60,252 nt of DNA from assembly GCA_005239725.1 (NCBI GenBank), contig SBBM01000023.1:1-60252 (forward strand). Reading direction: 5' to 3'. The stretch's first letter is position 1; the number at the start of each line of letters is the position of its first letter. The translations under genes were made by a program, and so were the position numbers. The notes under the pieces were generated by a model. That model was not told the DNA's origin and did no database searches. It worked only from the letters and a program-made list of their open reading frames with translations. Origin of the DNA: Planctomycetales bacterium. GTDB taxonomy: Bacteria > Omnitrophota > Gorgyraeia > Gygaellales > Profunditerraquicolaceae. Shown here one piece after another: positions 1-60,252 of the stretch.

Positions 1-76
1 GCTGAGAAAGCTTTAAAGGATTGCGAAAGATTCCTTGAATATACCAAAACAAAACTGCCAAAATAATAAGGATTAT

Positions 77-1513
77 ATGAATTGCGCAATTTACACTAGA
101 GTCTCTACCGACAATCAAGCCGAAGTAGAATTCAACTCTTGTCAGGCCCAAGAAGAAAAAATAAAATCATTTATAAATAGCCAAGAAAACCTTTTGGTCT
201 TTAAGGTATATAGTGACGCGGGGTTTAGCGGCGCAAACTTAGAAAGGCCTGCCCCCCAGGAAATGCCAAGAGATGTGCAGGAAAACAAGATCGATACAAT
301 TATCGTCTATAAGATAGACCGGCTCACGCGCTTGCCAAAAGATTTTTATGCTTTAATGGATATTTTTGAACAATATAAGGTAGATTTTCTTTCCATAACG
401 GAAAGATTTGATACCTCTACCCCATCTGGCCGCTTACTTCGTAACATTATGCTTACTTTTGCCCAGTTTGAGCGGGAGCTTATCAACGAAAGAACTAAAG
501 ACAAGCTTTTAGAGCGGGCGCAAAAAGGTATGTGGAACGGTGGCGGCATTCCTTTTGGTTATAAGGTTGTTGATAAACGATTAGTGCCGGATGAGCAAAA
601 AGCGCAAAAATTAACTGAAATTTTTGCGCTTTTTTCCGAAACCGGCTCATTAGCTAAAACATACCGCATCTTAAAAACCAAGAAAGTTTTTAATGATAAA
701 GGGCAACCTTTTAGCAAAACTCATCTACAACATGTACTAAGAAATATTACCTATGCCGCCGGAAAACTTAGATACGCCGGCAAAATTTATCAAGGCTTGC
801 ATCAACCGCTTATCTTGGATGATCTGTTTAATTATGTCCAGACGTTATTCCATGAGAAACAGCAAAAGCGATCAGTATACAAAAATCGCCTTCTTGCCGG
901 ATTAGTCCGATGCGCTGAATGCGATTCAATAATGACACCGACGCATACAAACAAAAAACCTAGGCAGCAGTACCATTACTACAGATGCACAAAAACATAC
1001 AGGCAAGATTGGAATGTTTGCGCTACACAACAGGTTAGCGCTGATAGGCTGGAACAACTGATAATAGAGAATCTCAAAAGAGTTTCTTTAGATAACAATT
1101 ATATTGATAGTTTGATTTTCAAGCTTAATTTTGATGGCTTGCGTGCTCACCAGGGACTCGAACCATCGGCATCATGCTCTCCCATTGACCCAAAAACAGT
1201 CCAGCAGAGCCTTAAAAACTTGGTAGAATACTTAGAAAAGGCAACTAAAATTGACCGGGCTTTAGCCCTTAAAAAATACATTAAAAATATTATTTACTCA
1301 AAAGAAACCATCCAAATAAATATGCTTTGTCCTTCAATAGGTTGCGTTGGACAAAGCATTAAAAATCCCGACCCCCTTTTAAATAGAGCGGTTTGCGGCC
1401 GGGCGGCAGCGGCCGCAAACCACGAAAAATTTCCGTGCTCCCAAACAAAAATGGCTACTCCTAGCAGTAGCCATTCGTTAAACTTGGCTGCCCCGCATGG
1501 ACTCGAACCATGA
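77..1513 (+). CDS. Large serine recombinase (resolvase-type catalytic domain plus recombinase/zinc-ribbon region). The last ~60 codons look like read-through into a hairpin and tRNA-Gln.
   Basis: ORF 35..1513 (TTG). Motifs AIYTRVSTDNQ (catalytic Ser), DRLTR, FAQFERELI, GGIPFGYK, CAECDS...YYRC zinc ribbon, typical C-terminal IKNIIYSKETIQI. AAGGA lies 5 nt before ATG 77. The TGA stop lies inside tRNA-Gln. Confidence 0.85.
   Translation: MNCAIYTRVSTDNQAEVEFNSCQAQEEKIKSFINSQENLLVFKVYSDAGFSGANLERPAPQEMPRDVQENKIDTIIVYKIDRLTRLPKDFYALMDIFEQYKVDFLSITERFDTSTPSGRLLRNIMLTFAQFERELINERTKDKLLERAQKGMWNGGGIPFGYKVVDKRLVPDEQKAQKLTEIFALFSETGSLAKTYRILKTKKVFNDKGQPFSKTHLQHVLRNITYAAGKLRYAGKIYQGLHQPLILDDLFNYVQTLFHEKQQKRSVYKNRLLAGLVRCAECDSIMTPTHTNKKPRQQYHYYRCTKTYRQDWNVCATQQVSADRLEQLIIENLKRVSLDNNYIDSLIFKLNFDGLRAHQGLEPSASCSPIDPKTVQQSLKNLVEYLEKATKIDRALALKKYIKNIIYSKETIQINMLCPSIGCVGQSIKNPDPLLNRAVCGRAAAAANHEKFPCSQTKMATPSSSHSLNLAAPHGLEP
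1322..1359. repeat. Perfect 11-bp inverted repeat ATGCTTTGTCC-N16-GGACAAAGCAT, located where recombinase-like coding signal ends
   Basis: Read directly. Could be a recombinase binding or att-like site, or just a hairpin. Confidence 0.4.
1391..1420 (-). terminator. GC-rich hairpin (GTTTGCGGCC / GGCCGCAAAC) about 65 nt downstream of the tRNA-Gln 3' end
   Basis: 10-11 bp perfect stem with 8-nt loop, followed on the minus strand by CGCTCTATTT. It lies inside the recombinase ORF extension. Confidence 0.4.
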
Positions 1514-1559
1514 TAGTCAGATCCAGAATCTGAAGTCCTACCGATTAGACGACAGGGCA
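1485..1559 (-). tRNA. tRNA-Gln (anticodon CUG), CCA encoded
   Basis: Minus strand: acceptor TGCCCTG/CGGGGCA (U1-A72), D arm GTCT..GGAC, anticodon arm TCAGA-TTCTGGA-TCTGA, T arm CATGG-TTCGAGT-CCATG, G-CCA tail. 75 nt. Confidence 0.85.
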
Positions 1560-1573
1560 AATCTATTACTTTC

Positions 1574-1753
1574 TTACCAAAGATTCTTCCTCATCCAAGT
1601 GTCGGCTTTCTTAATCCCTTCCCAGGTATTCTTTACATCCTTGGGCATGCCTTCTGCCACGCCGGTTACAATACCCTTGGTAGTTTCGCAACCTCCGACT
1701 AAAACAATAAAGGAAAGCAAAACAGATAACAGCACTATCTTTTTTGCAAACAT
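1574..1753 (-). CDS. Small lipoprotein, entericidin-like (59 aa, below the ORF-track cutoff)
   Basis: GGAGG lies 4 nt before the ATG. Sequence MFAKKIVLLSVLLSFIVLVGGCETTKGIVTG... has a signal peptide and lipobox VGGC. C-E-T-T-K-G resembles the entericidin C-N-T-x-R-G. Confidence 0.55.
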   Translation of the reverse strand: MFAKKIVLLSVLLSFIVLVGGCETTKGIVTGVAEGMPKDVKNTWEGIKKADTWMRKNLW

Positions 1754-1794
1754 CCTGCCTCCTTCCGCAATGGGCGGAACACCGGCCGATCCGA

Positions 1795-3102
1795 TTAGAC
1801 CGGGCGTTTAATAAATTTACTCAATCGCTCTTTCGTGCGCTCTTTGCCTAAATAATAAATTACTTCGAATAGCCCCGGGCCGATAGTCTTTCCGGTAAGC
1901 GCCACCCTTATCGGATGAATTAATACTTTTGCCTCAATATTCAGCTCTTTAACCATCTGCCGAAAGGCCTCTTCGATAGTAAGTATATCAAATGTATCCA
2001 GGTCGTCTAGCCTTTCGATAAATAACTTAAATTCTTTTGACAAATCCCTGGTTAAAAACTTCTTTTCTGCTGCCGGGTCTATGGGGACTTCTTTTAAAAA
2101 GAAAAAATCCGCCCAATCCAGGAAATCATTCAGCACGGTCAGGCGAGCCTGGAATAATTTTACCAGACTGACCACATAATTTCTATCAAAATTCTCCTTA
2201 TCGATATAGTCTTTTTCTGCCAGGGCCGGAATCAGTTCATCGGCCAATCTTTCCGGGTCTTCTTTCTTAAGATACTGATTATTCATCCAGTCAAGTTTAT
2301 CCAGGTCCAATACTGCGGCAGTCTTATTGATATTCTTCACATCAAATAATTTGATAGCCTCATTAATATCAATTACTTCCCGGTTCTCGCCCGGGGCCCA
2401 CCCTAAAAGCAAGAGGAAATTAACCAGTGCCGCGGAAAGATATCCCATTTGGCGGTATTCGGATATCGCGGTTGCCCCCTTTCTTTTGGAGAGCCTGCCG
2501 CCTGCCTTGGCTAATATTAAAGGCAGGTGCGCAAAATAAGGGACGGGTAAACCGAGGGCCTGATAAAGAAGAAATTGCTTGGGAGTATTAGAAATATGGT
2601 CATCACCCCTAATAACGTGGGTAATATCCATAGTATAATCATCTACCACGCAAGCGAAGTTGTATGTAGGCGTTCCATCAGACTTTATCAAGACCTGATC
2701 TTTAATTGTCGAGGTGTCAAATTGGATCTTACCCCGGATTAGATCATCTATAGTTATACTACCCGGTGTAACTTTATAAATAATGGCTTCGCCGGACTTA
2801 CCTTCTAGTTTTTGCGTATATGCCTTGCCATCTTTTAAAAGTCGCTGGGCATATTCCTGATAAAGATTAAATCTCTGGCTCTGATAATAAATCTCATCCC
2901 ACTCAAACCCCAGCCACTTCATACTGTCCAATATTTCATCCAGGTATTCTTTCTTTGAACGCGCGCTATCGGTGTCTTCTATCCTTAAAATAAATTTCCC
3001 GCCTTTGGCCCTGGCGTAAAGCCAGTTAAAAAGCGCGGTGCGGGAACCTCCTATATGTAGATACCCTGTGGGGCTGGGAGCGAAGCGAACCCTTATCACC
3101 AT
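1795..3102 (-). CDS. gltX: Glutamyl-tRNA synthetase
   Basis: VRFAPSPTGYLHIGGSRTALFNW (HIGH motif), RLSKRKG (KMSKS-like), RGDDHISNTPKQ. Confidence 0.9.
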   Translation of the reverse strand: MVIRVRFAPSPTGYLHIGGSRTALFNWLYARAKGGKFILRIEDTDSARSKKEYLDEILDSMKWLGFEWDEIYYQSQRFNLYQEYAQRLLKDGKAYTQKLEGKSGEAIIYKVTPGSITIDDLIRGKIQFDTSTIKDQVLIKSDGTPTYNFACVVDDYTMDITHVIRGDDHISNTPKQFLLYQALGLPVPYFAHLPLILAKAGGRLSKRKGATAISEYRQMGYLSAALVNFLLLLGWAPGENREVIDINEAIKLFDVKNINKTAAVLDLDKLDWMNNQYLKKEDPERLADELIPALAEKDYIDKENFDRNYVVSLVKLFQARLTVLNDFLDWADFFFLKEVPIDPAAEKKFLTRDLSKEFKLFIERLDDLDTFDILTIEEAFRQMVKELNIEAKVLIHPIRVALTGKTIGPGLFEVIYYLGKERTKERLSKFIKRPV

Positions 3103-3147
3103 CCACCTCTTTGTGAGCGTAGTCCTGAGCGCAGCCGAAAGACAAAC

Positions 3148-3690
3148 CTAACTCTTATCATTTATTAATCCTATTCCTGCGCATAGCGCCTTCCGGTTAA
3201 TCTCAATTAAATCCTTTTTCCCCTGCGGCGCCATATCCTTAATTACCCGCAAAATATTTTTTTTATCCAGGACCTTCTTTCCGGCGATAAAAGCGCCTAA
3301 AGCCACTACATTGGCAACTTTGACATTGCCTAATTTTAAAGCCGTGCCTGTAAAAGGCAGGCCCATAATACGCGCCTTAGCGCTTACCTTCCCGGTAACT
3401 AAAGAACTGTTAAAGAGCAATAACCCGTTTTCTTTAAGCCTTGGCTTAAACCGCGATAACGATAGGCCATTCATGGCAATCAAGGTATCGGCCTTTTCCA
3501 CATAAGGCGAGCCGATTTTGCGGTCGGATATTATTACCATACAATAGGCGCTACCTCCGCGCACTTCTGCCCCGTAAGCAGGGAGCCAGGTAACTTCCCT
3601 GCCTTCTCTTAATGCGCCTTGAGCCAGGATTTTTCCGAGAAGCATTATACCGTGCCCGCCTGCGCCGGCAATTATAATCTTTTCTCTCAT
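3148..3690 (-). CDS. 2-oxoacid:ferredoxin oxidoreductase, gamma subunit
   Basis: 180 aa. IIIAGAGGHGIMLLGKIL N-terminus. Operon context with the alpha, beta and delta subunits. Confidence 0.8.
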   Translation of the reverse strand: MREKIIIAGAGGHGIMLLGKILAQGALREGREVTWLPAYGAEVRGGSAYCMVIISDRKIGSPYVEKADTLIAMNGLSLSRFKPRLKENGLLLFNSSLVTGKVSAKARIMGLPFTGTALKLGNVKVANVVALGAFIAGKKVLDKKNILRVIKDMAPQGKKDLIEINRKALCAGIGLINDKS

Positions 3691-4415
3691 TTAATTCTCC
3701 TCAGCGGGAATTCTTTCGTCATTGTATCCCTTATCCAGGACATCGCCTTTTCAGAGGACATCTCCCAATAGGTCGGGCAGGGAGATAGAATCTCAACCAA
3801 AGAAAAGCCTATATTATCAATCTGGTTCTGGAATGCCTGTTTTATCGCCCTCTTTGATTTCAATATTTCTTGAGGGTTATGCAAAGATACCCGCTCAACA
3901 TATTTTACAGCCGGTAATGTTCCTAATAAAAGGGAGATATTTAAAGGGTACCCCTGGAAGCGGACATCTCTGCCTTTAGGTGTCGTGGCTGTCTTTTGCC
4001 CAAGAAGGGTAGTAGGCGCCATTTGCCCTCCGGTCATCCCGTAAATCGCATTGTTAATAAATATCGCAGTGATGTTTTCCCCGCGATTAGCCGCATGTAT
4101 GGTTTCATTTGTGCCGATAGCCGCCAAATCCCCGTCTCCCTGGTATGTAAACACGATATTATCCGGCCTTACCCTTTTTATAGCCGTTCCCACAGCCAGG
4201 GCGCGGCCATGCGCTGCTTCAGTGCAGTCAAAATTCCAGTAATCATAGGCGACTACCGCGCAGCCAACCGGAGCAACCGCGATGACTTTTTCCCTGATAT
4301 TTAATTCGTCTATTACTTCGGCGATTAAGCGATGGGCTAGGCCATGCCCGCATCCGGCGCAGTAATGCGTAGTTACATTCTTTAAAGATTCCGGACGGCT
4401 AAATATTTTTTTCAT
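3687..4415 (-). CDS. 2-oxoacid:ferredoxin oxidoreductase, beta (TPP-binding) subunit
   Basis: YCAGCGHG, GDGDLAAIGTNE TPP motif. Overlaps its neighbours by 4 and 17 nt. Confidence 0.85.
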   Translation of the reverse strand: MKKIFSRPESLKNVTTHYCAGCGHGLAHRLIAEVIDELNIREKVIAVAPVGCAVVAYDYWNFDCTEAAHGRALAVGTAIKRVRPDNIVFTYQGDGDLAAIGTNETIHAANRGENITAIFINNAIYGMTGGQMAPTTLLGQKTATTPKGRDVRFQGYPLNISLLLGTLPAVKYVERVSLHNPQEILKSKRAIKQAFQNQIDNIGFSLVEILSPCPTYWEMSSEKAMSWIRDTMTKEFPLRRIK

Positions 4416-5478
4416 TGATTTTCCTTATTATCTCTTCTCCCGTCGGAATTCCGCCTCCGCTGTGGCCGATAAATTCGACCTTTGCCTTACCGCAGCAGCT
4501 CAAGCGGACATCGTCCACCATCTGCCCATAAGACATTTCCACAACTAAAAATCTTTTGCGCTGGTCGGCTTTTCCGGTGAACCGGTGAAAAACTTTTTTA
4601 GGAAACGGCCATAAACTTATGGGGCGTACCAGGCCTATTTTTTTGCCCTTTTCCCTTAAATTATCAACTACGTCACGGCAAACCCGGGCCATTGTCCCAT
4701 AAGCAACCAGAATAATTTCAGCATCATCTAAAAATGATTCCTCCCAACGTTGCTCGTTTTCTTCAATTTCTTTATATTTTTTCTGCAACTTGAGATTAAA
4801 CTCTTCCAATGCCCCCTCTTTCATGTAAAAAGATTTTATTACGTTCGGCTTTCTGCCTTTACACCCTGTCAGCGCCCATGGTTTTTTGTAATTTTGGATT
4901 TTAGATTCTGGGTTACGGACTTTTTTGAGGGGCTCCATCATCTGGCCTAAAGTTCCGTCGCCCAGGACAATCACGGGATTACGATACTTGTCCGCCAAGT
5001 TAAAAGCCAAAAACATAAGGTTGTATGCTTCTTCCACAGAAGAGGGGGCAAGGACAATAGAATGATAATCTCCGTGCCCTCCTCCGCGGGTAGCCTGGAA
5101 ATAATCCGACTGGGCAGGGGCAATGTTGCCTAAACCTGGTCCGCCGCGCATCATATTTACAATAACTGCCGGCAGCTCTGCCCCGGCGATATAAGAAATC
5201 CCTTCCTGTTTGAGGCTCATGCCCGGGCTGGAAGATGATGTCATTGCCCTTTTCCCTGCGGCTGAGGCGCCAAAGACCATATTAATTGCCGCTAATTCCG
5301 ACTCCGCCTGAATAAATACCCGGTTTAATTGCCCGCTTCGGGCAGGCATATGTTTCGCCATATAGGCAATCAATTCATTCTGCGGGGTAATGGGGTAAGC
5401 GGCATAAAATTGGCATCCTGCCTGTATTGCTCCTTCTGCAACCGCCTCATTGCCGGTCATCAAGATTCGTCTGTTCAT
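4399..5478 (-). CDS. 2-oxoacid:ferredoxin oxidoreductase, alpha subunit
   Basis: 359 aa. MTGNEAVAEGAIQAGC..YPITPQNE N-terminus is typical of Kor/Por/Vor alpha subunits. Confidence 0.85.
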   Translation of the reverse strand: MNRRILMTGNEAVAEGAIQAGCQFYAAYPITPQNELIAYMAKHMPARSGQLNRVFIQAESELAAINMVFGASAAGKRAMTSSSSPGMSLKQEGISYIAGAELPAVIVNMMRGGPGLGNIAPAQSDYFQATRGGGHGDYHSIVLAPSSVEEAYNLMFLAFNLADKYRNPVIVLGDGTLGQMMEPLKKVRNPESKIQNYKKPWALTGCKGRKPNVIKSFYMKEGALEEFNLKLQKKYKEIEENEQRWEESFLDDAEIILVAYGTMARVCRDVVDNLREKGKKIGLVRPISLWPFPKKVFHRFTGKADQRKRFLVVEMSYGQMVDDVRLSCCGKAKVEFIGHSGGGIPTGEEIIRKINEKNI

Positions 5479-5486
5479 TATCGTGA

Positions 5487-5562
5487 AGCGGATAGCGGAT
5501 AGCGGATAGCGGATAGAAAAAATTTGAACCTTCTATACGCTCTACGCTAAACGCTACACGCT
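5487..5562. repeat. Heptamer-periodic palindrome: (AGCGGAT)x4, 14-nt spacer, inverted imperfect (AGCGNNN)x4
   Basis: Four perfect tandem AGCGGAT units at 5487-5514. The partner arm at 5531-5562 reads AGCGTGT AGCGTTT AGCGTAG AGCGTAT on the other strand. It fills the delta-alpha intergenic gap. Confidence 0.9.
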
Positions 5563-5563
5563 A

Positions 5564-5767
5564 TTATTTATACACCTCAATACAGCAGTCCGGGCAGATG
5601 ACCGCGCACATGGCGCACCCCAGACAATTGCCGCCCTTTTTAAACTCTACAAAAGTTATTCCCCGCTTATTCATCTTTGTGCCTGCCTTTATCGCGCCCT
5701 TCGGGCAAACACTAACACACAATAAACATCCCTTGCATTTTTCTTTGTCAATCGTTATCCTTGGCAT
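5564..5767 (-). CDS. 2-oxoacid:ferredoxin oxidoreductase, delta subunit (2x[4Fe-4S] ferredoxin)
   Basis: CKGCLLCVSVCP and CLGCAMCAVICP cluster motifs. 67 aa. Confidence 0.8.
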   Translation of the reverse strand: MPRITIDKEKCKGCLLCVSVCPKGAIKAGTKMNKRGITFVEFKKGGNCLGCAMCAVICPDCCIEVYK

Positions 5768-7599
5768 AAATATTGCTTAATCTTGGCGGAAATCCCTTTT
5801 GAGTCCAGACCGTATTTTTCTAACAATAAACCTCTTTTACCGTGAGTGACAAATTCGCAGGGCAAGCCGATTTTGATTGCCTGCCTATCTATAGCCGCAC
5901 AAACCGCCTCTCCAAAACCGCCGTCTAAAATCCCTTCTTCAAGCGTAAAAATAAATTTTGACTTTGCCGAAATAGCTTTTAATAAATCAACGTCCAACGG
6001 TTTTAAAAACCGGCTGTTGATTAAACCCCCTGAAAACCCTTCTTTTTCCAGCAATTTTATTGCCTCAAGCGCAGGGATAACCATGCTGCCTAAAGCGACT
6101 ATCGCAAAATCCTTTCTTTCTTTTAATAACTCTGATTTCCCCAGTTCAATTTTGGAATTTGGAAATTGGGATTTGTTTGGAATTTTATCCTTGGGATACC
6201 TTATCGCAACCGGCTTATTTAAATTTAACGCGAATTCAAGCATGTCCTCAAGCTCCGGCCCGTCTTTAGGGGCCATTACAATCAGATTAGGGATACCCCT
6301 TAAAAATGTCAGGTCAAATATCCCCTGATGCGTTACCCCGTCTTCTCCCACGACACCTGCGCGGTCAATAGCAAATACTACCCCTAAATTCTGCAATGCC
6401 ACATCCTGGATAATCTGGTCGTAGGCCCTTTGTAAAAAGGTAGAATAAACCGCAACAACGGGCTTAAGGCCGGCGGCAGACAGCCCTGCCGCAAAAGAAA
6501 CCGCATGCTCTTCGGCAATACCGACATCAAAGAACCTCTCCGGGTATAAATCCCGGAATTTATCCAGACCCGTGCCTTCCGGCATGGCCGCGGTTATAGC
6601 AACAATCTTTTCATTTTCTTCGACTAATTCTAATAATTTTTTGCTAAAAACCTCCGTGTAAGTCAGGGAATCTTTAGATAAACCTTCGCCGGTTGTAATC
6701 TCAAAAGGCCCTACCCCATGGAACTTTACCGGGTCGTTTTCTGCCGGCTGATAACCTTTTCCTTTTTTGGTAATGACATGCAGTATGCGCGGGCCCTTGA
6801 TATTAAGTATATTCTTTAATGTCGGCACCAGAATATCCAGGTTGTGCCCGTCGAGTGGCCCGAAATAACGGAATCCTAATTCCTCAAAGAATAGGCCCGG
6901 GACAAATAAACCCTTTAAACCTTCTTCAAATTTATTGGCGATTTTTAAGAGTCTGCTCCCTTTAGGCAGGCGCGCCTGCAACGACTCCCTGAAACGGTTA
7001 TATAAAGGCAAGGAGATTAACTTGTTTAAATAATTGCTTAACGCCCCGACATTGGGGGCGATACTTAATTCGTTGGTATTTAAAATAACCAGTATATCTT
7101 TTTTGAGGTGGCCGGCGTTATTTAAACCTTCAAAACATATTCCGCCGCTTAAAGAGCCATCTCCGATTACTGCCACAACTTTAAAATGCTCTTCTGCCGG
7201 CTTATCGCCCCTGGCACAGGCAAGCCCTAATGCCAGTGATATGGCAGTTGAGCTGTGCCCGGTAGTGAATATATCGTATGCTGACTCCTCCCTGCAGGGG
7301 AATCCGCTTAATCCGCCGTATTGCCTTAAGGTGTCAAACCGTACATTCCTTTCGGTTAAGATCTTATGGGCATAGGCCTGGTGTCCGACGTCAAAAATTA
7401 TCTTGTCGCGCGGCGCATCCAGGCAATAGTGCAGGGCGATTATAATCTCCACTGCCCCCAGGCTTGAGGCAAGGTGACCTCCGGTAGTCGACACTACTTC
7501 GATAATCCGCTGCCTCACTTCTCCGGACAATTGATGCAATTGCTCGAGAGACAGTTTTTTCAGGTCCTGCGGGGAATTTACGGATTCTAAAAGCGTCAT
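5755..7599 (-). CDS. dxs: 1-deoxy-D-xylulose-5-phosphate synthase
   Basis: 614 aa. GGHLASSLG, DVGHQAYAHKILT, IGDGSLSGG TPP motif. Confidence 0.95.
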   Translation of the reverse strand: MTLLESVNSPQDLKKLSLEQLHQLSGEVRQRIIEVVSTTGGHLASSLGAVEIIIALHYCLDAPRDKIIFDVGHQAYAHKILTERNVRFDTLRQYGGLSGFPCREESAYDIFTTGHSSTAISLALGLACARGDKPAEEHFKVVAVIGDGSLSGGICFEGLNNAGHLKKDILVILNTNELSIAPNVGALSNYLNKLISLPLYNRFRESLQARLPKGSRLLKIANKFEEGLKGLFVPGLFFEELGFRYFGPLDGHNLDILVPTLKNILNIKGPRILHVITKKGKGYQPAENDPVKFHGVGPFEITTGEGLSKDSLTYTEVFSKKLLELVEENEKIVAITAAMPEGTGLDKFRDLYPERFFDVGIAEEHAVSFAAGLSAAGLKPVVAVYSTFLQRAYDQIIQDVALQNLGVVFAIDRAGVVGEDGVTHQGIFDLTFLRGIPNLIVMAPKDGPELEDMLEFALNLNKPVAIRYPKDKIPNKSQFPNSKIELGKSELLKERKDFAIVALGSMVIPALEAIKLLEKEGFSGGLINSRFLKPLDVDLLKAISAKSKFIFTLEEGILDGGFGEAVCAAIDRQAIKIGLPCEFVTHGKRGLLLEKYGLDSKGISAKIKQYLCQG

Positions 7600-7841
7600 T
7601 TCTCTTCTTTTTCTTGCGATTCGCTAAACTTATCCAGGGAATATTTGCCGTCTTTTTTCATTAACAATTCCACCTTACGCTGAGCCTCGTTTAATGTCGC
7701 AGAACAACCCTGGGCTAATTTAATGCCCTCTTCGTATTTCTTCAGAGACTCCCCCAGAGTAAGTTTCCCGCTGGCTAATTCTTCCACGATTTTCTGCAGC
7801 TTCCTCATATCCTCTTCGAATAGTTGTTTATCTTTAGCCAT
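7596..7841 (-). CDS. xseB: Exodeoxyribonuclease VII small subunit
   Basis: 81 aa helical protein (FEEDMRKLQKIVEELASGKLTLGESLKKYEEG), directly downstream of xseA. Confidence 0.85.
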   Translation of the reverse strand: MAKDKQLFEEDMRKLQKIVEELASGKLTLGESLKKYEEGIKLAQGCSATLNEAQRKVELLMKKDGKYSLDKFSESQEKEEK

Positions 7842-7932
7842 TGTTTACCTCCTTCAATGAGCGCATAACTTATGTCGCCCTTCGTGCTCCAGGGGGGTAA
7901 ATTCAGACAACCAGTTACGTTCACCTTGTTCC

Positions 7933-9189
7933 TTAACTGGCGTCTTCATTTACCTCCCTGACAGAACTGAGAAAAGAACCTTTGGCCAATATTGTTTTTA
8001 CCGAATCGCCGGGTTTTAATTTGTCTGCCTCTCTGATAATTGCCCCGTCGGGCATAAGCATAGTCAGGCTGTAGCCGCGCGATAATATGGAAAGGGGGCT
8101 TAGGGTCTCTAATTTTTCAATTAAGGATTTGAACTTTTCTTTTAACATATTCAAGAAATGCGCTGCATTTGAATTTAATGCGTTAACCAGCTCATCAAGC
8201 AGCTGCTGCTTTTCCAATAGCCGGTCTAAGGGGCTCTTGAGCATATGCCTTAAAGCCACAAGGCCATGGCGCAGATCAGCAATAAACGTTGAAAGTGAAG
8301 AGTTTAACCTGTATTTATAAGTGTCTATCTGAGCAAGCAGCGCGTTTTTCTTATCCACGATAACCTTGGCTGCGGCTGACGGTGTTTCCACAAATACATC
8401 CGCCACAAGGTCGGAAAGCGTAACGTTTATCTGATGGCCAACGGCAGAAATCGTAGGTATTCTGGAATTATATACTGCCCTGGCAACGGCCTCTTCATTA
8501 AATGACCAGAGGTCTTCGAGGCTACCCCCTCCGCGGCAGATTATGATTACATCCACTTCCTTTCCCGCAAAATGCGGGATCCCGCCCTCACCTTCATTCG
8601 CTTGGCGGGAATATTTATTAAAGTCTTCGATTGCCTCGGCTATCTCCCGCCAGGCGCCCTCGCCTTGCACCCTTACCGAGCGTATCAGGACATCTACGCA
8701 AGGGGCGCCTTTCTTAAGTATCTGCAATATATCCCTCACTGCCGCGCCGGCGCTAGAGGTAACAATGCCAAGCCGAAACGGCATAAGGGGAAGCGGTTTT
8801 TTATGTTCAGGGGCAAACAGGCCCTCTTTAAGCAACCTGGCCTTTAACTGCTCAAAAGCCAACTGCTGCGCGCCCACCCCTTCAGGCTCAATCTTTTCTA
8901 CGATTAACTGGTATTGCCCGCGCGGAGAGTAGACTTCAATCCTGCCGAAGCATATTACCTTAAGCCCGTCTTCAATCTTAAATTTAACTTCGCGATTGGC
9001 GCGGATAAACATCGCCGCTGCCAGGACCGAAGCTTCATCTTTTATGGTAAAATAAAAGTGGCCGGATGTAGCTACTTTAAAATTAGAGACCTCCCCCTCA
9101 ACCCAGACCTCTCTGAATGTGTTCTCTAAAACTACTTTTATATCGCGGGTAATCTCGGATACCGTATAGATGTGCCTGGTTTCTACCAT
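7933..9189 (-). CDS. xseA: Exodeoxyribonuclease VII large subunit, carrying an in-frame palindromic-element insertion
   Basis: OB-fold N-terminus VWVEGEVSNFK, GIVTSSAGAAVRDI, RGGGSLEDLWSFNEE. Confidence 0.9.
   Translation of the reverse strand: MVETRHIYTVSEITRDIKVVLENTFREVWVEGEVSNFKVATSGHFYFTIKDEASVLAAAMFIRANREVKFKIEDGLKVICFGRIEVYSPRGQYQLIVEKIEPEGVGAQQLAFEQLKARLLKEGLFAPEHKKPLPLMPFRLGIVTSSAGAAVRDILQILKKGAPCVDVLIRSVRVQGEGAWREIAEAIEDFNKYSRQANEGEGGIPHFAGKEVDVIIICRGGGSLEDLWSFNEEAVARAVYNSRIPTISAVGHQINVTLSDLVADVFVETPSAAAKVIVDKKNALLAQIDTYKYRLNSSLSTFIADLRHGLVALRHMLKSPLDRLLEKQQLLDELVNALNSNAAHFLNMLKEKFKSLIEKLETLSPLSILSRGYSLTMLMPDGAIIREADKLKPGDSVKTILAKGSFLSSVREVNEDAS
8563..8610 (+). repeat. Double-hairpin palindromic element, 48 nt, inside the xseA coding sequence
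   Basis: TCCCGCA-AAA-TGCGGGA | TCCCGCC-N17-GGCGGGA. Contains GCGGGATCCCGC at 8574-8585. Confidence 0.85.
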
Positions 9190-9195
9190 AGCATT

Positions 9196-11001
9196 TTAAT
9201 TTGCACTTGAGCCGGCAGGCTCTTGCGGTGCTTCCTTTTTCGCAGCCGGCTCTGCCTGTGCTTGTTTCGGCTGTTCCGCAGGCGCAACAACTTCAGGCGA
9301 CGGCTCGGGTTTAATCTTTAGAATAATCAAGCTCACCGAATATGGCTCTAGTGTTAAGGCTTCCTGATAAATACCGGCGGGAGTTATCTCTTTTTCTTCC
9401 AGGGGGTTAAATTCGCAATTGGCGCTGCAGAGCGAACTTACAACATACCTTTCATATAGATAATTTTCTTTTAAATTTTTAAAGTTTAGTTTTATATTCC
9501 GGCTGGATTCCCTGAATTTTGCGGCCTTGTCATTTAAATCCAGCGCCTTCTTTAATAACTCCTTTACTTTTCTGCTTAAAGGCAGCCTTGCGATATCCAC
9601 TTCCCGGCGGATAATCTTATCCAGTTTTTCAGACTTGATAATGCCAAGCAAGGGCCTCCTTTCTTTTTCCGCCAATAGGGCGATTTCCGCAGAAAGGGAA
9701 TTCATAAAAATTCCCGGGTCAATGTAATTATAAATCAATACGGCAAGGCCGTCGCCCGTCTTCGTGGCAATCCCCCCGCAGAATTCATCGTTAAGTTTAA
9801 CCTGATACATATCATTTCCTAACCTTTTTAACATCCGGAGGACATGGTACGTTGCCTTCGCCCCCCCCTTATACCCCTTGGGGTCCTGGTCAAACCAGAA
9901 TATGCCGGTATTCCTTGCTACCCCTTCTTTATTTTCTTTGAAATCCTCCAGTGAAAAAAAGAGCTGATAATCAATGTCTGCGTCGTGCATATTCTTAAGG
10001 CGGGCAGGGATGTAACTTGCCGAGATAAAAGACTTCTCCTGCCTTTCCGGCAGAAGATTGGCGCCGCTATCATAATTCCATTCGTCTATTACCAGAGGGA
10101 TATTACTGTCGAAGTTAAAGTAAGCAAGCCATTCCCTGATAAGCCCGACTGCCGTCTTATTATATGCGGTAACCTCTTTTTCCGGTTTTGCGCCGGTTGA
10201 ATAGGCATGCCAGGTAATAAAATCCAGGGGGAGGTTTTTTTCCGAGCAGAATTTGATTAATTCGTAGATGAGGCTTTTTTCTGGCTCAACTACATTATTG
10301 CCGTCAAAGCCCTGAAACCACCAGCTTACGCTGGGGCCGCCGACGGGAATATCAATTTTAGTCTCCGTTTCCAATTCCCGTGCGCTTTCGGCAACTGCGC
10401 GGTACAAATCCAGATACTCCTGCCTGCCGCCCACAAAAAATTCATCCAGGTCAGGCGCGCTCCATACTTCATACCAGACCTTATATTTTTTATTACAGCT
10501 GAATTCTCTGATATACCCTTTTATTAATTCCTTAAATGCCTTTAAATCCCAGGGCGCGCTCTTTTTATCCAGAACTTTGCCTAACCCCGGAGGCATGCTG
10601 AAAATATCTAAGATAACCGTGCCGCCTGAATCGCTTATATTCCCGATTATCGTCCCGTAATTAGCCAATAACTTATCCTGGGCATCCTTGTCTTTGGCTA
10701 ACTGGCTAATCTCCCAAAGGGTAAACTGCAGCCGGTATATCCCGGAAAAGCCGATATCTTTCCGCCAGGCATCCAGGGCCTCCTTTGCCGCCAATACCTG
10801 CGGCCAGGTGGGGTCGGCATGGAATCCACGGCCGGATAAATCAATATTCGGCTGGAAAATTTTTGGCAAGGGGACGGTGCTTGCCGCAGCGTCAACGGTA
10901 AACTCCAAATCTCCTTCCTGGGCAAAAACAGTAGATAGTAAATAGTAGTTAGTAGATAGGGCTAAAAAAAGCAAAATGCTATAAATTTTTTTCTTGATCA
11001 T
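9196..11001 (-). CDS. Secreted glycoside-hydrolase-like TIM-barrel protein (clan GH-A / GH39-like) with a Pro/Ala/Glu-rich C-terminal tail
   Basis: Signal peptide MIKKKIYSILLFLALS...AQE. WYEVWSAPDL aligns by memory to the GH39 WxEIWNEPN motif. Also IDEWNY. Low-complexity tail PEPSPEVVAPAEQPKQAQAEPAAKKEAPQEP. Confidence 0.5.
   Translation of the reverse strand: MIKKKIYSILLFLALSTNYYLLSTVFAQEGDLEFTVDAAASTVPLPKIFQPNIDLSGRGFHADPTWPQVLAAKEALDAWRKDIGFSGIYRLQFTLWEISQLAKDKDAQDKLLANYGTIIGNISDSGGTVILDIFSMPPGLGKVLDKKSAPWDLKAFKELIKGYIREFSCNKKYKVWYEVWSAPDLDEFFVGGRQEYLDLYRAVAESARELETETKIDIPVGGPSVSWWFQGFDGNNVVEPEKSLIYELIKFCSEKNLPLDFITWHAYSTGAKPEKEVTAYNKTAVGLIREWLAYFNFDSNIPLVIDEWNYDSGANLLPERQEKSFISASYIPARLKNMHDADIDYQLFFSLEDFKENKEGVARNTGIFWFDQDPKGYKGGAKATYHVLRMLKRLGNDMYQVKLNDEFCGGIATKTGDGLAVLIYNYIDPGIFMNSLSAEIALLAEKERRPLLGIIKSEKLDKIIRREVDIARLPLSRKVKELLKKALDLNDKAAKFRESSRNIKLNFKNLKENYLYERYVVSSLCSANCEFNPLEEKEITPAGIYQEALTLEPYSVSLIILKIKPEPSPEVVAPAEQPKQAQAEPAAKKEAPQEPAGSSAN
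10930..10960. repeat. Heptamer tandem array AGTAGAT AGTAAAT AGTAGTT AGTAGAT AGG inside the signal-peptide coding region
   Basis: Read directly. Encodes LSTNYYLLSTV on the minus strand. Confidence 0.8.
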
Positions 11002-11777
11002 AGTTTCTTTTGTATCCGTATGATTGACTTTGCCTTGCCTGTTTCTTCGTCTATATCTACCGCTACGCCCTGCAATTGTATATTCTCGCCAGCCACCTCA
11101 AACCTTACCGGTACCCCGGTAATAAACTTTTCCAATACATCCTCTACTCTCCTGCCAATGACTGAATCGCAAGGGCCGGTCATCCCCACGTCCGTAATAT
11201 AAGCTGTGCCCTGCGGAAGGATTTTTTCATCGGCAGTCTGCACATGCGTATGCGTGCCCAAAACTGCGGACACCTTGCCGTCTAAATACCAGCCTAAAGC
11301 CACTTTCTCCGAAGTTGCTTCGGCGTGGATATCCACAAGGATTATCTTTGCCTCCTTAGATAACTCCTCCGCTGCCTGCATAGTTGTGTGGAACGGGCAT
11401 TCAAGGGGGTCCATAAAAACCCTGCCCACAACACTGATAACTCCGATTTTGATTCCTTTTTTTGTTTCGAATACGCCGTAACCCCTTCCCGGAGCTCCGA
11501 CAGGAAAGTTTAGCGGCCTTAAAATCCGCTCCTCGCGGTCAATAATTTCAAAAATCTCCCGCTTCTTCCAGATATGGTCGCCGGAAGTAAGTACGTCAAC
11601 GGAGAAATTAAACAACTCCTCTGCTACCTTTCCGGTTATGCCTGAGCCTCCGGCTGCGTTTTCCGCGTTAGCCACGACAAAATCAAGGGAATATTCTTTT
11701 TTTAAGGCCGGCAAAAGCTTCTCTATCGTCTCCCTCCCTGGCCTGCCTACAATATCTCCGATAAATAAAATATTCAT
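10998..11777 (-). CDS. ymdB: YmdB-like metallophosphoesterase (TIGR00282 type)
   Basis: MNILFIGDIVGRPGR, NAENAAGG, GDHIW, GTHTHVQTADE. Lies downstream of rny, as in Bacillus. Confidence 0.85.
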   Translation of the reverse strand: MNILFIGDIVGRPGRETIEKLLPALKKEYSLDFVVANAENAAGGSGITGKVAEELFNFSVDVLTSGDHIWKKREIFEIIDREERILRPLNFPVGAPGRGYGVFETKKGIKIGVISVVGRVFMDPLECPFHTTMQAAEELSKEAKIILVDIHAEATSEKVALGWYLDGKVSAVLGTHTHVQTADEKILPQGTAYITDVGMTGPCDSVIGRRVEDVLEKFITGVPVRFEVAGENIQLQGVAVDIDEETGKAKSIIRIQKKL

Positions 11778-11873
11778 TCCGCACAACTCCCAAAAACACT
11801 TGTCTTGTTGCGGGACAGTCCCCTTTAAAATACTGCGAATTAGCTTTGCCGGGGAGAGTCCCTGGCGGCAATA

Positions 11874-13427
11874 TTATTTGGCGTATTCTATCGCTCTGGT
11901 TTCCCTTATTACAGTCACTTTAATCTGCCCCGGATACTCCATGCCCTCTTCTATTTTCTTCCGGATATCGCGTGCCAAATTCTGGGCATCGCTATCGGAA
12001 ATCTTTTCCGGCTGCACTACTACGCGTATCTCGCGACCGGCCTGTATGGCGAAAGACTTCTCTACCCCTTTAAAAAGATTGGCTATGGATTCCAGTTTCT
12101 CCAGCCTCTTAACGTATGTCTCCAGGGTTTCCCGGCGGGCGCCCGGGCGGGCAGCGCTTATCGCGTCCGCCGCCAAAGTCAAGACTGCGTAAAAACTCTT
12201 TAGTTCCGTCTCTTCATGATGCGCCTCGATTGCCGCCTGCACCTCAGGCGACTCATTATATTTTCTGGCTAAGTCTGCTCCGATTTTGGCGTGTGTACCT
12301 TCAATCTGATGGTCAACTGCTTTACCGATATCATGCAGGAGCCCGATACGCCGGGCCAATTTAAAATCCAGTTTTAACTCCGAAGCCATAACCCCTAAAA
12401 TAAACGCGACTTCCTTTGAATGCTGCAGGGTATTCTGGCCGAAACTGGTGCGGTATTTCAGCCTTCCCAGAAGCTTTATTATTTCCGGATGCAGGCCTTC
12501 AACTCCTGCCTCAAATGCCGCGCGTTCGCCTTCCTCGCGTACCTTTTCTTCCATATCTTTCTTGGTCTTTTCCACTACCTCTTCAATCCTCCCGGGGTGA
12601 ATCCTCCCGTCGGAAATAAGCTTCTCCAGGCTCAGGCGCGCTATTTCTCTACGCACAGTGTCGAAACAGGACAACGTTACCGCTTCAGGCGTATCATCAA
12701 TGATTACGTCTACCCCTGTCGCCATCTCCAGCGCCCGTATATTCCTGCCTTCCCTTCCGATAACCCTGCCTTTCATCTCATCGTTAGGGAGCGCCACTAC
12801 GCTTACCGTAGATTCCACGGCCTGCTCAGCGGCACACCTCTGGATAGCCAGGCTTATAATCTCCTGGGCCTTTTTATCTGCGCTGCCGCGCATCTCTTCT
12901 TCCTGCCGTTTAATAAGGACTGCTTTCTCGGCGTTCAATTCTTCATTCAGGCGGTTAAGCAGGATCTGTCTTGCCTCTTCAACTGAAAGGGATGATATTT
13001 TTTGCAAGCGTTCCTTTTCTTCGTTAATAAGTGCGTGCAGTTGAGCGTCCTTTGTCTTTATCAACTCCTCCTGCTTTTTAACGCCCTCCTGTTTCGCTTC
13101 AATCTCTTTCTCTTTCTTCTCCAAAAGGTCAAGCCGGCGGTCAATATTTTCCTCTTTTTGAGCTAACCTTTTCTCTAAATTGGATATTTCATGCCGCCTG
13201 TCTTTTGTTTCCTGTTCAAAGTCCTGGCGCATCTTGTACAACAAATCCTTTGCCTCTAATTCCGCGCTGCGATGCCTCTCCTCCTTCTGTTTATACGCTT
13301 CTTCAAGAATATGTTTTACCCTTGTTTCAGCATCCTGTATTTTTCTTTCCGCTGCATATTTTCTTAACGCATACCCGATACAAACCGATATTAATGCTGT
13401 GACAACGGGGATGATTATGTTAAACAT
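11874..13427 (-). CDS. rny: Ribonuclease Y
   Basis: N-terminal TM helix, long coiled coil, KH motif [13 protein letters not shown] domain [17 protein letters not shown]. Confidence 0.95.
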
Positions 13428-13459
13428 CGTCTGCCTACCTCCTATCTTAACCTAAGCTC

Positions 13460-13480
13460 TTCCGCTTCGTAGGCGGAAAA
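13460..13480 (-). repeat. Degenerate single-hairpin relative of the palindromic element (TTTTCCGCC-TACGAA-GCGGAA on the minus strand)
   Basis: TTCCGC/GCGGAA stem preceded by a T-run. One C shorter than the TTTTCCCGCC consensus. Confidence 0.4.
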
Positions 13481-13543
13481 GATTAGGAACGAGAAATATA
13501 AAACTGCCTAAGCTGCTTTTGTGGTTTTTAAAAGGCTAGTTTT

Positions 13544-14095
13544 TTAGGCGAAGATAACTTTGTTTACGCTTGCGTCGTTTGGTGTGGCGGGGATATCAGG
13601 CAAAATCTGGAAGTCAAATGCCAGGCCTAAGGAAACTATCCGAGGGGGAAGCCTCTTTAAGAAACGGTCGTAGAAACCCTTGCCGCGACCCAGGCGCTTG
13701 CCTTCTTTGCCGAAGGCTACTCCCGGGACGATAACAAGGTCTAAGTACCTTAAATCAACGCATTCCTTAACTACGGGCTCCCGCGTGCCGTAAGGCCCCC
13801 GCATGAACCTGGCTTTATCCTTTAATAAGCAGGCGTTTATTATTCTATTTTTCCCGCAAATAGGGACTACCACTTTCTTGCCCAATTGTTGCGCTTTCTT
13901 AATCATCTCTCCGGTGCGAACCTCACCGTCAAACGACACATAAAACATAATTACCTTTGCCTTTTTAAAAACAGCCGTCTTAAAAAGTTTATCCTTTATC
14001 CTCCGGCTCTTTCTATCCCGGTCTTCCTCCTTTTGTGTTTTTAACCTTAAGAGAATTTTACTGCGTATTTGTTCCTTTGTCAACTCAATGCTCAT
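13544..14095 (-). CDS. 5-formyltetrahydrofolate cyclo-ligase
   Basis: VVVPICGKNRI, DLVIVPGVAFGKEGKRLGRGKGFYDRFL. The first ATG is at 14095; the track start at 14119 is TTG. Confidence 0.8.
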   Translation of the reverse strand: MSIELTKEQIRSKILLRLKTQKEEDRDRKSRRIKDKLFKTAVFKKAKVIMFYVSFDGEVRTGEMIKKAQQLGKKVVVPICGKNRIINACLLKDKARFMRGPYGTREPVVKECVDLRYLDLVIVPGVAFGKEGKRLGRGKGFYDRFLKRLPPRIVSLGLAFDFQILPDIPATPNDASVNKVIFA

Positions 14096-14513
14096 GGCGT
14101 TCTTCGGCCTTTGGCTCAAAGCTAGATGCGTCTTTGCCGATTTTTTTATAATAATCCGCCAGCGCCGACTTTAATGCTTCTTCAGCCAATACTGAGCAGT
14201 GCATCTTTACCGGCGGCAATCCCCCCAGGGCCTCGGCAACCGCTTTATTTGAAACTTTTAAAGCATCGTCAATGCTTTTACCCTTAACCATCTCGGTTAC
14301 CATAGAGCTTGTGGCAATCGCGGCCCCGCATCCGAAGGTTTTAAATTTTGCGTCGGTGATTATATTATTTTCAACCTTAATATAAAGTCGAAGAATGTCC
14401 CCGCAGACAGGATTTCCGATGTTGCCTACCCCGCTTGCGTCGGGTATTTCGCCCACGTTCCTGGGGTTAAGGAAGTGGTCCATAACTTTTTCTGAATAGG
14501 GTTGTTCTGCCAT
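14085..14513 (-). CDS. nifU: Fe-S cluster scaffold protein, NifU/IscU N-terminal type
   Basis: YSEKVMDHFLNPRNVG, GNPVCGDILRL, FGCGAAIATSS, MHCSVLAEEAL. Confidence 0.9.
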   Translation of the reverse strand: MAEQPYSEKVMDHFLNPRNVGEIPDASGVGNIGNPVCGDILRLYIKVENNIITDAKFKTFGCGAAIATSSMVTEMVKGKSIDDALKVSNKAVAEALGGLPPVKMHCSVLAEEALKSALADYYKKIGKDASSFEPKAEERHEH

Positions 14514-14526
14514 TTTATTCTTTGCC

Positions 14527-15177
14527 TTATTTTAAGGTTAAGTGGCGGGGTTTATTCATTTTCCTGAAATCTTTGGGCTCTTGCGCCTTCCTTAACGTAT
14601 CCAGTTTCTTTGTTTTTTCCAGTTCCCGGTAAATCAAAACCCAGGCGCAATCCCTGTCTTTATCCACCTCGCATTTGCCTTTATTGACTCCGCCGCACGG
14701 TCCGTTCAGCAGTCCCTTAGCACAGAGGGTGATAGGGCATATGCCGCCGGTAATATCCAAAACACACTCACCGCACAAAGAGCACTTTTCATAAAAGGCG
14801 CCCTTCGCATCAACGACGGCGCTGAATACAGTGTTACAGGCGGGAAGGATTGCTAACCCTCTTTTGTCGTTATCTTTTACAGACTGGGCCCCCAAACCGC
14901 ATGCCAAGACTAAAATCGCATCCGCCTCTTTTAAGGCCTGGGTATTCTTAGCCAGTTCTGTTTTTACCTGGGCTGCCAGGCAAGGCGCGTTAGGGACACA
15001 GGCACCCGTGACTTTCTTGCCGTGCCTTTCCAGCGCTTCTCGCATCTTAAGCACGTCATCGGCCCCACCGGTTTTACAGGTTGTAGCACATTCGCCGCAG
15101 CCGACCAAAAATACCCTGTCGTAGCCTTTCAGACTCTCCAGTATTTCCTTAAATTGTTTTTGCTCGGTAATAATCAT
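14527..15177 (-). CDS. Cys-rich protein with a methylenetetrahydrofolate reductase C-terminal-like (MetV-like) domain
   Basis: VGCGECATTCKTGG, CSLCGECVLDITGGICPITLCAKGLLNGPCGG...KCEV. The first ATG is at 15177; the track start at 15213 is TTG. Confidence 0.6.
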   Translation of the reverse strand: MIITEQKQFKEILESLKGYDRVFLVGCGECATTCKTGGADDVLKMREALERHGKKVTGACVPNAPCLAAQVKTELAKNTQALKEADAILVLACGLGAQSVKDNDKRGLAILPACNTVFSAVVDAKGAFYEKCSLCGECVLDITGGICPITLCAKGLLNGPCGGVNKGKCEVDKDRDCAWVLIYRELEKTKKLDTLRKAQEPKDFRKMNKPRHLTLK

Positions 15178-15315
15178 GGTTAGAATTTTATCACAATTAG
15201 AGGCTATCCACAAGAGAAAACATCAGTTGGTATCCCGCTACGTAACCGCCGTAAAATTATGGGAGAGAATTTATAGCACTTCGCAGGATTTCGCTAGATA
15301 AAACTTATTGTGCTC

Positions 15316-15567
15316 AAAAAAAATCCCCGCATTGTGCCGTTGGCTTGATGGGGCTGAACCGTTTAGGTTACAGGTGGGTGCCTCCCTTTAACGCCTAAGC
15401 GATAAAGGAGTCTAAGCACCCATTATTTTGGTGTTGGTCCACCAATCATCAATTTCCCAACGTGCACCGCAGGGATATCTTTCCGTCCGCTTATTTCATA
15501 TATCGCGGCATCCCGCCTGCTATTGTATAGCTTGGCGGGAAAAAGAACTTTTCTTTCTCCTCCAGGC
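15316..15567 (-). ncRNA. Candidate structured small RNA or leader (~250 nt) of unknown class
   Basis: Promoter TTGACT-N17-TATACT (15602-15574, minus). Long-range helix 15457-15474 with 15325-15343. Internal hairpin TGGGTGC...GCACCCA at 15375-15422. U8 run at 15316-15323. No plausible ORF. Confidence 0.45.
15483..15544 (-). repeat. Double-hairpin palindromic element copy (intergenic, minus orientation)
   Basis: Minus strand reads TTTTTCCCGCC-AAGCTATACAATAGCA-GGCGGGA TGCCGC-...-GCGGAC. It is nearly identical in its first hairpin to the 44947 copy. Confidence 0.8.
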
Positions 15568-15598
15568 AACCAAAGTATAACACAACTTAGAATTATAG

Positions 15599-17401
15599 TC
15601 AAGTTCTAAGATAGGTTACTGTCTTTTCAAAAAATCTTTTTAAATCCGGCTCTGCGTCTTCCCTGGTCCCTTTTGCAGTCAAAAGTAAAACTTTGCGCCC
15701 CTTCTTAATCAGGGAGCGCACGGTTCCCAATGTTTGGGCCTTAAGCAAATCTCCACTGTAGTCAACTCCATATTTCGAAGGCCTTGTCCTCAGGGGCATA
15801 AAATAGAGGGACAACCACATATCCGGCCCGTCTTCGATAAGCTGATGGTAAGAATGGTTTTTATCCGGACCCTCTCCGAGTTTAGAGGGCATTTTAAGCA
15901 TTTTGGTAAAAATAGTTTCCCTGGCTTTGGAAAAAGCGGATTTCAGGCCTTCGGTCATCCTGCCGTAAGATATAATCTCTTTCGCCGTAAACCCGGGCCT
16001 GTTTTTCAGGATATTCAGAACTGCCGCGTATACAGCTGCGGCGTCCTTTATATCGCTTCCGAAATTCTTTACTTCTTTTTCAATATCCTGCCTGGTCAAA
16101 ATTCCCGCTTTCACAAGCGGGTCATAATAAAGGGTAAGATTACTGAATGCGGCGGAGTTAACCGCATCCGGCATTTGTAATTTTCCCGCCTTTATCTCTG
16201 CCTCGGCAATCCTTTGCTGTTCCTTATACCCTTTGACAGAGGGCTGGTTGACAAAATTTATATTCCACAGGTAAGCTAATGCCGCAACCGAGCGCTGCAA
16301 GCCCAGCATAATGCCGCCGATATCTACTATACCTTCAACTGTTATCTCAAAAACCGGATACCCCTTAGAAATCAGGTAATCCCAAAACCCCTGTTTAGGC
16401 TTTTCGCCTTTTATGTTAACCCTCAAAAATATGCGGTCATTATCTTTAACCGGCTTCAGGTCCTGCGCCTCCAGATTCTCTCCGTAAAAAAGCGATACGC
16501 CTTTGCCTTTCTTGCCGGAGGATTCTTCCAGTAACTGCTCAAACCAGAGCGACAGGCCCCTTAATGCATTGGGGGTAAATATAGTGAGTTTATTCTTACC
16601 TAAATTGGCCGCGTTATGGAATATAAAGGAACCAAAATCAAGGAATACATCCTCTCCCGCTTCTTCCAACGACATATTCATGGCTTTTGCCTTTTCTAAA
16701 ACAGGCCAGACCTGTTCCGGGGCGACAATTGCCAGAGGAAGCAGAAAAATATTTGTCGTGGGCGCAGCGAACCTCCCCCCAATATCCCCCTTGCCGTTTA
16801 ACTGGATTTCCCTCTGGACAAAATCCCCGCTGTCGAACGGCGAACCTTTGTCGGTGACAACCCACGTATGCTGCTTGTTATCAATTCCGTAGCGCTTAAG
16901 AAGCTTTTCGAAATATTCCTTATGTGAAACTGTTTCCTGGGTAGTGCCGGATTTGCTAATGGGAATAATCAGGGTGTTGGCGAGCGCTTTTTCAATAGAG
17001 CCACCTTCCTTGCCCGCTATTTCATCAAGAATATCCTCGATTACTTCCGGGTCAGTAGTCCTTAAGCTATAAATTCTGGTTTCCCTTTCGTCGAAGATAG
17101 TTTTAACAACCTGAATGCTTAACCCCGAGCCGCCCATGCCGCAGAAAATAACATATCTGTATTTTTCTCTTATTTGTGCGGCGTCCCTTATGACATTATT
17201 GACTGTTTCAGGCTGGTCAAAGAGCCACTGCAGGTTTGGCATTGTCCAGCCCAGGCGGTTCGGTTCTTTTTCCGTGGTATCAAATGCGATCTCTGCCAGA
17301 TAAGGGTCTTTTTTCTTGGCCTCTTCCAGCGAAAGTCCGTAAAGCCCGTTAATCCTTTCTTCAAATTTTTCGTTCCGGAGCCTTAATCTTTCATTTTCCA
17401 T
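15599..17401 (-). CDS. pgi: Glucose-6-phosphate isomerase family protein (SIS/PGI fold)
   Basis: 600 aa. FCGMGGSGLS, SKSGTTQET, GDIGGRFAAPT (PGI signature-like). Confidence 0.65.
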   Translation of the reverse strand: MENERLRLRNEKFEERINGLYGLSLEEAKKKDPYLAEIAFDTTEKEPNRLGWTMPNLQWLFDQPETVNNVIRDAAQIREKYRYVIFCGMGGSGLSIQVVKTIFDERETRIYSLRTTDPEVIEDILDEIAGKEGGSIEKALANTLIIPISKSGTTQETVSHKEYFEKLLKRYGIDNKQHTWVVTDKGSPFDSGDFVQREIQLNGKGDIGGRFAAPTTNIFLLPLAIVAPEQVWPVLEKAKAMNMSLEEAGEDVFLDFGSFIFHNAANLGKNKLTIFTPNALRGLSLWFEQLLEESSGKKGKGVSLFYGENLEAQDLKPVKDNDRIFLRVNIKGEKPKQGFWDYLISKGYPVFEITVEGIVDIGGIMLGLQRSVAALAYLWNINFVNQPSVKGYKEQQRIAEAEIKAGKLQMPDAVNSAAFSNLTLYYDPLVKAGILTRQDIEKEVKNFGSDIKDAAAVYAAVLNILKNRPGFTAKEIISYGRMTEGLKSAFSKARETIFTKMLKMPSKLGEGPDKNHSYHQLIEDGPDMWLSLYFMPLRTRPSKYGVDYSGDLLKAQTLGTVRSLIKKGRKVLLLTAKGTREDAEPDLKRFFEKTVTYLRT

Positions 17402-17405
17402 AGGA

Positions 17406-19511
17406 CTACCTGAATTTGGCTTGAAATTTATCCGCCAACACGCCGGATATGGAAGAATGAAGCGGGGTTACCTCTGCTTCGGTTAAGGTACGTTCGCAAG
17501 AACGATAAAGGCAGGATATGGTTAAGCCTTTAAATCCGGCAGGGATTTGTTTACCTTTATAAGAATCTATGATTTTAGTCTCGGCAAGTAAATCTCCCGC
17601 GCCTTCCTTTATTACTTGCAGTATTTTTCCCACCGGAACATCATCTTTAAGTATAAGGCTTAAATCCCTGGAGATGCCGGGATATAACGGCAGGGATTTA
17701 AATTCCCGCTTTAAGCTTATAGAGCCGGACAACTTTTCCAGGGAAACCTCGGCAACAAAGGCATCCCTGTTTTTTATTTCAAGGTTATCCAAAACATCCC
17801 TTTTCAGCTTGTGGAGCGCGCCTATCTTTTCTTTGCCTAAAGCCACTTCTATCTTATAAGCATCGGGCGTAAGATTAAAATTGTAATCTCTGATGCCCAG
17901 CCTGTCGAAAATAACTTGTAAAATTCCTTTTAGATGCAGAAAGCCTGCTCCATCCTTTACCTGCCCTTGCTCAAACCAGAGGCTTCTTACGCCGCATAAA
18001 GCAATGCCCAGGATTAACTCCTCTTTTGGCATGCCGTTCTCTTTGGAAAAACCTTTGGCGATTTCAAATATATTAATGTATTCCTGTTTTTGGTTAAGAT
18101 TAACAGCCAGACATTTACCCAGGCTGGGGATAAGAGTCGGCCGTAAAATCTCTTGTTCCCTGCTTAAAGGATTTAAAATTTCCGCGCTCTCGGCATAATC
18201 TTGGCCAAAACCTTTTAACAAGCCCCTGTCAATAAGACTGTAAGTAATTACCTCGTTTAGGCCCAACCCTGTAAGAATATTTTTGATGAGCCCAACCTGC
18301 TCTCTTAACCCCGGCCTGTTTATCCCCGGGGTAATCACGGGCAGGGTGTTGGGTATATTTTCATAGCCGTATATGCGGGCTATTTCTTCAACCAGGTCAA
18401 CCCCGGTTTTTACGTCCGGACGGAAAGATGGCACCTTAACATTTAAAATATTTTTTCCTTTTGATTCAACCTTAAAATCCAAGTTGCTTAATATAGATTT
18501 TATTTTGGCCGCGGCGATATTTATGCCTAAATTTTTATGGACGAATTCCGCATCCAGGGCGATTATTGTTTTCTTTTTCGCGAGACTTCCGGAATCTTTA
18601 ACTAAAACTAATTCTCCTCCGGCTAATTCCCGGATTAGCTCTGCCGCGCGGGAGGAAGCCTTTTCAACCAATTCAATATCCACTCCCCTTTCAAATCTAT
18701 AGGAAGATTCGCTCTCTACCCCCAGCATTCTTCTCCCCCGGCGGATGAGCACAGGGTCAAATACCGCCGCCTCAAGGAGCATATTTACCGTTCCTCCGGC
18801 AACTTCGCTGTCTTTTCCGCCCATAACCCCTGCGACAGCCACAGGTTTTTCTCTGTTCGCAATAACTAAAATTTCGGGGTTAAGCGCTTTTTCCCGCCCG
18901 TCAATAATCGTTATCTTCTCGCCTTTCTTTGCCCGGCGGATAATTATTCTATCGCTGTTTAATTTATCCAAATCAAAGGCGTGTAGAGGCTCCCCCAGCT
19001 CAAACAAAACGTAATTGGTAATATCGACAATGTTATTTACACTGCGGCAGTCTAATAATTCCAGCCTTTTTTTAAGCCACTCCGGCGAAGGTCCGACTTT
19101 TACCCCTTTGATTATTTTAGCGGTGTACAAGGGGCAGTCTTTTTTATCTTGAACATTTATTGTTAATGTTTTAGCGTTTAGCGGGTAGCGTTTTCCCGCA
19201 ATGCTATCTCTTAGCTTGCGGGATCCCGCTCTACGGGAAGCGTATAGGATTTTGTTTCTACTATCCGCTATACGCTCTACGCTATGCGCTCGAATTTTTG
19301 CCTTTGTTATTGCCGCTACTTCCCTGGCGACCCCGGCCACGCTCAGCCAGTCCGGACGGTTAGATGTAATTTCGATCTCAAAAATAAAGTCTCCACCGCG
19401 CCCTTCCAGAGATGTAACTTCCAGGCCAGCCATGGTAAGCTTATCGGCAAGTTGTGCCGGCGGAATCCTAATATCTACGAAGTCTTTTAGCCAGTTATAT
19501 GTAATTTTCAT
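17406..19511 (-). CDS. pheT: Phenylalanyl-tRNA synthetase beta subunit. It lacks the N-terminal OB/tRNA-binding domain and carries an in-frame repeat insertion.
   Basis: MKITYNWLKDFV, NRPDWLSVAGVAREVAA, DITNYVLFELGEPLHAFD, SSYRFERGVD, C-terminal FDX-ACB-like end. Confidence 0.9.
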   Translation of the reverse strand: MKITYNWLKDFVDIRIPPAQLADKLTMAGLEVTSLEGRGGDFIFEIEITSNRPDWLSVAGVAREVAAITKAKIRAHSVERIADSRNKILYASRRAGSRKLRDSIAGKRYPLNAKTLTINVQDKKDCPLYTAKIIKGVKVGPSPEWLKKRLELLDCRSVNNIVDITNYVLFELGEPLHAFDLDKLNSDRIIIRRAKKGEKITIIDGREKALNPEILVIANREKPVAVAGVMGGKDSEVAGGTVNMLLEAAVFDPVLIRRGRRMLGVESESSYRFERGVDIELVEKASSRAAELIRELAGGELVLVKDSGSLAKKKTIIALDAEFVHKNLGINIAAAKIKSILSNLDFKVESKGKNILNVKVPSFRPDVKTGVDLVEEIARIYGYENIPNTLPVITPGINRPGLREQVGLIKNILTGLGLNEVITYSLIDRGLLKGFGQDYAESAEILNPLSREQEILRPTLIPSLGKCLAVNLNQKQEYINIFEIAKGFSKENGMPKEELILGIALCGVRSLWFEQGQVKDGAGFLHLKGILQVIFDRLGIRDYNFNLTPDAYKIEVALGKEKIGALHKLKRDVLDNLEIKNRDAFVAEVSLEKLSGSISLKREFKSLPLYPGISRDLSLILKDDVPVGKILQVIKEGAGDLLAETKIIDSYKGKQIPAGFKGLTISCLYRSCERTLTEAEVTPLHSSISGVLADKFQAKFR
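19172..19290 (+). repeat. Composite element: heptamer arm (TAGCGNN x3), double-hairpin core, inverted heptamer arm. Entirely inside the pheT coding sequence.
   Basis: Left arm at 19172-19192. Core TCCCGCA-N16-TGCGGGA TCCCG-CTCTA-CGGGA at 19194-19238. AGCGTATAGG. Right arm ATCCGCT ATACGCT CTACGCT ATGCGCT at 19263-19290. Confidence 0.85.
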
Positions 19512-20059
19512 CCTTGGGTTACTTTCTTAAACTCTTTGACTAAATTACTCGCCGCGATATCCGAAAATTCCTTAAGCCATTTTTTTATATACGCCGTATC
19601 CAATGCCTTTTTATTCTTTTCCCACAAAACCCTTACATCCTCTAAATCGCGCGGGCGACCAGCGAACATTTTATGGATAACCGTATCCTCGCAAGAAGCA
19701 AAATTAACATTATAATTATTTAATTTTACTTTCCTGGCTCTTTTTAATGCTTGTTTTTCGTAAGGCGTAAACGAAAAGATAAAATCAACCCGTATGCCTG
19801 TTTCTTTATCCACCCCTACCAAAACATTGGTCTTTCTTACAAAGCTATCGTTGGCATTTTTAGGGATTACCAAGCCCGCTCCCTCCAGAACGCTCTTCAT
19901 CTTATCTAATTTATCAATATCTACGCCCAGGGTGATATCTATATCTTCTGTCAGCCGAACCAAGCCATATAAAAGAACAGCCTGACCTCCAATGAGCATA
20001 TAAGGAATTTTATTTTTATCCAAACGCTTGGCGATATTTGCAATTAACTTTTGAATCAT
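19508..20059 (-). CDS. Minimal nucleotidyltransferase (Pol-beta superfamily; DUF2204/DUF6036/AbiEii-like, exact family not resolvable by eye)
   Basis: YMLIGGQAVLLYGLVRLTEDIDITL (G[GS]-x9-13-DxD), IRVDFIF (third acidic residue), GRPRDLEDVRVL. ATGA overlap with the pheT start. Confidence 0.7.
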   Translation of the reverse strand: MIQKLIANIAKRLDKNKIPYMLIGGQAVLLYGLVRLTEDIDITLGVDIDKLDKMKSVLEGAGLVIPKNANDSFVRKTNVLVGVDKETGIRVDFIFSFTPYEKQALKRARKVKLNNYNVNFASCEDTVIHKMFAGRPRDLEDVRVLWEKNKKALDTAYIKKWLKEFSDIAASNLVKEFKKVTQG

Positions 20060-20259
20060 TATTTAAAAGAGTTTAAAATGGCAGATATGCGCAGGCATGA
20101 TTCAATGCCCTCCAGAAAATTTTTTGAAGGCACCCTTTTCCATTGCCTTGCCTCTTTTAACAGCCCCTCATATATTTCAAACCGCCGCGCATAAGAATAA
20201 TGTCTATGCCGTATATATTCATTATAAAAATTCTCTAAAATTACTTTGTTTTTTATCAT
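20059..20259 (-). CDS. Small protein (66 aa) paired with the nucleotidyltransferase; putative antitoxin or partner
   Basis: Its ATG is 1 nt after the pheS stop. Its TAATG overlaps the NTase start. No recognisable motif. Confidence 0.5.
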   Translation of the reverse strand: MIKNKVILENFYNEYIRHRHYSYARRFEIYEGLLKEARQWKRVPSKNFLEGIESCLRISAILNSFK

Positions 20260-20260
20260 C

Positions 20261-21277
20261 TCAAAATTGTTTTAAAAACCGTAAATCGCTTTCCGCGAAA
20301 AGCCTGATATCATTAATCCCGTATTTGAGCATGGCAATTCTTTCTACGCCCATGCCAAAGGCAAATCCGGTATAAATTTTCGGGTCATACCCGACATGCT
20401 TAAAGACATTGGGGTGGATCATCCCGGAACCTAAAATTTCAAGCCAGCCTTTTCTTCCGCAAACCGAACAACCCTTACCTTTACAAATTATGCAGGAGAT
20501 ATCCACCTCTGCCGAGGGCTCGGTAAAAGGGAAGAAGTGCGGCCGAAAACGCATCTTGATATCTTCTCCGAAAACAGATTTGGCAAAGACTTCCAGGATA
20601 CCTTTTAAATCCGAAAATTTTATATTTTTATCCACCATAAATCCTTCTATCTGATGAAACATAAAGGAGTGGCTGGCATCCACGGCATCCGGGCGATAAA
20701 CCCTGCCAGGCACAACTATTGCCAGGGGCGGCTTGCGCGATTTCATTGCCCGGATTTGCACCGGCGAGGTGTGACTGCGTAAAAGTAGCTTCTTTTTTGT
20801 TTTTAGATAAAAGGTATCAAAGGCATCCCGCGAAGGATGCTCCAGCGGGATATTTAATCCGGTAAAATTATTTTCTTCGCTTTCGATTTCCGGACCCTCT
20901 ACAACAGAAAATCCCATGCCGGTAAAAATAGAGCAGATTTCATCAATGAGCTGAGTTAAGGGGTGTAGCCGCCCTAAATCCTGGGCAATGCCGGGCATAG
21001 TGATATCTACCTGTCCGGCTGTGGGCGCGCCTACGTCAATGGAAGCAAAGGATTTTTGTTTCTCGTTAAGAAGGGTGTTGATTTTATTTTTAAGAAGATT
21101 GACCTTTTGCCCAAAGGCGCCCCGCTCTTCTTTGGGGAGCTGAGGGATGGAGCCGGTTAATTCGGCAAGGACACCCTTCCTGCCTAAATAGCGCACCCGC
21201 AATTCCTCTAATTTATCCGAAGAATCTATGCCGGATATTTCGTTTTCTATTGTTTGATTAATCGCGTCAATATCCAT
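20261..21277 (-). CDS. pheS: Phenylalanyl-tRNA synthetase alpha subunit
   Basis: HPSRDAFDTFY, FRPHFFPFTEPSAEVD, GFAFGMGVERIAMLKYGI. Confidence 0.95.
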   Translation of the reverse strand: MDIDAINQTIENEISGIDSSDKLEELRVRYLGRKGVLAELTGSIPQLPKEERGAFGQKVNLLKNKINTLLNEKQKSFASIDVGAPTAGQVDITMPGIAQDLGRLHPLTQLIDEICSIFTGMGFSVVEGPEIESEENNFTGLNIPLEHPSRDAFDTFYLKTKKKLLLRSHTSPVQIRAMKSRKPPLAIVVPGRVYRPDAVDASHSFMFHQIEGFMVDKNIKFSDLKGILEVFAKSVFGEDIKMRFRPHFFPFTEPSAEVDISCIICKGKGCSVCGRKGWLEILGSGMIHPNVFKHVGYDPKIYTGFAFGMGVERIAMLKYGINDIRLFAESDLRFLKQF

Positions 21278-21729
21278 GTTATCCCCAATATCCCCAATAA
21301 CGCAGCTGCCAGGTTTCTCTTGTCAATATTCAATTTATGCATAATGGCGCAACCGTTATTTATATTACGTATCGCCTGGGCATGGATGTCCAAATCCCCT
21401 CCGTGTTCAGGGCAAGCCCGATGAAATACGCCGGTGATTTCCAGCCAGTCGCCCTTAGATTTGTATGCGCCGGTGTAAGCTATATCCTTAAGCAGTGAAT
21501 TTTCCGCCCAGATACCTATGGCATTTACACTGTCATTTAGGTTTACCCAGGAGTATGCCCCGCGCTTCATTATATCACCGATTGCCTCGCCTTCATAAAC
21601 TACGGTTTTTCCGTCGTATTCCTTGGCATTATCAATTAGCGTAACCGAGGAAACAGGCCAAGCTAAAGCAAGGCTAAGGTGTAAAACGAAAAACGCAAAA
21701 CTAAAACCTAAAAGCAAAAATTTTTTCAT
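21247..21729 (-). CDS. Hypothetical exported protein with a C-terminal membrane anchor
   Basis: From the internal Met: MKKFLLLGFSFAFFVLHLSLALA signal peptide. C-terminal NLAAALLGILGITWILTRLIKQ helix. Confidence 0.5.
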   Translation of the reverse strand: MKKFLLLGFSFAFFVLHLSLALAWPVSSVTLIDNAKEYDGKTVVYEGEAIGDIMKRGAYSWVNLNDSVNAIGIWAENSLLKDIAYTGAYKSKGDWLEITGVFHRACPEHGGDLDIHAQAIRNINNGCAIMHKLNIDKRNLAAALLGILGITWILTRLIKQ

Positions 21730-23231
21730 CTGCCCTTTATTGCCGCGTATAAAAATCCCAATAAAGTAAATATTGAAATAAATTCCAGCCTCCCCGCCCA
21801 CATCTGGAATATGTAAGTGATTTTCAGTATCGCCGGCATTCCTACGTCCGTAATGCCGCAGGATAATCCGACATTGCCAGCCGCAGATGTAGATTCGAAT
21901 AAAGCATTTAAAAACGGGTGCCCGCCAAAAAGCATGCCGGCAATCGCGCCGAACCCATACAATAACAGATACGCCAGGGTAATTAAAAATGCCGACCTGA
22001 CCTGTTTATCCTCCACGAATATTTCTTTGACGTGGTGGAATTTCTGGACAACTATTGCCCGGCTGGGCAGGATTATCGTCTTTATATCCTGTTTTAACGC
22101 CTTAAAGATAATGCCCAGGCGCAACATCTTTATACCGCCGGTCGTAGAACATACGCTGCCTCCCAGCGCCATTGCGCAAATTATACCGGCCAGGGCCAGG
22201 TCTCCCCATTCATTAATAAACTGCCGGGCATACACGGTCTGATACCCGGTGCCAGTGTGGCCGGAGATAAGCTGATAAAACCCTTTGCGGAATAACGGGA
22301 TAACATCGGGGTAAGCGCCTACCTGTTTTAATCCGAATGCGGTGATAAAAAAAGTGGCCATGATGGTGATAAAAAGGGTTACGGTTTCGATATTGCGCCA
22401 TATTTCTTTACGGTTCCCGGTCCAGATATGGTAATGCAGTTTAAAATTTATCGCGCCAAGAAGCATGATTATAATCGTCACGAATTCAAAAGGGAGGCTG
22501 TGATAATAAAGCATGTTTTGCGACTGGGGGGCAAAACCGCCGGTGTCAAAAGCGGCCATAAAAATACAGGCGCCATGGAAAAAGGCGTTTAGCGGTTTCA
22601 CGCCGTCTAAGATTGCCGTTATCCCCAATGCCAATGTGCCTAAAATAAGATAAACTATGCTTACCAGCCATATAAACTGGCTGGTGTGTATAATATTGGG
22701 GAGTATTTTTTCGTCCCGCGCCTCCCCCACATACATCCGGAATGCCCCGGCGGAACCTTTGACTAAAAACGAAAGCGCAACAATTATAATACCCTGGCCT
22801 CCGATAAACATTATCAGGTGCCGCCAAAGATTATGCGTGTAAGATAAGTGGTCAAGGTCCTGCACTAAAACAAGGCCCGTGGTGGCAAACCCTGACATGG
22901 AATCAAAACAGGCATCCAGGTAGGATTTCCAATGCCCGCTCAGCCACAAAGGTATTGCCCCTAATAACATGGCCACAACCCAGGAAAGGGCAACCACAAC
23001 CATCCCGTGCATCCAATTCGAGTCTTTTTCCGTAAAACATACCTTCCCTAATGTTACCCCGAAGAAGAGCGTTATCTGCAGCGCAATTAAAAAATCCAAT
23101 GCCGGATTAAATTCCCCGAAGGCTAATCCCATTATGGCCGGTATAAACATAGTGAACCCTAAGCCTATAATAATCTTGCTTAAGTAATGCCCGATTACCT
23201 TTATGTCTTCAAGCCTCGGCCGCAGGATCAT
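21726..23231 (-). CDS. trkH: Trk/Ktr-type potassium uptake membrane protein
   Basis: 501 aa polytopic protein. Repeated pore-loop-like GFATTG, DTGGF, HTGTGY and NVGLS segments. Confidence 0.85.
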   Translation of the reverse strand: MILRPRLEDIKVIGHYLSKIIIGLGFTMFIPAIMGLAFGEFNPALDFLIALQITLFFGVTLGKVCFTEKDSNWMHGMVVVALSWVVAMLLGAIPLWLSGHWKSYLDACFDSMSGFATTGLVLVQDLDHLSYTHNLWRHLIMFIGGQGIIIVALSFLVKGSAGAFRMYVGEARDEKILPNIIHTSQFIWLVSIVYLILGTLALGITAILDGVKPLNAFFHGACIFMAAFDTGGFAPQSQNMLYYHSLPFEFVTIIIMLLGAINFKLHYHIWTGNRKEIWRNIETVTLFITIMATFFITAFGLKQVGAYPDVIPLFRKGFYQLISGHTGTGYQTVYARQFINEWGDLALAGIICAMALGGSVCSTTGGIKMLRLGIIFKALKQDIKTIILPSRAIVVQKFHHVKEIFVEDKQVRSAFLITLAYLLLYGFGAIAGMLFGGHPFLNALFESTSAAGNVGLSCGITDVGMPAILKITYIFQMWAGRLEFISIFTLLGFLYAAIKGR

Positions 23232-23339
23232 CTTTTAAATGAAAAAATTAGGCAGGTTACAAACGCAGCAAGAATAATTGCTAAAGCATATAAAACTTCG
23301 GCGGAGATACCCAGGGCCATGTTCAGGGAAAACCTGTTT

Positions 23340-24005
23340 TTATTCATATTTACCCAGGAGCGCTTTTAATAACTCTTGCTCATTGCCTGTTATTGTCAGG
23401 GCGATGATATCGTCGCCCTGCTTAAGAACCGTATCGCCCTTAGGGACAATTACTTCGTCTTTTCTTAATATAGATACCAGCACCGAATTAACGGGAAGCC
23501 GGATACCTTTTACTTCTTTGTCTATAACCGGCGAGTCCTTGGGCAAATCTACCCGGACAATGGCGAGCTTCCCGCGCTTAAAACTCATCAGGTTTACAAA
23601 ATCAGAGAAGGAAGTTTCTTCCTCAATAATCTTTGCGATTATCCTGGTAGAATCTATCGGCGCATCAACGCCCAGCTCGGCAAAGGTATGCTCGTTGGCC
23701 GAGTCATTTACTTTGGCCAGGGTGCGCTTGACATTAAACCTTTCTTTGGCCAACTGGCAGATAATAAGGTTTTCCTGGTCACTACCGGTAACCGCGGCAA
23801 CCACATCCGCTCTGCCTACGCCTGCATCTTCCAGGACATCCGGGTCGCAACCGTCTCCGCAAATTACCATCGCCTCTAATTTTTTCGCCGCATCCTCACA
23901 TACAGCCCGGTCTTTATCTACGATGCTTAGTATGTGTCTTCCCTGGACAAGCCTCCTTGCCAGAAAATAGCCGACTTTACCTGCGCCTACAATTAGGATA
24001 AACAT
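23340..24005 (-). CDS. trkA: TrkA/KtrA-type RCK protein (NAD-binding plus TrkA-C)
   Basis: MFILIVGAGKVGYFLARRL Rossmann motif. 221 aa. Confidence 0.85.
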   Translation of the reverse strand: MFILIVGAGKVGYFLARRLVQGRHILSIVDKDRAVCEDAAKKLEAMVICGDGCDPDVLEDAGVGRADVVAAVTGSDQENLIICQLAKERFNVKRTLAKVNDSANEHTFAELGVDAPIDSTRIIAKIIEEETSFSDFVNLMSFKRGKLAIVRVDLPKDSPVIDKEVKGIRLPVNSVLVSILRKDEVIVPKGDTVLKQGDDIIALTITGNEQELLKALLGKYE

Positions 24006-24020
24006 AATTTTTCCGTTTTT

Positions 24021-24665
24021 TTAAATCCCGAACTTTTCTCTTATCTTGCCCAGGCTGGTAACTTTAACTACCGCCATCAATATCTCTTTTTTCTTTAAAA
24101 CCGTGTCTGGTTCAGGGATCGTAACCCCTTCCAACCGCCTAACTGCCACTACCAGAAATTCTTTGGGAATATTTACTTCCTGGATTTTTTTGCCGGCCAG
24201 GTCCTCTTTTACCTCAATTTCGATGACGCCCAAATCCTTGGTTTCAATCAGATAGCTTGAAAAGCGGCTTTCAATAATTTTGTCTCTAAGCATTGAGGCA
24301 AAAAGTATAGTCCCGCTGATAATGTCTAACCCTAAACTCGTGTAAATGTGTGCCCGCTTCGGGTCATATACCCGGGTAAGGACTTTGGGGACTTTGAATA
24401 TTTTTTTGGCAATCTGGGCGGCAACCAGATTTGTATTATCCCCGTTAGTCACAGCGCAAAAGGCATCCGCCCTTTCAATGCCGGCATTTTTTAACGACTC
24501 CAGGTCAAAGCCATTGCCGACTATGGTTATGCCGTTAAAGCCGCTTCCTAAACGCTCAAAAGAAGCAGGATTCTTATCAATTATAACAACATCATGGCCT
24601 TCGGAAGAAAGAAGGTTGGCAAGTTGCGAACCGACCCTTCCGCACCCCACAATTATGACATGCAT
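24021..24665 (-). CDS. trkA: TrkA/KtrA-type RCK protein, second paralogue
   Basis: MHVIIVGCGRVGSQLANLL Rossmann motif. 214 aa. Confidence 0.85.
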   Translation of the reverse strand: MHVIIVGCGRVGSQLANLLSSEGHDVVIIDKNPASFERLGSGFNGITIVGNGFDLESLKNAGIERADAFCAVTNGDNTNLVAAQIAKKIFKVPKVLTRVYDPKRAHIYTSLGLDIISGTILFASMLRDKIIESRFSSYLIETKDLGVIEIEVKEDLAGKKIQEVNIPKEFLVVAVRRLEGVTIPEPDTVLKKKEILMAVVKVTSLGKIREKFGI

Positions 24666-24666
24666 T

Positions 24667-25014
24667 TTATCCCCTTGCCATCCCGACTAATTTTTTAAAT
24701 ACTTTGTTATCTTTAACTGCCAAATCCGCCAGCATTTTCCTATCCAGTGCAACTTTGGCTTTTTTAAGGCCATTCATGAATTTGCTGTAAGTAATGCCTT
24801 CGGCGCGGCAGGCGGCATTTATGCGGGTGATCCAGAGGTTCCTAAACTCTCTCTTCTTTACCTTGCGGTCGCGGTAAGCATAAACCATGGCGTGCATAAG
24901 GGCGCGCCGGGCCTGCTGGAACTGCTTGCTCCTGTCCCCCCAAAAACCTTTGGCTTTCTTCAGAATCCTCTTTTTTCTCTTCCGAGTAGCTACACTGTGT
25001 TTAACTTTAGCCAT
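24667..25014 (-). CDS. rplT: 50S ribosomal protein L20
   Basis: MAKVKHSVATRKRKKRILKKAKGFWG...AYRDRK. Confidence 0.95.
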   Translation of the reverse strand: MAKVKHSVATRKRKKRILKKAKGFWGDRSKQFQQARRALMHAMVYAYRDRKVKKREFRNLWITRINAACRAEGITYSKFMNGLKKAKVALDRKMLADLAVKDNKVFKKLVGMARG

Positions 25015-25088
25015 AACTCTTACACTCCTTCGTCATTTTCTAGATTATAGTTTAGCGCTTGTATCCTTAAGCGTCAACTTATTAATCT

Positions 25089-25283
25089 CTAACCGTACGG
25101 CAGCATCCTTTTTAAATATTTTCCCTCCCCGCCGATTGTCTTGCTTTTTCTCATTTTTCTTAAGCGGGACGGCTTTTTGCTCGTTAAAAGATGGCTCTTG
25201 CCGCAGGTGGCATATTTAATTTTTCCCTTCGCGGTTAACTTAAACCTTTTTGCTACGCCTTTTTTTGTTTTTAGTTTTCCCAT
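25089..25283 (-). CDS. rpmI: 50S ribosomal protein L35
   Basis: MGKLKTKKGVAKRFKLTAKGK. Confidence 0.95.
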   Translation of the reverse strand: MGKLKTKKGVAKRFKLTAKGKIKYATCGKSHLLTSKKPSRLRKMRKSKTIGGEGKYLKRMLPYG

Positions 25284-25325
25284 TTACTTCTGCTCCGTTT
25301 TGCCTGCCGCCTATCGCCAGATAAG

Positions 25326-25883
25326 TCAGGCAGGTGTCTGTGCTTGTTTTTGGTTGCTTCCCTCGGGCCTATTACCCTTACGCGGCGCTATTATCAAAGA
25401 TATCATCCTGCCTTCCAGGGTAGGGTCTTTTTCTATTTGCCCGTCATTCTGGGTTTCGGTGATAAATTTATCTAACACCTTCCTGCCCAAATCTATGTGC
25501 TCCATCTGCCTGCCCTTAAAGAAGAGGGTAACTTTTACCCTGTCTTTTTTGTTTAAGAAACCAATGGCCTGCTTGACTTTAGTCTGAAAATCATGTTCGT
25601 CAATATTGGGCTTAAGGCGGATCTCCTTTAAATGCCCCTGTTTCTGGTGCTTCTTCGCCTCACGTTCCTTCTTTTCCTGGTCATATTTAAATTTGCTGAA
25701 GTCTATAATCCTGCAGACCGGCGGGTTCGCCTGGGGTGCCACTTCCACTAAATCCAGGCCGCTTTGTGCGGCAATTTCCCGGGCCTTATCCGACGAGACA
25801 ACCCCTAACTGTTCCCCTTGCGGCCCGACCAGGCGTACCTCCGGTACGCGTATCCTTTCGTTTGTGCGTATAAATTTTTTTAT
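25326..25883 (-). CDS. infC: Translation initiation factor IF-3, probable non-AUG (AUA) start
   Basis: INERIRVPEVRLVG, KEIRLKPNIDEHDF. The ORF-track start is TTG at 25901, but codons 2-4 spell the SD AAGGAGGTG. ATA at 25883 sits at proper spacing. Confidence 0.85.
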   Translation of the reverse strand: MKKFIRTNERIRVPEVRLVGPQGEQLGVVSSDKAREIAAQSGLDLVEVAPQANPPVCRIIDFSKFKYDQEKKEREAKKHQKQGHLKEIRLKPNIDEHDFQTKVKQAIGFLNKKDRVKVTLFFKGRQMEHIDLGRKVLDKFITETQNDGQIEKDPTLEGRMISLIIAPRKGNRPEGSNQKQAQTPA

Positions 25884-25944
25884 ACCGACCACCTCCTTCA
25901 ATTTATCGCGCCTAACTAACCGCTCCCCAAATTTAACGGCTTAG

Positions 25945-27687
25945 CTATTCGCGATTTTCTATTTGCGATTTTATCCTATCAATAAAATCATTTATTGAGG
26001 TACTCCCTTGATCACCGGACTGCCTCTTTCTCACTGCAACGGTATTTCCCGCGGCCTCCCGTTCGCCCACAACTAATATATATGGTACTTTTGAGAGCTC
26101 TGCCTGACGGATTCTTTTCTGTAACGTTTCGCTGCGGCTGTCTATCTGCACCCTTATTCCAGCATCATCTAAAGCCTGCTTGACTTTTGAAGCGTATCCC
26201 AGCAAATTATCATTTATAGGAATAACCGATACCTGTGTGGGGCTAAGCCACAAAGGCATTGCCCCGGCATAATGCTCAACCAGACAGGCAATAAACCTTT
26301 CCAGGCTCCCCAATACCACCCGGTGCAGCATTATCGGCTGCTGCTCTTTTCCTTCGGCGTCAACGTAAGTAATGCCGAATCTCTTGGGCAGGGCAAAATC
26401 ACATTGCACCGTCGCGCATTGCCATGTCCTCTTTAGGGCGTCTTTTAATTTTATATCTATTTTGGGGCCGTAAAATGCGCCTTCCCCGGCATTTACTTCA
26501 TAAGATAAACCCAGGTCCTTTAAAGATTCCCCTAAGCCCCTTGTAGCCTGCTGCCAATCCTCGTCGGAGCCGATATATTTTTCCGGCCGGGTGCTTAATG
26601 CGATAGCCGCACTGGAAAAACCAAAGACTTTCATCGTCTCAAAGACAAAATTGACAACTCCTTTTATTTCGGATTTTAGCTGTGAGGGGAGGCAAAATAT
26701 GTGCGCGTCATCCTGGGTAAACCCGCGCACCCGCAACAATCCGTGCATGACCCCTGCCTTTTCATGCCGGTACACTGTGCCCAATTCAAAAAGCCTGATG
26801 GGTAACTCCTTGTAGCTGCGGCCTTTTGATTTGTAAATAAGGATGTGGCCCGGGCAATTCATCGGCTTTAGGACAAATTCCCTGTCTTCGATTTTAAAGG
26901 TATACATATTCTCTTTGTAATAATCATAGTGCCCGGACTTCTTCCAAAGTTCTGCCTGCATAATATGCGGGGTAAGCACTATCTGGTAGCCCCTGTTAAG
27001 GTGCTCTTTCTTTTCGTAATCTTCAATGAGCGTTCTTAAAAGCGCGCCCTTGGGGTGATAGAATACAAGGCCAGGGCCTGCCTCTTCCTGGTATATGTCA
27101 AAGAGCTCTAATTGCGGGCCGATTTTCCTGTGGTCACGCAGTTTCCTTTGCTCTAAATCCTTTAAGTACTCATCTAATTCTTTTTTACTCTCAAAACAGG
27201 TGCCATAGATTCTCTGCAGCATGGGGTTTGTTTCTATGCCATGCCAATATGCCCCGGCAAGGGATAATAATTTAAAGGCCCTGATTTTTCCGGTTGATTC
27301 TACGTGCGGGCCGCGGCATAAATCCGTAAAGTTCGCGCCTGTTTTATATATGCTGACTACTTCTCCAGGGATCTCATCAATCAGTTCAACTTTATAATCT
27401 TCATTCAGTTTTTTAAATAGGATTGCCGCGGCTTCCTTTGAGAGCTCTTCTTTGATAAAGGGTTCATTATTTTTAATAATCTCCTGCATCTTTTTCTCGA
27501 TGACAGCCAGGTCGGCATCGGTAAACGGCTCTTTTTTGCCTGCGCTGAGCGCAGCCGAAGTGTCAAAGTCGTAATAAAAACCGTCTTCGATAGAAGGCCC
27601 GATGCCTAATTTTACCTCAGGCCACAGCTCTTTTACCGCCTGGGCCATCACGTGCGAACAGGAGTGCCGTAAAGTAGATAAATCCAT
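25945..27687 (-). CDS. thrS: Threonyl-tRNA synthetase, short form without the N-terminal TGS domain
   Basis: LRHSCSHVMAQAV (editing-domain HxxxH), FRHEKAGVMHGLLRVRGFTQDDAHIF, class II core and anticodon-binding end. Confidence 0.9.
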   Translation of the reverse strand: MDLSTLRHSCSHVMAQAVKELWPEVKLGIGPSIEDGFYYDFDTSAALSAGKKEPFTDADLAVIEKKMQEIIKNNEPFIKEELSKEAAAILFKKLNEDYKVELIDEIPGEVVSIYKTGANFTDLCRGPHVESTGKIRAFKLLSLAGAYWHGIETNPMLQRIYGTCFESKKELDEYLKDLEQRKLRDHRKIGPQLELFDIYQEEAGPGLVFYHPKGALLRTLIEDYEKKEHLNRGYQIVLTPHIMQAELWKKSGHYDYYKENMYTFKIEDREFVLKPMNCPGHILIYKSKGRSYKELPIRLFELGTVYRHEKAGVMHGLLRVRGFTQDDAHIFCLPSQLKSEIKGVVNFVFETMKVFGFSSAAIALSTRPEKYIGSDEDWQQATRGLGESLKDLGLSYEVNAGEGAFYGPKIDIKLKDALKRTWQCATVQCDFALPKRFGITYVDAEGKEQQPIMLHRVVLGSLERFIACLVEHYAGAMPLWLSPTQVSVIPINDNLLGYASKVKQALDDAGIRVQIDSRSETLQKRIRQAELSKVPYILVVGEREAAGNTVAVRKRQSGDQGSTSINDFIDRIKSQIENRE

Positions 27688-27695
27688 ATTATTGA

Positions 27696-28169
27696 TTATA
27701 TTTTCTTACTGCGTTTTAATCTGTCCCTTAAACGCAGGGCCGAAATGTCCATAGCATCCACGGGGCGTTTCATATTTTTTTTGGCTTCCATCAATTCAGC
27801 GATCCCCATGACGCTGGCTTTGATCCCGTTAAAACCGGCGATTTGCCTATGCTTGTAAGCCGCGCCGAAATCCACACCGGCAATACCCGTAATAATATCA
27901 ACCCTTACAGGGGCAACTCCGATTTGGTAAACCACATCCGGCTTGATAAAATCATCGGCGCCGATATTTGTCAGCGGCGCGCCAAATTCCTTTAGGGCCG
28001 CGTAAACCCTTTGTGCGTTCTTCTCTTCCGGCTCAACCCAGATATCCAGGTCTTTTGTATAACGCGGTTCGGTGTAATAAATCACGGCGTAAGCGCCGAT
28101 AATGAGGTATTTAACGCGGTGTTTATTTAATATTTTCAACAGTTCTTTGTAGTCTAAAGGTATGACCAT
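27696..28169 (-). CDS. Minimal nucleotidyltransferase, paralogue of 19508..20059
   Basis: YLIIGAYAVIYYTEPRYTKDLDIWV, VRVDIIT, KRPVDAMDISAL. Same motif order as the pheST-embedded copy. Its stop is 8 nt before the thrS ATG. Confidence 0.7.
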   Translation of the reverse strand: MVIPLDYKELLKILNKHRVKYLIIGAYAVIYYTEPRYTKDLDIWVEPEEKNAQRVYAALKEFGAPLTNIGADDFIKPDVVYQIGVAPVRVDIITGIAGVDFGAAYKHRQIAGFNGIKASVMGIAELMEAKKNMKRPVDAMDISALRLRDRLKRSKKI

Positions 28170-28320
28170 TTATTCTTTTCCCTTTTAACAGATAGGAATA
28201 TCTCAACATATCGAAGGCGGCGGTAAAACGCTTGCTTGCACTCTGCGCCTGCCAGAATTCAATGTCAAAACTGCGGTCCGCTTTGGAAAGCGGGACCATT
28301 CTTTCCCAGATTTTCTTCAC
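28123..28320 (-). CDS. Small protein (65 aa) paired with the nucleotidyltransferase; putative antitoxin or partner
   Basis: Upstream of and overlapping the NTase by 47 nt. SASKRFTAAFDML loosely matches SYARRFEIYEGLL of the 66-aa partner. Confidence 0.45.
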   Translation of the reverse strand: MKKIWERMVPLSKADRSFDIEFWQAQSASKRFTAAFDMLRYSYLLKGKRINGHTFRLQRTVENIK

Positions 28321-28340
28321 TAAAACCCCCGTTCAAAAAA

Positions 28341-28414
28341 TGGGCGGTACAGGACTTGAACCTGTGACCTTCACAATGTCAATGTGACACGCTAACCAAC
28401 TGCGCCAACCGCCC
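28341..28414 (-). tRNA. tRNA-Val (anticodon GAC)
   Basis: Acceptor GGGCGGT/ACCGCCC, anticodon arm TCACA-TTGACAT-TGTGA, T arm ACAGG-TTCAAGT-CCTGT. Confidence 0.85.
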
Positions 28415-28424
28415 ATAATTTAAA

Positions 28425-28507
28425 TGGGCAGGGAGGGAGTTGAACCCTCACGCTCTTGCGAGCGGGAGATTTTAAGTCTCCATTGTCTGCCATTCCAACA
28501 CCTGCCC
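28425..28507 (-). tRNA. tRNA-Leu (anticodon UAA), long variable arm
   Basis: Acceptor GGGCAGG/CCTGCCC, anticodon arm GGAGA-CTTAAAA-TCTCC, variable arm CGCTCGCAAGAGCGT, T arm GAGGG-TTCAACT-CCCTC. Confidence 0.85.
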
Positions 28508-28690
28508 AAATATTTTATAATAACTTTAATTAACCGTTTTGCTTTTACCCCGGCCTCTACATGATTCAACGCAATGTTGTGTCAATTTTATCTTCCTATT
28601 TAAACCCAAGCAGTTTTCATAATAGCAGGCTCTAGCAATTTCCCTGGCTGCCATTTTACCGTTCTTTTCTTTTTGTGGCATCTTAAGTTA

Positions 28691-28762
28691 AGGCGACGAG
28701 CGGAATCGAACCGCTGAATAGTTGTTTTGCAGACAACTGCCTTACCGCTTGGCTACGTCGCC
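28691..28762 (-). tRNA. tRNA-Cys (anticodon GCA)
   Basis: Acceptor GGCGACG/CGTCGCC, anticodon arm GTTGT-CTGCAAA-ACAAC, T arm AGCGG-TTCGATT-CCGCT. Confidence 0.85.
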
Positions 28763-28770
28763 GGATTTTT

Positions 28771-29307
28771 TCAAAGAATCTTTTTTACCTCTTTTACTAT
28801 CGTTTCAACTTCCGCCAGGCAACCCACACCGGTCTTTCCGCAGGCGAGTTCCCCTTTCACCGGCTCAACAAATTTATAGCTGCAGGATTTCAGTTTCTTG
28901 ATATTCTCCTGCACAATTTTATTTTTATACATATTCTCGTTCATCGCCGGGCAGATTAAAACAGGCGCCTTTGTGGCCGCGATAACGCAGGTCAATAAAT
29001 CATCGCATATGCCGGAGGCAATTTTTCCGATAATATTGGCGGTTGCCGGAGCAACTAAAACCAAACTCGCCTTATCCGCCAATGAAATATGCTCTATATC
29101 CCATTCGTCCGGCTGATCAAACAACCCGCGATAAACCCTGTTGCCGGATAGACCCTGAAAGACAATCGGCTTAATCAGTTCTTCAGCCTCCTTAGTCATT
29201 ACGACGTTGACTAAAAAACCGTCTTTTTTAAGTCGGCGGATTATTTCGCAGGATTTATATATGGCGATGCTCGCCGTTACCCCTAAAACAATGTGTTTTT
29301 TTGCCAT
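28771..29307 (-). CDS. coaC: Flavoprotein, phosphopantothenoylcysteine decarboxylase-like (CoaC half only)
   Basis: 178 aa. HIVLGVTASIAIYKS, PATANIIGKIASGICDDLL, PAMNENM. Confidence 0.8.
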   Translation of the reverse strand: MAKKHIVLGVTASIAIYKSCEIIRRLKKDGFLVNVVMTKEAEELIKPIVFQGLSGNRVYRGLFDQPDEWDIEHISLADKASLVLVAPATANIIGKIASGICDDLLTCVIAATKAPVLICPAMNENMYKNKIVQENIKKLKSCSYKFVEPVKGELACGKTGVGCLAEVETIVKEVKKIL

Positions 29308-29312
29308 TCCTA

Positions 29313-29516
29313 TCAGGCGGCCTTATTCTTATAGCGCACTTTGCTTTCGAGAATTTCTTTAAGCGCAACGGCAGAGGGCTTGAGGGACGAGTCTGCCTCC
29401 ACCAATTTCGCCTGCCCCTCGGCAATAGCCAATGCCCTCTGGGATGCCAAAACTACCAGCTTGTAAACCGACCCTCCGGTCCTATCAAGAAGTTTTTCTA
29501 AAGGTATCTGCTCCAT
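29313..29516 (-). CDS. rpoZ: DNA-directed RNA polymerase omega subunit
   Basis: 67 aa. SVYKLVVLASQRALAI. Adjacent to gmk. Confidence 0.8.
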   Translation of the reverse strand: MEQIPLEKLLDRTGGSVYKLVVLASQRALAIAEGQAKLVEADSSLKPSAVALKEILESKVRYKNKAA

Positions 29517-29528
29517 ATTTCCTCCGGG

Positions 29529-30110
29529 TTAACTTCCTATCTCTTTTATAATTATGCCTTTTAATTCCCTTAATGCCCGCGTTAAATCTTTATTGATTAT
29601 GCGGTAATCATAACCGCGGGATGCCAGGATTTCTTTTTTGGCAACCCGCAGGCGCTTTTCGACCTCTTCCTTTTTAGTTCCACTGCAACGTTGTTTTATC
29701 CTTTTAGGTAGCGTATCCAATGAAGGGGGCAGGATAAAGATGGTAACCGTATTCCGAGGATAAATCTTCTTTACCTTGCGCGCGCCCACCACATCAAGGC
29801 AAAGGAGTATCCCGTCCTCTTTATTCAAATGCCCGTCTACAAAATCCCTGGGCGTCCCGTAATAATAGCCCAAATATTTTGTCCATTCAAGAATTTTTTT
29901 CGCTTTCAAGGCCCGCTTGAACTGTGCCTGGCTGATAAAAAAATAGTCGCTTTTATGCGTTTCTATTGCCCTCACCGGCCGCGTGGTAAACGATATAGAC
30001 CTTACCAGCCTTTTTTTCAGGCGCCTATCTTTAAACACGCCTCTGATTAACGTGGTTTTTCCCGAACCTGAGGGCCCGGAAATCACAAAAATTTTGCCTC
30101 TGGTTTTCAC
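29529..30110 (-). CDS. gmk: Guanylate kinase
   Basis: ISGPSGSGKTTL, TTRPVR..E..G.DYFF, YYGTP. Confidence 0.9.
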   Translation of the reverse strand: MKTRGKIFVISGPSGSGKTTLIRGVFKDRRLKKRLVRSISFTTRPVRAIETHKSDYFFISQAQFKRALKAKKILEWTKYLGYYYGTPRDFVDGHLNKEDGILLCLDVVGARKVKKIYPRNTVTIFILPPSLDTLPKRIKQRCSGTKKEEVEKRLRVAKKEILASRGYDYRIINKDLTRALRELKGIIIKEIGS

Positions 30111-30928
30111 TCTATATTCTGTGCCTGTTCGCGTATTTTTTCAATCTGGCTTTTAGTCTGGATGACCTTGGCGGAGATAAGCGCGTCGCAGCTTTTAGCG
30201 CCCATGGTATTTGCTTCGCGCTGCATCTCCTGAGCGATGAAGTCCAATTCCTTGCCTATGGGGCCCCTCTTTGAAATAACATCGCTAAAATTCCGGATGT
30301 GGAATGCCAGCCTCTCTATCTCCTCGCTGATATCCGTATTTTTTAAAAAACTTGCGCGCTCCTCGTCTGTATTTATTTTAACCAGCTTGTCTTTAACGAC
30401 CTTTTTAAACCGCGAGCGGATATCGTCGAGACTGTCTGCCAGGCCCTGCGCACGCGACTTTAAATAGCTAAAAAGCGCTTTCCCCTCTTTTGACCGCGTC
30501 TTTACCAGACCATCTAATGCGACGTCAACAAAAATCTTTAACGCCGGCCAGGACTGTTTTGCCATCGCCCTTTTATCTTCCAGGGTCAGGACTCCCGGAA
30601 GGTGCACCAAGGTGTCAAAACTTGGTTCCCCTTTAAGCTGAAATTGCCTTTTTGTTTTTTTAAATGCCGAAAGGTATCCCTTCAGGAGCTCGCCGTTTAT
30701 AGAAACGCGGCCCGGCTGCCCGCCGGAAATATTTACCGCGCAGATGACCCTGCCTCTTTTTACCCGTGCCTCGATTTCCTTTTTCATCCTCTCCTCCAGG
30801 GAGAGAAAGCCTTCCGGCAAATGAAAAACTATTTCAAGGGACTTATGGTTTGTGCTTCTTAACTCGACGGAAATCTTCCCGACAGCCACCCTTCCTTCCT
30901 TGCTGCCAAAACCGGTCATGCTCTGCAT
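30107..30928 (-). CDS. yicC: YicC family protein
   Basis: MQSMTGFG N-terminus, C-terminal REANTMGAKS...IREQAQNIE. Confidence 0.85.
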   Translation of the reverse strand: MQSMTGFGSKEGRVAVGKISVELRSTNHKSLEIVFHLPEGFLSLEERMKKEIEARVKRGRVICAVNISGGQPGRVSINGELLKGYLSAFKKTKRQFQLKGEPSFDTLVHLPGVLTLEDKRAMAKQSWPALKIFVDVALDGLVKTRSKEGKALFSYLKSRAQGLADSLDDIRSRFKKVVKDKLVKINTDEERASFLKNTDISEEIERLAFHIRNFSDVISKRGPIGKELDFIAQEMQREANTMGAKSCDALISAKVIQTKSQIEKIREQAQNIE

Positions 30929-30943
30929 AATTATCCTTTTTTA

Positions 30944-31447
30944 TCAGGCCCAGGCCTTATGTCTGCACTCTTTTTCCACAGTTTCTTTTGTAGGGTACAA
31001 ATCAACGATTATCTCATCTGGAGAAAACCAGAGTTTTATTTCTCGTTCCGCCTCCGCCTCATTTGAGGAGACGTGTATTACATTTTCATAAATACCCGAT
31101 GTTGTTATCCTCCCGTACGAGCCTCTTATGGATGTTGCCTCGGCCTCTTCGGGGTTGGTAGCCCCTGCTAAATCCCGGCACTTTTTTATGGCATCTTTAC
31201 CCCAATAAATCATGGCCATAACTTTACGCCTGTCGTGGAGCTCGCCGCGCAGGTATTTTATAATCTCGGGGAAAAACGGCCTATCCTTCAGGTGTTGATA
31301 ATGCTCCTCAGCTAATTCTTTGGAAACCCTGACCATCTTTGCCGCTACAATCTCCAGTTTTGTCTCGGATAGGCGGGTGAGGATGTTGCCGGTCAAAGAT
31401 TTTTTAAGCCCGTCGGGCTTTATAAGAATTAAAACCGCCTGGCTCAT
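30944..31447 (-). CDS. ndk: Nucleoside-diphosphate kinase-like protein
   Basis: LILIKPDG, SIRGSYG, NVIHVSS (active-site His region), with a C-terminal extension. Confidence 0.75.
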   Translation of the reverse strand: MSQAVLILIKPDGLKKSLTGNILTRLSETKLEIVAAKMVRVSKELAEEHYQHLKDRPFFPEIIKYLRGELHDRRKVMAMIYWGKDAIKKCRDLAGATNPEEAEATSIRGSYGRITTSGIYENVIHVSSNEAEAEREIKLWFSPDEIIVDLYPTKETVEKECRHKAWA

Positions 31448-31451
31448 AACG

Positions 31452-32318
31452 TCACACCTCCCTGCCTGCCGGCAGGCAGGCTTTTAATACCTTATGAATC
31501 CTTTCTAAATCCTCCTGGGAATAAAATTCAATGGAAATATGGCCGCGTTTTTTTCTTTTGCTAATCCGGACCTTTGTGGCTAAAATTTGCTGCAGTTCTT
31601 CTTCCATAACCACTAAATAAGGCTCGCGGTCAGATTGGCCGATTTTACGCTTAGGCCCTCTATAGCGCCGCATTTTAATTAAATTCTCTAACTCCCGCAC
31701 CGACAAACTCTTAGCAATAATATCCTGGGCTAACCTACGTTGCTGATTTACATCTTCTACCTCTAAAAGGGCCCGGCCATGACCGAAAGAAATGCGGCCA
31801 TTTTTTATCTCTTCCTGGATTTCCTGAGGTAACTTCAATAATCGCAATGTGTTAGTAACAGAAACCCTTGCTTTGCCCAGTACCTCGCTAATTTTTTCCT
31901 GGGTGAGTTGAAACTTACTCATAAGGTACTGATAGGCGTGTGCCTCTTCAATCGGATTCAAGCTTTGTCGCTGTATATTCTCTATCAAGGCTAATTCCAA
32001 AGAATCTTCGTCGTTTACATCTTTGACAATAATTGGTATCTTTTTGATGCCCAACAAGTTAGTAGCGCGCAACCTTCTCTCGCCGGTTATAAGTTCATAA
32101 AAATCGCCTTTACGCCTCACCAAAAGCGGCTGGATAATCCCTTTTTCTTTAATGGATTGGGCTAATTCTTCAATGCTTTCGCTATCAAAAACTTGGCGCG
32201 GCTGAAAAGGATTCGCTTTAATTTGGTCAGTTTGGACATATATAATCTCGCCTTTATGCTCACTTTCTCTTTCAGGTATGAGGGCGCCGATGCCTTTGCC
32301 CAGGGCTTTTCTTTCCAT
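31452..32318 (-). CDS. parB: Chromosome partitioning protein ParB
   Basis: IQPLLVRR, YELITGERRLRA, HTH region, EFYSQEDLERI C-terminal domain. Confidence 0.9.
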   Translation of the reverse strand: MERKALGKGIGALIPERESEHKGEIIYVQTDQIKANPFQPRQVFDSESIEELAQSIKEKGIIQPLLVRRKGDFYELITGERRLRATNLLGIKKIPIIVKDVNDEDSLELALIENIQRQSLNPIEEAHAYQYLMSKFQLTQEKISEVLGKARVSVTNTLRLLKLPQEIQEEIKNGRISFGHGRALLEVEDVNQQRRLAQDIIAKSLSVRELENLIKMRRYRGPKRKIGQSDREPYLVVMEEELQQILATKVRISKRKKRGHISIEFYSQEDLERIHKVLKACLPAGREV

Positions 32319-33106
32319 TATGCTTCTCCTTCCAGTATAGATTGGGTTTCCAGTCCGAGAATTTCTTTACACAATTCTTCGTATTTTTGCGCTCCCAAAG
32401 AATCTTTATCATATAAAGCCACAGGCTTGCCAAAACTTGGAGCTTCAGTAAGCCTTATATTCCTGGGGATTACCGTGTTGTATACCTTATCCTTGAAATA
32501 ATTCCTCGCCTCCTGGATAACCTCTTTGGTAAGGTTAGTGCGGAAATCCGCCATAGTTAAAAGAACCCCCTCAATAAAAATACTGGGATTCAGGTTATCT
32601 TTTACAAGTTTAACTGTATTAGTAAGTTGTGTTAATCCTTCCAGGGCATAATACTCGCATTGGACAGGAATAAGCACAGAGTCCGCAGCGCAAAGCCCAT
32701 TTATGGTTAATAAACCCAGAGAAGGCGGTGAGTCAACTAATATAAAATCAAAGTTATCCCGTTCTTTTGCCAACGCCCTTTTTAAGCGGTACTCTCTACC
32801 TAATGCGCCAACTAACTCTACTTCGGCCCCGGTTAAATCAAGATTCGAAGGGGCCAACCAAAGATTCGCAATTGCTGTTGTCTGTAATATTTCTTTTATT
32901 TCTAATTCTTCGAGAAGGACATGATAGGTGCTTTTTTGGATGTTGTGCTTATTTATGCCCATTCCGCTTGTAGCGTTTGCCTGGGGGTCCAAATCTACGA
33001 GCATGATTTTCTTGCCCAATAAAGCAAAAAAGGCGGCTATATTTATGGCGGAAGTGGTTTTACCGGTGCCGCCTTTTTGATTGCAAATTGTAATAATTTT
33101 ACCCAT
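32318..33106 (-). CDS. parA: Chromosome partitioning ATPase ParA/Soj
   Basis: ICNQKGGTGKTTSAINIA deviant Walker A, VDLDPQANAT, ILVDSPPSLG. Confidence 0.95.
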   Translation of the reverse strand: MGKIITICNQKGGTGKTTSAINIAAFFALLGKKIMLVDLDPQANATSGMGINKHNIQKSTYHVLLEELEIKEILQTTAIANLWLAPSNLDLTGAEVELVGALGREYRLKRALAKERDNFDFILVDSPPSLGLLTINGLCAADSVLIPVQCEYYALEGLTQLTNTVKLVKDNLNPSIFIEGVLLTMADFRTNLTKEVIQEARNYFKDKVYNTVIPRNIRLTEAPSFGKPVALYDKDSLGAQKYEELCKEILGLETQSILEGEA

Positions 33107-33555
33107 TATTTCTTACGCAGCTTAAAAGCTCGACTCTTTGAATTTAAACTTGATAACTTCTGTGCTAACACATGAAGTTTGTCATAATCTATATCTCTGA
33201 AGTTTTCTAATTTATGCATCACCATTTCTTTCCATACTTGGTATGCTTCTTGTTTCTTTTTACTTTGCAGGGGGAATTTATCAAAATGTCCAACTATTTG
33301 CATTAACTCACTAGTTCTTGTTACTCTATAATATACCGTGGGTTGCGTAAAACCACTGTTATGGGTAGACCTGGCTTCATTAGCATTATATATATATCCT
33401 ACATAATTAAAGTATTTATGAATGTCTTCGATTACTTGAGCGTTATCTACCCTTTGACGAATTGCAAAGTATAATCCATATGTTCCTCCACTTCTACTAT
33501 AAGTAAAAGCTGCTTCTCCGTCACAGAAACCAGTTACATACCAAGGATTTAGCAT
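33106..33555 (-). CDS. Free-standing single-domain LAGLIDADG homing-endonuclease-like protein
   Basis: WYVTGFCDGEAAFTY (LAGLIDADG motif). ~149 aa. Locally AT-rich. Its TAATG overlaps the parA start. Confidence 0.75.
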   Translation of the reverse strand: MLNPWYVTGFCDGEAAFTYSRSGGTYGLYFAIRQRVDNAQVIEDIHKYFNYVGYIYNANEARSTHNSGFTQPTVYYRVTRTSELMQIVGHFDKFPLQSKKKQEAYQVWKEMVMHKLENFRDIDYDKLHVLAQKLSSLNSKSRAFKLRKK

Positions 33556-33610
33556 CACTTACCCTTGTTAGGAAAATGTTTTAATTTGCACATTTTCACG
33601 GGGAACATTG

Positions 33611-33641
33611 CTAAATAAATTTACTTTTATTATAAAAGTAA
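33611..33641 (-). terminator. AT-rich hairpin (TTACTTTTAT/ATAAAAGTAA) followed by ATTTATTT, downstream of jag
   Basis: 21-nt perfect palindrome. The stem has only one G-C pair, so it is weak. Confidence 0.3.
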
Positions 33642-33652
33642 GATATTCATTG

Positions 33653-33862
33653 TCAAGTGTTTTCTTTTGCATTTTTGCTATCTTTTGTAGTCACGCGAAT
33701 TTTAGCGGGTTTTGAGCCAGGCATACCAAAGAGACCCTTTTCTTCGTCGCAAAGCACCTCAATCTTTAGTTTGCTCCGCGGCAATTTCAGTTCCTTAAGT
33801 GCGGCTTTAATCGCCTCTTCTACTGTTTTCCCTTTGATTTCAAGATTGATTTTTTTAGTCAT
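33653..33862 (-). CDS. jag: Jag/KhpB N-terminal domain-only protein (KH and R3H domains absent)
   Basis: EIKGKTVEEAIKAALKELKLPRSKLKIEVL..EKGLFGMPGSKPAKIRV. 69 aa, immediately after yidC. Confidence 0.7.
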   Translation of the reverse strand: MTKKINLEIKGKTVEEAIKAALKELKLPRSKLKIEVLCDEEKGLFGMPGSKPAKIRVTTKDSKNAKENT

Positions 33863-35395
33863 TTATTTGGCGACCTTAACTCTTAATTGATATGCCAGCA
33901 TAAGTGAGCTATTAACAAGCCAGTATAAAACCAGACCCGATGGCATAGTGTAGAAAATAAAACCCATCATTACCGGCATAACTATTGACAACATCTTTTG
34001 TTGCTGCAGCCCCTCAGGAGTGGTTACCCCGACCTGGGAAAGTTTTTGCTGCACGAACATTCCAAGCGCCATCAAAACAGGCAAAATATTAATATCTTTA
34101 CCGATAATCGGCAATTGTGCAGAGAGTGTGAAGAAACGGTCGGGTTCGGACAAATCTTTTATCCACAAAAAGTGAGCTCCCTTTAAATTTATAGAGCGTG
34201 ATAAAACCTGGTATAAAGCAACAAATATCGGTATCTGCAAAATAAATGGCAGGCAACCGCTAAAAGGGTTCACTTTATGCTTCTGGTACAATTCCATAAT
34301 TGCCTTTTGTTGTTTTTGAGGATTGTCTTTGTACATCCTTTTTATTTCTTCAATGTGCGGCTGTAATTGCTGCATATGGCGCATAGATTGCATCTGCTTT
34401 AATGTCAAAGGGTAGAGAGCAATATAAATCGTAAAGCTCAAAATTATAATCGCCCAACCCCAGCTACGGATTAAATTATAGAAAAACTCCAGAATTTGCA
34501 CAAGGATATGCGCAACAAGATCAAAAAAACCATAATATATTATCCCGGCCCATTCCGGTTTTATGGCGTTAATTCGCTTTAACTCTTGCGGCCCCAAATA
34601 GATACGGAATTTTTGCACGATCTGTTCTCCCGGGGCTAAAGCTTCTTCTTGTGGCAATAACCCAATTTCTGTCTTCTGAGAATCGGTTTTCTTTGCAAAA
34701 CCAACATACTTTCCGGATACAGGTTCGATAATGGCGCAAAAATACCTGTCGCGTAAACCAAGAAAACGCAAATCAGGAAAGGTAATTTCTTTGGCTGGCC
34801 GCGGGCCTGGGTGGGTTACCTTATCTTCCGATGCAACCACCATATCCTGATAGCGGGACCAAGCCGGATTCGCAGAAAAATCTAAAACACCTAACACTAA
34901 AGGCGATCGCTTCAAGGGAGAGTCTGATAAATTTTTAATTATAATATTTAACTCTATGGTATAATTAGAGTTAGAAAAATCAAACTCCTTAATAATCTCC
35001 TTATCCTTGTCTGCATAATTAAAGCTTATGCTGTTCGCAGATACGTTAGCCCGCTTAAAAAGCAATTTATTCTCCTCCAATAAAAAGCCGTATTCTAGAG
35101 AAAATTTATAGGATTGGTAATTTTTAAATTCAACTTCTTTTATGATTGCCCGCGCCTCATCAAAAACCACCTCAAAATTTTCCTGGGAAAAGTTAAACAA
35201 TGCAGGAGGAGCTGCCTCGGACCTTACTTCCAGGCTAGTTTGCGGCAATGCCGGACCCTTTACAGGGCCGGGTAGAGGGGGAGATATTGACGTAACTTCT
35301 TTATTTTCAAGATGATACATTTTGGAAACAAACCTAGACCAGATTAATAATACAAGCATTGATAATGCAATAGCTAAAATCAAACGCTTTTCCAT
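33863..35395 (-). CDS. yidC: Membrane protein insertase YidC
   Basis: 510 aa with N-terminal anchor and periplasmic domain. NPFSGCLPFILQIPIFVALY, MPSGLVLYW. Confidence 0.95.
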   Translation of the reverse strand: MEKRLILAIALSMLVLLIWSRFVSKMYHLENKEVTSISPPLPGPVKGPALPQTSLEVRSEAAPPALFNFSQENFEVVFDEARAIIKEVEFKNYQSYKFSLEYGFLLEENKLLFKRANVSANSISFNYADKDKEIIKEFDFSNSNYTIELNIIIKNLSDSPLKRSPLVLGVLDFSANPAWSRYQDMVVASEDKVTHPGPRPAKEITFPDLRFLGLRDRYFCAIIEPVSGKYVGFAKKTDSQKTEIGLLPQEEALAPGEQIVQKFRIYLGPQELKRINAIKPEWAGIIYYGFFDLVAHILVQILEFFYNLIRSWGWAIIILSFTIYIALYPLTLKQMQSMRHMQQLQPHIEEIKRMYKDNPQKQQKAIMELYQKHKVNPFSGCLPFILQIPIFVALYQVLSRSINLKGAHFLWIKDLSEPDRFFTLSAQLPIIGKDINILPVLMALGMFVQQKLSQVGVTTPEGLQQQKMLSIVMPVMMGFIFYTMPSGLVLYWLVNSSLMLAYQLRVKVAK

Positions 35396-35466
35396 ATTTT
35401 CCTTTCTTTACCCGATTAAAAAATCCTCGCCACCTTGTTACATGTACGTAACCGGCTTGCGAGGCG

Positions 35467-35682
35467 TTATATTAACGGATCATAACCGCTTTTACCTGAA
35501 AATGGATGGCACCTGAGCAACCGCTTAAGGCCCTTGAAGCCTCCTCTTATAAAGCCGTATTTTGTAATCGCCTGTTTTGCGTAGTCGGAGCACGAGGGCC
35601 AAAAACAGCAAAGCGCAGGCAGCATTATTCTTATATGGCCCTGATAAAAATTCAAGAGGCTAATGGATATTTTTTGCAACAT
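35467..35682 (-). CDS. yidD: Membrane protein insertion efficiency factor YidD
   Basis: LLNFYQGHI, CCFWPSCSDYAKQAI, RLLRCHPF..G.DP. The ATG at 35682 overlaps the rpmH stop (TGATG). Confidence 0.85.
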   Translation of the reverse strand: MLQKISISLLNFYQGHIRIMLPALCCFWPSCSDYAKQAITKYGFIRGGFKGLKRLLRCHPFSGKSGYDPLI

Positions 35683-35819
35683 CAGAGGCAAATACGCTTT
35701 CTTCCTTTTTGCCGTCGACGGGATAGGACCTTCCTGCCTGTTTTTGTAGCCATCCTGCTGCGGAAACCGTGCTGCCTTTTCGCCACAATCTTCGTGGGTG
35801 TCTTGAGATTCTTTTTCAT
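35682..35819 (-). CDS. rpmH: 50S ribosomal protein L34 (45 aa, below the ORF-track cutoff)
   Basis: Translated by hand: [51 protein letters not shown] upstream. Confidence 0.9.
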
Positions 35820-35968
35820 TTTGGGCTTATTCTCCCCGCTTGATAATTTTAAGAGTTAAATTATAACACAAAAGCCATTCAAGTCAATGGGTGAATAGCA
35901 ATTTTTGCAAGTTGAAGAATTTTACCACAGAAGAAAACAAGGGTCAAGACATATAAGTTTATTTTTTA

Positions 35969-35996
35969 TTGACTGGCAAAAAAATTATTGTATAAT
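35969..35996 (+). promoter_or_regulatory. Near-consensus sigma-70 promoter for dnaA (TTGACT-N16-TATAAT)
   Basis: TTGACT at 35969-35974, TATAAT at 35991-35996, preceded by TG. Confidence 0.6.
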
Positions 35997-36004
35997 ACTT
36001 TCAA

Positions 36005-36045
36005 TTTCCACAGATTTATACAATCTGTGGATAAGCTGTGGATAG
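36005..36045. promoter_or_regulatory. DnaA box cluster
   Basis: TGTGGATAA (perfect) at 36026-36034, TGTGGATAG at 36037-36045, inverted TTTCCACAG at 36005-36013. CCACAGAT/ATCTGTGG forms an 8-bp inverted repeat. Confidence 0.7.
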
Positions 36046-36052
36046 TTCAATT

Positions 36053-37390
36053 ATGGCAAATACCCAGAAAGCCTGGCAGGACGCAGGCCATTATTTAAAA
36101 GAGAGGCTGGGAGAAACCGTATTCCAGACCTGGATTTCGCCCTTAAAGGTAAGGCGCGCCGATGAACAGGGCTTTATTATCGAGGCCCCGGATAATTTTT
36201 TCCGGGACTGGGTAGAAAAAAACTACATTTTGATTATCCGTGAAGCGCTCCGGCAAATAACCCGGTCGGACACCCTGGTAACGATTGTCGTCGGCGCAAA
36301 AAGCGGCAAAGAACCGGCTACAGGGGTAACTGCCGAAACAGCAAAATCAAGGCTCAAAGAACTGCCGGGCGCAGGCCTTTTAAATCCCCGCTACACTTTT
36401 GAGAATTTTGTCGTCGGCCCTTCCAACCGCCACGCCCATGCTTATTCTCTGGCAGTAGCGGAGTCTCCTGCCAGGGCCTATAACCCTCTGTTTATTTATG
36501 GCGGGGTGGGCCTGGGGAAGACCCATCTTATGCAGGCAATATGCCATTATATTAATAGCAGTAGGGGCAACCTGAAAATCTGCTACATGTCTTCGGAGCG
36601 CTTTACCAATGAGTTAATAGATGCTATACAGCACCATTCAACCCAGGCATTCCGCCAGAAGTACCGTAACACCGATGTCTTGGTTATTGACGACATACAT
36701 TTTATCGCCGGTAAGGAATCCACACAGGAGGAGTTTTTTCATACCTTTAATACCCTTTATGACGCCCACAAGCAGATTATAATCTCTTCGGATAGGTCGC
36801 CGAAAGAAATAGCCAACCTTCAGGAGAGGCTTGTTTCGCGCTTTGGCTGGGGTTTAACCACGGATATCCAGCCCCCGGATTTAGAGACGCGCGTAGCCAT
36901 ATTGAAGAAAAAACTGGAGAGGGAGCCCGTATCCGTGCCCGACGAAGTAATCTTTTTTATCGCTCAACTTATCAAGACCAATATCCGGGAATTGGAGGGG
37001 GCGCTTATACGGATTATTGCGCATTCGCTATTAGAAGAAAAGGTCATAACTTTAGAGGTGGCCAAAGAAGTCCTTAAAGATTTATTAAGAGAGCCTAAAA
37101 AATTAATCACGGTTGATTTCATCCAACGTTGCGTTGCGGAAGAAATGGGGGTGTCATTGCAGGACTTAAAAACCCGGCGCAGGAATAAGAATATTGTATT
37201 GCCCCGTCAGATAGCTATGTATTTAAGCCGGGAATTGACTGATTTGTCTCTACCTGAAATAGGGGGTTTCTTTGGGGGCAAGGATCACACAACAGTATTG
37301 CATTCATATAATAAAATTAAGGAGGGGGTAGTTAAGGATGGGGGGTTAAAAGAAAGAATTAACAGAATTACACAAGTTATTCAACAATAA
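36053..37390 (+). CDS. dnaA: Chromosomal replication initiator protein DnaA
   Basis: NPLFIYGGVGLGKTHLMQAI, VLVIDDIHF, C-terminal HTH GGKDHTTVLHS. Alternative GTG start at 36038. Confidence 0.95.
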   Translation: MANTQKAWQDAGHYLKERLGETVFQTWISPLKVRRADEQGFIIEAPDNFFRDWVEKNYILIIREALRQITRSDTLVTIVVGAKSGKEPATGVTAETAKSRLKELPGAGLLNPRYTFENFVVGPSNRHAHAYSLAVAESPARAYNPLFIYGGVGLGKTHLMQAICHYINSSRGNLKICYMSSERFTNELIDAIQHHSTQAFRQKYRNTDVLVIDDIHFIAGKESTQEEFFHTFNTLYDAHKQIIISSDRSPKEIANLQERLVSRFGWGLTTDIQPPDLETRVAILKKKLEREPVSVPDEVIFFIAQLIKTNIRELEGALIRIIAHSLLEEKVITLEVAKEVLKDLLREPKKLITVDFIQRCVAEEMGVSLQDLKTRRRNKNIVLPRQIAMYLSRELTDLSLPEIGGFFGGKDHTTVLHSYNKIKEGVVKDGGLKERINRITQVIQQ

Positions 37391-37523
37391 ATCAAGGGTT
37401 ATTTTCAAAATAAAATTTACATAACATATTTAAAATAATAAGGGTTGTTGGGTTTTAATAAAAGGAGTGGATACTTACTACGACAAATATTATATAAATA
37501 TATCAATTAAGAATAATAGACAC

Positions 37524-38661
37524 TGTTAACTTAAAATGAAAATATTGATAACCACCTATCTGGTAATATAGCCTTGAATCCCACTACTTCAGCAGGTGAC
37601 TGAAGCCCAAGCGATGAATGCGGCCTGAAGTAGTTGTAGTATATAAAATAAATTGTCAAAAAGCAACAAGTAGAATAAAAGGACTTAAAGCCTCTTGCTC
37701 TTTTATAACGTGCCTTTAAGGTACCAAAGAAGCGTTCAATACGGTTATTGGATAATTTATCAGCGAACTTGTCAACCAGAATGAATTTCTTTGCAAGTTT
37801 TGGCTTGATTGTTTTCTTTAGTTCCTGATAAATGCCGTGCCGGTCAGAGACAAGCCGGTTAGGCTTAAAACCTGCGCGTTTAATTGCTAGGTTGATAACC
37901 TTTATTGCCGCATCAGTGGAACGCGTCTTTGATAAATACCAGGCAATAACAAAACGGCTCTTACGGTCTAGGACCGCGAATATCCAGTGTTTCTTGCCGG
38001 ATATTTTGATAACCGTTTCATCAATATGCCAGGTCTTAGACAGCTGTAATTTAACGTCCTCGACGTGTTGGCCAAAAAGAGCGGCGAATTTCTTGCACCA
38101 CTGATACACGGTAACATTGGATACCTTAATGCCGAATTCAAAATAGAAGTTCTTTGATATATCCCTGGAAGATAAGCCAAATTCATAACAGAGCCTGATT
38201 GCCTTAAGGATAATCTCTTTGGAATAACGCATCCTTTGGAAATTGGTCTTGCCAAAGGATAGCTTAGAGATATAATCCAGGACTTCTTCCGGGATTGTGT
38301 AGACATTAAATTTATAGTTGCAGCTTTTACAGCGTAATCTTTTAAAGTGCTTTCGCCATTTGTAGATATCAAGCCCTTTAGCACATTTAGGGCACTTAGG
38401 CAGCCAGGGATGTTTAATTTGCTCTTTGCCATAACCATCACCGATTCTGAATTGGCGTTTGCATTTTAAGCACTGATATTTTTGTTTACCGGTTACCGGA
38501 TCTTTACCGAATTTATACAGTTCTTTTGAGTTGCACCTGGGACATTTTAACATGGCTAAAGCCTCCTCTCTGGTAGCCCTCTTTAGGGGAGGGCGGGTTA
38601 ATTTTCTCTAAGCTATTTTACCAGAAGAGGTTTTAGCCAGTATAATCATATTAAGTTAACA
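37524..38661 (-). mobile_element. IS6-family-like insertion sequence (single zinc-finger + DDE transposase) between dnaA and dnaN
   Basis: Terminal inverted repeats TGTTAACTTAAAATG (37524-37538) and CATATTAAGTTAACA (38647-38661) match 14/15. No obvious target duplication, so exact ends are tentative. Confidence 0.6.
37531..38553 (-). CDS. IS6-like DDE transposase with N-terminal zinc fingers
   Basis: CPRCNS..GKQKYQCLKCKRQF and CPKC..CKSC fingers. WHIDETVIKISGKKHW (D), LVSDRHGIY (D), SNNRIERFFGTLKAR (E). Confidence 0.8.
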   Translation of the reverse strand: MLKCPRCNSKELYKFGKDPVTGKQKYQCLKCKRQFRIGDGYGKEQIKHPWLPKCPKCAKGLDIYKWRKHFKRLRCKSCNYKFNVYTIPEEVLDYISKLSFGKTNFQRMRYSKEIILKAIRLCYEFGLSSRDISKNFYFEFGIKVSNVTVYQWCKKFAALFGQHVEDVKLQLSKTWHIDETVIKISGKKHWIFAVLDRKSRFVIAWYLSKTRSTDAAIKVINLAIKRAGFKPNRLVSDRHGIYQELKKTIKPKLAKKFILVDKFADKLSNNRIERFFGTLKARYKRARGFKSFYSTCCFLTIYFIYYNYFRPHSSLGLQSPAEVVGFKAILPDRWLSIFSF

Positions 38662-38686
38662 AAAACGAATAATAAGAGGAGGTAAT

Positions 38687-39781
38687 ATGAAATTTAAAGT
38701 GAATAAAGAAATTTTATCCAATGGTTTAGATATTATACAAAATATAATCAGCGCAAAAGCAACGCTACCAATATTATCCAATCTTTTAATCGAAACCCAT
38801 AAAGACAAATTAAAATTAACCGCGACAGATTTAAATATAGGTATAAGCTGTGTAATCCCTGTGGATATCCAGGAACAAGGGGCGATAACCATTCCCGCAA
38901 AAAGATTTATCAATATTGTAAAGGAATTACCTGATAATAAAGAGGTGGATGTGGCGAGTAAAAAAAATAACACAGTAACCATAGAAACAAAACTATGCCA
39001 ATTTAAAATAATGGGTTTGCCTTCGGAAGAATTTCCCAAACTACCCGATTTTAAAGATAAAGAAGTGATAAGACTGGAGCAGGGGCTTTTAAAACAGATG
39101 TTGGGCCTTACCTCTTTTGCTGTTTCTTTCGACGAAACAAAGTATATTTTAAACGGCATGCTTTTTAAAATAAATAAAAATACCCTTACCCTCGTAGCCA
39201 CGGATGCCAAAAGGCTGGCAGTCATAGAAAAAAAACTTGAGGGAGGCAGTATAAAAGATATACATGTCATTATACCCCTTAAGACAATCCAGGAATTAAC
39301 CCGTAATTTAAGGAACGAAGGGGATTTATCCTTGATAATCGGCGGGAACCAGGCCCTCTTTGATTTCGGGGACGTGGTTATTATTTCCCGCTTAATTGAA
39401 GGCGAATTCCCGGATTACCAGCGGGTAATACCGCCGGTCTCGGAACAAAAAATAAAGATAAAGCGGGAAGAGTTCCTGCTTGCCGTAAAAAGGGCGGCGC
39501 TGCTTTCCACCCCGGACTATCAGGCGGTAAAACTGGAAGTTTTTAAAAATAAACTCGTGGTTTCCAAATCCACGCCGGATGTCGGGGAGTCTCGCGAGGA
39601 GGTTGGGATAAGTTATGCCGGCAGGGAGCTGGTTATAGGCTTCAATCCAAATTATCTGGCCGACGCCCTAAAAACCCTTCCCGGAGAAGAGGTAGAGTTC
39701 GAGGTGACCGGCACCGAAAAGCCCGGGGTCATCCGGCAGAATGGATATGTCTACATGGTGTTACCCATGCGCCTGGGTTAA
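38687..39781 (+). CDS. dnaN: DNA polymerase III beta sliding clamp
   Basis: AGGAGG SD. ATLPILSNLLIE, TATDLNIG, SRLIEGEFPDYQRVIP. Confidence 0.95.
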   Translation: MKFKVNKEILSNGLDIIQNIISAKATLPILSNLLIETHKDKLKLTATDLNIGISCVIPVDIQEQGAITIPAKRFINIVKELPDNKEVDVASKKNNTVTIETKLCQFKIMGLPSEEFPKLPDFKDKEVIRLEQGLLKQMLGLTSFAVSFDETKYILNGMLFKINKNTLTLVATDAKRLAVIEKKLEGGSIKDIHVIIPLKTIQELTRNLRNEGDLSLIIGGNQALFDFGDVVIISRLIEGEFPDYQRVIPPVSEQKIKIKREEFLLAVKRAALLSTPDYQAVKLEVFKNKLVVSKSTPDVGESREEVGISYAGRELVIGFNPNYLADALKTLPGEEVEFEVTGTEKPGVIRQNGYVYMVLPMRLG

Positions 39782-39784
39782 GTT

Positions 39785-42474
<2,690 letters not shown>

Positions 42475-42475
42475 A

Positions 42476-44905
42476 ATGTACACCAGAAACGAAAAGATAA
42501 TTCCGGTTTATATTGAAGAGGAAGTAAAGGACGCCTATTTAAATTACGCCATGAGCGTAATTGTCGGCCGCGCGCTTCCCGATGTGCGCGACGGATTAAA
42601 GCCGGTGCACCGCAGGATTCTTTACGCCATGCACGAACTCAACCTGGAGCACAATAAGCCTTATAAAAAATGCGCGCGTATCGTAGGCGAGACGCTTGGG
42701 AAATTCCACCCGCACGGAGACATGGCGGTTTACGATACCCTGGTAAGGATGGCCCAGGATTTTTCTTTGCGCTATGCCCTTGTAGACGGACAGGGCAACT
42801 TTGGTTCAGTCGACGGGGATGCCGCAGCAGCTATGCGTTATACTGAAGCCCGGCTAGCCGAAATCGCGGGAGCCATGCTCCAGGATATTGAAAAGGAAAC
42901 AGTTGATTTTGGGCCGAACTTTGACGCCTCGTTAAAAGAACCGCTTTTATTGCCTGCGGTTTTACCCAACCTCTTAGTTAACGGCTCAAGCGGTATTGCC
43001 GTAGGCATGGCTACCAATATCCCGCCGCACAATTTAAATGAGATAGCCGATGCTATAATTTACCTTTTAGACCATCCTGAGGCCGAAGCCAAAGACCTGA
43101 TGCGTTATGTAAAGGGCCCGGATTTCCCGACCGGAGGAGTTATCTGCGGCAAGGCAGGAATTAAAGACGCTTATGCTACCGGCAGGGGTAAGCTTACCGT
43201 GCGGGGAAAGGCAACGATTGAGCACCAGAAAAACGGCAAGGACCTGATTGTTGTAACTGAAATTCCCTACCAGGTGCAGAAGGCTGGCCTCATAGAGGCA
43301 ATCGCGGATTTGGTGGATGAGAAAAAGATAGAGGGGATTTCCGATATCCGCGACGAGTCCGATAAAGACGGCATGCGTATTGTCGTTGAGCTTAAACGCG
43401 ATAGCGAGCCGCAGATTATTTTAAACCAGCTTTTTAAACATACGCAGCTTGAGACTACCTTCGGGATTATCATGCTTGCCCTGGTAGAAAACCGGCCCCG
43501 GGTTTTGAATTTACGCCAGATGCTCGACTGCTATGTTAACCACCGTAAAACCGTTATCCGCAGGCGCACGCAGTTTGAGTTAGATAGGGCTTTAAAGAGG
43601 GCGCATATTTTAGAGGGTTTAAAAATTGCCCTGAAATTTATTGACCGCATTATCAAGTTTATCAAGACCTCTAAAAATGTTGAAGCGGCTAAAGCAGGGA
43701 TGATGAAGGAGTTCGAGCTCTCTGAAATTCAGTCGCAGGCAATATTAGAGATGCAGTTGCAGCGCCTGACCGCGCTTGAGCGCGATAAGATTGACGCCGA
43801 ATACGCAGAACTCCTCAAGAAAATCGAACTCTGCAAGGCTATACTCGCCTGCGAGAAAAAGGTGGGGGGAATTATCAAAGAGGAACTGGAAGAATTAAAG
43901 AAAAAATACGGCGATGAGCGCAGGACCGATGTTGTCGGCGAAGTGGAAGAATTGGAAGTGGAGGATTTAATCGCCGAGGAAGACGTGGTAGTTACTATCA
44001 GCCACGGCGGATACATTAAGCGTCTCCCGGTCTCCGCCTACCGTAAACAGAGGCGCGGCGGCAGAGGGGTTACAGGCGCGGAAGTAAAGGAAGAGGATTT
44101 TATTGAGCACCTTTTTGTGGCCTCCACAAAGGATTATCTTTTGGTATTTACCGATAAGGGCCAGGCGTATTGGATTAAGGTCTATGAAATCCCCCAGGCA
44201 AGTCGTATTTCAAAAGGCAAGGCAATCGTGAACCTGCTGCAATTAAAGCCAGAAGAGAAAATCAGTTCAACTATCCCGGTAAGGGAGTTCTCCCCGGATA
44301 AATACCTGGTAATGGTAACAAAAACCGGGCAGATTAAAAAGACTAAGCTGGATGCCTACTCAAACCCGCGCAAAGGGGGGATTATCGGTATTACCCTGGA
44401 TAAAGACGATGAGCTCATCGGAGTTGAACTTACCGAAGGGAAACAAGAATTGCTCATCGGCACAAAGCAGGGTAAGGCCATACGTTTCCCCGAGTCTCAA
44501 GTACGCGACATGGGAAGAGGCGCGCGCGGGGTGAGGGGTATTTCATTAGCCAAGAAAGACGCGGTAATTGCCATGGTTATCGCCCGGAAAGAAGCTACCA
44601 TTTTAACGGTTACCGAATTAGGTTTTGCCAAGCGCACCCCGTTTAAAGAATACCGCTTGACCCGCAGGGGCGGCAAGGGTATTATTAACATAAGGGTAAC
44701 GGATAAAAACGGCGACGCAGTCAGCTTAAAAACCGTTAATGATAAAGATGAGTTAATGGTTATTACGGAAAACGGTATGTTCTTGCGTTGCGCTATAAAA
44801 GATATACGCACAACCGGCCGCTCGGCCCAGGGGGTACGTTTAATAAAGCTCCAGGACAAGGACCGCGTTTCCTGCGTTGCCCCGGTAATTACGGAAGAAG
44901 AATAA
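42476..44905 (+). CDS. gyrA: DNA gyrase subunit A
   Basis: [35 protein letters not shown] (catalytic Tyr), C-terminal beta-pinwheel repeats. Confidence 0.97.
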
Positions 44906-44908
44906 TCT

Positions 44909-45020
44909 GTCCCCATCGTCTAGCCTGGCCCAGGACAAGAGCTTTTTCCCGCCAGGCTATGGGATAGCAGGCGGGATCCCGCCCTGATGCGTAAAGGGGT
45001 CGGGCGGGACAAGCTCTCGA
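44909..45020 (+). pseudogene. tRNA-Glu(UUC) 5' fragment (positions 1 to ~46), interrupted in the anticodon by a 63-nt palindromic element
   Basis: 44909-44946 is identical to 45268-45305, and 45010-45020 is identical to 45306-45316. No T arm or 3' acceptor strand. Confidence 0.85.
44947..45009 (+). repeat. Double-hairpin palindromic element, archetype copy (63 nt)
   Basis: TCCCGCC-AGGCTATGGGATAGCA-GGCGGGA | TCCCGCC-CTGATGCGTAAAGGGGTCG-GGCGGGA. Confidence 0.9.
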
Positions 45021-45024
45021 TCGC

Positions 45025-45267
45025 ATGTATTGTGTGTATGTTCTAGAGAATGCAAAAGGCAAACATTATATCGGTAGTTGTGAAAATTTAGACCTGAGAT
45101 TAAAACGGCATAATCAAAACAGCGTCAGGTCAACAAAGAATAAGGGGCCTTTTAAAATAATCTATAAAGAGGAATTTTGCACGGTAACGCAAGCGCGTAG
45201 GCGCGAGAACGAACTAAAAAGCTATAAAGGCAACGCCAAATTTCAGAAAACAATAGATAGAATGTAA
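45025..45267 (+). CDS. Stand-alone GIY-YIG nuclease-domain protein (80 aa)
   Basis: YCVYVLENAKGKHYIGSCENLDLRLKRHN (GIY...YIG), ARRRENELK. Its stop codon abuts tRNA-Glu position 1. Confidence 0.8.
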   Translation: MYCVYVLENAKGKHYIGSCENLDLRLKRHNQNSVRSTKNKGPFKIIYKEEFCTVTQARRRENELKSYKGNAKFQKTIDRM

Positions 45268-45342
45268 GTCCCCATCGTCTAGCCTGGCCCAGGACAAGAG
45301 CTTTTCAAGCTCTCGACACCGGTTCAAATCCGGTTGGGGACG
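45268..45342 (+). tRNA. tRNA-Glu (anticodon UUC)
   Basis: Acceptor GTCCCCA/TGGGGAC, anticodon arm AGAGC-TTTTCAA-GCTCT, T arm ACCGG-TTCAAAT-CCGGT. Confidence 0.9.
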
Positions 45343-45395
45343 TTTAATTTCTCCACCCGCAGCGGAGTTCGCTAAACAAGAGCTTAAGGTGCTCA

Positions 45396-47234
45396 ATGTG
45401 CGGTATAGTCGGATACATAGGCCCAAAAGACGCCCAACGCCTCCTCCTGAACGGACTTAAACGTCTGGAATACCGAGGCTACGATTCATCCGGTATCTGC
45501 ACCCTTTTAGCCAACAAATATTCCCTGTCCATACGGAAACTCCCTGGAAAAGTAAAGGCCCTGGAAAATCTGCTTAAGAAAAAACCCCTCTCAGGCTCTC
45601 TGGGCATCTCACATACCAGATGGGCGACTCACGGAACCCCGAACCAGGCTAACGCCCACCCCCATATGGATTGCAGGGGCGAAATAGCCGTTGTCCATAA
45701 CGGTATCATCGAGAATTACGCCCAACTTAAAAACAGGCTCATTAAAGAAGGTCATAAGTTCCGCAGCCAGACTGATACGGAAGTAATCGTTCACCTTATT
45801 GAAAAATTCTATAAGAATTCTTTCCTTGAGGAAGCAGTGAGAAAGGCTATCGGCGAACTTAAGGGCGCCTTTGCCATTGCGGCCATATCGAGCAGAGAGC
45901 CGGATAAGCTGATAGGCGCCCGCCTGGGCAGTCCCTTAATCGTCGGCGTGGGTGAGGGCGAAAACTTTCTTGCCTCCGATGCCCCGGCAATAATGGACTC
46001 AACCAGGGACATAATTTTTCTTAATGAGAATGAGATTGCGGTTTTGACCAAGGAAGAAGTTAGAATTACGGACTTCTCCGGCAAAAGAATCAATAAAACT
46101 CCGGTGCGCATTAACTGGGATGTTGCCCAGGCCCAAAAAGGGGGATTCCCTCATTTTATGCTGAAGGAGATAAATGAACAGCCGGGGATTTTGGAAAAAT
46201 TTTTAAATACAAGGCTTAAGAGAGAGAACGGCCCCGTCGTCTTTGAGGAACAGTGTATACCTGAGGAGCAGCTTAAAAATATAAAGGGCATTGAGATAGT
46301 TGCCTGCGGCACAGCTTACCATGCGGGCCTGGTGGGGAAATACATAATTGAATCAATCTGCGGCATCCCGGTCTGCGTTGATGTCTCAAGCGAATTCAGG
46401 TACCGGAAGCTGTTAATCGATAAGCAGACCCTGGTTATCGCTATAAGCCAGTCCGGAGAAACCGCGGATACCTTAGCCGGCGCAAAGGAAGCCAGGGCGC
46501 ACGGCGCAAGCGTCCTTGCCATCTGCAATGTCTTGGGCTCGACCTTAACCCGCGAATCCGACGGGGTAATCTACACGCACGCCGGGCCGGAGATCGGCGT
46601 GGCTTCAACCAAGGCCTATACTGCCCAGTTAACCAGCCTTTACCTTTTTGCCTTTTATCTTGCCGGCGTAAGGGGCACATTGGCTCAGGATAAAATCAAT
46701 AAATATCTCCAGGAGTTAAGGGGTATCCCGCAGATGCAGGAAGAGATACTGAAAAACCAGGCTGCTATCGGGGCCCTCAGCCGCAGGCATTCGCATTTCG
46801 GCTCGTTCCTTTATCTGGGGAGGAACATAAATTATCCCTCGGCACTGGAGGGGGCATTGAAATTAAAAGAGATATCTTATATTCCGGCTGAAGGGTATGC
46901 TGCCGGAGAGATGAAGCATGGACCAATCGCGCTTATCGACGAATACCGCGCGGTGGTCTGCATTGCCTGCGAATCGAAAGTGTACGAAAAAATGATTTCA
47001 AATATGCAGGAGATCCGCGCCCGCAATGGTAAGATTATCGCCATCGCCACCTCAGGCGATACAAAGATAAAGGACCAGGTCAGGGAGGTGGTATTTGTCC
47101 CCCGGTGCAGTGAATTATTTTCTCCGCTTTTAGTTGCGCTGCCTTTACAATTATTGGCTTACCATATCGCGGTAAAACGCGGTTGCGACGTTGACCAGCC
47201 CAGAAATTTGGCGAAATCCGTAACCGTAGAATAA
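45396..47234 (+). CDS. glmS: Glutamine--fructose-6-phosphate aminotransferase
   Basis: MCGIVGYIG, two SIS domains, C-terminal LAKSVTVE. Confidence 0.97.
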   Translation: MCGIVGYIGPKDAQRLLLNGLKRLEYRGYDSSGICTLLANKYSLSIRKLPGKVKALENLLKKKPLSGSLGISHTRWATHGTPNQANAHPHMDCRGEIAVVHNGIIENYAQLKNRLIKEGHKFRSQTDTEVIVHLIEKFYKNSFLEEAVRKAIGELKGAFAIAAISSREPDKLIGARLGSPLIVGVGEGENFLASDAPAIMDSTRDIIFLNENEIAVLTKEEVRITDFSGKRINKTPVRINWDVAQAQKGGFPHFMLKEINEQPGILEKFLNTRLKRENGPVVFEEQCIPEEQLKNIKGIEIVACGTAYHAGLVGKYIIESICGIPVCVDVSSEFRYRKLLIDKQTLVIAISQSGETADTLAGAKEARAHGASVLAICNVLGSTLTRESDGVIYTHAGPEIGVASTKAYTAQLTSLYLFAFYLAGVRGTLAQDKINKYLQELRGIPQMQEEILKNQAAIGALSRRHSHFGSFLYLGRNINYPSALEGALKLKEISYIPAEGYAAGEMKHGPIALIDEYRAVVCIACESKVYEKMISNMQEIRARNGKIIAIATSGDTKIKDQVREVVFVPRCSELFSPLLVALPLQLLAYHIAVKRGCDVDQPRNLAKSVTVE

Positions 47235-47887
47235 TGCTATATATAGTAGCCACCCCGATAGGCAACCTCAAAGACATCACTCTGCGCGCCCTGAAAGTTT
47301 TAAAGAGCGTGGATTTGATTGCCTGCGAGGATACCCGCCATACTAAAATCTTGCTCAACCATTACAATATCGCTACCCCCACCACAAGCTATTTCCAACA
47401 CAACAGGCTTACTAAAGGAGAACATATACTTAAGCTCTTAAAAGAGGGCAAGGGTATTGCTTTAGTTTCTGACGCCGGCACCCCCGGCATACTCGACCCC
47501 GGATACCACCTGATTAACCTGGCAATAATTAACCATATTCCAATGACTTTTATCCCCGGTCCAACTGCCTTTATTGATGCCCTGGTTTTATCCGGCAAGC
47601 CTACGCATCAGTTCTTTTTCGACGGGTTTCTCCCTAATAAATCCATAGCCAGAAAGAACCGGCTAAGGGAACTGGCCGGGTTTAAGACAACTCTGGTTTT
47701 TTATGAATCCTGCCACAGGATTTTATCTACATTAGAAGATATCCGGGAGATATTCGCCGACAAACCGATAGTTTGCTGCCGAGAGCTCAGCAAAAAATTT
47801 GAAGAAATAAAGCGCGGCGCGGCAGGCGATATCCTGGAAGAATTTAAGAAACAAAAGCCTCGCGGAGAATTTGTTTTGGTGGTATAA
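47234..47887 (+). CDS. rsmI: 16S rRNA (cytidine1402-2'-O)-methyltransferase
   Basis: LYIVATPIGNLKDITLRAL, IACEDTR, SDAGTPGILDPG. Confidence 0.85.
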   Translation: MLYIVATPIGNLKDITLRALKVLKSVDLIACEDTRHTKILLNHYNIATPTTSYFQHNRLTKGEHILKLLKEGKGIALVSDAGTPGILDPGYHLINLAIINHIPMTFIPGPTAFIDALVLSGKPTHQFFFDGFLPNKSIARKNRLRELAGFKTTLVFYESCHRILSTLEDIREIFADKPIVCCRELSKKFEEIKRGAAGDILEEFKKQKPRGEFVLVV

Positions 47888-47914
47888 TAAGCAGAAATAA
47901 AAAGGAGGTGCGCG

Positions 47915-48787
47915 TTGAGGAAGATGGCTGCCGTGTTCGCCTGCGTTTTATATATTTTTTTTGGCGCGACAGCTTTGGTTTCTGCCGGAGAGCCGAGCCA
48001 GAAAAAACAGCTAAGGATAGGCGGCGGGGCGATGATTTCCCCCAAAGAAACCTTCAATTATTACATCGAAATGGTGGATTATATAGGGGAAAAGCTGGGT
48101 CTGCCGGCTACTCTGGTTATGCGCAAGACCTACAAAGAAATGAATGACCTGGTTGAAAGAAAAGACGTGGACGCGGCATTTGTCTGCAGTGGGCCTTATG
48201 TTTACGGGCATGATAAATTCGGGATGGAACTTTTGGCCGCGCCTCAGGTTTCCGGCAAGTCAGTTTATTATTCTTATATCATTGTGCATAAAAACAGCCG
48301 GATTAACAAATTTTCCCAGCTGAAGGGCAAGACATTCGCTTTTACCGACCCGGATTCCAACTCCGGCAAGCTATCTCCCACCTATAAGCTCACCACGATG
48401 GGTTATACCCCCGAGTCTTATTTTAAGAGTTTTATCTATACTTACAGCCATGATAATTCCATAAAAGAGGTGGCCCGTAAAACCGTGGACGGTGCCGCGG
48501 TCGACAGCCTTATCTATGATTACATAAAGGCAAAATACCCGGATTCCGACGTCTATTCCACAAAGGTGATCGAGAAGTCTGAGGGGTACGGTATCCCGCC
48601 GTTTGTCTGCCACCCGGATTTAGACCCCGGCCTAAAAGCCAGGCTCAAGGAAATAATTCTGAATATGCACAAGGACGAGAAGGGAAAAAGGATATTAAAC
48701 GGCATAATGATTGAACGTTTCGTTGAGGCCGATGACAGCCTCTATGAAACAGTGAGAAAGATGCTGCACTGGAAAGGGGAGAAATAG
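47915..48787 (+). CDS. PhnD-like periplasmic substrate-binding protein
   Basis: AAAGGAGG lies 6 nt before the TTG start. Signal peptide present. FAFTDPDSNSGKL and GIPPFVCHPDLDP fit the phosphonate-binding-like fold. Confidence 0.65.
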   Translation: MRKMAAVFACVLYIFFGATALVSAGEPSQKKQLRIGGGAMISPKETFNYYIEMVDYIGEKLGLPATLVMRKTYKEMNDLVERKDVDAAFVCSGPYVYGHDKFGMELLAAPQVSGKSVYYSYIIVHKNSRINKFSQLKGKTFAFTDPDSNSGKLSPTYKLTTMGYTPESYFKSFIYTYSHDNSIKEVARKTVDGAAVDSLIYDYIKAKYPDSDVYSTKVIEKSEGYGIPPFVCHPDLDPGLKARLKEIILNMHKDEKGKRILNGIMIERFVEADDSLYETVRKMLHWKGEK

Positions 48788-48788
48788 T

Positions 48789-50114
48789 ATGCCGGTTTCC
48801 TTCCGCCAGAGTTTAAATTTGGCCTTGAGCGCGCTGCTGGTAATAATCTTCGGGCTCTGCGCGACGTCTTTTGTTATAAGCCGGCGCACTTTTAACAGCC
48901 TGAAGGAAAACTTTACAGTTGACGATTTAAAGTTGAAAAAGTATTACGAAGTGGAGTGGATGGTGAACGAAACTATGCATGCCCTCTACGAATACCGGAT
49001 TAGCCGCGATAAGATAAGCCTTATTTCTGTGGTACAGCTAAACCTGGATGAAGCACTCAAACGTTTAAGCCTGCTCAGGGAATCCGCTCATGACTCAGGC
49101 GAGCTCAGGATAATCAATGAGCTTTCATCAAAGATCGAGAATTTCAAATATACGGTGTTAAGCTATGCCGAAATCTCTGCCTCCGGCACACCTGGAATGG
49201 TCTATATTGATGAGGCGGAATACGGCATTTCTGTTTCTGCCCGCGACCTTTTGAGTTTTGTGTCCGCCGCGGTGCAGGGGGTGCGCGAGCATATCGAGGA
49301 CAGCAATATACAGGTATTGAACGTGAACATCTTTTTCCAGAAAATTTTAATCCTTGCTTTGTTTATATCAGCCGTTGTTGTGGTCTCCGCGGCCATTCTG
49401 ATAAAGTGGGCGATGTCTGCCCCGGTAAAAAAGCTGCTTAACGGCGCCAGAGAGATTTCCCGCGGGAACCTGGATTATAAGTTTGCGATTTATTCCCGGG
49501 ATGAATTCGGTGAGCTGGGCCGGGAATTCGGGGAAATGGCCTCAAGCCTGAAGAAGACTTATAGCGAGGTAACCGACTTAAAAAACCTGCTCTTGTCCGT
49601 TACCGACGGTATTGACGAAGGTATAATGCTTATTGACAGGGATTTTAAGATACTCTGGGCGAATAAAAAGATAATGGAAAGCGTGGGGAGCGGGGAGGTA
49701 ATAAATAACTATTGCTATAAGATAACGCACAAAATGGAGGAGCCTTGCAGCGCAGAAAGTCACTTCTGTCCCCTATCTGAAACAGTCAAGACCGGCAAAC
49801 CCTCGACCGCATCGCATACGCATTACACGGGCGGCGAGAAAATTTTTGTGGAAGTTTCTACATACCCTTTCTACGACGAAAAAGGAGAAAAAAGGTATTT
49901 TATCCATGTCACCCGGGACATAACCAAGAAAATGCAGCTGGAAGAGGAGTTAAAAAAGAACCTGGCGCTGGTAGAAAGGGCAAAGGCCGACATGCAGGTT
50001 AAGATGGAGGAACTCGCGCGGTTCAATAAACTGGCAGTGGACAGGGAAATAAAGATGGTGGAGTTAAAAGAGAAGATTAAGCAATTGGAAGAAAGGCTTG
50101 ACAATAAGGCGTAG
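48789..50114 (+). CDS. Membrane sensor with HAMP and PAS domains and a C-terminal coiled coil; no recognisable kinase or output domain
   Basis: Two TM segments. HAMP: LLNGAREISRGNLDYKFAIYSRDEFGELG. PAS-like: GIMLIDRDFKILWANKK, with Cys/His cluster CYKITHKMEEPCSAESHFC. Confidence 0.6.
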   Translation: MPVSFRQSLNLALSALLVIIFGLCATSFVISRRTFNSLKENFTVDDLKLKKYYEVEWMVNETMHALYEYRISRDKISLISVVQLNLDEALKRLSLLRESAHDSGELRIINELSSKIENFKYTVLSYAEISASGTPGMVYIDEAEYGISVSARDLLSFVSAAVQGVREHIEDSNIQVLNVNIFFQKILILALFISAVVVVSAAILIKWAMSAPVKKLLNGAREISRGNLDYKFAIYSRDEFGELGREFGEMASSLKKTYSEVTDLKNLLLSVTDGIDEGIMLIDRDFKILWANKKIMESVGSGEVINNYCYKITHKMEEPCSAESHFCPLSETVKTGKPSTASHTHYTGGEKIFVEVSTYPFYDEKGEKRYFIHVTRDITKKMQLEEELKKNLALVERAKADMQVKMEELARFNKLAVDREIKMVELKEKIKQLEERLDNKA

Positions 50115-50133
50115 GGATGGTATTATTCATTAG

Positions 50134-50757
<624 letters not shown>

Positions 50758-50760
50758 AAG

Positions 50761-51693
50761 ATGTGGGTGAAAAAAGACCTTTTGGGGCTGGATGATTTAA
50801 CTAAAGAGGAAATTGAATTTATTCTGGCCACCGCCGAATCTTTTAAAGAGGTCTCCAGCCGCTCTATTAAAAAGGTGCCTGCCCTGCGCGGGAAAACCGT
50901 AGTCAATTTATTTTATGAGCCCTCCACAAGGACGCGTGTTTCTTTTGAAGTGGCGGCAAAAAGGCTCTCTGCGGACGTGATAAATATCTCAACTGAAACT
51001 TCCAGCGTGCGCAAGGGCGAAACATTAATTGATACAGGCAGGAACATCCAGGCATTGAATACCGACATCATCGTCATACGACATAATTGTTCGGGCGCGG
51101 CGTTAATGCTTGCCAGGCACGTTGATATCTGTGTGGTTAATGCCGGAGACGGCTGGCATGAGCATCCCACGCAGGCCCTCCTGGATATTTTTACCTTAAA
51201 AGAAAAATTCGGTAAAATAGATGGCTTGAAAGTGAGCATTGTCGGAGACATTGCGCATTCCCGGGTTGCCCGTTCGAATATCTGGGGCCTGACGAAATTA
51301 GGGGCGAAAGTAACAGTCTGCGCACCGGAGATGCTTATACCTGTCGGCATAGAGCAGATGAATGTGCGGGTAACCAATGATATTAATGATGCCTTAAAGG
51401 ATGCGGATGCGGTAAATGTGCTTCGCATGCAATTTGAGCGTGACGCAGGAGGGGCATTCCCCAAACAATTGGAATATTTTAAGAATTTCGGGATTACCAA
51501 AGAGAGGCTTAAAAACGCCAAGAAAGACATTATGATAATGCACCCCGGCCCGCTTAACCGGGGAGTTGAAATAGCCAGCGACGTTGCCGACGGGGACAAC
51601 TCCGTGATATTGGAGCAGGTCACTAACGGCATTGCTGTTCGGATGGCTGTGCTTTTTCTGGTTGCGCAGGCAAGAGACAAAAACAGTAACTAG
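50761..51693 (+). CDS. pyrB: Aspartate carbamoyltransferase catalytic subunit
   Basis: [30 protein letters not shown]. Confidence 0.95.
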
Positions 51694-51720
51694 TAAACTA
51701 GTAACGAGTAACTCGTAATT
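51685..51720. repeat. Heptamer-like tandem array AGTAACT AGTAAACT AGTAACG AGTAACT CGTAATT spanning the pyrB stop
   Basis: Read directly. Includes the ACGAGT-A-ACTCGT inverted repeat. Confidence 0.75.
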
Positions 51721-51725
51721 AAAAG

Positions 51726-53003
51726 ATGAAGATATTAATCAAGAATGGTTTAGTGGTTGACCCGGCAAACGGTATCTCCGGCGAAATCCTGGATATTTTA
51801 GTTCAGGGGACGAAAATATCCAGAGTGGCCAAAAATATAAAAACCGGCGCCGAAAAAGTTATTGATGCCTCCGGGAAAATCGTAATGCCCGGCCTGGTAG
51901 ATATGCACGTGCACTTAAGGGAGCCGGGGAGGGAAGACAAAGAAACCGTTGAAAGCGGCACAACCGCGGCAATAAAAGGCGGGGTCACTTCTCTTCTGGC
52001 CATGCCCAACACAAATCCGGCAATTGACAGTGCAGGGAATGTGCGCCTCTTAAAAAATATTATTAATAAGACTGCCGAGGCAAATGTGTTTATCTGCGCC
52101 GCAATTACCAGGGGTCGGTTAGGCAAAGAAATCACAGACATCGCCAAATTAAAGAAAGAGGGGGTTATCGCTATTTCCGAAGACGGCTCTTCGGTTGACT
52201 GCGAAGCGCTGATGCTGGATGCGCTTCAAAAAGCCAGAGAAGAAAAAATATTGGTTATTTCTCACTGCGAAGATAAAACCCTTTCCAATAACGGCATGAT
52301 TAACCTGGGGTTTGTTTCCACCCGGCTGGGGTTAAGAGGGATTTCTAGGGAATCGGAATATAAAAGAGTAGACAGAGATATCAGCCTGGCGGAAAAAATA
52401 AAATCCCCCTTGCACATCGCCCATCTAAGCTGCAAGGAATCGGTTGAGATAATCGCTAAAGCCAAGAAAAGAGGCATTAAGGTTAGCTGTGAAACTGCGC
52501 CGCATTATTTTGTCTTAAGTGAAGAAGATTTGCTCGGATATGACACTAACCTGAAGATTAACCCTCCCCTGCGCGGCAAGGGCGACATAAGCGCGATAAA
52601 AAAAGGCTTAAAAGACGGGACAATCGATGTTATTGCCTCGGACCACGCCCCGCACACTGAAAATGAAAAAGATGTGGAGTTTGACCATGCGGAATTCGGC
52701 ACAATAGGCCTTGAAACAGAATTAGCGGTTGCTATCACGGAACTTGTAAAGAAGGGCTTTTTGGATTGGCAGGGGCTGGTAGAGAAAATGTCATTAAACC
52801 CGGCAAAAATTTTAGGCATAAACAGGGGCACTTTAGGTACAGGCGCTGAAGCGGATATCATTGTGGTCGACCCGGACAAGGAATGGGTGGTTACAAAAGA
52901 AAACCTCGTTTCTAAATCCAGAAATTCCGCTTTTCTGGACAGGAGATTAAACGGCGTGGTTTGCTATACGCTTTGCTCCGGTGAGGCTGTTTACCCGCCA
53001 TGA
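51726..53003 (+). CDS. pyrC: Dihydroorotase
   Basis: PGLVDMHVHLREPG, ASDHAPH. 425 aa. Confidence 0.9.
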   Translation: MKILIKNGLVVDPANGISGEILDILVQGTKISRVAKNIKTGAEKVIDASGKIVMPGLVDMHVHLREPGREDKETVESGTTAAIKGGVTSLLAMPNTNPAIDSAGNVRLLKNIINKTAEANVFICAAITRGRLGKEITDIAKLKKEGVIAISEDGSSVDCEALMLDALQKAREEKILVISHCEDKTLSNNGMINLGFVSTRLGLRGISRESEYKRVDRDISLAEKIKSPLHIAHLSCKESVEIIAKAKKRGIKVSCETAPHYFVLSEEDLLGYDTNLKINPPLRGKGDISAIKKGLKDGTIDVIASDHAPHTENEKDVEFDHAEFGTIGLETELAVAITELVKKGFLDWQGLVEKMSLNPAKILGINRGTLGTGAEADIIVVDPDKEWVVTKENLVSKSRNSAFLDRRLNGVVCYTLCSGEAVYPP

Positions 53004-53461
53004 AATTTATTCTCACCAGGGAAGTGGGAAGACTGGCTAAGTGGCTGAGGATATTAGGGTTTGACGCCGAATATTTTACCGAAGGCCCGACGGGTTCGCT
53101 TATTGTCCAGGCGTTAAGGGATGAGCGGATAATCCTAACCCGTAACCACAGGCTTCCTAAAACCAAAGGCATTAAAATTGTAGTAATCTCGGCGGAAAAA
53201 ATTAAGGAGCAGCTTGCCGAGGTTTTGCGAGAACTAAAAATTAAGCCCGATTCAAAAAAGATGTTTAGCCGCTGCACCCTCTGTAATGCCGGGCTGGCAG
53301 AGATTGGCAAGGACAGGGTTAAAGATAAGGTCCCCGCATACGTATTCGCCACTCAAAAGAACTTTTTAATCTGTCCGGAGTGCGGCCGCATTTATTGGCA
53401 GGGCACGCACTGGGGTAACGTTCAGGATATAGTTAGGAAGTTAGGGGAGTTAGGAAGTTAG
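53000..53461 (+). CDS. Mut7-C / DUF82 PIN-like RNase domain protein with a zinc ribbon
   Basis: GRLAKWLRILGFD, ILTRN, CTLCN...CPECGRIYWQGTHW. Confidence 0.75.
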   Translation: MKFILTREVGRLAKWLRILGFDAEYFTEGPTGSLIVQALRDERIILTRNHRLPKTKGIKIVVISAEKIKEQLAEVLRELKIKPDSKKMFSRCTLCNAGLAEIGKDRVKDKVPAYVFATQKNFLICPECGRIYWQGTHWGNVQDIVRKLGELGS

Positions 53462-53507
53462 GGGAGTTAGGAAGTTAGGGGAGTTAGGAAGTTAGGGGAG
53501 TTAGGAA
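53431..53507 (+). repeat. Perfect tandem repeat (AGTTAGGAAGTTAGGGG) x4 plus a 9-nt partial unit
   Basis: Units at 53431, 53448, 53465 and 53482. Spans the Mut7-C stop (53459-53461) and runs to 3 nt before the next ATG. Confidence 0.95.
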
Positions 53508-53509
53508 AA

Positions 53510-54748
53510 ATGGAGTTTATAGCGGATTTCCATATTCATTCTAAATACTCGCGCGCTACTTCCAAGGATATGGATGTAAAGCATGTTGCGGAGTGGGCAA
53601 AATTAAAGGGCATTACCCTGATGGGCAGCGGAGATTTCACGCATCATCTTTGGCTGGAAGAATTAAAGGCAAATTTAGAAGATTTGGGTAATGGATTATT
53701 CAAATACAACGGGGTGTATTTTGTCCTCACCGTTGAGATAAGCAGCATATATTCAAAAAACGGCAGGGGTTACCGCATACACAACATGATTTTCGCCCCC
53801 TCATTTAAAACCGCGGATAAAATAAACGACGCGTTATCGCGGCGGGGAAATTTAAGTTCGGATGGCAGGCCCATACTGGGGCTGGATGCCGAGGAACTCG
53901 CGCACATCATATTCGATATTGACGAGAACTGCATGGTTGTGCCCGGGCATATCTGGACCCCCTGGTTTAGCCTCTTCGGTTCAATGTCGGGTTTTGATAA
54001 GATTGAAGATTGCTTTGAGAAAGAAACCCCGAAAATATTTGCATTGGAGACCGGGCTTAGCAGCGACCCTGGTATGAACTGGCGGCTCTCCGCACTGGAT
54101 AAATTTGCATTAATCAGTAATTCCGACAGCCACTCGCCGCAGAAGATCGGCAGGGAGGCCAATGTCTTTGACTGTGAATTGGATTATAAAACTATAAGGG
54201 AGGTATTAAAAACTAAAGATAAGAAGAGGTTTTTATACACCATAGAATTTTTCCCCGAGGAAGGCAAGTATCATTTTGACGGCCACCGCCTCTGTAATAC
54301 CCGGCTTTCCCCGAAAGAGACAAAACAGAATAAGGGAAAATGCCCCAGGTGCAGCAAGAACGTTACCGTGGGAGTAATGAACAGGGTTGAGCAGCTGGCC
54401 GACAGGGAAGAAGGATTTAAGCCGGATAATTTAATTCCGTTTAAAAATCTTATCCCGCTCGATGAAATTATTGCCGAGGCCAAGGGCGTGGGGAAGGTCA
54501 CGCAGGCAGTAGAAAGGGAATATCGCAGTTTAATATCTAAATTCGGCACGGAATTTAACATTTTGCTCAAGGTCCCCAAAGAGGATTTAATTAAGAATGC
54601 CCCGGAACGCATCGCCGAAGGTATTATCAGGATGCGCGAAGGCAAAGTCAACATTAAAGCCGGTTACGACGGAGAATACGGGATAATTTCCCTTTTCGGG
54701 GAAGACGAAAAACCCAAAGAGCCCGAGCAGCAGATGAGCCTCTTCTAG
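53510..54748 (+). CDS. Endonuclease Q-like PHP-domain protein (TIGR00375 type)
   Basis: ADFHIHSKYSRATS, GSGDF, PGHIWTPWFSLF, SNSDSHSPQKIGREANVF, CPRCSKNVTVGV, AGYDGEYG. Colinear with archaeal EndoQ as recalled from memory. Confidence 0.7.
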   Translation: MEFIADFHIHSKYSRATSKDMDVKHVAEWAKLKGITLMGSGDFTHHLWLEELKANLEDLGNGLFKYNGVYFVLTVEISSIYSKNGRGYRIHNMIFAPSFKTADKINDALSRRGNLSSDGRPILGLDAEELAHIIFDIDENCMVVPGHIWTPWFSLFGSMSGFDKIEDCFEKETPKIFALETGLSSDPGMNWRLSALDKFALISNSDSHSPQKIGREANVFDCELDYKTIREVLKTKDKKRFLYTIEFFPEEGKYHFDGHRLCNTRLSPKETKQNKGKCPRCSKNVTVGVMNRVEQLADREEGFKPDNLIPFKNLIPLDEIIAEAKGVGKVTQAVEREYRSLISKFGTEFNILLKVPKEDLIKNAPERIAEGIIRMREGKVNIKAGYDGEYGIISLFGEDEKPKEPEQQMSLF

Positions 54749-54763
54749 GGGACGTTTCCCTTC
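54748..54763 (+). repeat. 16-mer GGGGACGTTTCCCTTC, copy 1
   Basis: Identical to 55391-55406. Overlaps the EndoQ-like stop codon. Confidence 0.85.
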
Positions 54764-54805
54764 CGCCGAACCCCTTTGATTGGAACAAGTTATGAGGAGG
54801 TAGAT

Positions 54806-55285
54806 ATGAAAAGTATAATTGTTTATTATTCTTATACAGGCAATACTAAAAAGGTAGCGCAAGATTTAAAGGAAATATTGACAGAAAAAGGGGAAATTGA
54901 TAGTATAGAGTTGTCCAGTATTGACGAGGCAAAATCTTTTTTAGGTCAGTGCCGCCGGGCGTTTTTTAAAAAGAGAGCGCAAATTGCGCCGGTTAATCTT
55001 GATCTCTCAAAATATGATTTAATTTGTTTAGGAACCCCTGTCTGGGCCTTTAAACCTGCGCCGGCAATGAATACTTATTTGGATAAATGTTCAGGGGTAG
55101 AAGGGAAAGAAATAATTTTGTTCACTACTTACGGCAGCGGCAGAGGGAACGAGCAGTGCTTGAATTATATGCAGGGCATCTTGGCTAAAAAAGGCGCAAC
55201 AAATTTTAGAAGGTTTTCTGTCCAACAGGGCGAAGTTAATAATAAAGAATCAGTTCTTTCTGAAATCAAATCAGCAATCTCCTGA
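54806..55285 (+). CDS. Flavodoxin-family protein
   Basis: GAGGAGG SD before ATG 54806. MKSIIVYYSYTGNTKKVAQ FMN-binding N-terminus. Confidence 0.75.
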   Translation: MKSIIVYYSYTGNTKKVAQDLKEILTEKGEIDSIELSSIDEAKSFLGQCRRAFFKKRAQIAPVNLDLSKYDLICLGTPVWAFKPAPAMNTYLDKCSGVEGKEIILFTTYGSGRGNEQCLNYMQGILAKKGATNFRRFSVQQGEVNNKESVLSEIKSAIS

Positions 55286-55301
55286 AATCTTTCCAAATAA
55301 T

Positions 55302-55385
55302 GCGCGGGTGGTGGAATGGCAGACACGCTACTTTGAGGGGGTAGTGGGGCGACCTGTGAGGGTTCAACTCCCTCCCCGCGCACCA
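55302..55385 (+). tRNA. tRNA-Leu (anticodon GAG), CCA encoded
   Basis: Acceptor GCGCGGG/CCCGCGC, anticodon arm CTACT-TTGAGGG-GGTAG, long variable arm, T arm GAGGG-TTCAACT-CCCTC, A-CCA. Confidence 0.85.
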
Positions 55386-55390
55386 AATCA

Positions 55391-55406
55391 GGGGACGTTT
55401 CCCTTC
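55391..55406 (+). repeat. 16-mer GGGGACGTTTCCCTTC, copy 2 (left flank of the RAYT gene)
   Basis: Contains the mini-hairpin GGGA-CGTT-TCCC. Confidence 0.85.
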
Positions 55407-55490
55407 TTTAAAACTCTTTGTCAGGCATTGAATTACAACAAGGCACTTTGGGAATTCTGATTCGCACCATATTTTTAAAAATTTTCAGTT

Positions 55491-55538
55491 AGATTTTTCT
55501 CCTTCGGCCGTCTATTAGAATAGAAAGGAGAAAAATCT
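55491..55538 (+). promoter_or_regulatory. Perfect 14-bp hairpin AGATTTTTCTCCTT / AAGGAGAAAAATCT sequestering the SD of the transposase gene
   Basis: The right arm ends 1 nt before ATG 55540 and contains AAGGAG. Confidence 0.7.
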
Positions 55539-55539
55539 T

Positions 55540-56115
55540 ATGCCGAGGCAACCCAGGATAATCCCGCCTGAAGGGTTCCTTCATGTTATTTCGCGGGGGA
55601 ATAACCGCAGAAAATTATTTCTCATCCAAAAAGATTTCAGGGTCTACCGTTTGTTATTGAAAAAACTCAAACAAGAAGAGTCAATCAAGATATACCATTA
55701 TTGCCTGATGATAAACCACGTGCATCTTTTGATTGGGGTGGGAGAAGATAGTAACATCGCAAGGTTCATGAAGAGGCTGGGGTTGAAATATTTCTATTAT
55801 TATCAGAAACGATATAATTACACAGGATATTTATGGCAGGGTCGTTTTAAAAGTAAAATAATAGAAGATGATGGCTATTTGATACAATGCGGCAAATATA
55901 TCGAGTTGAATCCGGTAAGGGCAGGTGTTGTAAAAATAGCGCAAGATTATCCTTATTCTAGTTACCGATATTATGGGTTAGGGATAGAAGATAAGCTTAT
56001 AGACGAAGATCCATTATATAAAGAATTCGGCAAGAATATCGCAAGCAGGCAGCTTAGCTATAGCAATATGATTATAAATGAGGCAAGTTGCAAAAAATAT
56101 ATCGTAGAGGCCTAA
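55540..56115 (+). CDS. IS200-like Y1 (HUH) transposase / REP-associated tyrosine transposase (RAYT)-like protein
   Basis: HVISRGNNR, INHVHLLI (HUH), GYLWQGRFKS (catalytic Tyr region), YIELNPVRAG, YPYSSY. Confidence 0.8.
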   Translation: MPRQPRIIPPEGFLHVISRGNNRRKLFLIQKDFRVYRLLLKKLKQEESIKIYHYCLMINHVHLLIGVGEDSNIARFMKRLGLKYFYYYQKRYNYTGYLWQGRFKSKIIEDDGYLIQCGKYIELNPVRAGVVKIAQDYPYSSYRYYGLGIEDKLIDEDPLYKEFGKNIASRQLSYSNMIINEASCKKYIVEA

Positions 56116-56147
56116 TTGTAACTTATTGTTGTTTATGTGGTTAGAAA

Positions 56148-56163
56148 GAAGGGAAGCGTCCCC
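56148..56163 (-). repeat. 16-mer copy 3, inverted (GAAGGGAAGCGTCCCC on plus; 15/16 match)
   Basis: Right flank of the RAYT gene. Touches the stop of the response-regulator gene. Confidence 0.8.
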
Positions 56164-57089
56164 TATTTGCGTTTGTCTTTTACGTAGTTGCTTTTCTCTA
56201 CACCCTTGGCGTAACTTTTCAGTTCCGCGCCGATTTCGCCTATCTGGGCAACGTGTTCTATCTTCCTGAATTCATTGGTAACTACGCCGATGGAAATGGA
56301 GACAAGGGGGATTTTACGTTCCGTGCCCTGACGGTCATGACCGATTATGTAGCCATTTTTTCTGTCGGTTTCATTGTAAAAAGAAGGCGATATTTTATCG
56401 AAGTCCGCGATTATCTTTTCGCATATTTTATCTGACGTTTCAAGCGCAGTAACAACCACAAAATCATCGCCGCCGATATGGCCTATAAAATCATCCGGTC
56501 CGCCCTCTTCCTTGACCGCGCGTATCAAAGTACGGGCGGTTTCTTTTATAACTTCGTCTCCGTGCTCAAACCCGTACTTATCGTTATAGGCTTTGAATTT
56601 ATCCAGGTCTATGTAGCATACTGCAAAGAGCGCTTTACTTTCTATCCGGCGCGAAAACTCATTCAATATGGAAACATTGCCGGGGAGTCGCGTTAAGGGG
56701 TTTGCCTCAAGGTCCCTGACTGCGCGCCGGATAACCATGCGTATGCGCGCCAGCAGTTCTTTGGGCTCAAAGGGCTTCACTATATAATCGTCTGCGCCGG
56801 CATCAATGCCGCCGACCTTACTATCCACATCGCCTGAGCCGGTTACCATTATGACAGGCAGATGGCTTAAGAGGATGTCGCCTTTAATTTTTTTACAGAC
56901 TTCCCGTCCGTCCATTTTCGGCATATGGTAATCTAAAAGCACTATGTCGGGCTGTTTTGTGAGCACTGCTTTAAGCGCGTCTTCGCCGTTAGCGGTTTCG
57001 ATAACTTCATAATTCTCTTCGGAGAGTGTTAGCTTAATCACGTCTCTAATATCGGGGTCGTCATCGGCTATCACTATTTTTATAGCCAT
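56163..57089 (-). CDS. Response regulator with a GGDEF-type domain (variant GGDDF motif)
   Basis: REC: IADDDPDIRD, DIVLLDYHMPKMDG. Output: PLTRLPGN, DLDKFKAYNDKYGFEHGDEV, HIGGDDFVVV. Confidence 0.8.
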   Translation of the reverse strand: MAIKIVIADDDPDIRDVIKLTLSEENYEVIETANGEDALKAVLTKQPDIVLLDYHMPKMDGREVCKKIKGDILLSHLPVIMVTGSGDVDSKVGGIDAGADDYIVKPFEPKELLARIRMVIRRAVRDLEANPLTRLPGNVSILNEFSRRIESKALFAVCYIDLDKFKAYNDKYGFEHGDEVIKETARTLIRAVKEEGGPDDFIGHIGGDDFVVVTALETSDKICEKIIADFDKISPSFYNETDRKNGYIIGHDRQGTERKIPLVSISIGVVTNEFRKIEHVAQIGEIGAELKSYAKGVEKSNYVKDKRK

Positions 57090-57103
57090 ATAAATTACTC
57101 CTC

Positions 57104-58600
57104 TTAAGGCTGCGGCAGGGTAAAGCTAAAGGTTGAGCCTGTGCCCACCTTGCTCTTAACCCAAATTTTTCCTTTATGCGCCTCAATGATATTTTTTACC
57201 AGCGTAAGGCCGAGCCCCGTGCCCTTTACTTCCTGGTTGATGGGGTTATCCACGCGGTAAAATTCTTCAAAGATTTTGCTTTGGGCCTCTTCCGGTATGC
57301 CGCAGCCGGTGTCGCTAATATCTATCTGGGCCTGTTCGCCTGCTTTATAACTTTTAATGGTAATTTTACCACCGGGAGGGGTAAATTTCAAGGCATTATT
57401 GATTATGTTTATAAAGACGCGTTTTATCTGGTTATAGTCTACAAACACGCTCTTGGCGTCATCGGCTATATTGCAGGATAATCCTATCTTTTTTTCCTTC
57501 AATAATACTCCTAATAGGTCCGAAACCTCCGCTGTAATCCTGGTCAAGTCCTGTGCCTCCTGTTTCATCGTAACCTTGCCTGACTCGATGCGCGAGATGT
57601 CCAGGAGATCATTGACGAACTGCACAAGCTCATCCGTGTGCTTGTTTATTTTTTCCAGGCGCGCCCTCACTTCATCGGGCAGGACCCAGAGTTTTGACGC
57701 CAGCAATATGGAGGCATAGCCTTTTACCGAGGTAAGCGGCGTCCTTAATTCATGCGAAACGCTTGAAACAAAATCGGTTTTGCGCTTGCTTATGTTTTTT
57801 ACTTCTTCCAAAGCCAGGGTTAATTCGCGCGTCCTTTCCTTTACCTTATTCTCCAGTTCCTGGTGCGCGCGCCAGGTAGTTTCAAAAAGCCGGGCATTCT
57901 CCAGCGCCTGGCCAATCTGGTTAGCCAGTATCGTGATTAACTCCTCGTCTCCTTCCGTCAGCGGTGTTTCCGCGTTTTCCGTGCCGACGAAAAAAAAGCC
58001 CTTGTTCCCTTCCTTGGGCAGTATAGGCGCAACAATAAAAGAGTTAACCTTAAAGGCATTGCATATCTTTTCTTTTGTAACACTGTCTTGGGAAAGGGAA
58101 ATAGAGGATAAAGTCCTGGAGGTTTTTATTATATCGAGGAAGGCATTCTTATTTAAATCCACGAAGGAGGCTATGGGTCCTGTTTCGTCTTCCGCATAAC
58201 CGATATCCAGGCGCGGCACGAATTTCTTATCTTTCTCATTCCATAAAAATGCCATTGATTTTTCAAAGCCAAGGTCTTCCAGCAGGGCAGGCTCAACCCT
58301 TGTAAAAATCTGGTCTTCTTCCAGGGTGGTGCTTATTGTGCGAGAGAGTTTTTGCAGGGAATAAAGCCCGGTTATCTTTTTATCCAGCTCTTCCTGGAGG
58401 TTATTTAATTCCATGTCCGTGGAGACAAGGAGTTTGGCCTGCTCGTCCATTTCCTCCAGGGTCTTTTGCAAGTTATCCACCTTAGCCCGCAGCTCTTTTG
58501 TCTTATTTGATTTTATCGCAAGGGCAACGCTAAGGGCCGCTGCGGATAGTATGCCGATTGGCCCGAGCACGCTAATGATGGAATATGGCTGGTTCTGCAT
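57104..58600 (-). CDS. Sensor histidine kinase (TM, coiled coil, GAF-like, HisKA, HATPase)
   Basis: FVSSVSHELRTPLTSV H-box, NALKFTPPGG (N box), DTGCGIP (G1), GTGLGL (G2). Confidence 0.85.
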   Translation of the reverse strand: MQNQPYSIISVLGPIGILSAAALSVALAIKSNKTKELRAKVDNLQKTLEEMDEQAKLLVSTDMELNNLQEELDKKITGLYSLQKLSRTISTTLEEDQIFTRVEPALLEDLGFEKSMAFLWNEKDKKFVPRLDIGYAEDETGPIASFVDLNKNAFLDIIKTSRTLSSISLSQDSVTKEKICNAFKVNSFIVAPILPKEGNKGFFFVGTENAETPLTEGDEELITILANQIGQALENARLFETTWRAHQELENKVKERTRELTLALEEVKNISKRKTDFVSSVSHELRTPLTSVKGYASILLASKLWVLPDEVRARLEKINKHTDELVQFVNDLLDISRIESGKVTMKQEAQDLTRITAEVSDLLGVLLKEKKIGLSCNIADDAKSVFVDYNQIKRVFINIINNALKFTPPGGKITIKSYKAGEQAQIDISDTGCGIPEEAQSKIFEEFYRVDNPINQEVKGTGLGLTLVKNIIEAHKGKIWVKSKVGTGSTFSFTLPQP

Positions 58601-59848
58601 TTACCCTCCGATATTCAAAACCGACACGGTCTGATTGTGGATATAAACCTTGCCGAGCCTGTTAGCCGCCCTTAGCGGGGCAAGTTCGCCGTGGGCATAT
58701 AAACCTATCAGCGGCGTATCCGGGCCGAGCCCCTCTTTAATGATTTCTAACTCCTTGTCCAGCTCTTTTCGTAGAAGGGCGTACCTGGAAAGCGAACTAA
58801 AAACTACGGCAAAATTATTGGTTTCCATTTTTTTCATTTCACTCACTGATGCGGATAATCCCTTTTTGGCCTCATCTACTGCGTGCCTGGTCGCGTCGAG
58901 GCAGGTTTCCTTGGTGCCGATCATCAGCCTTATCCTGCTATCCTGAGGGACGTTGCTCTGGAAACGCAGGGAGCCGTTTTCTTCTATTGAGAGGATATTC
59001 CGCAAGAGGTATTCTTCTTCTCCGGCCAGGTATATCCCCAAGGGGTAAAGGACGGATATCCTTTTTAGTTCTGTTTTTAATTTCGCAGAATCGCAATCCA
59101 GGTAGTGCTCATAGAATTTTACCGCAGGCTTATCGTCTATTTTTTCTACCAGATTGCCTTTTACAGAGGTTACCGTATGGGGCTTGCCCAGGGGTTTCCA
59201 GCCGTGTTTGACGCCTAAGCCGAAACTTAATTTTCCTCCCAGGAGTATGCCGGCGCAGGCATCGCTGAAAATATCCTGATGGTAATAGAGGTGAGTCTTA
59301 AGCAGACTAGGGTTGTTTGAGGCATAAGCGCCTACCAGAGGGAAGCTTGAGCCGAGCCTGGTCTGCAGCCCGTAAATAAAATTTGAATCTTCCTCTATCA
59401 GTTTATCGGAAAACACCAGGCCTAAAGTGCGCGGGATATTCTTAAATTGCTGGAGGAGTTTGTCGCCCAGCTCTTCTCCTGCAGCAAGGCCTCCTTTTAC
59501 GCTAATCTCCCTGGTGCAGGCGGCATTGTAATGTATGCTTTTGGGGAAACTGACGAGCATTATGGCCAGGCCGTGTTTCAATATGCCCTGGTTAGATATA
59601 ACTGCCAGGCCGCTTGCGCCTATTATCGGCACGCCTTCTAACATGCTGCCAATGGTTTTTAAGAGGGGCGGGGAAGAAAGGTCCGTAGAACTAAAGACAA
59701 TAGCCAGGTTAACTCTCTCTTTTTGCATTTTTGTCCTGGCGCTCCTCACCGCCTCCTTTGCCGCTAAGGTAGGGTTTTTTTCAAGGCTTATGCCTGCGCC
59801 CAGAGTCATCATGCTTTTTATTAAAACATAAATTCCGCCGGGGGTCAA
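58601..59848 (-). CDS. FIST-domain (FIST_N + FIST_C) sensory protein
   Basis: 415 aa. The layout of N- and C-terminal FIST halves is recognised by overall pattern only. First gene of the three-gene signalling operon. Confidence 0.55.
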   Translation of the reverse strand: MTPGGIYVLIKSMMTLGAGISLEKNPTLAAKEAVRSARTKMQKERVNLAIVFSSTDLSSPPLLKTIGSMLEGVPIIGASGLAVISNQGILKHGLAIMLVSFPKSIHYNAACTREISVKGGLAAGEELGDKLLQQFKNIPRTLGLVFSDKLIEEDSNFIYGLQTRLGSSFPLVGAYASNNPSLLKTHLYYHQDIFSDACAGILLGGKLSFGLGVKHGWKPLGKPHTVTSVKGNLVEKIDDKPAVKFYEHYLDCDSAKLKTELKRISVLYPLGIYLAGEEEYLLRNILSIEENGSLRFQSNVPQDSRIRLMIGTKETCLDATRHAVDEAKKGLSASVSEMKKMETNNFAVVFSSLSRYALLRKELDKELEIIKEGLGPDTPLIGLYAHGELAPLRAANRLGKVYIHNQTVSVLNIGG

Positions 59849-59902
59849 TAAAATTATTGACCCGAAAATAAATTATGCTATATTATTTTAAATATATATT
59901 TC

Positions 59903-59977
59903 GGCCCCATCGTCTAGCCCGGTCCAGGACGCGTGCTTCTCAGGCACTAAACACGAGTTCAAATCTCGTTGGGGCTA
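59903..59977 (+). tRNA. tRNA-Glu (anticodon CUC)
   Basis: Acceptor GGCCCCA/TGGGGCT, anticodon arm CGTGC-TTCTCAG-GCACT (one C-U mismatch), T arm ACGAG-TTCAAAT-CTCGT. Confidence 0.8.
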
Positions 59978-60067
59978 TTCTACCGGTTCTCCCCCCCAAT
60001 CTATACGCTAGAGGGCGGGATCCCGCTCGCGGTAAAATAAAATGGCGGGAAAATCTGGTTGGGGCTA
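59978..60067 (-). repeat. Palindromic-element copy inserted at the tRNA-Glu(CUC) 3' end, followed by a 17-nt duplicate of the tRNA end
   Basis: CTATACGCT plus GGGCGGGATCCCGC core at 60012-60049. AAATCT[C/G]GTTGGGGCTA occurs at 59961-59977 and at 60051-60067. Confidence 0.8.
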
Positions 60068-60127
60068 CGTGAAAAGTTTTCCCTTGCAATTTTAACAAAT
60101 TGTGATAAAAATAAATAAGGAGGTTTA

Positions 60128-60252
60128 ATGCAGGGACATTCAGGTTTTCTAAGAATATCCAGCGCTATTGTGAAAACAGCCGCCTGGATTTTTTTATTTC
60201 TCGGTATTCTCGGCGGGGCATCTATACTTTTTGGGATGGCCCCCCCAGGCAA
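60128..60252 (+). CDS. Partial CDS (5' end only), membrane protein
   Basis: AAGGAGG lies 5 nt before the ATG. MQGHSGFLRISSAIVKTAAWIFLFLGILGGASILFG... runs off the window. Confidence 0.5.
   Translation, partial: MQGHSGFLRISSAIVKTAAWIFLFLGILGGASILFGMAPPG

Follow-up and report, generated by a model that had tools for sequence, protein, structure and literature searches.

Between gyrA and glmS, a contig from an Omnitrophota assembly (SBBM01000023.1; we call the whole analysed stretch of 60,252 nt the window) carries a short GIY-YIG gene nested in a tRNA-Glu(UUC) gene, with the first part of the tRNA present on both sides. We conclude that this locus is very probably a mobile, tRNA-resident selfish cassette. 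The best explanation overall, which we hold with somewhat better than even confidence, is a selfish free-standing GIY-YIG nuclease cassette living in the single tRNA-Glu(UUC) gene of Omnitrophota. That the cassette would spread via nuclease-driven homing into this tRNA gene is, judged from the sequences, about as probable as its opposite. Coordinates of all features are given in Table 1.

Table 1. Features of the cassette locus, its flanks and further H copies in the window.
Feature	Position	Strand	Basis
gyrA, 809 aa, upstream flank	42476..44905	+	ORF list; stop 3 nt before orphan tRNA piece
Promoter-like site TTGCCC-18-AATAAT, overlapping the gyrA end	44877..44906	+	Consensus scan
5' orphan, exact copy of tRNA-Glu canonical 1-35	44909..44946	+	Repeat D1, 38/38 identical to 45268-45305
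H, 63-nt double hairpin between anticodon bases U35 and C36	44947..45009	.	Fold, strict pattern, covarying stems
Orphan continuation, exact copy of tRNA canonical 36-46 (CAAGCTCTCGA)	45010..45020	+	Repeat D15, 11/11 identical to 45306-45316
4-nt linker tcgc ahead of ATG	45021..45024	+	Sequence
GIY-YIG ORF, 80 aa, ATG to TAA	45025..45267	+	Pfam PF01541, PDB profile matches, conserved residues, pN/pS
Intact tRNA-Glu(UUC)	45268..45342	+	ARAGORN; Rfam tRNA 57.4 bits
glmS, 612 aa, downstream flank	45396..47234	+	ORF list
H copy in 3' orphan of tRNA-Glu	59983..60066	+	T-stem ccggttc, H 59990-60050, then aaatctggttggggct
H copy, 48 nt, in frame within xseA, encodes SRQANEGEGGIPHFAG	8563..8610	.	Strict pattern
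H copy, 45 nt, in frame within pheT, encodes SRRAGSRKLRDSIAG	19194..19238	.	Strict pattern

The original prediction had described an 80-aa GIY-YIG ORF ending exactly at tRNA position 1, preceded by an upstream tRNA copy with 38 nt plus 11 nt identical. Both were confirmed: the TAA stop directly adjoins the first base of a tRNA that is recognized by ARAGORN and Rfam, and the two identical pieces correspond to canonical positions 1-35 and 36-46. Omitted from that description was H, which separates the 38-nt from the 11-nt piece. In raw numbering the longer repeat comprises tRNA 1-38 and ends at the middle anticodon base. The 5' orphan includes the 5' strand of the acceptor stem, the D arm, the 5' strand of the anticodon stem and the loop through U35. 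With 38 nt exactly repeated a chance match is excluded, and the probability of an assembly artefact or chance repeat is negligible: several related loci do end at contig edges beside the cassette, where repeats disturb assemblies, but more than 25 assemblies made independently, one of them a closed genome, have the same architecture, and the 38-nt repeats are shorter than reads and k-mers. For annotation the cassette matters in that it breaks assemblies and leads gene callers to emit ORFs with tRNA-derived tails (PSSSLV, PIV).

The linker of the window contains no Shine-Dalgarno-like sequence; linkers in other loci measure 1-12 nt and likewise have none in common. The promoter-like site may be the native tRNA-Glu promoter, which would now drive orphan, H, ORF and tRNA together. 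No terminator-like site was detected in positions 44500-45500. Rfam searches of the insert, run with the gathering threshold and again with a limit of E ≤ 10, yielded tRNA alone and no ribozyme, group I intron or other known RNA motif, and an intron or ribozyme of this kind was rejected. The best sub-threshold Rfam matches in the insert came from unrelated families. A 10-nt repeat following the tRNA (ACAAGAGCTT, 45376-45385) was considered as a relic of a 3' orphan and rejected; it is part of a different family of small hairpin elements located in the glmS leader (L126, L136, L108).

Relatives with and without the cassette, a comparison that had been proposed as a check, were both found. In addition to 23 occupied loci there are 34 metagenomic loci in which the tRNA-Glu after the gyrA stop is uninterrupted and tblastn detects no GIY-YIG sequence. 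Most of these empty loci run on into glmS, whose start ATGTGCGG usually lies about 10-250 nt from the tRNA; in a few (e.g. L109, L111, L128, L131) another gene follows. The gyrA end GAAGAAGAATAA precedes the tRNA in the 34 empty loci and in many occupied ones. Occupied and empty loci interleave on a tree of the GyrA C-terminus, and some occupied loci have close empty relatives, with GyrA amino acid identities of 96% (L012 vs L109) and 94% (L001 vs L132, L108 and L118). Between L012 and L109 the homology (91.6% at the nucleotide level) stops exactly at the last base before H, so that the description by a single event is a block of 359 nt, 44947-45305, composed of H, tRNA 36-46, 4 nt, the ORF and tRNA 1-35. 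Between L001 and the empty loci the homology stops at an H located in the D loop. The 80-aa ORF is the only gene of the block, which contains no integrase.

Sequence comparison with the empty alleles and with the ancestral order gyrA-tRNA-Glu-glmS shows the window to carry one 359-nt insertion at 35|36. In this alignment the block's copy of tRNA 1-35 joins the resident 36-75 and restores an intact gene, and the resident 1-35 becomes the upstream orphan; the first 38 nt of the intact tRNA would accordingly be the right end of the inserted block. The insertion of a cassette, as originally proposed, is therefore upheld, but the boundaries 45021-45316 with a target in the variable loop are less economical than the block ending at U35|C36.

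As a historical origin, arrival of the ORF at 46|47 with H following later is possible. The orphan extends to canonical position 46-49 before the ATG in all Omnitrophota loci and the ATG of CPR relatives falls in the orphan's T loop, which suggests that an ORF junction in the variable/T region is shared and probably ancestral. Taken as a full explanation, this would mean that ORF and tRNA 1-46 were inserted as a cassette at the variable loop (46|47) and that an unrelated H landed afterwards in the dispensable orphan. H and other TCCC..GGGA hairpins do colonise many non-essential spots, among them the glmS leader and T-loop orphans as well as coding genes. We regard such a sequence of events as quite unlikely, since it needs two steps where one converts the empty allele into that of the window, and since none of the 23 Omnitrophota loci, nor L156, L160 or L164, has an orphan free of a hairpin. 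The orphans in other phyla are also hairpin-altered at the anticodon arm, which would be unexpected for an accidental passenger.

The encoded protein has, by sequence, the features of a UPF0213-type single-domain minimal GIY-YIG nuclease, with nuclease activity predicted. It matches PF01541 over residues 1-70 with an E-value of 1.1e-14 (54.9 bits, cut-off 22.6), and in profile comparisons it matches the UPF0213 structures PDB 1zg2 (E = 1.6e-13) and 1ywl (E = 4.5e-10). SLX1, I-TevI and UvrC score weaker, with E ≥ 1e-3 only, and the match to the group I intron endonuclease family TIGR01453 is confined to the first 40 positions and below cut-off. R25, H29 and E61 are invariant in 37 homologues, and Y5, Y15, I16 and G17 are conserved in at least 90%. 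Family lengths range from 77 to 106 aa. According to the Pfam and PDB profiles the catalytic domain alone spans the 80-aa protein, and a separate DNA-binding domain was not found. With a pN/pS of 0.27 and a dN/dS of 0.15 on unsaturated pairs the ORF is kept intact under purifying selection; one decayed copy is present, in L023. Between most lineages the synonymous sites have reached saturation (median pS 0.83), hence the spread of the cassette among the sampled lineages is old. The E. coli YhbQ family are UPF0213 proteins. In the searchable literature we found neither a described function for UPF0213 proteins nor a link of this family to tRNA genes or mobility.

All Omnitrophota loci encoding a homologue, 23 from independent assemblies, share the arrangement of the window. 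In each of them the ORF is followed at 0-38 nt by the 5' end of tRNA-Glu(UUC) or runs into the tRNA, many ORFs ending in PIV or PSSSLV, and in each a 5' orphan bearing H is present, with H located 12-25 nt upstream of the ATG. Together with the exact repeats this supports the predicted discrete cassette that is tied to tRNA-Glu(UUC), leaves a 5' orphan and rebuilds the gene. We found neither relatives with a simple tandem tRNA duplication nor a lack of tRNA association of the homologues genome-wide. One of the loci (L015) belongs to the closed genome of Ca. Velamenicoccus archaeovorus (LiM), and as this organism is available as an enrichment culture experiments are feasible. The cassette is present in some and absent from other close relatives, and occupied loci gather additional pieces of tRNA and further cassettes in tandem: of 22 occupied loci, 15 have 3' tRNA fragments downstream, compared with 2 of 32 empty ones (Fisher p = 1.8e-6), and tandem cassettes occur in L008, L023 and L156.

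Repeated loss from an ancient insertion could also yield the interleaved presence and absence. As a rival explanation, the ORF might be a UPF0213 housekeeping gene that was fixed beside tRNA-Glu in an Omnitrophota ancestor, was inherited vertically and lost repeatedly, is immobile and does not act on the tRNA gene. The old divergence of the ORFs with saturated dS, the purifying selection and the constant location at the same gene agree with this, as do the distant family members L145 and L146 (45-50% identity to the CPR ORF), which reside in sugar-metabolism operons with no tRNA nearby. A host gene of this kind is very unlikely in view of the partial tRNA duplication at the junction, the tandem cassettes, the enrichment of tRNA fragments and the pseudogenised copy. 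The identities of the ORF and of GyrA are moreover uncorrelated (Spearman -0.10 over 45 pairs), in a test of low power with narrow ranges of both values. Finally, the nested layouts at tRNA-Val and tRNA-Pro and the tRNA-Thr association described below are hallmarks of insertion or recombination and not of a static operon.

H was analyzed as an element of its own. Its fold (-55.1 kcal/mol, z = -2.7) consists of two neighbouring hairpins that stack on the anticodon stem, which is retained; the stems are TCCCGCC..GGCGGGA in hairpin 1 and TCCCGCCC..GGGCGGGA in hairpin 2, and the palindromic core is CGGGATCCCG. A strict pattern of H has 3 matches in the window vs 0 in 100 shuffles. Altogether we found 4 copies in the 60 kb and 32 hairpin-checked copies across loci with common ends and loop motifs, and covariation supports the stems, positions 6-7 being paired at 100% or nearly so. 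Judged by these repeats H is a separate palindromic repeat family which is also present without the ORF. In viral contigs the strict pattern had 79 matches, nearly all of them lacking the stem extension and attributable to chance; only L090 was relevant.

Copies of H are located at three loop positions (13|14, 35|36 and 56|57) of tRNA-Glu(UUC) and tRNA-Glu(CUC) fragments, with and without an ORF. Orphans bearing H without any ORF are found in L090, L107 and L121 and in the window at 59983-60066, 5 nt after tRNA-Glu(CUC) (59903-59977), where H occupies the T loop (56|57). As such orphans arise without the ORF, H may not belong to the cassette. A complete tRNA-Glu containing H was not seen. Other copies lie in protein-coding genes. 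The stretch in xseA falls mostly into alignment gaps against E. coli XseA (8txr), the protein of the window being about 15 residues longer there, and around the copy in pheT the protein exceeds PheT 2rhs_B by about 25 aa; the reading frame was checked directly for both. A third copy of 60 nt is located in a 2978-aa ORF. Since the three copies of 45, 48 and 60 nt are in frame and the xseA copy is largely an insertion, H is unlikely to be a spliced intron. No target-site duplication flanks any mapped H insertion.

This distribution suggests a rival explanation in which the hairpin came first. H would be a small palindromic mobile element inserting into tRNA-Glu loops and occasionally elsewhere; H with an adjacent GIY-YIG ORF would be the autonomous form and H alone a non-autonomous derivative. 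The nuclease would then recognise TCCCG/CGGGA hairpins, by structure or by sequence, instead of the tRNA gene, and orphans would persist since H in an essential tRNA survives only beside an intact duplicate. Such an origin fits the three loop positions, the in-frame copies lacking a target duplication, and the constant position of H ahead of the ATG. A hairpin-1 loop motif (AGCTAT..ATAGC) is common to D-loop, anticodon-loop and in-ORF copies, and in L090, which lacks the ORF, the upstream flank of an H orphan is duplicated. The structure-specific SLX1 is among the nearest structural relatives, and the problem of self-immunity discussed below would be avoided. We consider this explanation unlikely. 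Both hairpins are upstream of the ORF, so that element ends do not bracket it as in an autonomous/MITE pair, and the ORF is single-copy, always at tRNA-Glu(UUC) in Omnitrophota and never beside H at other sites. H copies within one genome are highly diverged and give no sign of recent bursts, and L114, a contig with an empty site, retains an in-ORF H. No transposase partner of H was identified, the GIY-YIG protein being a hypothetical partner only, and we know of no GIY-YIG transposase.

The search for other GIY-YIG ORFs beside tRNA genes with partial or pseudo copies, likewise suggested at the outset, led to layouts in other phyla. In Patescibacteria an orphan or pseudo-tRNA, the ORF and an intact tRNA-Val follow each other (L025, L139, L142-L144), and an IMG/VR contig (L149) has the same order with tRNA-Pro. 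The situation in L024 is looser: the intact tRNA, a tRNA-Thr, precedes the ORF, and the ORF terminates in a degenerate 5' fragment resembling a tRNA. In L149 the anticodon arm of the pseudo-tRNA is replaced by a TCCCG(A)/(T)CGGGA stem, and the same stem flanks the ORF locus of L024, which also agrees with a hairpin-first origin. In the CPR relatives the stem is GGTCGCC/GGCGAC instead of TCCCG/CGGGA. Homologues on viral contigs are distant only (28-36% identity) and, apart from L149, have no adjacent tRNA. The layout thus recurs at other tRNAs in two further phyla or more, and in every case a hairpin has altered the pseudo-tRNA arm, which speaks for a general mechanism and not for a quirk of one lineage.

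Only tentatively, and with considerably more doubt than confidence, we put forward a cross-phylum class of mobile elements that has not been described. In these a minimal UPF0213-type nuclease would have a matching hairpin as its partner, with the stem TCCCG/CGGGA in Omnitrophota, Lentisphaerota and the viral-catalogue contig and GTCGCC/GGCGAC in Patescibacteria, and the elements would colonise tRNA genes (Glu, Val, Pro, possibly Thr) by hairpin- or structure-directed mobility. The anticodon arm of the pseudo-tRNA would be replaced or split by the hairpin, and a rebuilt or carried intact tRNA would keep the host alive. If true, this mobility mechanism would be distinct from classical homing and from known transposases.

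For the preferred explanation, a homing-type cassette in tRNA-Glu(UUC), we propose the following course. Going by the consensus match and general knowledge, the tRNA's own promoter would transcribe orphan, H, ORF and tRNA, and RNase P would part the mRNA from the tRNA by its cut at the 5' end of the tRNA. The ORF's stop codon is located within the tRNA in most relatives; the processed mRNA would lack a stop there, which may keep nuclease levels low. The nuclease would break the tRNA-Glu DNA of alleles without a cassette, or structured DNA located there, and repair from a cassette-bearing copy would follow with the tRNA halves serving as homology arms. H could be a cis element, either a binding or operator site for the nuclease or a disruptor of the orphan's target and of the tRNA fold.

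Of the features expected for a homing gene, presence/absence polymorphism at a conserved site is found (34 empty vs the occupied loci). Protection of the donor allele by destruction of the target is not: only the orphan is disrupted, and the intact tRNA adjoining the ORF has the same sequence as in empty loci, without any consistent difference that could represent an immunity polymorphism. A nuclease specific for the tRNA would consequently cut its own allele too, and the absence of an evident immunity mechanism counts against homing. So does the bare 80-aa catalytic domain, since classical enzymes have a DNA-binding domain for long targets.

Whatever its mechanism, the cassette places a nuclease gene between a putative tRNA promoter and its tRNA by rebuilding the 5' half inside the tRNA gene, and it gives the widespread UPF0213 proteins a concrete and testable genomic behaviour. 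The closest single-domain relatives, BH0048 (PDB 1zg2) and EF2693 (PDB 1ywl), are the best sequence matches and have the same size, whereas some members of the family are ordinary operon genes, such as L145 and L146. H can be compared with Rickettsia palindromic elements and with palindrome-associated elements derived from IS200/IS605, whose two ends form hairpins and which do not duplicate their target. H differs from these in its smaller size (45-80 nt), in its structure of two hairpins in tandem with fixed TCCCG/CGGGA bases and in its preference for loops of tRNA-Glu, and no transposase was identified for it. With its copies in xseA and pheT it is a further instance, similar to that of Rickettsia, of selfish DNA residing in frame within essential genes, here those of Omnitrophota.

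Integrase-borne islands classically insert at tRNA genes. With these islands and prophages the cassette shares the landing site, the carried replacement of the displaced part and the orphan fragment as a direct repeat. Those elements depend on tyrosine or serine integrases, extend over kilobases and regenerate the 3' part of the tRNA, whereas the cassette, with its 359 nt and without an integrase, regenerates the 5' part and carries its ORF between the putative tRNA promoter and the tRNA. I-TevI-type GIY-YIG homing enzymes and group I introns in anticodon loops of bacterial tRNAs resemble it in the insertion into the anticodon loop, in the GIY-YIG domain and in the presence/absence polymorphism. 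In contrast to those introns the cassette has no ribozyme according to Rfam and keeps tRNA function through a DNA-level duplication of the 5' half and not through splicing; the in-frame H copies in proteins also argue against splicing of H. In contrast to the classical GIY-YIG homing enzymes (I-TevI, Seg proteins) its protein has no tethered DNA-binding domain, SegB carrying a separate DNA-binding region.

Full-text literature searches, with most subscription journals outside their range, returned no published description of a tRNA-nested GIY-YIG cassette; the only relevant match was a paper on SegB (PMC13096335). SegB of T-even phages is a free-standing GIY-YIG enzyme encoded beside tRNA genes that cuts tRNA-containing DNA, and its recombination yields tandem repeats of tRNA plus nuclease gene (PMC13096335). 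The 3' end of segB shares microhomology with a tRNA 5' end, and truncation of 28 aa at the C-terminus leaves a functional gene (PMC13096335). The GIY-YIG gene directly beside a tRNA and the tandem units are thus common to both systems. SegB is larger, phage-borne and located between intact genes, whereas the cassette encodes a bare 80-aa domain of the UPF0213 clade, is chromosomal and nested in one tRNA gene, and has a rebuilt 5' half and a hairpin element. SegB is an example of a GIY-YIG enzyme reshaping tRNA loci, and the cassette represents a chromosomal, minimal version of 359 nt that acts differently.

The intact tRNA-Glu(UUC) gene is preceded by a GIY-YIG ORF whose TAA ends one base 5' of tRNA position 1, and further upstream by an orphan, i.e. 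a partial tRNA copy, that is split into two pieces. ARAGORN, Rfam and the exact repeats confirmed every detail that the original prediction had given for the ORF, the tRNA and the 38 and 11 nt repeats; its description lacked the 63-nt element H between the two tRNA pieces. H folds into two adjacent hairpins, TCCCGCC..GGCGGGA and TCCCGCCC..GGGCGGGA, atop the retained anticodon stem. ARAGORN gives raw position 37 for the anticodon, so that the middle anticodon base (canonical U35) is the last one in the 38-nt copy. The locus is flanked by gyrA, with its stop 3 nt before the orphan, and by glmS.

Coordinates of tRNA genes, repeats, ORFs and H copies (in the window unless a relative locus is named)
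Feature	Position	Strand	Remarks
H copy in xseA	8563-8610, 48 nt		xseA ORF 7933-9189, minus; encodes SRQANEGEGGIPHFAG
6S RNA	15320-15478	minus	Rfam RF00013, 62.3 bits; unrelated to the cassette
H copy in pheT	19194-19238, 45 nt		pheT ORF 17406-19511, minus
Direct repeat, exact, 38 nt	44909-44946 = 45268-45305		canonical tRNA positions up to U35
H	44947-45009, 63 nt		between the 38-nt and 11-nt tRNA pieces
Direct repeat, exact, 11 nt	45010-45020 = 45306-45316		canonical tRNA 36-46
GIY-YIG ORF, 80 codons	45025-45267	+	GIY-YIG catalytic domain match, E 1.1e-14
tRNA-Glu(UUC)	45268-45342	+	ARAGORN; Rfam 57.4 bits
tRNA-Glu(CUC)	59903-59977		3' orphan piece begins ~5 nt later
3' orphan	59983-60066		ccggttc, then T-loop H 59990-60050, then aaatctggttggggct; no nuclease ORF
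H copy in long ORF of relative locus L114	8212-8271, 60 nt

The window differs from an empty allele, i.e. the locus without the cassette, by a single 359-nt block (44947-45305) at U35|C36, the canonical tRNA positions flanking the insertion. We consider it a single block because the empty-allele homology on the gyrA side ends at the last base before H. It consists of H (63 nt), tRNA 36-46 (11), tcgc (4), the ORF (243) and tRNA 1-35 (38), and its right end together with the resident tRNA 36-75 makes up the rebuilt tRNA-Glu gene. The cassette is a discrete block in the anticodon loop that rebuilds the 5' half of the tRNA. The boundaries of the original prediction (ORF plus tRNA 1-46, insertion at 46|47) also account for this sequence, but H would then take a further event; such a two-step history may well be how the cassette originated.

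For the ORF 40 homologues were found, sharing 48-78% identity with it, and every taxon-named match is an Omnitrophota metagenome-assembled genome. Many end in ..PIV or ..PSSSLV, tails which represent the translated 5' end of tRNA-Glu (GTC CCC ATC GTC TAG; G TCC CCA TCG TCT AGC CTG GTC TAG). Scanning one genome per species we obtained 25 loci, 23 of them from Omnitrophota. In all 23 tRNA-Glu(UUC) begins 0-38 nt past the ORF match (called by ARAGORN in 22; L001 is truncated at a contig end with the 5' part visible), and a partial tRNA-Glu copy with H lies upstream of the ORF. The commonest layout is that of the window: tRNA 1-35, H, tRNA 36-46..49, 1-12 nt, ATG. H is located in the D-loop (13|14), with the copy ending at ~27-30, in L001, L010, L016 and also L156, and at both D-loop and anticodon-loop positions in L003, L005, L014 and L019. 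One of the loci, L015, comes from a closed genome (Ca. Velamenicoccus archaeovorus), so the layout is no assembly artefact. Contigs end within ~100-200 nt of the cassette or adjoining tRNA in 6 of the 23 loci (L001, L005, L006, L008, L017, L020), and a run of N covers one tandem unit in L155. Cassette copy number is probably under-reported because repeats break short-read assemblies.

The original prediction had looked to relatives carrying the same tRNA-Glu with and without the cassette, and both kinds exist: the 23 Omnitrophota loci and 34 empty ones. The latter came from a metagenome scan for the gyrA stop GAAGAAGAATAA, at most 30 nt and a tRNA-Glu with uninterrupted anticodon loop, an exact-match pattern that only empty sites can fit, so that these 34 are a biased sample. 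Most retain the order gyrA-tRNA-Glu-glmS, a few having another gene downstream of the tRNA, and tblastn detected no GIY-YIG relative in any of them. A neighbour-joining tree built on the 250 C-terminal residues of GyrA, for the 11 occupied and 25 empty loci whose gyrA sequence was long enough, shows the two kinds interleaved. GyrA identity is 96% between occupied L012 and empty L109, and 94% between L001 and L132/L108/L118. On the DNA level the alignment of L012 with L109 runs at 91.6% identity from gyrA through the base that precedes H, and that of L001 with empty alleles extends as far as the D-loop H of L001. The cassette is an insertion that some lineages carry and others lack.

Further features of these loci were observed. 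L012 contains a predicted 159-aa membrane ORF (3492-3971), situated after the 3' orphan and before the following conserved gene, which L109 lacks and which may be cargo or an independent indel. Some cassette-bearing populations carry toxin-antitoxin pairs (HEPN + nucleotidyltransferase; HicA + HicB/UPF0150) between gyrA and the orphan tRNA (L155/L156, 493-1187 and 345-1039; L164-L168); small selfish modules have a hotspot in this gyrA-tRNA-Glu spacer. In L012, L105, L114, L117 and L123 tRNA-Glu(UUC) reads GGTCCRAATCC, with C in place of the normally universal U55 (pseudouridine 55).

H belongs to a repeat family. The strict pattern TCCCG-N-CGGGATCCCG-N-CGGGA matched 3 times in the window vs 0 in 100 shuffles, and a fourth, slightly imperfect copy follows tRNA-Glu(CUC). 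A hairpin-checked scan of the window, the 25 genome loci, L090 and the 34 empty-site loci, demanding stems of at least 6 bp, yielded 32 copies. Across 27 distinct copies, hairpin 1 varies little or not at all in its first four stem pairs and hairpin 2 in its first five. Pair 6 is formed in 100% of sequences and pair 7 in 96%, both sides changing; detection demanded pairing for pair 6 and not for pair 7. Since hairpin-1 loops of D-loop, anticodon-loop and coding-region copies share AGCTAT..ATAGC, we regard the copies as homologous. Within tRNA-Glu-derived fragments H occupies three loop positions (13|14, 35|36 and 56|57) with no target duplication, and it was never seen within an intact tRNA. 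H without any ORF is found in the window's 3' orphan, L107, L121 and L090; in L090 18 nt of upstream flank are duplicated along with tRNA 1-27. The T stem of the window's 3' orphan is closer to the UUC isoacceptor than to the adjacent CUC gene.

The three coding-region copies have lengths that are all multiples of three and lie in frame, those in xseA and pheT being translated as S-R...A-G peptides. The xseA peptide falls mostly in alignment gaps relative to E. coli XseA, the window protein being ~15 residues longer there, and the pheT copy lies within a stretch ~25 residues longer than solved PheT. Because the coding copies are in frame, and those in xseA and pheT lie in stretches longer than in homologues with solved structures, we take H to be a DNA-level insertion that is translated, not spliced. 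In xseA and pheT H represents selfish DNA inside essential protein-coding genes and is reminiscent of Rickettsia palindromic elements, selfish DNA in coding genes. Other small hairpin elements, with TCCC..GGGA-like ends followed by TTCGCTAAAC or TTAATTCGCGC motifs, sit in the glmS leader, the tRNA-glmS spacer (window 45352-45386; L108, L118, L120, L122, L126, L136), and sometimes duplicate the AAGGTGCTC ribosome-binding region. In L121 such an element is inserted in a T-loop orphan. Several hairpin-insert families appear to riddle these genomes.

In the 400 nt downstream of the intact gene, 15/22 occupied vs 2/32 empty loci carry fragments derived from the 3' part of the tRNA (Fisher p 1.8e-6, the loci not being phylogenetically independent). 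One kind comprises ~14-27..35, H and 36-75 (L002, L012, L020, L022 and others), the other a T-loop H and, after it, the 3'-terminal 17-20 nt of the tRNA (L003, L004, L014 and others); those of L018 resemble the second kind, with no H core detected beside them. In L002 the H upstream of the ORF is identical to that downstream of the tRNA, therefore [21-35, H, 36-46] forms a direct repeat bracketing ORF and tRNA. The two H copies of L012 differ by ~1 base in 7, and the tRNA-derived segments next to them are identical to the functional tRNA; the sequences point to gene conversion of orphans by the functional tRNA gene. Tandem cassettes occur in L008, L023 and L156. A local duplication activity and a conserved hairpin in every orphan characterize these loci.

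The family profile matched the UPF0213 proteins BH0048 (1zg2, E 1.6e-13) and EF2693 (1ywl, 4.5e-10), with SLX1, I-TevI and UvrC scoring far below; in NCBIfam and PHROGs the matches were all weak and fell on the catalytic motif at the N terminus of group I intron and homing endonucleases. From these matches the protein is a bare catalytic domain without DNA-binding module. Three residues (R25, H29, E61) are invariant and four more (Y5, Y15, I16, G17) nearly so. All 22 translated Omnitrophota ORFs are intact (77-106 aa); in the L023 tandem the downstream copy has a frameshift. With a median pN/pS of 0.27, and a dN/dS of 0.15 over 55 unsaturated pairs, selection maintains the nuclease. Most lineages are saturated at synonymous sites relative to one another, hence the separation of the sampled cassettes is old. 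The identities of GIY and GyrA are uncorrelated (Spearman -0.10), which weakly argues against pure vertical descent.

GIY-YIG ORFs abutting other tRNAs with partial copies, which the original prediction had proposed to look for, occur at tRNA-Val (L025, L139, L142-L144) and tRNA-Pro (L149). The genome scan contained two distant relatives, L024 and L025. In L025 (Berkelbacteria) a 5' tRNA-like orphan and the ORF precede an intact tRNA-Val(GAC), the ORF stop being the TAG of the D stem. This ORF has 89 homologues from Patescibacteria, and the layout recurs at tRNA-Val(GAC or UAC) in the three closest clusters looked up (L139; L142 and L143; L144). In their orphans a GGTCGCC-nnnn-GGCGAC hairpin replaces the anticodon arm and the ATG lies in the T loop; this hairpin is found in a 3' orphan of L139 as well. 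In L149 (IMG/VR contig, 36% identity; 100-730) the ORF precedes a genuine tRNA-Pro(UGG), flanked by three pseudo-tRNA-Pro copies, two complete, uncalled by ARAGORN, whose anticodon arm is TCCCGA-TCTTAA-TCGGGA and which share an identical 11-nt spacer; their stem motif is that of H. L024 (Lentisphaerales) shows a TCCCGATCAAATCGGGA hairpin, tRNA-Thr, then the ORF ending in a degenerate tRNA 5' fragment. The more distant family members L145 and L146 lie in sugar-metabolism operons with no tRNA nearby, so the tRNA association is a property of a clade and not of all UPF0213 proteins.

A consensus promoter match overlaps the gyrA end and terminators are absent, suggesting that the tRNA promoter now transcribes orphan, H, ORF and tRNA. 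Judging from general knowledge of RNase P, this enzyme would release the mRNA at the tRNA 5' end, which in most relatives would strip the stop codon and limit expression. A break in a cassette-free tRNA-Glu gene would be repaired from a cassette-bearing copy, the tRNA halves acting as universal homology arms. Such homing-type gene conversion is the likeliest way of spreading, yet we hold it with about even confidence since the protein has no DNA-binding domain, the donor tRNA is indistinguishable from empty-site tRNAs (a self-immunity problem) and H-bearing orphans arise without an ORF. In the main rival explanation the nuclease acts on hairpins, H-ORF being an autonomous element and H its non-autonomous derivative. 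This would account for the stem motif conserved across phyla and for the immunity problem, but would leave two things unaccounted for: the position of both hairpins, upstream of the ORF, and the single-copy state of the ORF. That a nuclease-hairpin partnership constitutes a distinct mobility mechanism on several tRNAs across phyla we consider rather unlikely.

With homing-type conversion, the element would work like a free-standing homing endonuclease gene. An arrangement like this one was not found described in the full-text literature searched, within the limits of that collection. The free-standing GIY-YIG enzyme SegB of phage, whose gene neighbours tRNA genes, cuts tRNA-containing DNA and yields tandem tRNA+segB repeats, the segB 3' end sharing microhomology with the tRNA 5' end (PMC13096335). 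Fragment and tandem formation around the cassette resembles this behaviour, and SegB is the closest homing-type case. In contrast to classical homing enzymes the cassette has no DNA-binding domain, Rfam found no intron RNA in the insert, and the functional tRNA copy beside it shows no target disruption. In its tRNA-restoring logic the cassette is closest to integrase islands; unlike these it has no integrase, and it restores the 5' part of the tRNA where they restore the 3' part. The cassette therefore lacks several of the features that mark SegB on the one hand and integrase islands on the other.

Follow-up and report, generated by a model that had tools for sequence, protein, structure and literature searches.

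A TIRtron-like unit encoding a RAYT-class Y1 transposase between long terminal inverted repeats in an Omnitrophota genome

The 777-bp segment at 55390-56166 of the Omnitrophota DNA analysed here (a stretch of 60,252 nt, referred to as the window) is a discrete unit and a real example of an already described kind of locus, belonging to the TIRYT branch of the RAYT family. We assign a probability of about 0.7 to its being a TIRtron, i.e., one intact RAYT-class Y1 gene of subclass 2.1-like type (TIRYT) between long imperfect inverted ends, with predicted mobilisation of end doublets in trans. The TIRtrons and TIRYTs of Di Nocera et al. (2013; PMC3733652) correspond to TnpA-Y1 subclass 2.1 of Quentin et al. 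(2018; PMC6006769) and to the Group 1 RAYTs of Bertels et al. (2017; PMC5581495). The features of the locus are listed in Table 1.

Table 1. Coordinates of the unit, its parts and its neighbours in the window.
Feature	Position	Strand	Evidence
Entire 777-bp unit (TIRtron), comprising both ends, the leader and the Y1 gene	55390-56166	+	Comparison with contigs L210 and L014; GC content
Left terminal inverted repeat, core AGGGGACGTTTCCCTTC (copy 2)	55390-55414	+	Arm pairing; same motif upstream of homologues
Left subterminal block B, GAATTACAACAAGGC	55430-55444	+	Alignment with reverse complement of 56110-56124, copy 1 and both L014 ends
Leader: GTTAGATT box followed by 14-bp hairpin	55488-55539	+	Folding of homologous leaders
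Gene for the 191-aa HUH (Y1) tyrosine transposase, TIRYT / RAYT subclass 2.1-like	55540-56115	+	Pfam, NCBIfam and 4ER8 matches
Right subterminal block B, reverse complement AAGTTACAATTAGGC, overlapping the stop codon of the gene	56110-56124	-	Block alignment
Right terminal inverted repeat (copy 3, core 56148-56163)	56140-56164	-	Arm pairing
Copy 1: solo element end, ~46 nt, with all three end blocks	54747-54792	+	Repeat search; block alignment
tRNA-Leu(GAG), native neighbour outside the unit; left end starts 4 nt after it	55302-55385	+	Present in L210 without the unit

Limits of the unit and its terminal repeats

The limits of the unit are given by comparison with related contigs. Contig L210 comes from a close relative (EndoQ 92% identical). 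Its collinearity with the window ends at 55389 and resumes at 56167, and in place of 55390-56166 it has a different insert of 1.58 kb; thus, this segment is a discrete unit. Homology to a second contig, L014, spans from the tRNA-Leu gene to 56164 and ends there. The tRNA-Leu(GAG) gene also precedes the left end in two homologues, by 7 nt in L014 and by 17 nt in L019, and the latter retains the neighbouring kinase and regulator genes too. The GC content of the gene is 37%, versus 45% in the remainder of the window.

The original prediction started from an exact 16-mer, GGGGACGTTTCCCTTC, which a search of the window located at 54748-54763 and 55391-55406 on the forward strand (copies 1 and 2) and, as its reverse complement with one mismatch, at 56148-56163 (copy 3); a fourth match, with three mismatches, is the 3' end of tRNA-Glu(UUC) at 45336-45351, and none of 100 dinucleotide shuffles reached four matches. 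The positions and spacings had been predicted correctly: copy 2 lies 133 nt before the ATG, copy 3 lies 32 nt after the stop codon, and copies 1 and 2 are separated by 643 nt that hold a flavodoxin gene (54806-55285) and tRNA-Leu(GAG). The 16-mer is real, yet the actual repeat is longer. Around the gene, the 16-mers are the cores, (A)GGGGACGnTTC, of 25-nt terminal inverted repeats whose arms are complementary at 22 of 25 positions (88%), and these arms are themselves contained in ends of ~55 nt. Both ends and copy 1 have three blocks in common (the core, AAC and AAGTTAyAA) out to that distance.

Copy 1 represents a solo end of the element. The flavodoxin and tRNA genes between copies 1 and 2 are not a mobile unit delimited by them, because L210 has both genes in place without any copy of the repeat; the same synteny rules out a composite transposon bounded by these two copies. 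No further end copy was found in the window outside the 1.4-kb locus, which holds all three, and the abundance of the ends in the source genome is therefore modest. Two other parts of the original prediction fell away. The resemblance to tRNA-Glu is confined to the 7-mer GGGGACG, which tRNA-Glu(CUC) does not have, and other loci show no association with tRNA-Glu, so tRNA-Glu mimicry was dropped as unsupported. The repeat family GCGGGATCCCGC, to which a link had been considered, is a different nested palindrome that lacks the GGGGACG core and never flanks the gene.

The Y1 transposase and its leader

The 191-aa protein matches Pfam Y1_Tnp at 55 bits. It scores 70.8 bits against NCBIfam REP_Tyr_transpos, below the equivalog cutoff of 80 (all 42 aligned relatives match this model), and 17.7 bits against transpos_IS200, below the cutoff of 55. 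In a PDB sequence search, the E. coli TnpA_REP structure 4ER8 was the sole transposase (E 4.8e-5), and no IS200/IS608 chain appeared at E<=1. The predicted structure (pLDDT 89.8) has 4ER8 as its top Foldseek match (E 2e-8, TMt 0.77), and the IS608, ISDra2 and IS200 TnpA structures rank behind it (E ~6e-6). The motifs NHVH, WQ, YIELNP and SS occupy residues 59-62, 99-100, 120-125 and 140-141, respectively. NHVH and YIELNP are invariant among the aligned relatives, as are H60 and H62 of the HUH motif and the presumed catalytic tyrosine Y120 in GKYIELNP; judging from the sequence, the catalytic residues are intact. By its motifs, NCBIfam scores and modelled fold the protein is RAYT-like, not IS200-like, as originally predicted.

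The combination of HUH and Y---NP with a predicted fold closest to TnpA_REP is that of RAYT class 2, and the protein has all the key motifs given for subclass 2.1 in Table 1 of Quentin et al. (PMC6006769), namely NHVH, W[EQ], YIELNP and a proximal SS. The corresponding description of subclass 2.1 also includes a median length of 238 aa and a distal C-terminal HTH-like domain; here the distal tail is missing and the protein stops at residue 191, while longer relatives and a P. aeruginosa protein extend to a ..GRP.. tail. This P. aeruginosa protein is 39% identical to that of the window (E 4e-46) and is flanked by a 22-nt repeat, AAAGGGGACAGATTTATTTTCC. No second domain was found by Pfam in the 191-aa protein, in the longer relatives or in the P. 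aeruginosa protein.

Upstream of the gene, a perfect 14-bp hairpin (55491-55504 / 55525-55538) pairs the Shine-Dalgarno (SD) sequence AAGGAG with an upstream anti-SD; a conserved CGTCTATTA is contained in its loop and the conserved GTTAGATT box precedes it. When each of 23 distinct homologous leaders was folded separately, anchored on the SD, the SD was predicted to be paired in 18 of them (mean z -3.7), and flanking positions showed several types of base pair. RNAalifold returned no structure for a MAFFT alignment of the 23 leaders, in which the 3' arms are misaligned. The individual folds show a ribosome-binding site occluded by a conserved predicted leader hairpin, which would normally keep translation low.

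Solo ends, inverted doublets and alternative readings

The inverted flanking arrangement is conserved in the family: an inverted GGGAC[GC] motif occurs on both sides of the gene in 40 of 47 distinct homologues versus 2 of 460 control windows, and inverted ends are kept around homologues down to ~45% identity. The genomic contexts of the homologues vary between loci, and almost all were seen on one contig each. In 23 of 24 loci the gene is AT-richer than the host, its GC content being ~32-38% irrespective of host GC.

Ends are also found away from the gene, singly and as inverted doublets. Outside the units, we found 23 motif copies in 420 kb (~5 expected), with 4 convergent pairs. The exact 17-mer AGGGGACGYTTCCCTTC is present in at least 116 GTDB loci, and of the 116 matches listed, which do not include the source contig, 30 lie no more than 150 nt from an inverted partner, in line with the predicted occurrence of the motif as inverted pairs. 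Since ~140 chance matches are expected in a complete GTDB scan by our own arithmetic, lone matches are uninformative and the inverted pairs alone count. A tblastn search of the enzyme against the 116 listed loci (8 kb each) gave no match, and in viral contigs the enzyme had no relative and the 17-mer a single isolated match. The inverted doublets, which come from several phyla of very different GC and share the same core, are perfect hairpins of 16-20 bp that retain both ends (z -7 to -8; for example, AAAAGGGGACGTTTCCCTTCCGTCTTGAAGGGAAACGTCCCCTTTT). The 4-bp mini-hairpin of a single unit, to which the original prediction had drawn attention, folds no better than shuffles (z ~ -0.8 to -1.0).

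In the source run, at least six further end copies lie on contigs of the same depth (25-27x), a same-genome assignment made from depth alone. Another contig of this depth carries the 45-nt stretch of copy 1 at 84% identity. Matches to other source-run contigs were obtained with the left end and with copy 1; for the right end no other copy was found among them. These contigs also held no second copy of the gene at >=90% identity, and hence none of the multiple identical copies that the original prediction had named as speaking against it.

It is possible, though we regard it as doubtful, that the whole 777-bp cassette is an autonomous insertion sequence that moves itself, and that the solo ends and doublets are its debris (deletion derivatives and abortive events). 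The boundaries coincide exactly with the inverted repeats in comparison with L210 and L014, and the unrelated contexts and AT-richness of the homologues would fit such an element, as would a P. aeruginosa record with three near-identical copies and 22-nt inverted repeats; moreover, Bertels et al. (PMC5581495) report that, of the RAYT-clade groups, Group 1 RAYTs duplicate at the highest rate, with some plasmid carriage. However, the gene is single copy among the source-run contigs, in a unit that was assembled through within the 60-kb contig, and the homologues likewise appear nearly always on one contig. The perfect doublets with both ends kept resemble propagation more than random decay, and the adjacency of tRNA-Leu(GAG) to three homologues, together with the kinase and regulator genes kept in L019, fits long vertical residence.

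The original prediction of a canonical REPtron, in which a domesticated RAYT is flanked by its REPs and accompanied by a genomic REP/BIME population, is unlikely to apply. Its inverted flanks, single-copy gene and dispersed inverted pairs were all found, and TnpA_REP is the closest solved structure. The TIRtron/TIRYT assignment nevertheless fits better, because the flanks are long terminal inverted repeats and not GT[AG]G-tagged palindromes: the GT[AG]G foot is absent, a single unit contains no significant palindrome, and the ends are ~55 nt long with three blocks. The canonical form is further at odds with the failure to reach the NCBIfam RAYT cutoff, with the low abundance of the repeats, and with protein motifs of subclass 2.1, for which Quentin et al. 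(PMC6006769) detected no REPs.

It is highly improbable that the 16-mers serve the host as regulatory or terminator sequences and lie near the gene by coincidence. Doublets do resemble bidirectional terminators (A-run, hairpin, T-run), copies 1 and 3 are located at gene 3' ends, and a scan flagged a terminator-like sequence at 56164-56150 of the minus strand; but the motif coincides exactly with the limits of the inserted unit, its core is the same across phyla differing widely in GC, and pure coincidence is untenable because the inverted motif is associated with the gene in the homologues and hardly ever found in the controls. A secondary use of the repeats as terminators may occur, and in annotation the 17-mer doublets could be mistaken for terminators or REPs.

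An ordinary IS200/IS605 element has a negligible probability: the Pfam domain name ('Transposase IS200 like') and the SD-occluding leader hairpin, which Salmonella IS200 also has, point in that direction, but both the motifs and the HMM scores contradict this identity (a class 2 Y motif, YIELNP, and not Y---Q; an IS200 score far below its cutoff), and against it also stand the PDB sequence search, without any IS200/IS608 chain at E<=1, the inverted ends in place of same-strand subterminal hairpins, and the finding of no tnpB at the locus and no extra gene copies in the source-run contigs.

Predicted activity and relation to known systems

For the TIRtron, analogy with IS608 TnpA and E. coli TnpA_REP suggests that H60 and H62 would bind a divalent metal and that Y120 would cleave single-stranded DNA, giving a 5'-phosphotyrosine link. 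The substrate would be the end sequence on single-stranded DNA, most likely as a hairpin of two inverted copies, since one end alone has no significant hairpin. The enzyme may then move or copy end-derived doublets in trans, as is thought for REPINs, and perhaps occasionally its own cassette. We infer the substrate, strand and cleavage site; TIRYTs are the largest RAYT group but little studied, and the literature searched contained neither biochemistry nor a reported activity for any of them. The locus and its relatives offer a compact, well-delimited model, with a 191-aa enzyme, ~55-nt ends carrying three conserved blocks, natural mini-substrates in the form of 40-60-nt hairpin doublets, and a related genome without the unit at the same site, which makes the handling of inverted, non-palindromic ends by a Y1 enzyme directly testable.

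The locus resembles published TIRtrons in the NHVH, WQ, YIELNP and SS motifs, in the long inverted repeats starting with GGGG that bound the gene, and in low copy number with moderately abundant solo, dimeric or clustered repeat copies; dimeric or clustered repeat families have been described for TIRtrons (PMC3733652). The 39% identical P. aeruginosa member has GGGGACAG-type flanking repeats. The repeats of plasmid-borne relatives, GGGGACAG and GGGGTCAG, match the published consensus GGGG[AT][CG]A[CG], whereas those of the window (GGGGACGT / GGGGACGC) and of its family (GGGGACG[GCT]) have G instead of A at position 7. Further differences are the short protein without the distal C-terminal tail, the Omnitrophota host, and the conserved SD-occluding leader, which these accounts do not describe for published TIRtrons.

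With the E. coli REPtron (TnpA_REP, also RayT/YafM; REP/BIME repeats) the locus shares the HUH/Y1 fold, with the best sequence and fold match, as well as inverted flanking repeats, a single-copy gene and dispersed inverted pairs; unlike it, the locus has no GTAG-tagged bulged palindrome, no significant fold in the single unit, far fewer copies, and YIELNP in place of YIHYNP. The Pseudomonas REPIN-RAYT systems (Bertels and Rainey 2011; PMC3116915) likewise have, as the unit presumed to be mobile, an inverted doublet forming a long hairpin, served in trans by a single-copy enzyme; however, that enzyme is from another RAYT group, and the repeats are much less abundant here. Judging from the AT-richness of the gene and the variety of its contexts, horizontal movement is probably greater than in those systems. 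The IS608 and ISDra2 TnpA proteins of IS200/IS605 have the same catalytic fold as that modelled here and presumably the same single-stranded DNA chemistry, and are set apart by Y motif, HMM scores, end architecture and copy number.

More tentatively, the GGGGACG-core end doublets might constitute a REPIN-like population that occurs in many phyla and is propagated in trans by TIRYT enzymes, represented here by a minimal 191-aa form, with the inward-reading TAG of the ends supplying a stop codon and so allowing settlement on or inside gene 3' ends. If true, this would overturn the published view that no repeat family is associated with subclass 2.1 / Group 1 RAYTs. The convergent response-regulator/GGDEF gene has its TAG stop codon in the terminal CTA of the right repeat; this gene ends ..KRK* in the window and continues for two more codons (..KRKPE*) in L210. 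Copy 1 begins on the stop codon (TAG) of EndoQ; in L210 the spacer is different and the stop codon is TAA.

The unit, its ends and its native neighbors

The transposase gene and its inverted ends (55390-56166) constitute a genuine, well-delimited TIRtron. In L210, the contig of a close relative that encodes an EndoQ 92% identical to that of the window, EndoQ, flavodoxin and tRNA-Leu(GAG) form a segment collinear with the window that extends to 55389; collinearity resumes at 56167 into the response-regulator/GGDEF gene, and a gene for a 515-aa membrane protein occupies the place of the transposase unit. Thus, 55390-56166 is a discrete replaceable unit, the limits of which are the inverted repeats. 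The original prediction placed the copies of the 16-mer GGGGACGTTTCCCTTC and their distances correctly to within a base (see the table); four matches with up to 3 mismatches occur in the window, a number that none of 100 shuffles reached. The prediction also noted that copies 1 and 2 bracket flavodoxin and tRNA-Leu; both genes are native and present in L210, and thus these copies define no composite element. The EndoQ-flavodoxin spacer differs between the two contigs, with copy 1 in the window and an unrelated nested palindrome in L210. The latter (L210 2932-3030), composed of GCACCGTTTGCAAA ... TTTGCAAACGGTGC around CCTGTACC..GGTACAGG, lies exactly at the place of copy 1.

Coordinates of the features in the window and of further copies on source-run contigs
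Feature	Position	Description
GGGGACGTTTCCCTTC, copy 1	54748	exact, + strand
flavodoxin	54806-55285	between copies 1 and 2
tRNA-Leu(GAG)	55302-55385	between copies 1 and 2
GGGGACGTTTCCCTTC, copy 2 (left end)	55391	exact, + strand
GGGGACGTTTCCCTTC, copy 3 (right end)	56148-56163	reverse complement, 1 mismatch
inverted arms	55390-55414 and 56140-56164	25 nt each, 22/25 match; cores are the two gene-flanking 16-mer copies
leader hairpin	55491-55504 / 55525-55538	perfect 14 bp, just 5' of ATG; anti-SD pairs with Shine-Dalgarno (SD) AAGGAG
transposase ORF	55540-56115	191 aa
GCGGGATCCCGC copies	8574, 15505, 19218, 44971, 60015	centers of TTCCCGC..GCGGGATCCCGC..GGCGGGAA
source-run copies	25.6-kb contig	two
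source-run copies	end of 12.1-kb contig	inverted pair ~100 nt apart
source-run copy	end of 8.9-kb contig	one
source-run copy	12.9-kb contig	45-nt match to copy 1

In an alignment of the two ends of the unit (the right one reverse-complemented), copy 1, and the left and right ends from L014, the locus of the closest homolog, three blocks over ~55 nt are common to all sequences (AGGGGACGnTTCyC, AAC, and AAGTTAyAA). Block B of the right end overlaps the transposase stop codon. Folding a single end gives no better result than folding shuffles, and the proposed mini-hairpin GGGA-CGTT-TCCC is unremarkable in thermodynamic terms. Copy 1 and the right end each start with TAGGGGACG, the TAG of which terminates the gene that abuts it (54746-54748 and 56163-56165, respectively). 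EndoQ ends with TAG in the window and TAA in L210, and the C-terminus of the regulator is ..KRK* and ..KRKPE*, respectively. Across the family, an ORF of at least 80 codons is closed by 7 of the 36 TAG-preceded copies (two being the window's own), compared with 2.2% for all TAG triplets; besides the window, loci where the TAG of an element end terminates a gene reading into that end are L018, L030, L032, L040, and L079.

Transposase class and the inverted ends of its family

The 191-aa protein contains a Y1_Tnp domain by Pfam, and its assignment to RAYTs rather than IS200 was borne out. The NCBIfam model REP_Tyr_transpos scores 70.8 bits, under its cutoff of 80, vs just 17.7 bits for IS200; E. 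coli TnpA_REP (4ER8) is the sole transposase among PDB sequence matches and also the best fold match of the AlphaFold model (pLDDT 89.8; E 2e-8, TMt 0.77), followed by the TnpA proteins of IS608, ISDra2, and IS200 (E ~6e-6, TMq 0.44-0.47). Residues H60, H62, and Y120 (within GKYIELNP) are invariant across 42 aligned relatives. The motif set NHVH / WQ / YIELNP / SS is that listed for TnpA-Y1 subclass 2.1, which Quentin et al. equate with Bertels' Group 1 RAYTs and Di Nocera's TIRYTs (PMC6006769); TIRYT/subclass 2.1 fits better than the REP-flanked RAYT proposed originally. The unit belongs to a known, poorly studied kind, and we found no TIRYT biochemistry in the searchable literature; its minor new features are G at end-motif position 7, a short protein, a leader hairpin, and ends that supply stop codons.

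Homologs at E<=1e-10 number 1329, the named ones being from Omnitrophota MAGs, and nearly every one is seen on one contig. In the loci compared, which came from exact-protein look-up and a metagenome scan, GGGAC[GC] upstream with its complement downstream flanks 40 of 47 distinct genes vs 2 of 460 control windows, and this pattern persists to ~45% protein identity across unrelated gene neighborhoods; inverted ends are a family trait. Plasmid-borne relatives (~40% identity) have GGGGACAG- or GGGGTCAG-type inverted repeats that conform to the TIRtron consensus of the literature. The P. aeruginosa record NZ_CP116719.1 (14239-22862) encodes three near-identical 230-aa TIRYTs, each with a 22-nt inverted repeat AAAGGGGACAGATTTATTTTCC, among toxin-domain cassettes (DUF637, EndoU, deaminase, and glutamine deamidase). 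The 533-kb contig Ga0315294_10000001 encodes two divergent paralogs, L036 and L081, which share 47% and 43% identity with the query and have GGGGACGCATCA and GGGGACGGTTCT ends, respectively.

The leader order is kept in relatives: GTTAGATT box, anti-SD, conserved loop CGTCTATTA, and SD. Folding predicts a paired SD for 18 of 23 distinct leaders (mean z vs shuffles -3.7), and several pair types are present at the positions on either side of the SD. At locus L010 (8834-9059), 225 nt separate the left end from the ATG vs the usual ~135 nt, and the extra ~90 nt hold two other small palindromes, CGGGACAGGTCCC and CGGGATCTGTCCC, suggesting that a second repeat family inserted within the unit.

Inheritance, dispersed copies and proposed mechanism

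In the window (55302-55390), L014 (205-295), and the further homolog L019 (9773-9877), tRNA-Leu(GAG) precedes the left end by 4, 7, and 17 nt, respectively; the latter two proteins are 76% and 58% identical to the query, and kinase/regulator genes are still nearby in L019. This shared placement is consistent with long residence at a single locus or, alternatively, a site preference; for other units, a tRNA-Gln, tRNA-Ala, or tRNA-Thr gene is no more than 150 nt away. The absence of the unit from L210 and the widely different contexts speak against purely vertical descent. In 23 of 24 loci, window included, the transposase genes also have a higher AT content than the flanking sequence (mean 6.5 points), and their GC content clusters at ~32-38% (two at 42-43%) whatever the host GC (31-51%). 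Probably, both vertical and horizontal processes operate.

Outside the units, the homolog loci (420 kb) contain 23 copies of the end motif vs ~5 expected, including 4 convergent pairs, and in several loci such copies match the cognate ends exactly. GTDB genomes contain the exact 17-mer AGGGGACGYTTCCCTTC in at least 116 stretches; of the 116 listed, 30 show an inverted partner no more than 150 nt away, and the hosts among the matches listed include Omnitrophota, Planctomycetes, Steroidobacteraceae, Beta- and Gammaproteobacteria, and Olsenella. On folding, the doublets give perfect hairpins of 16-20 bp (z -7 to -8). At least six further copies are on contigs of the source run, the sequencing run that yielded the window's contig, at 25-27x depth (27.5x for the window's contig); no other source-run contig matches the transposase gene at 90% identity or more.

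The system comprises an intact RAYT-type Y1/HUH enzyme with conserved inverted ends, together with hairpin doublets derived from such ends and a predicted SD-occluding leader hairpin. By analogy with IS608 TnpA and TnpA_REP, the enzyme would catalyze metal-dependent cleavage of single-stranded DNA with Y120 as the nucleophile (PMC8266576, PMC6006769). Two inverted ends that pair within one strand are the probable substrate; the enzyme may work in trans on the doublets and perhaps also on the cassette that encodes it, with the leader presumably keeping translation low.

tRNA-Glu and a separate nested palindrome

The predicted likeness of the 16-mer to tRNA-Glu(UUC) holds for the 7-mer GGGGACG only; the end of tRNA-Glu(CUC) differs, and a tRNA-Glu is present within 1 kb at just one further locus. 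A possible link to GCGGGATCCCGC found no support: this sequence is the center of a different nested palindrome and never flanks the transposase gene. One copy (8574) lies within a 418-aa ORF, and another (60015) is 38 nt after tRNA-Glu(CUC), the 3' end of which, GTTGGGGCTA, is repeated beyond the copy. At 44909-45342, a 5' half-copy of tRNA-Glu(UUC), with its anticodon loop broken by a ~70-nt nested palindrome centered on GCGGGATCCCGC, is followed by an 80-aa GIY-YIG nuclease ORF (45025-45267; Pfam GIY-YIG 54.9 bits), which in turn precedes the intact tRNA-Glu; this region has the appearance of a small element that moved into, or copied, part of the tRNA gene.
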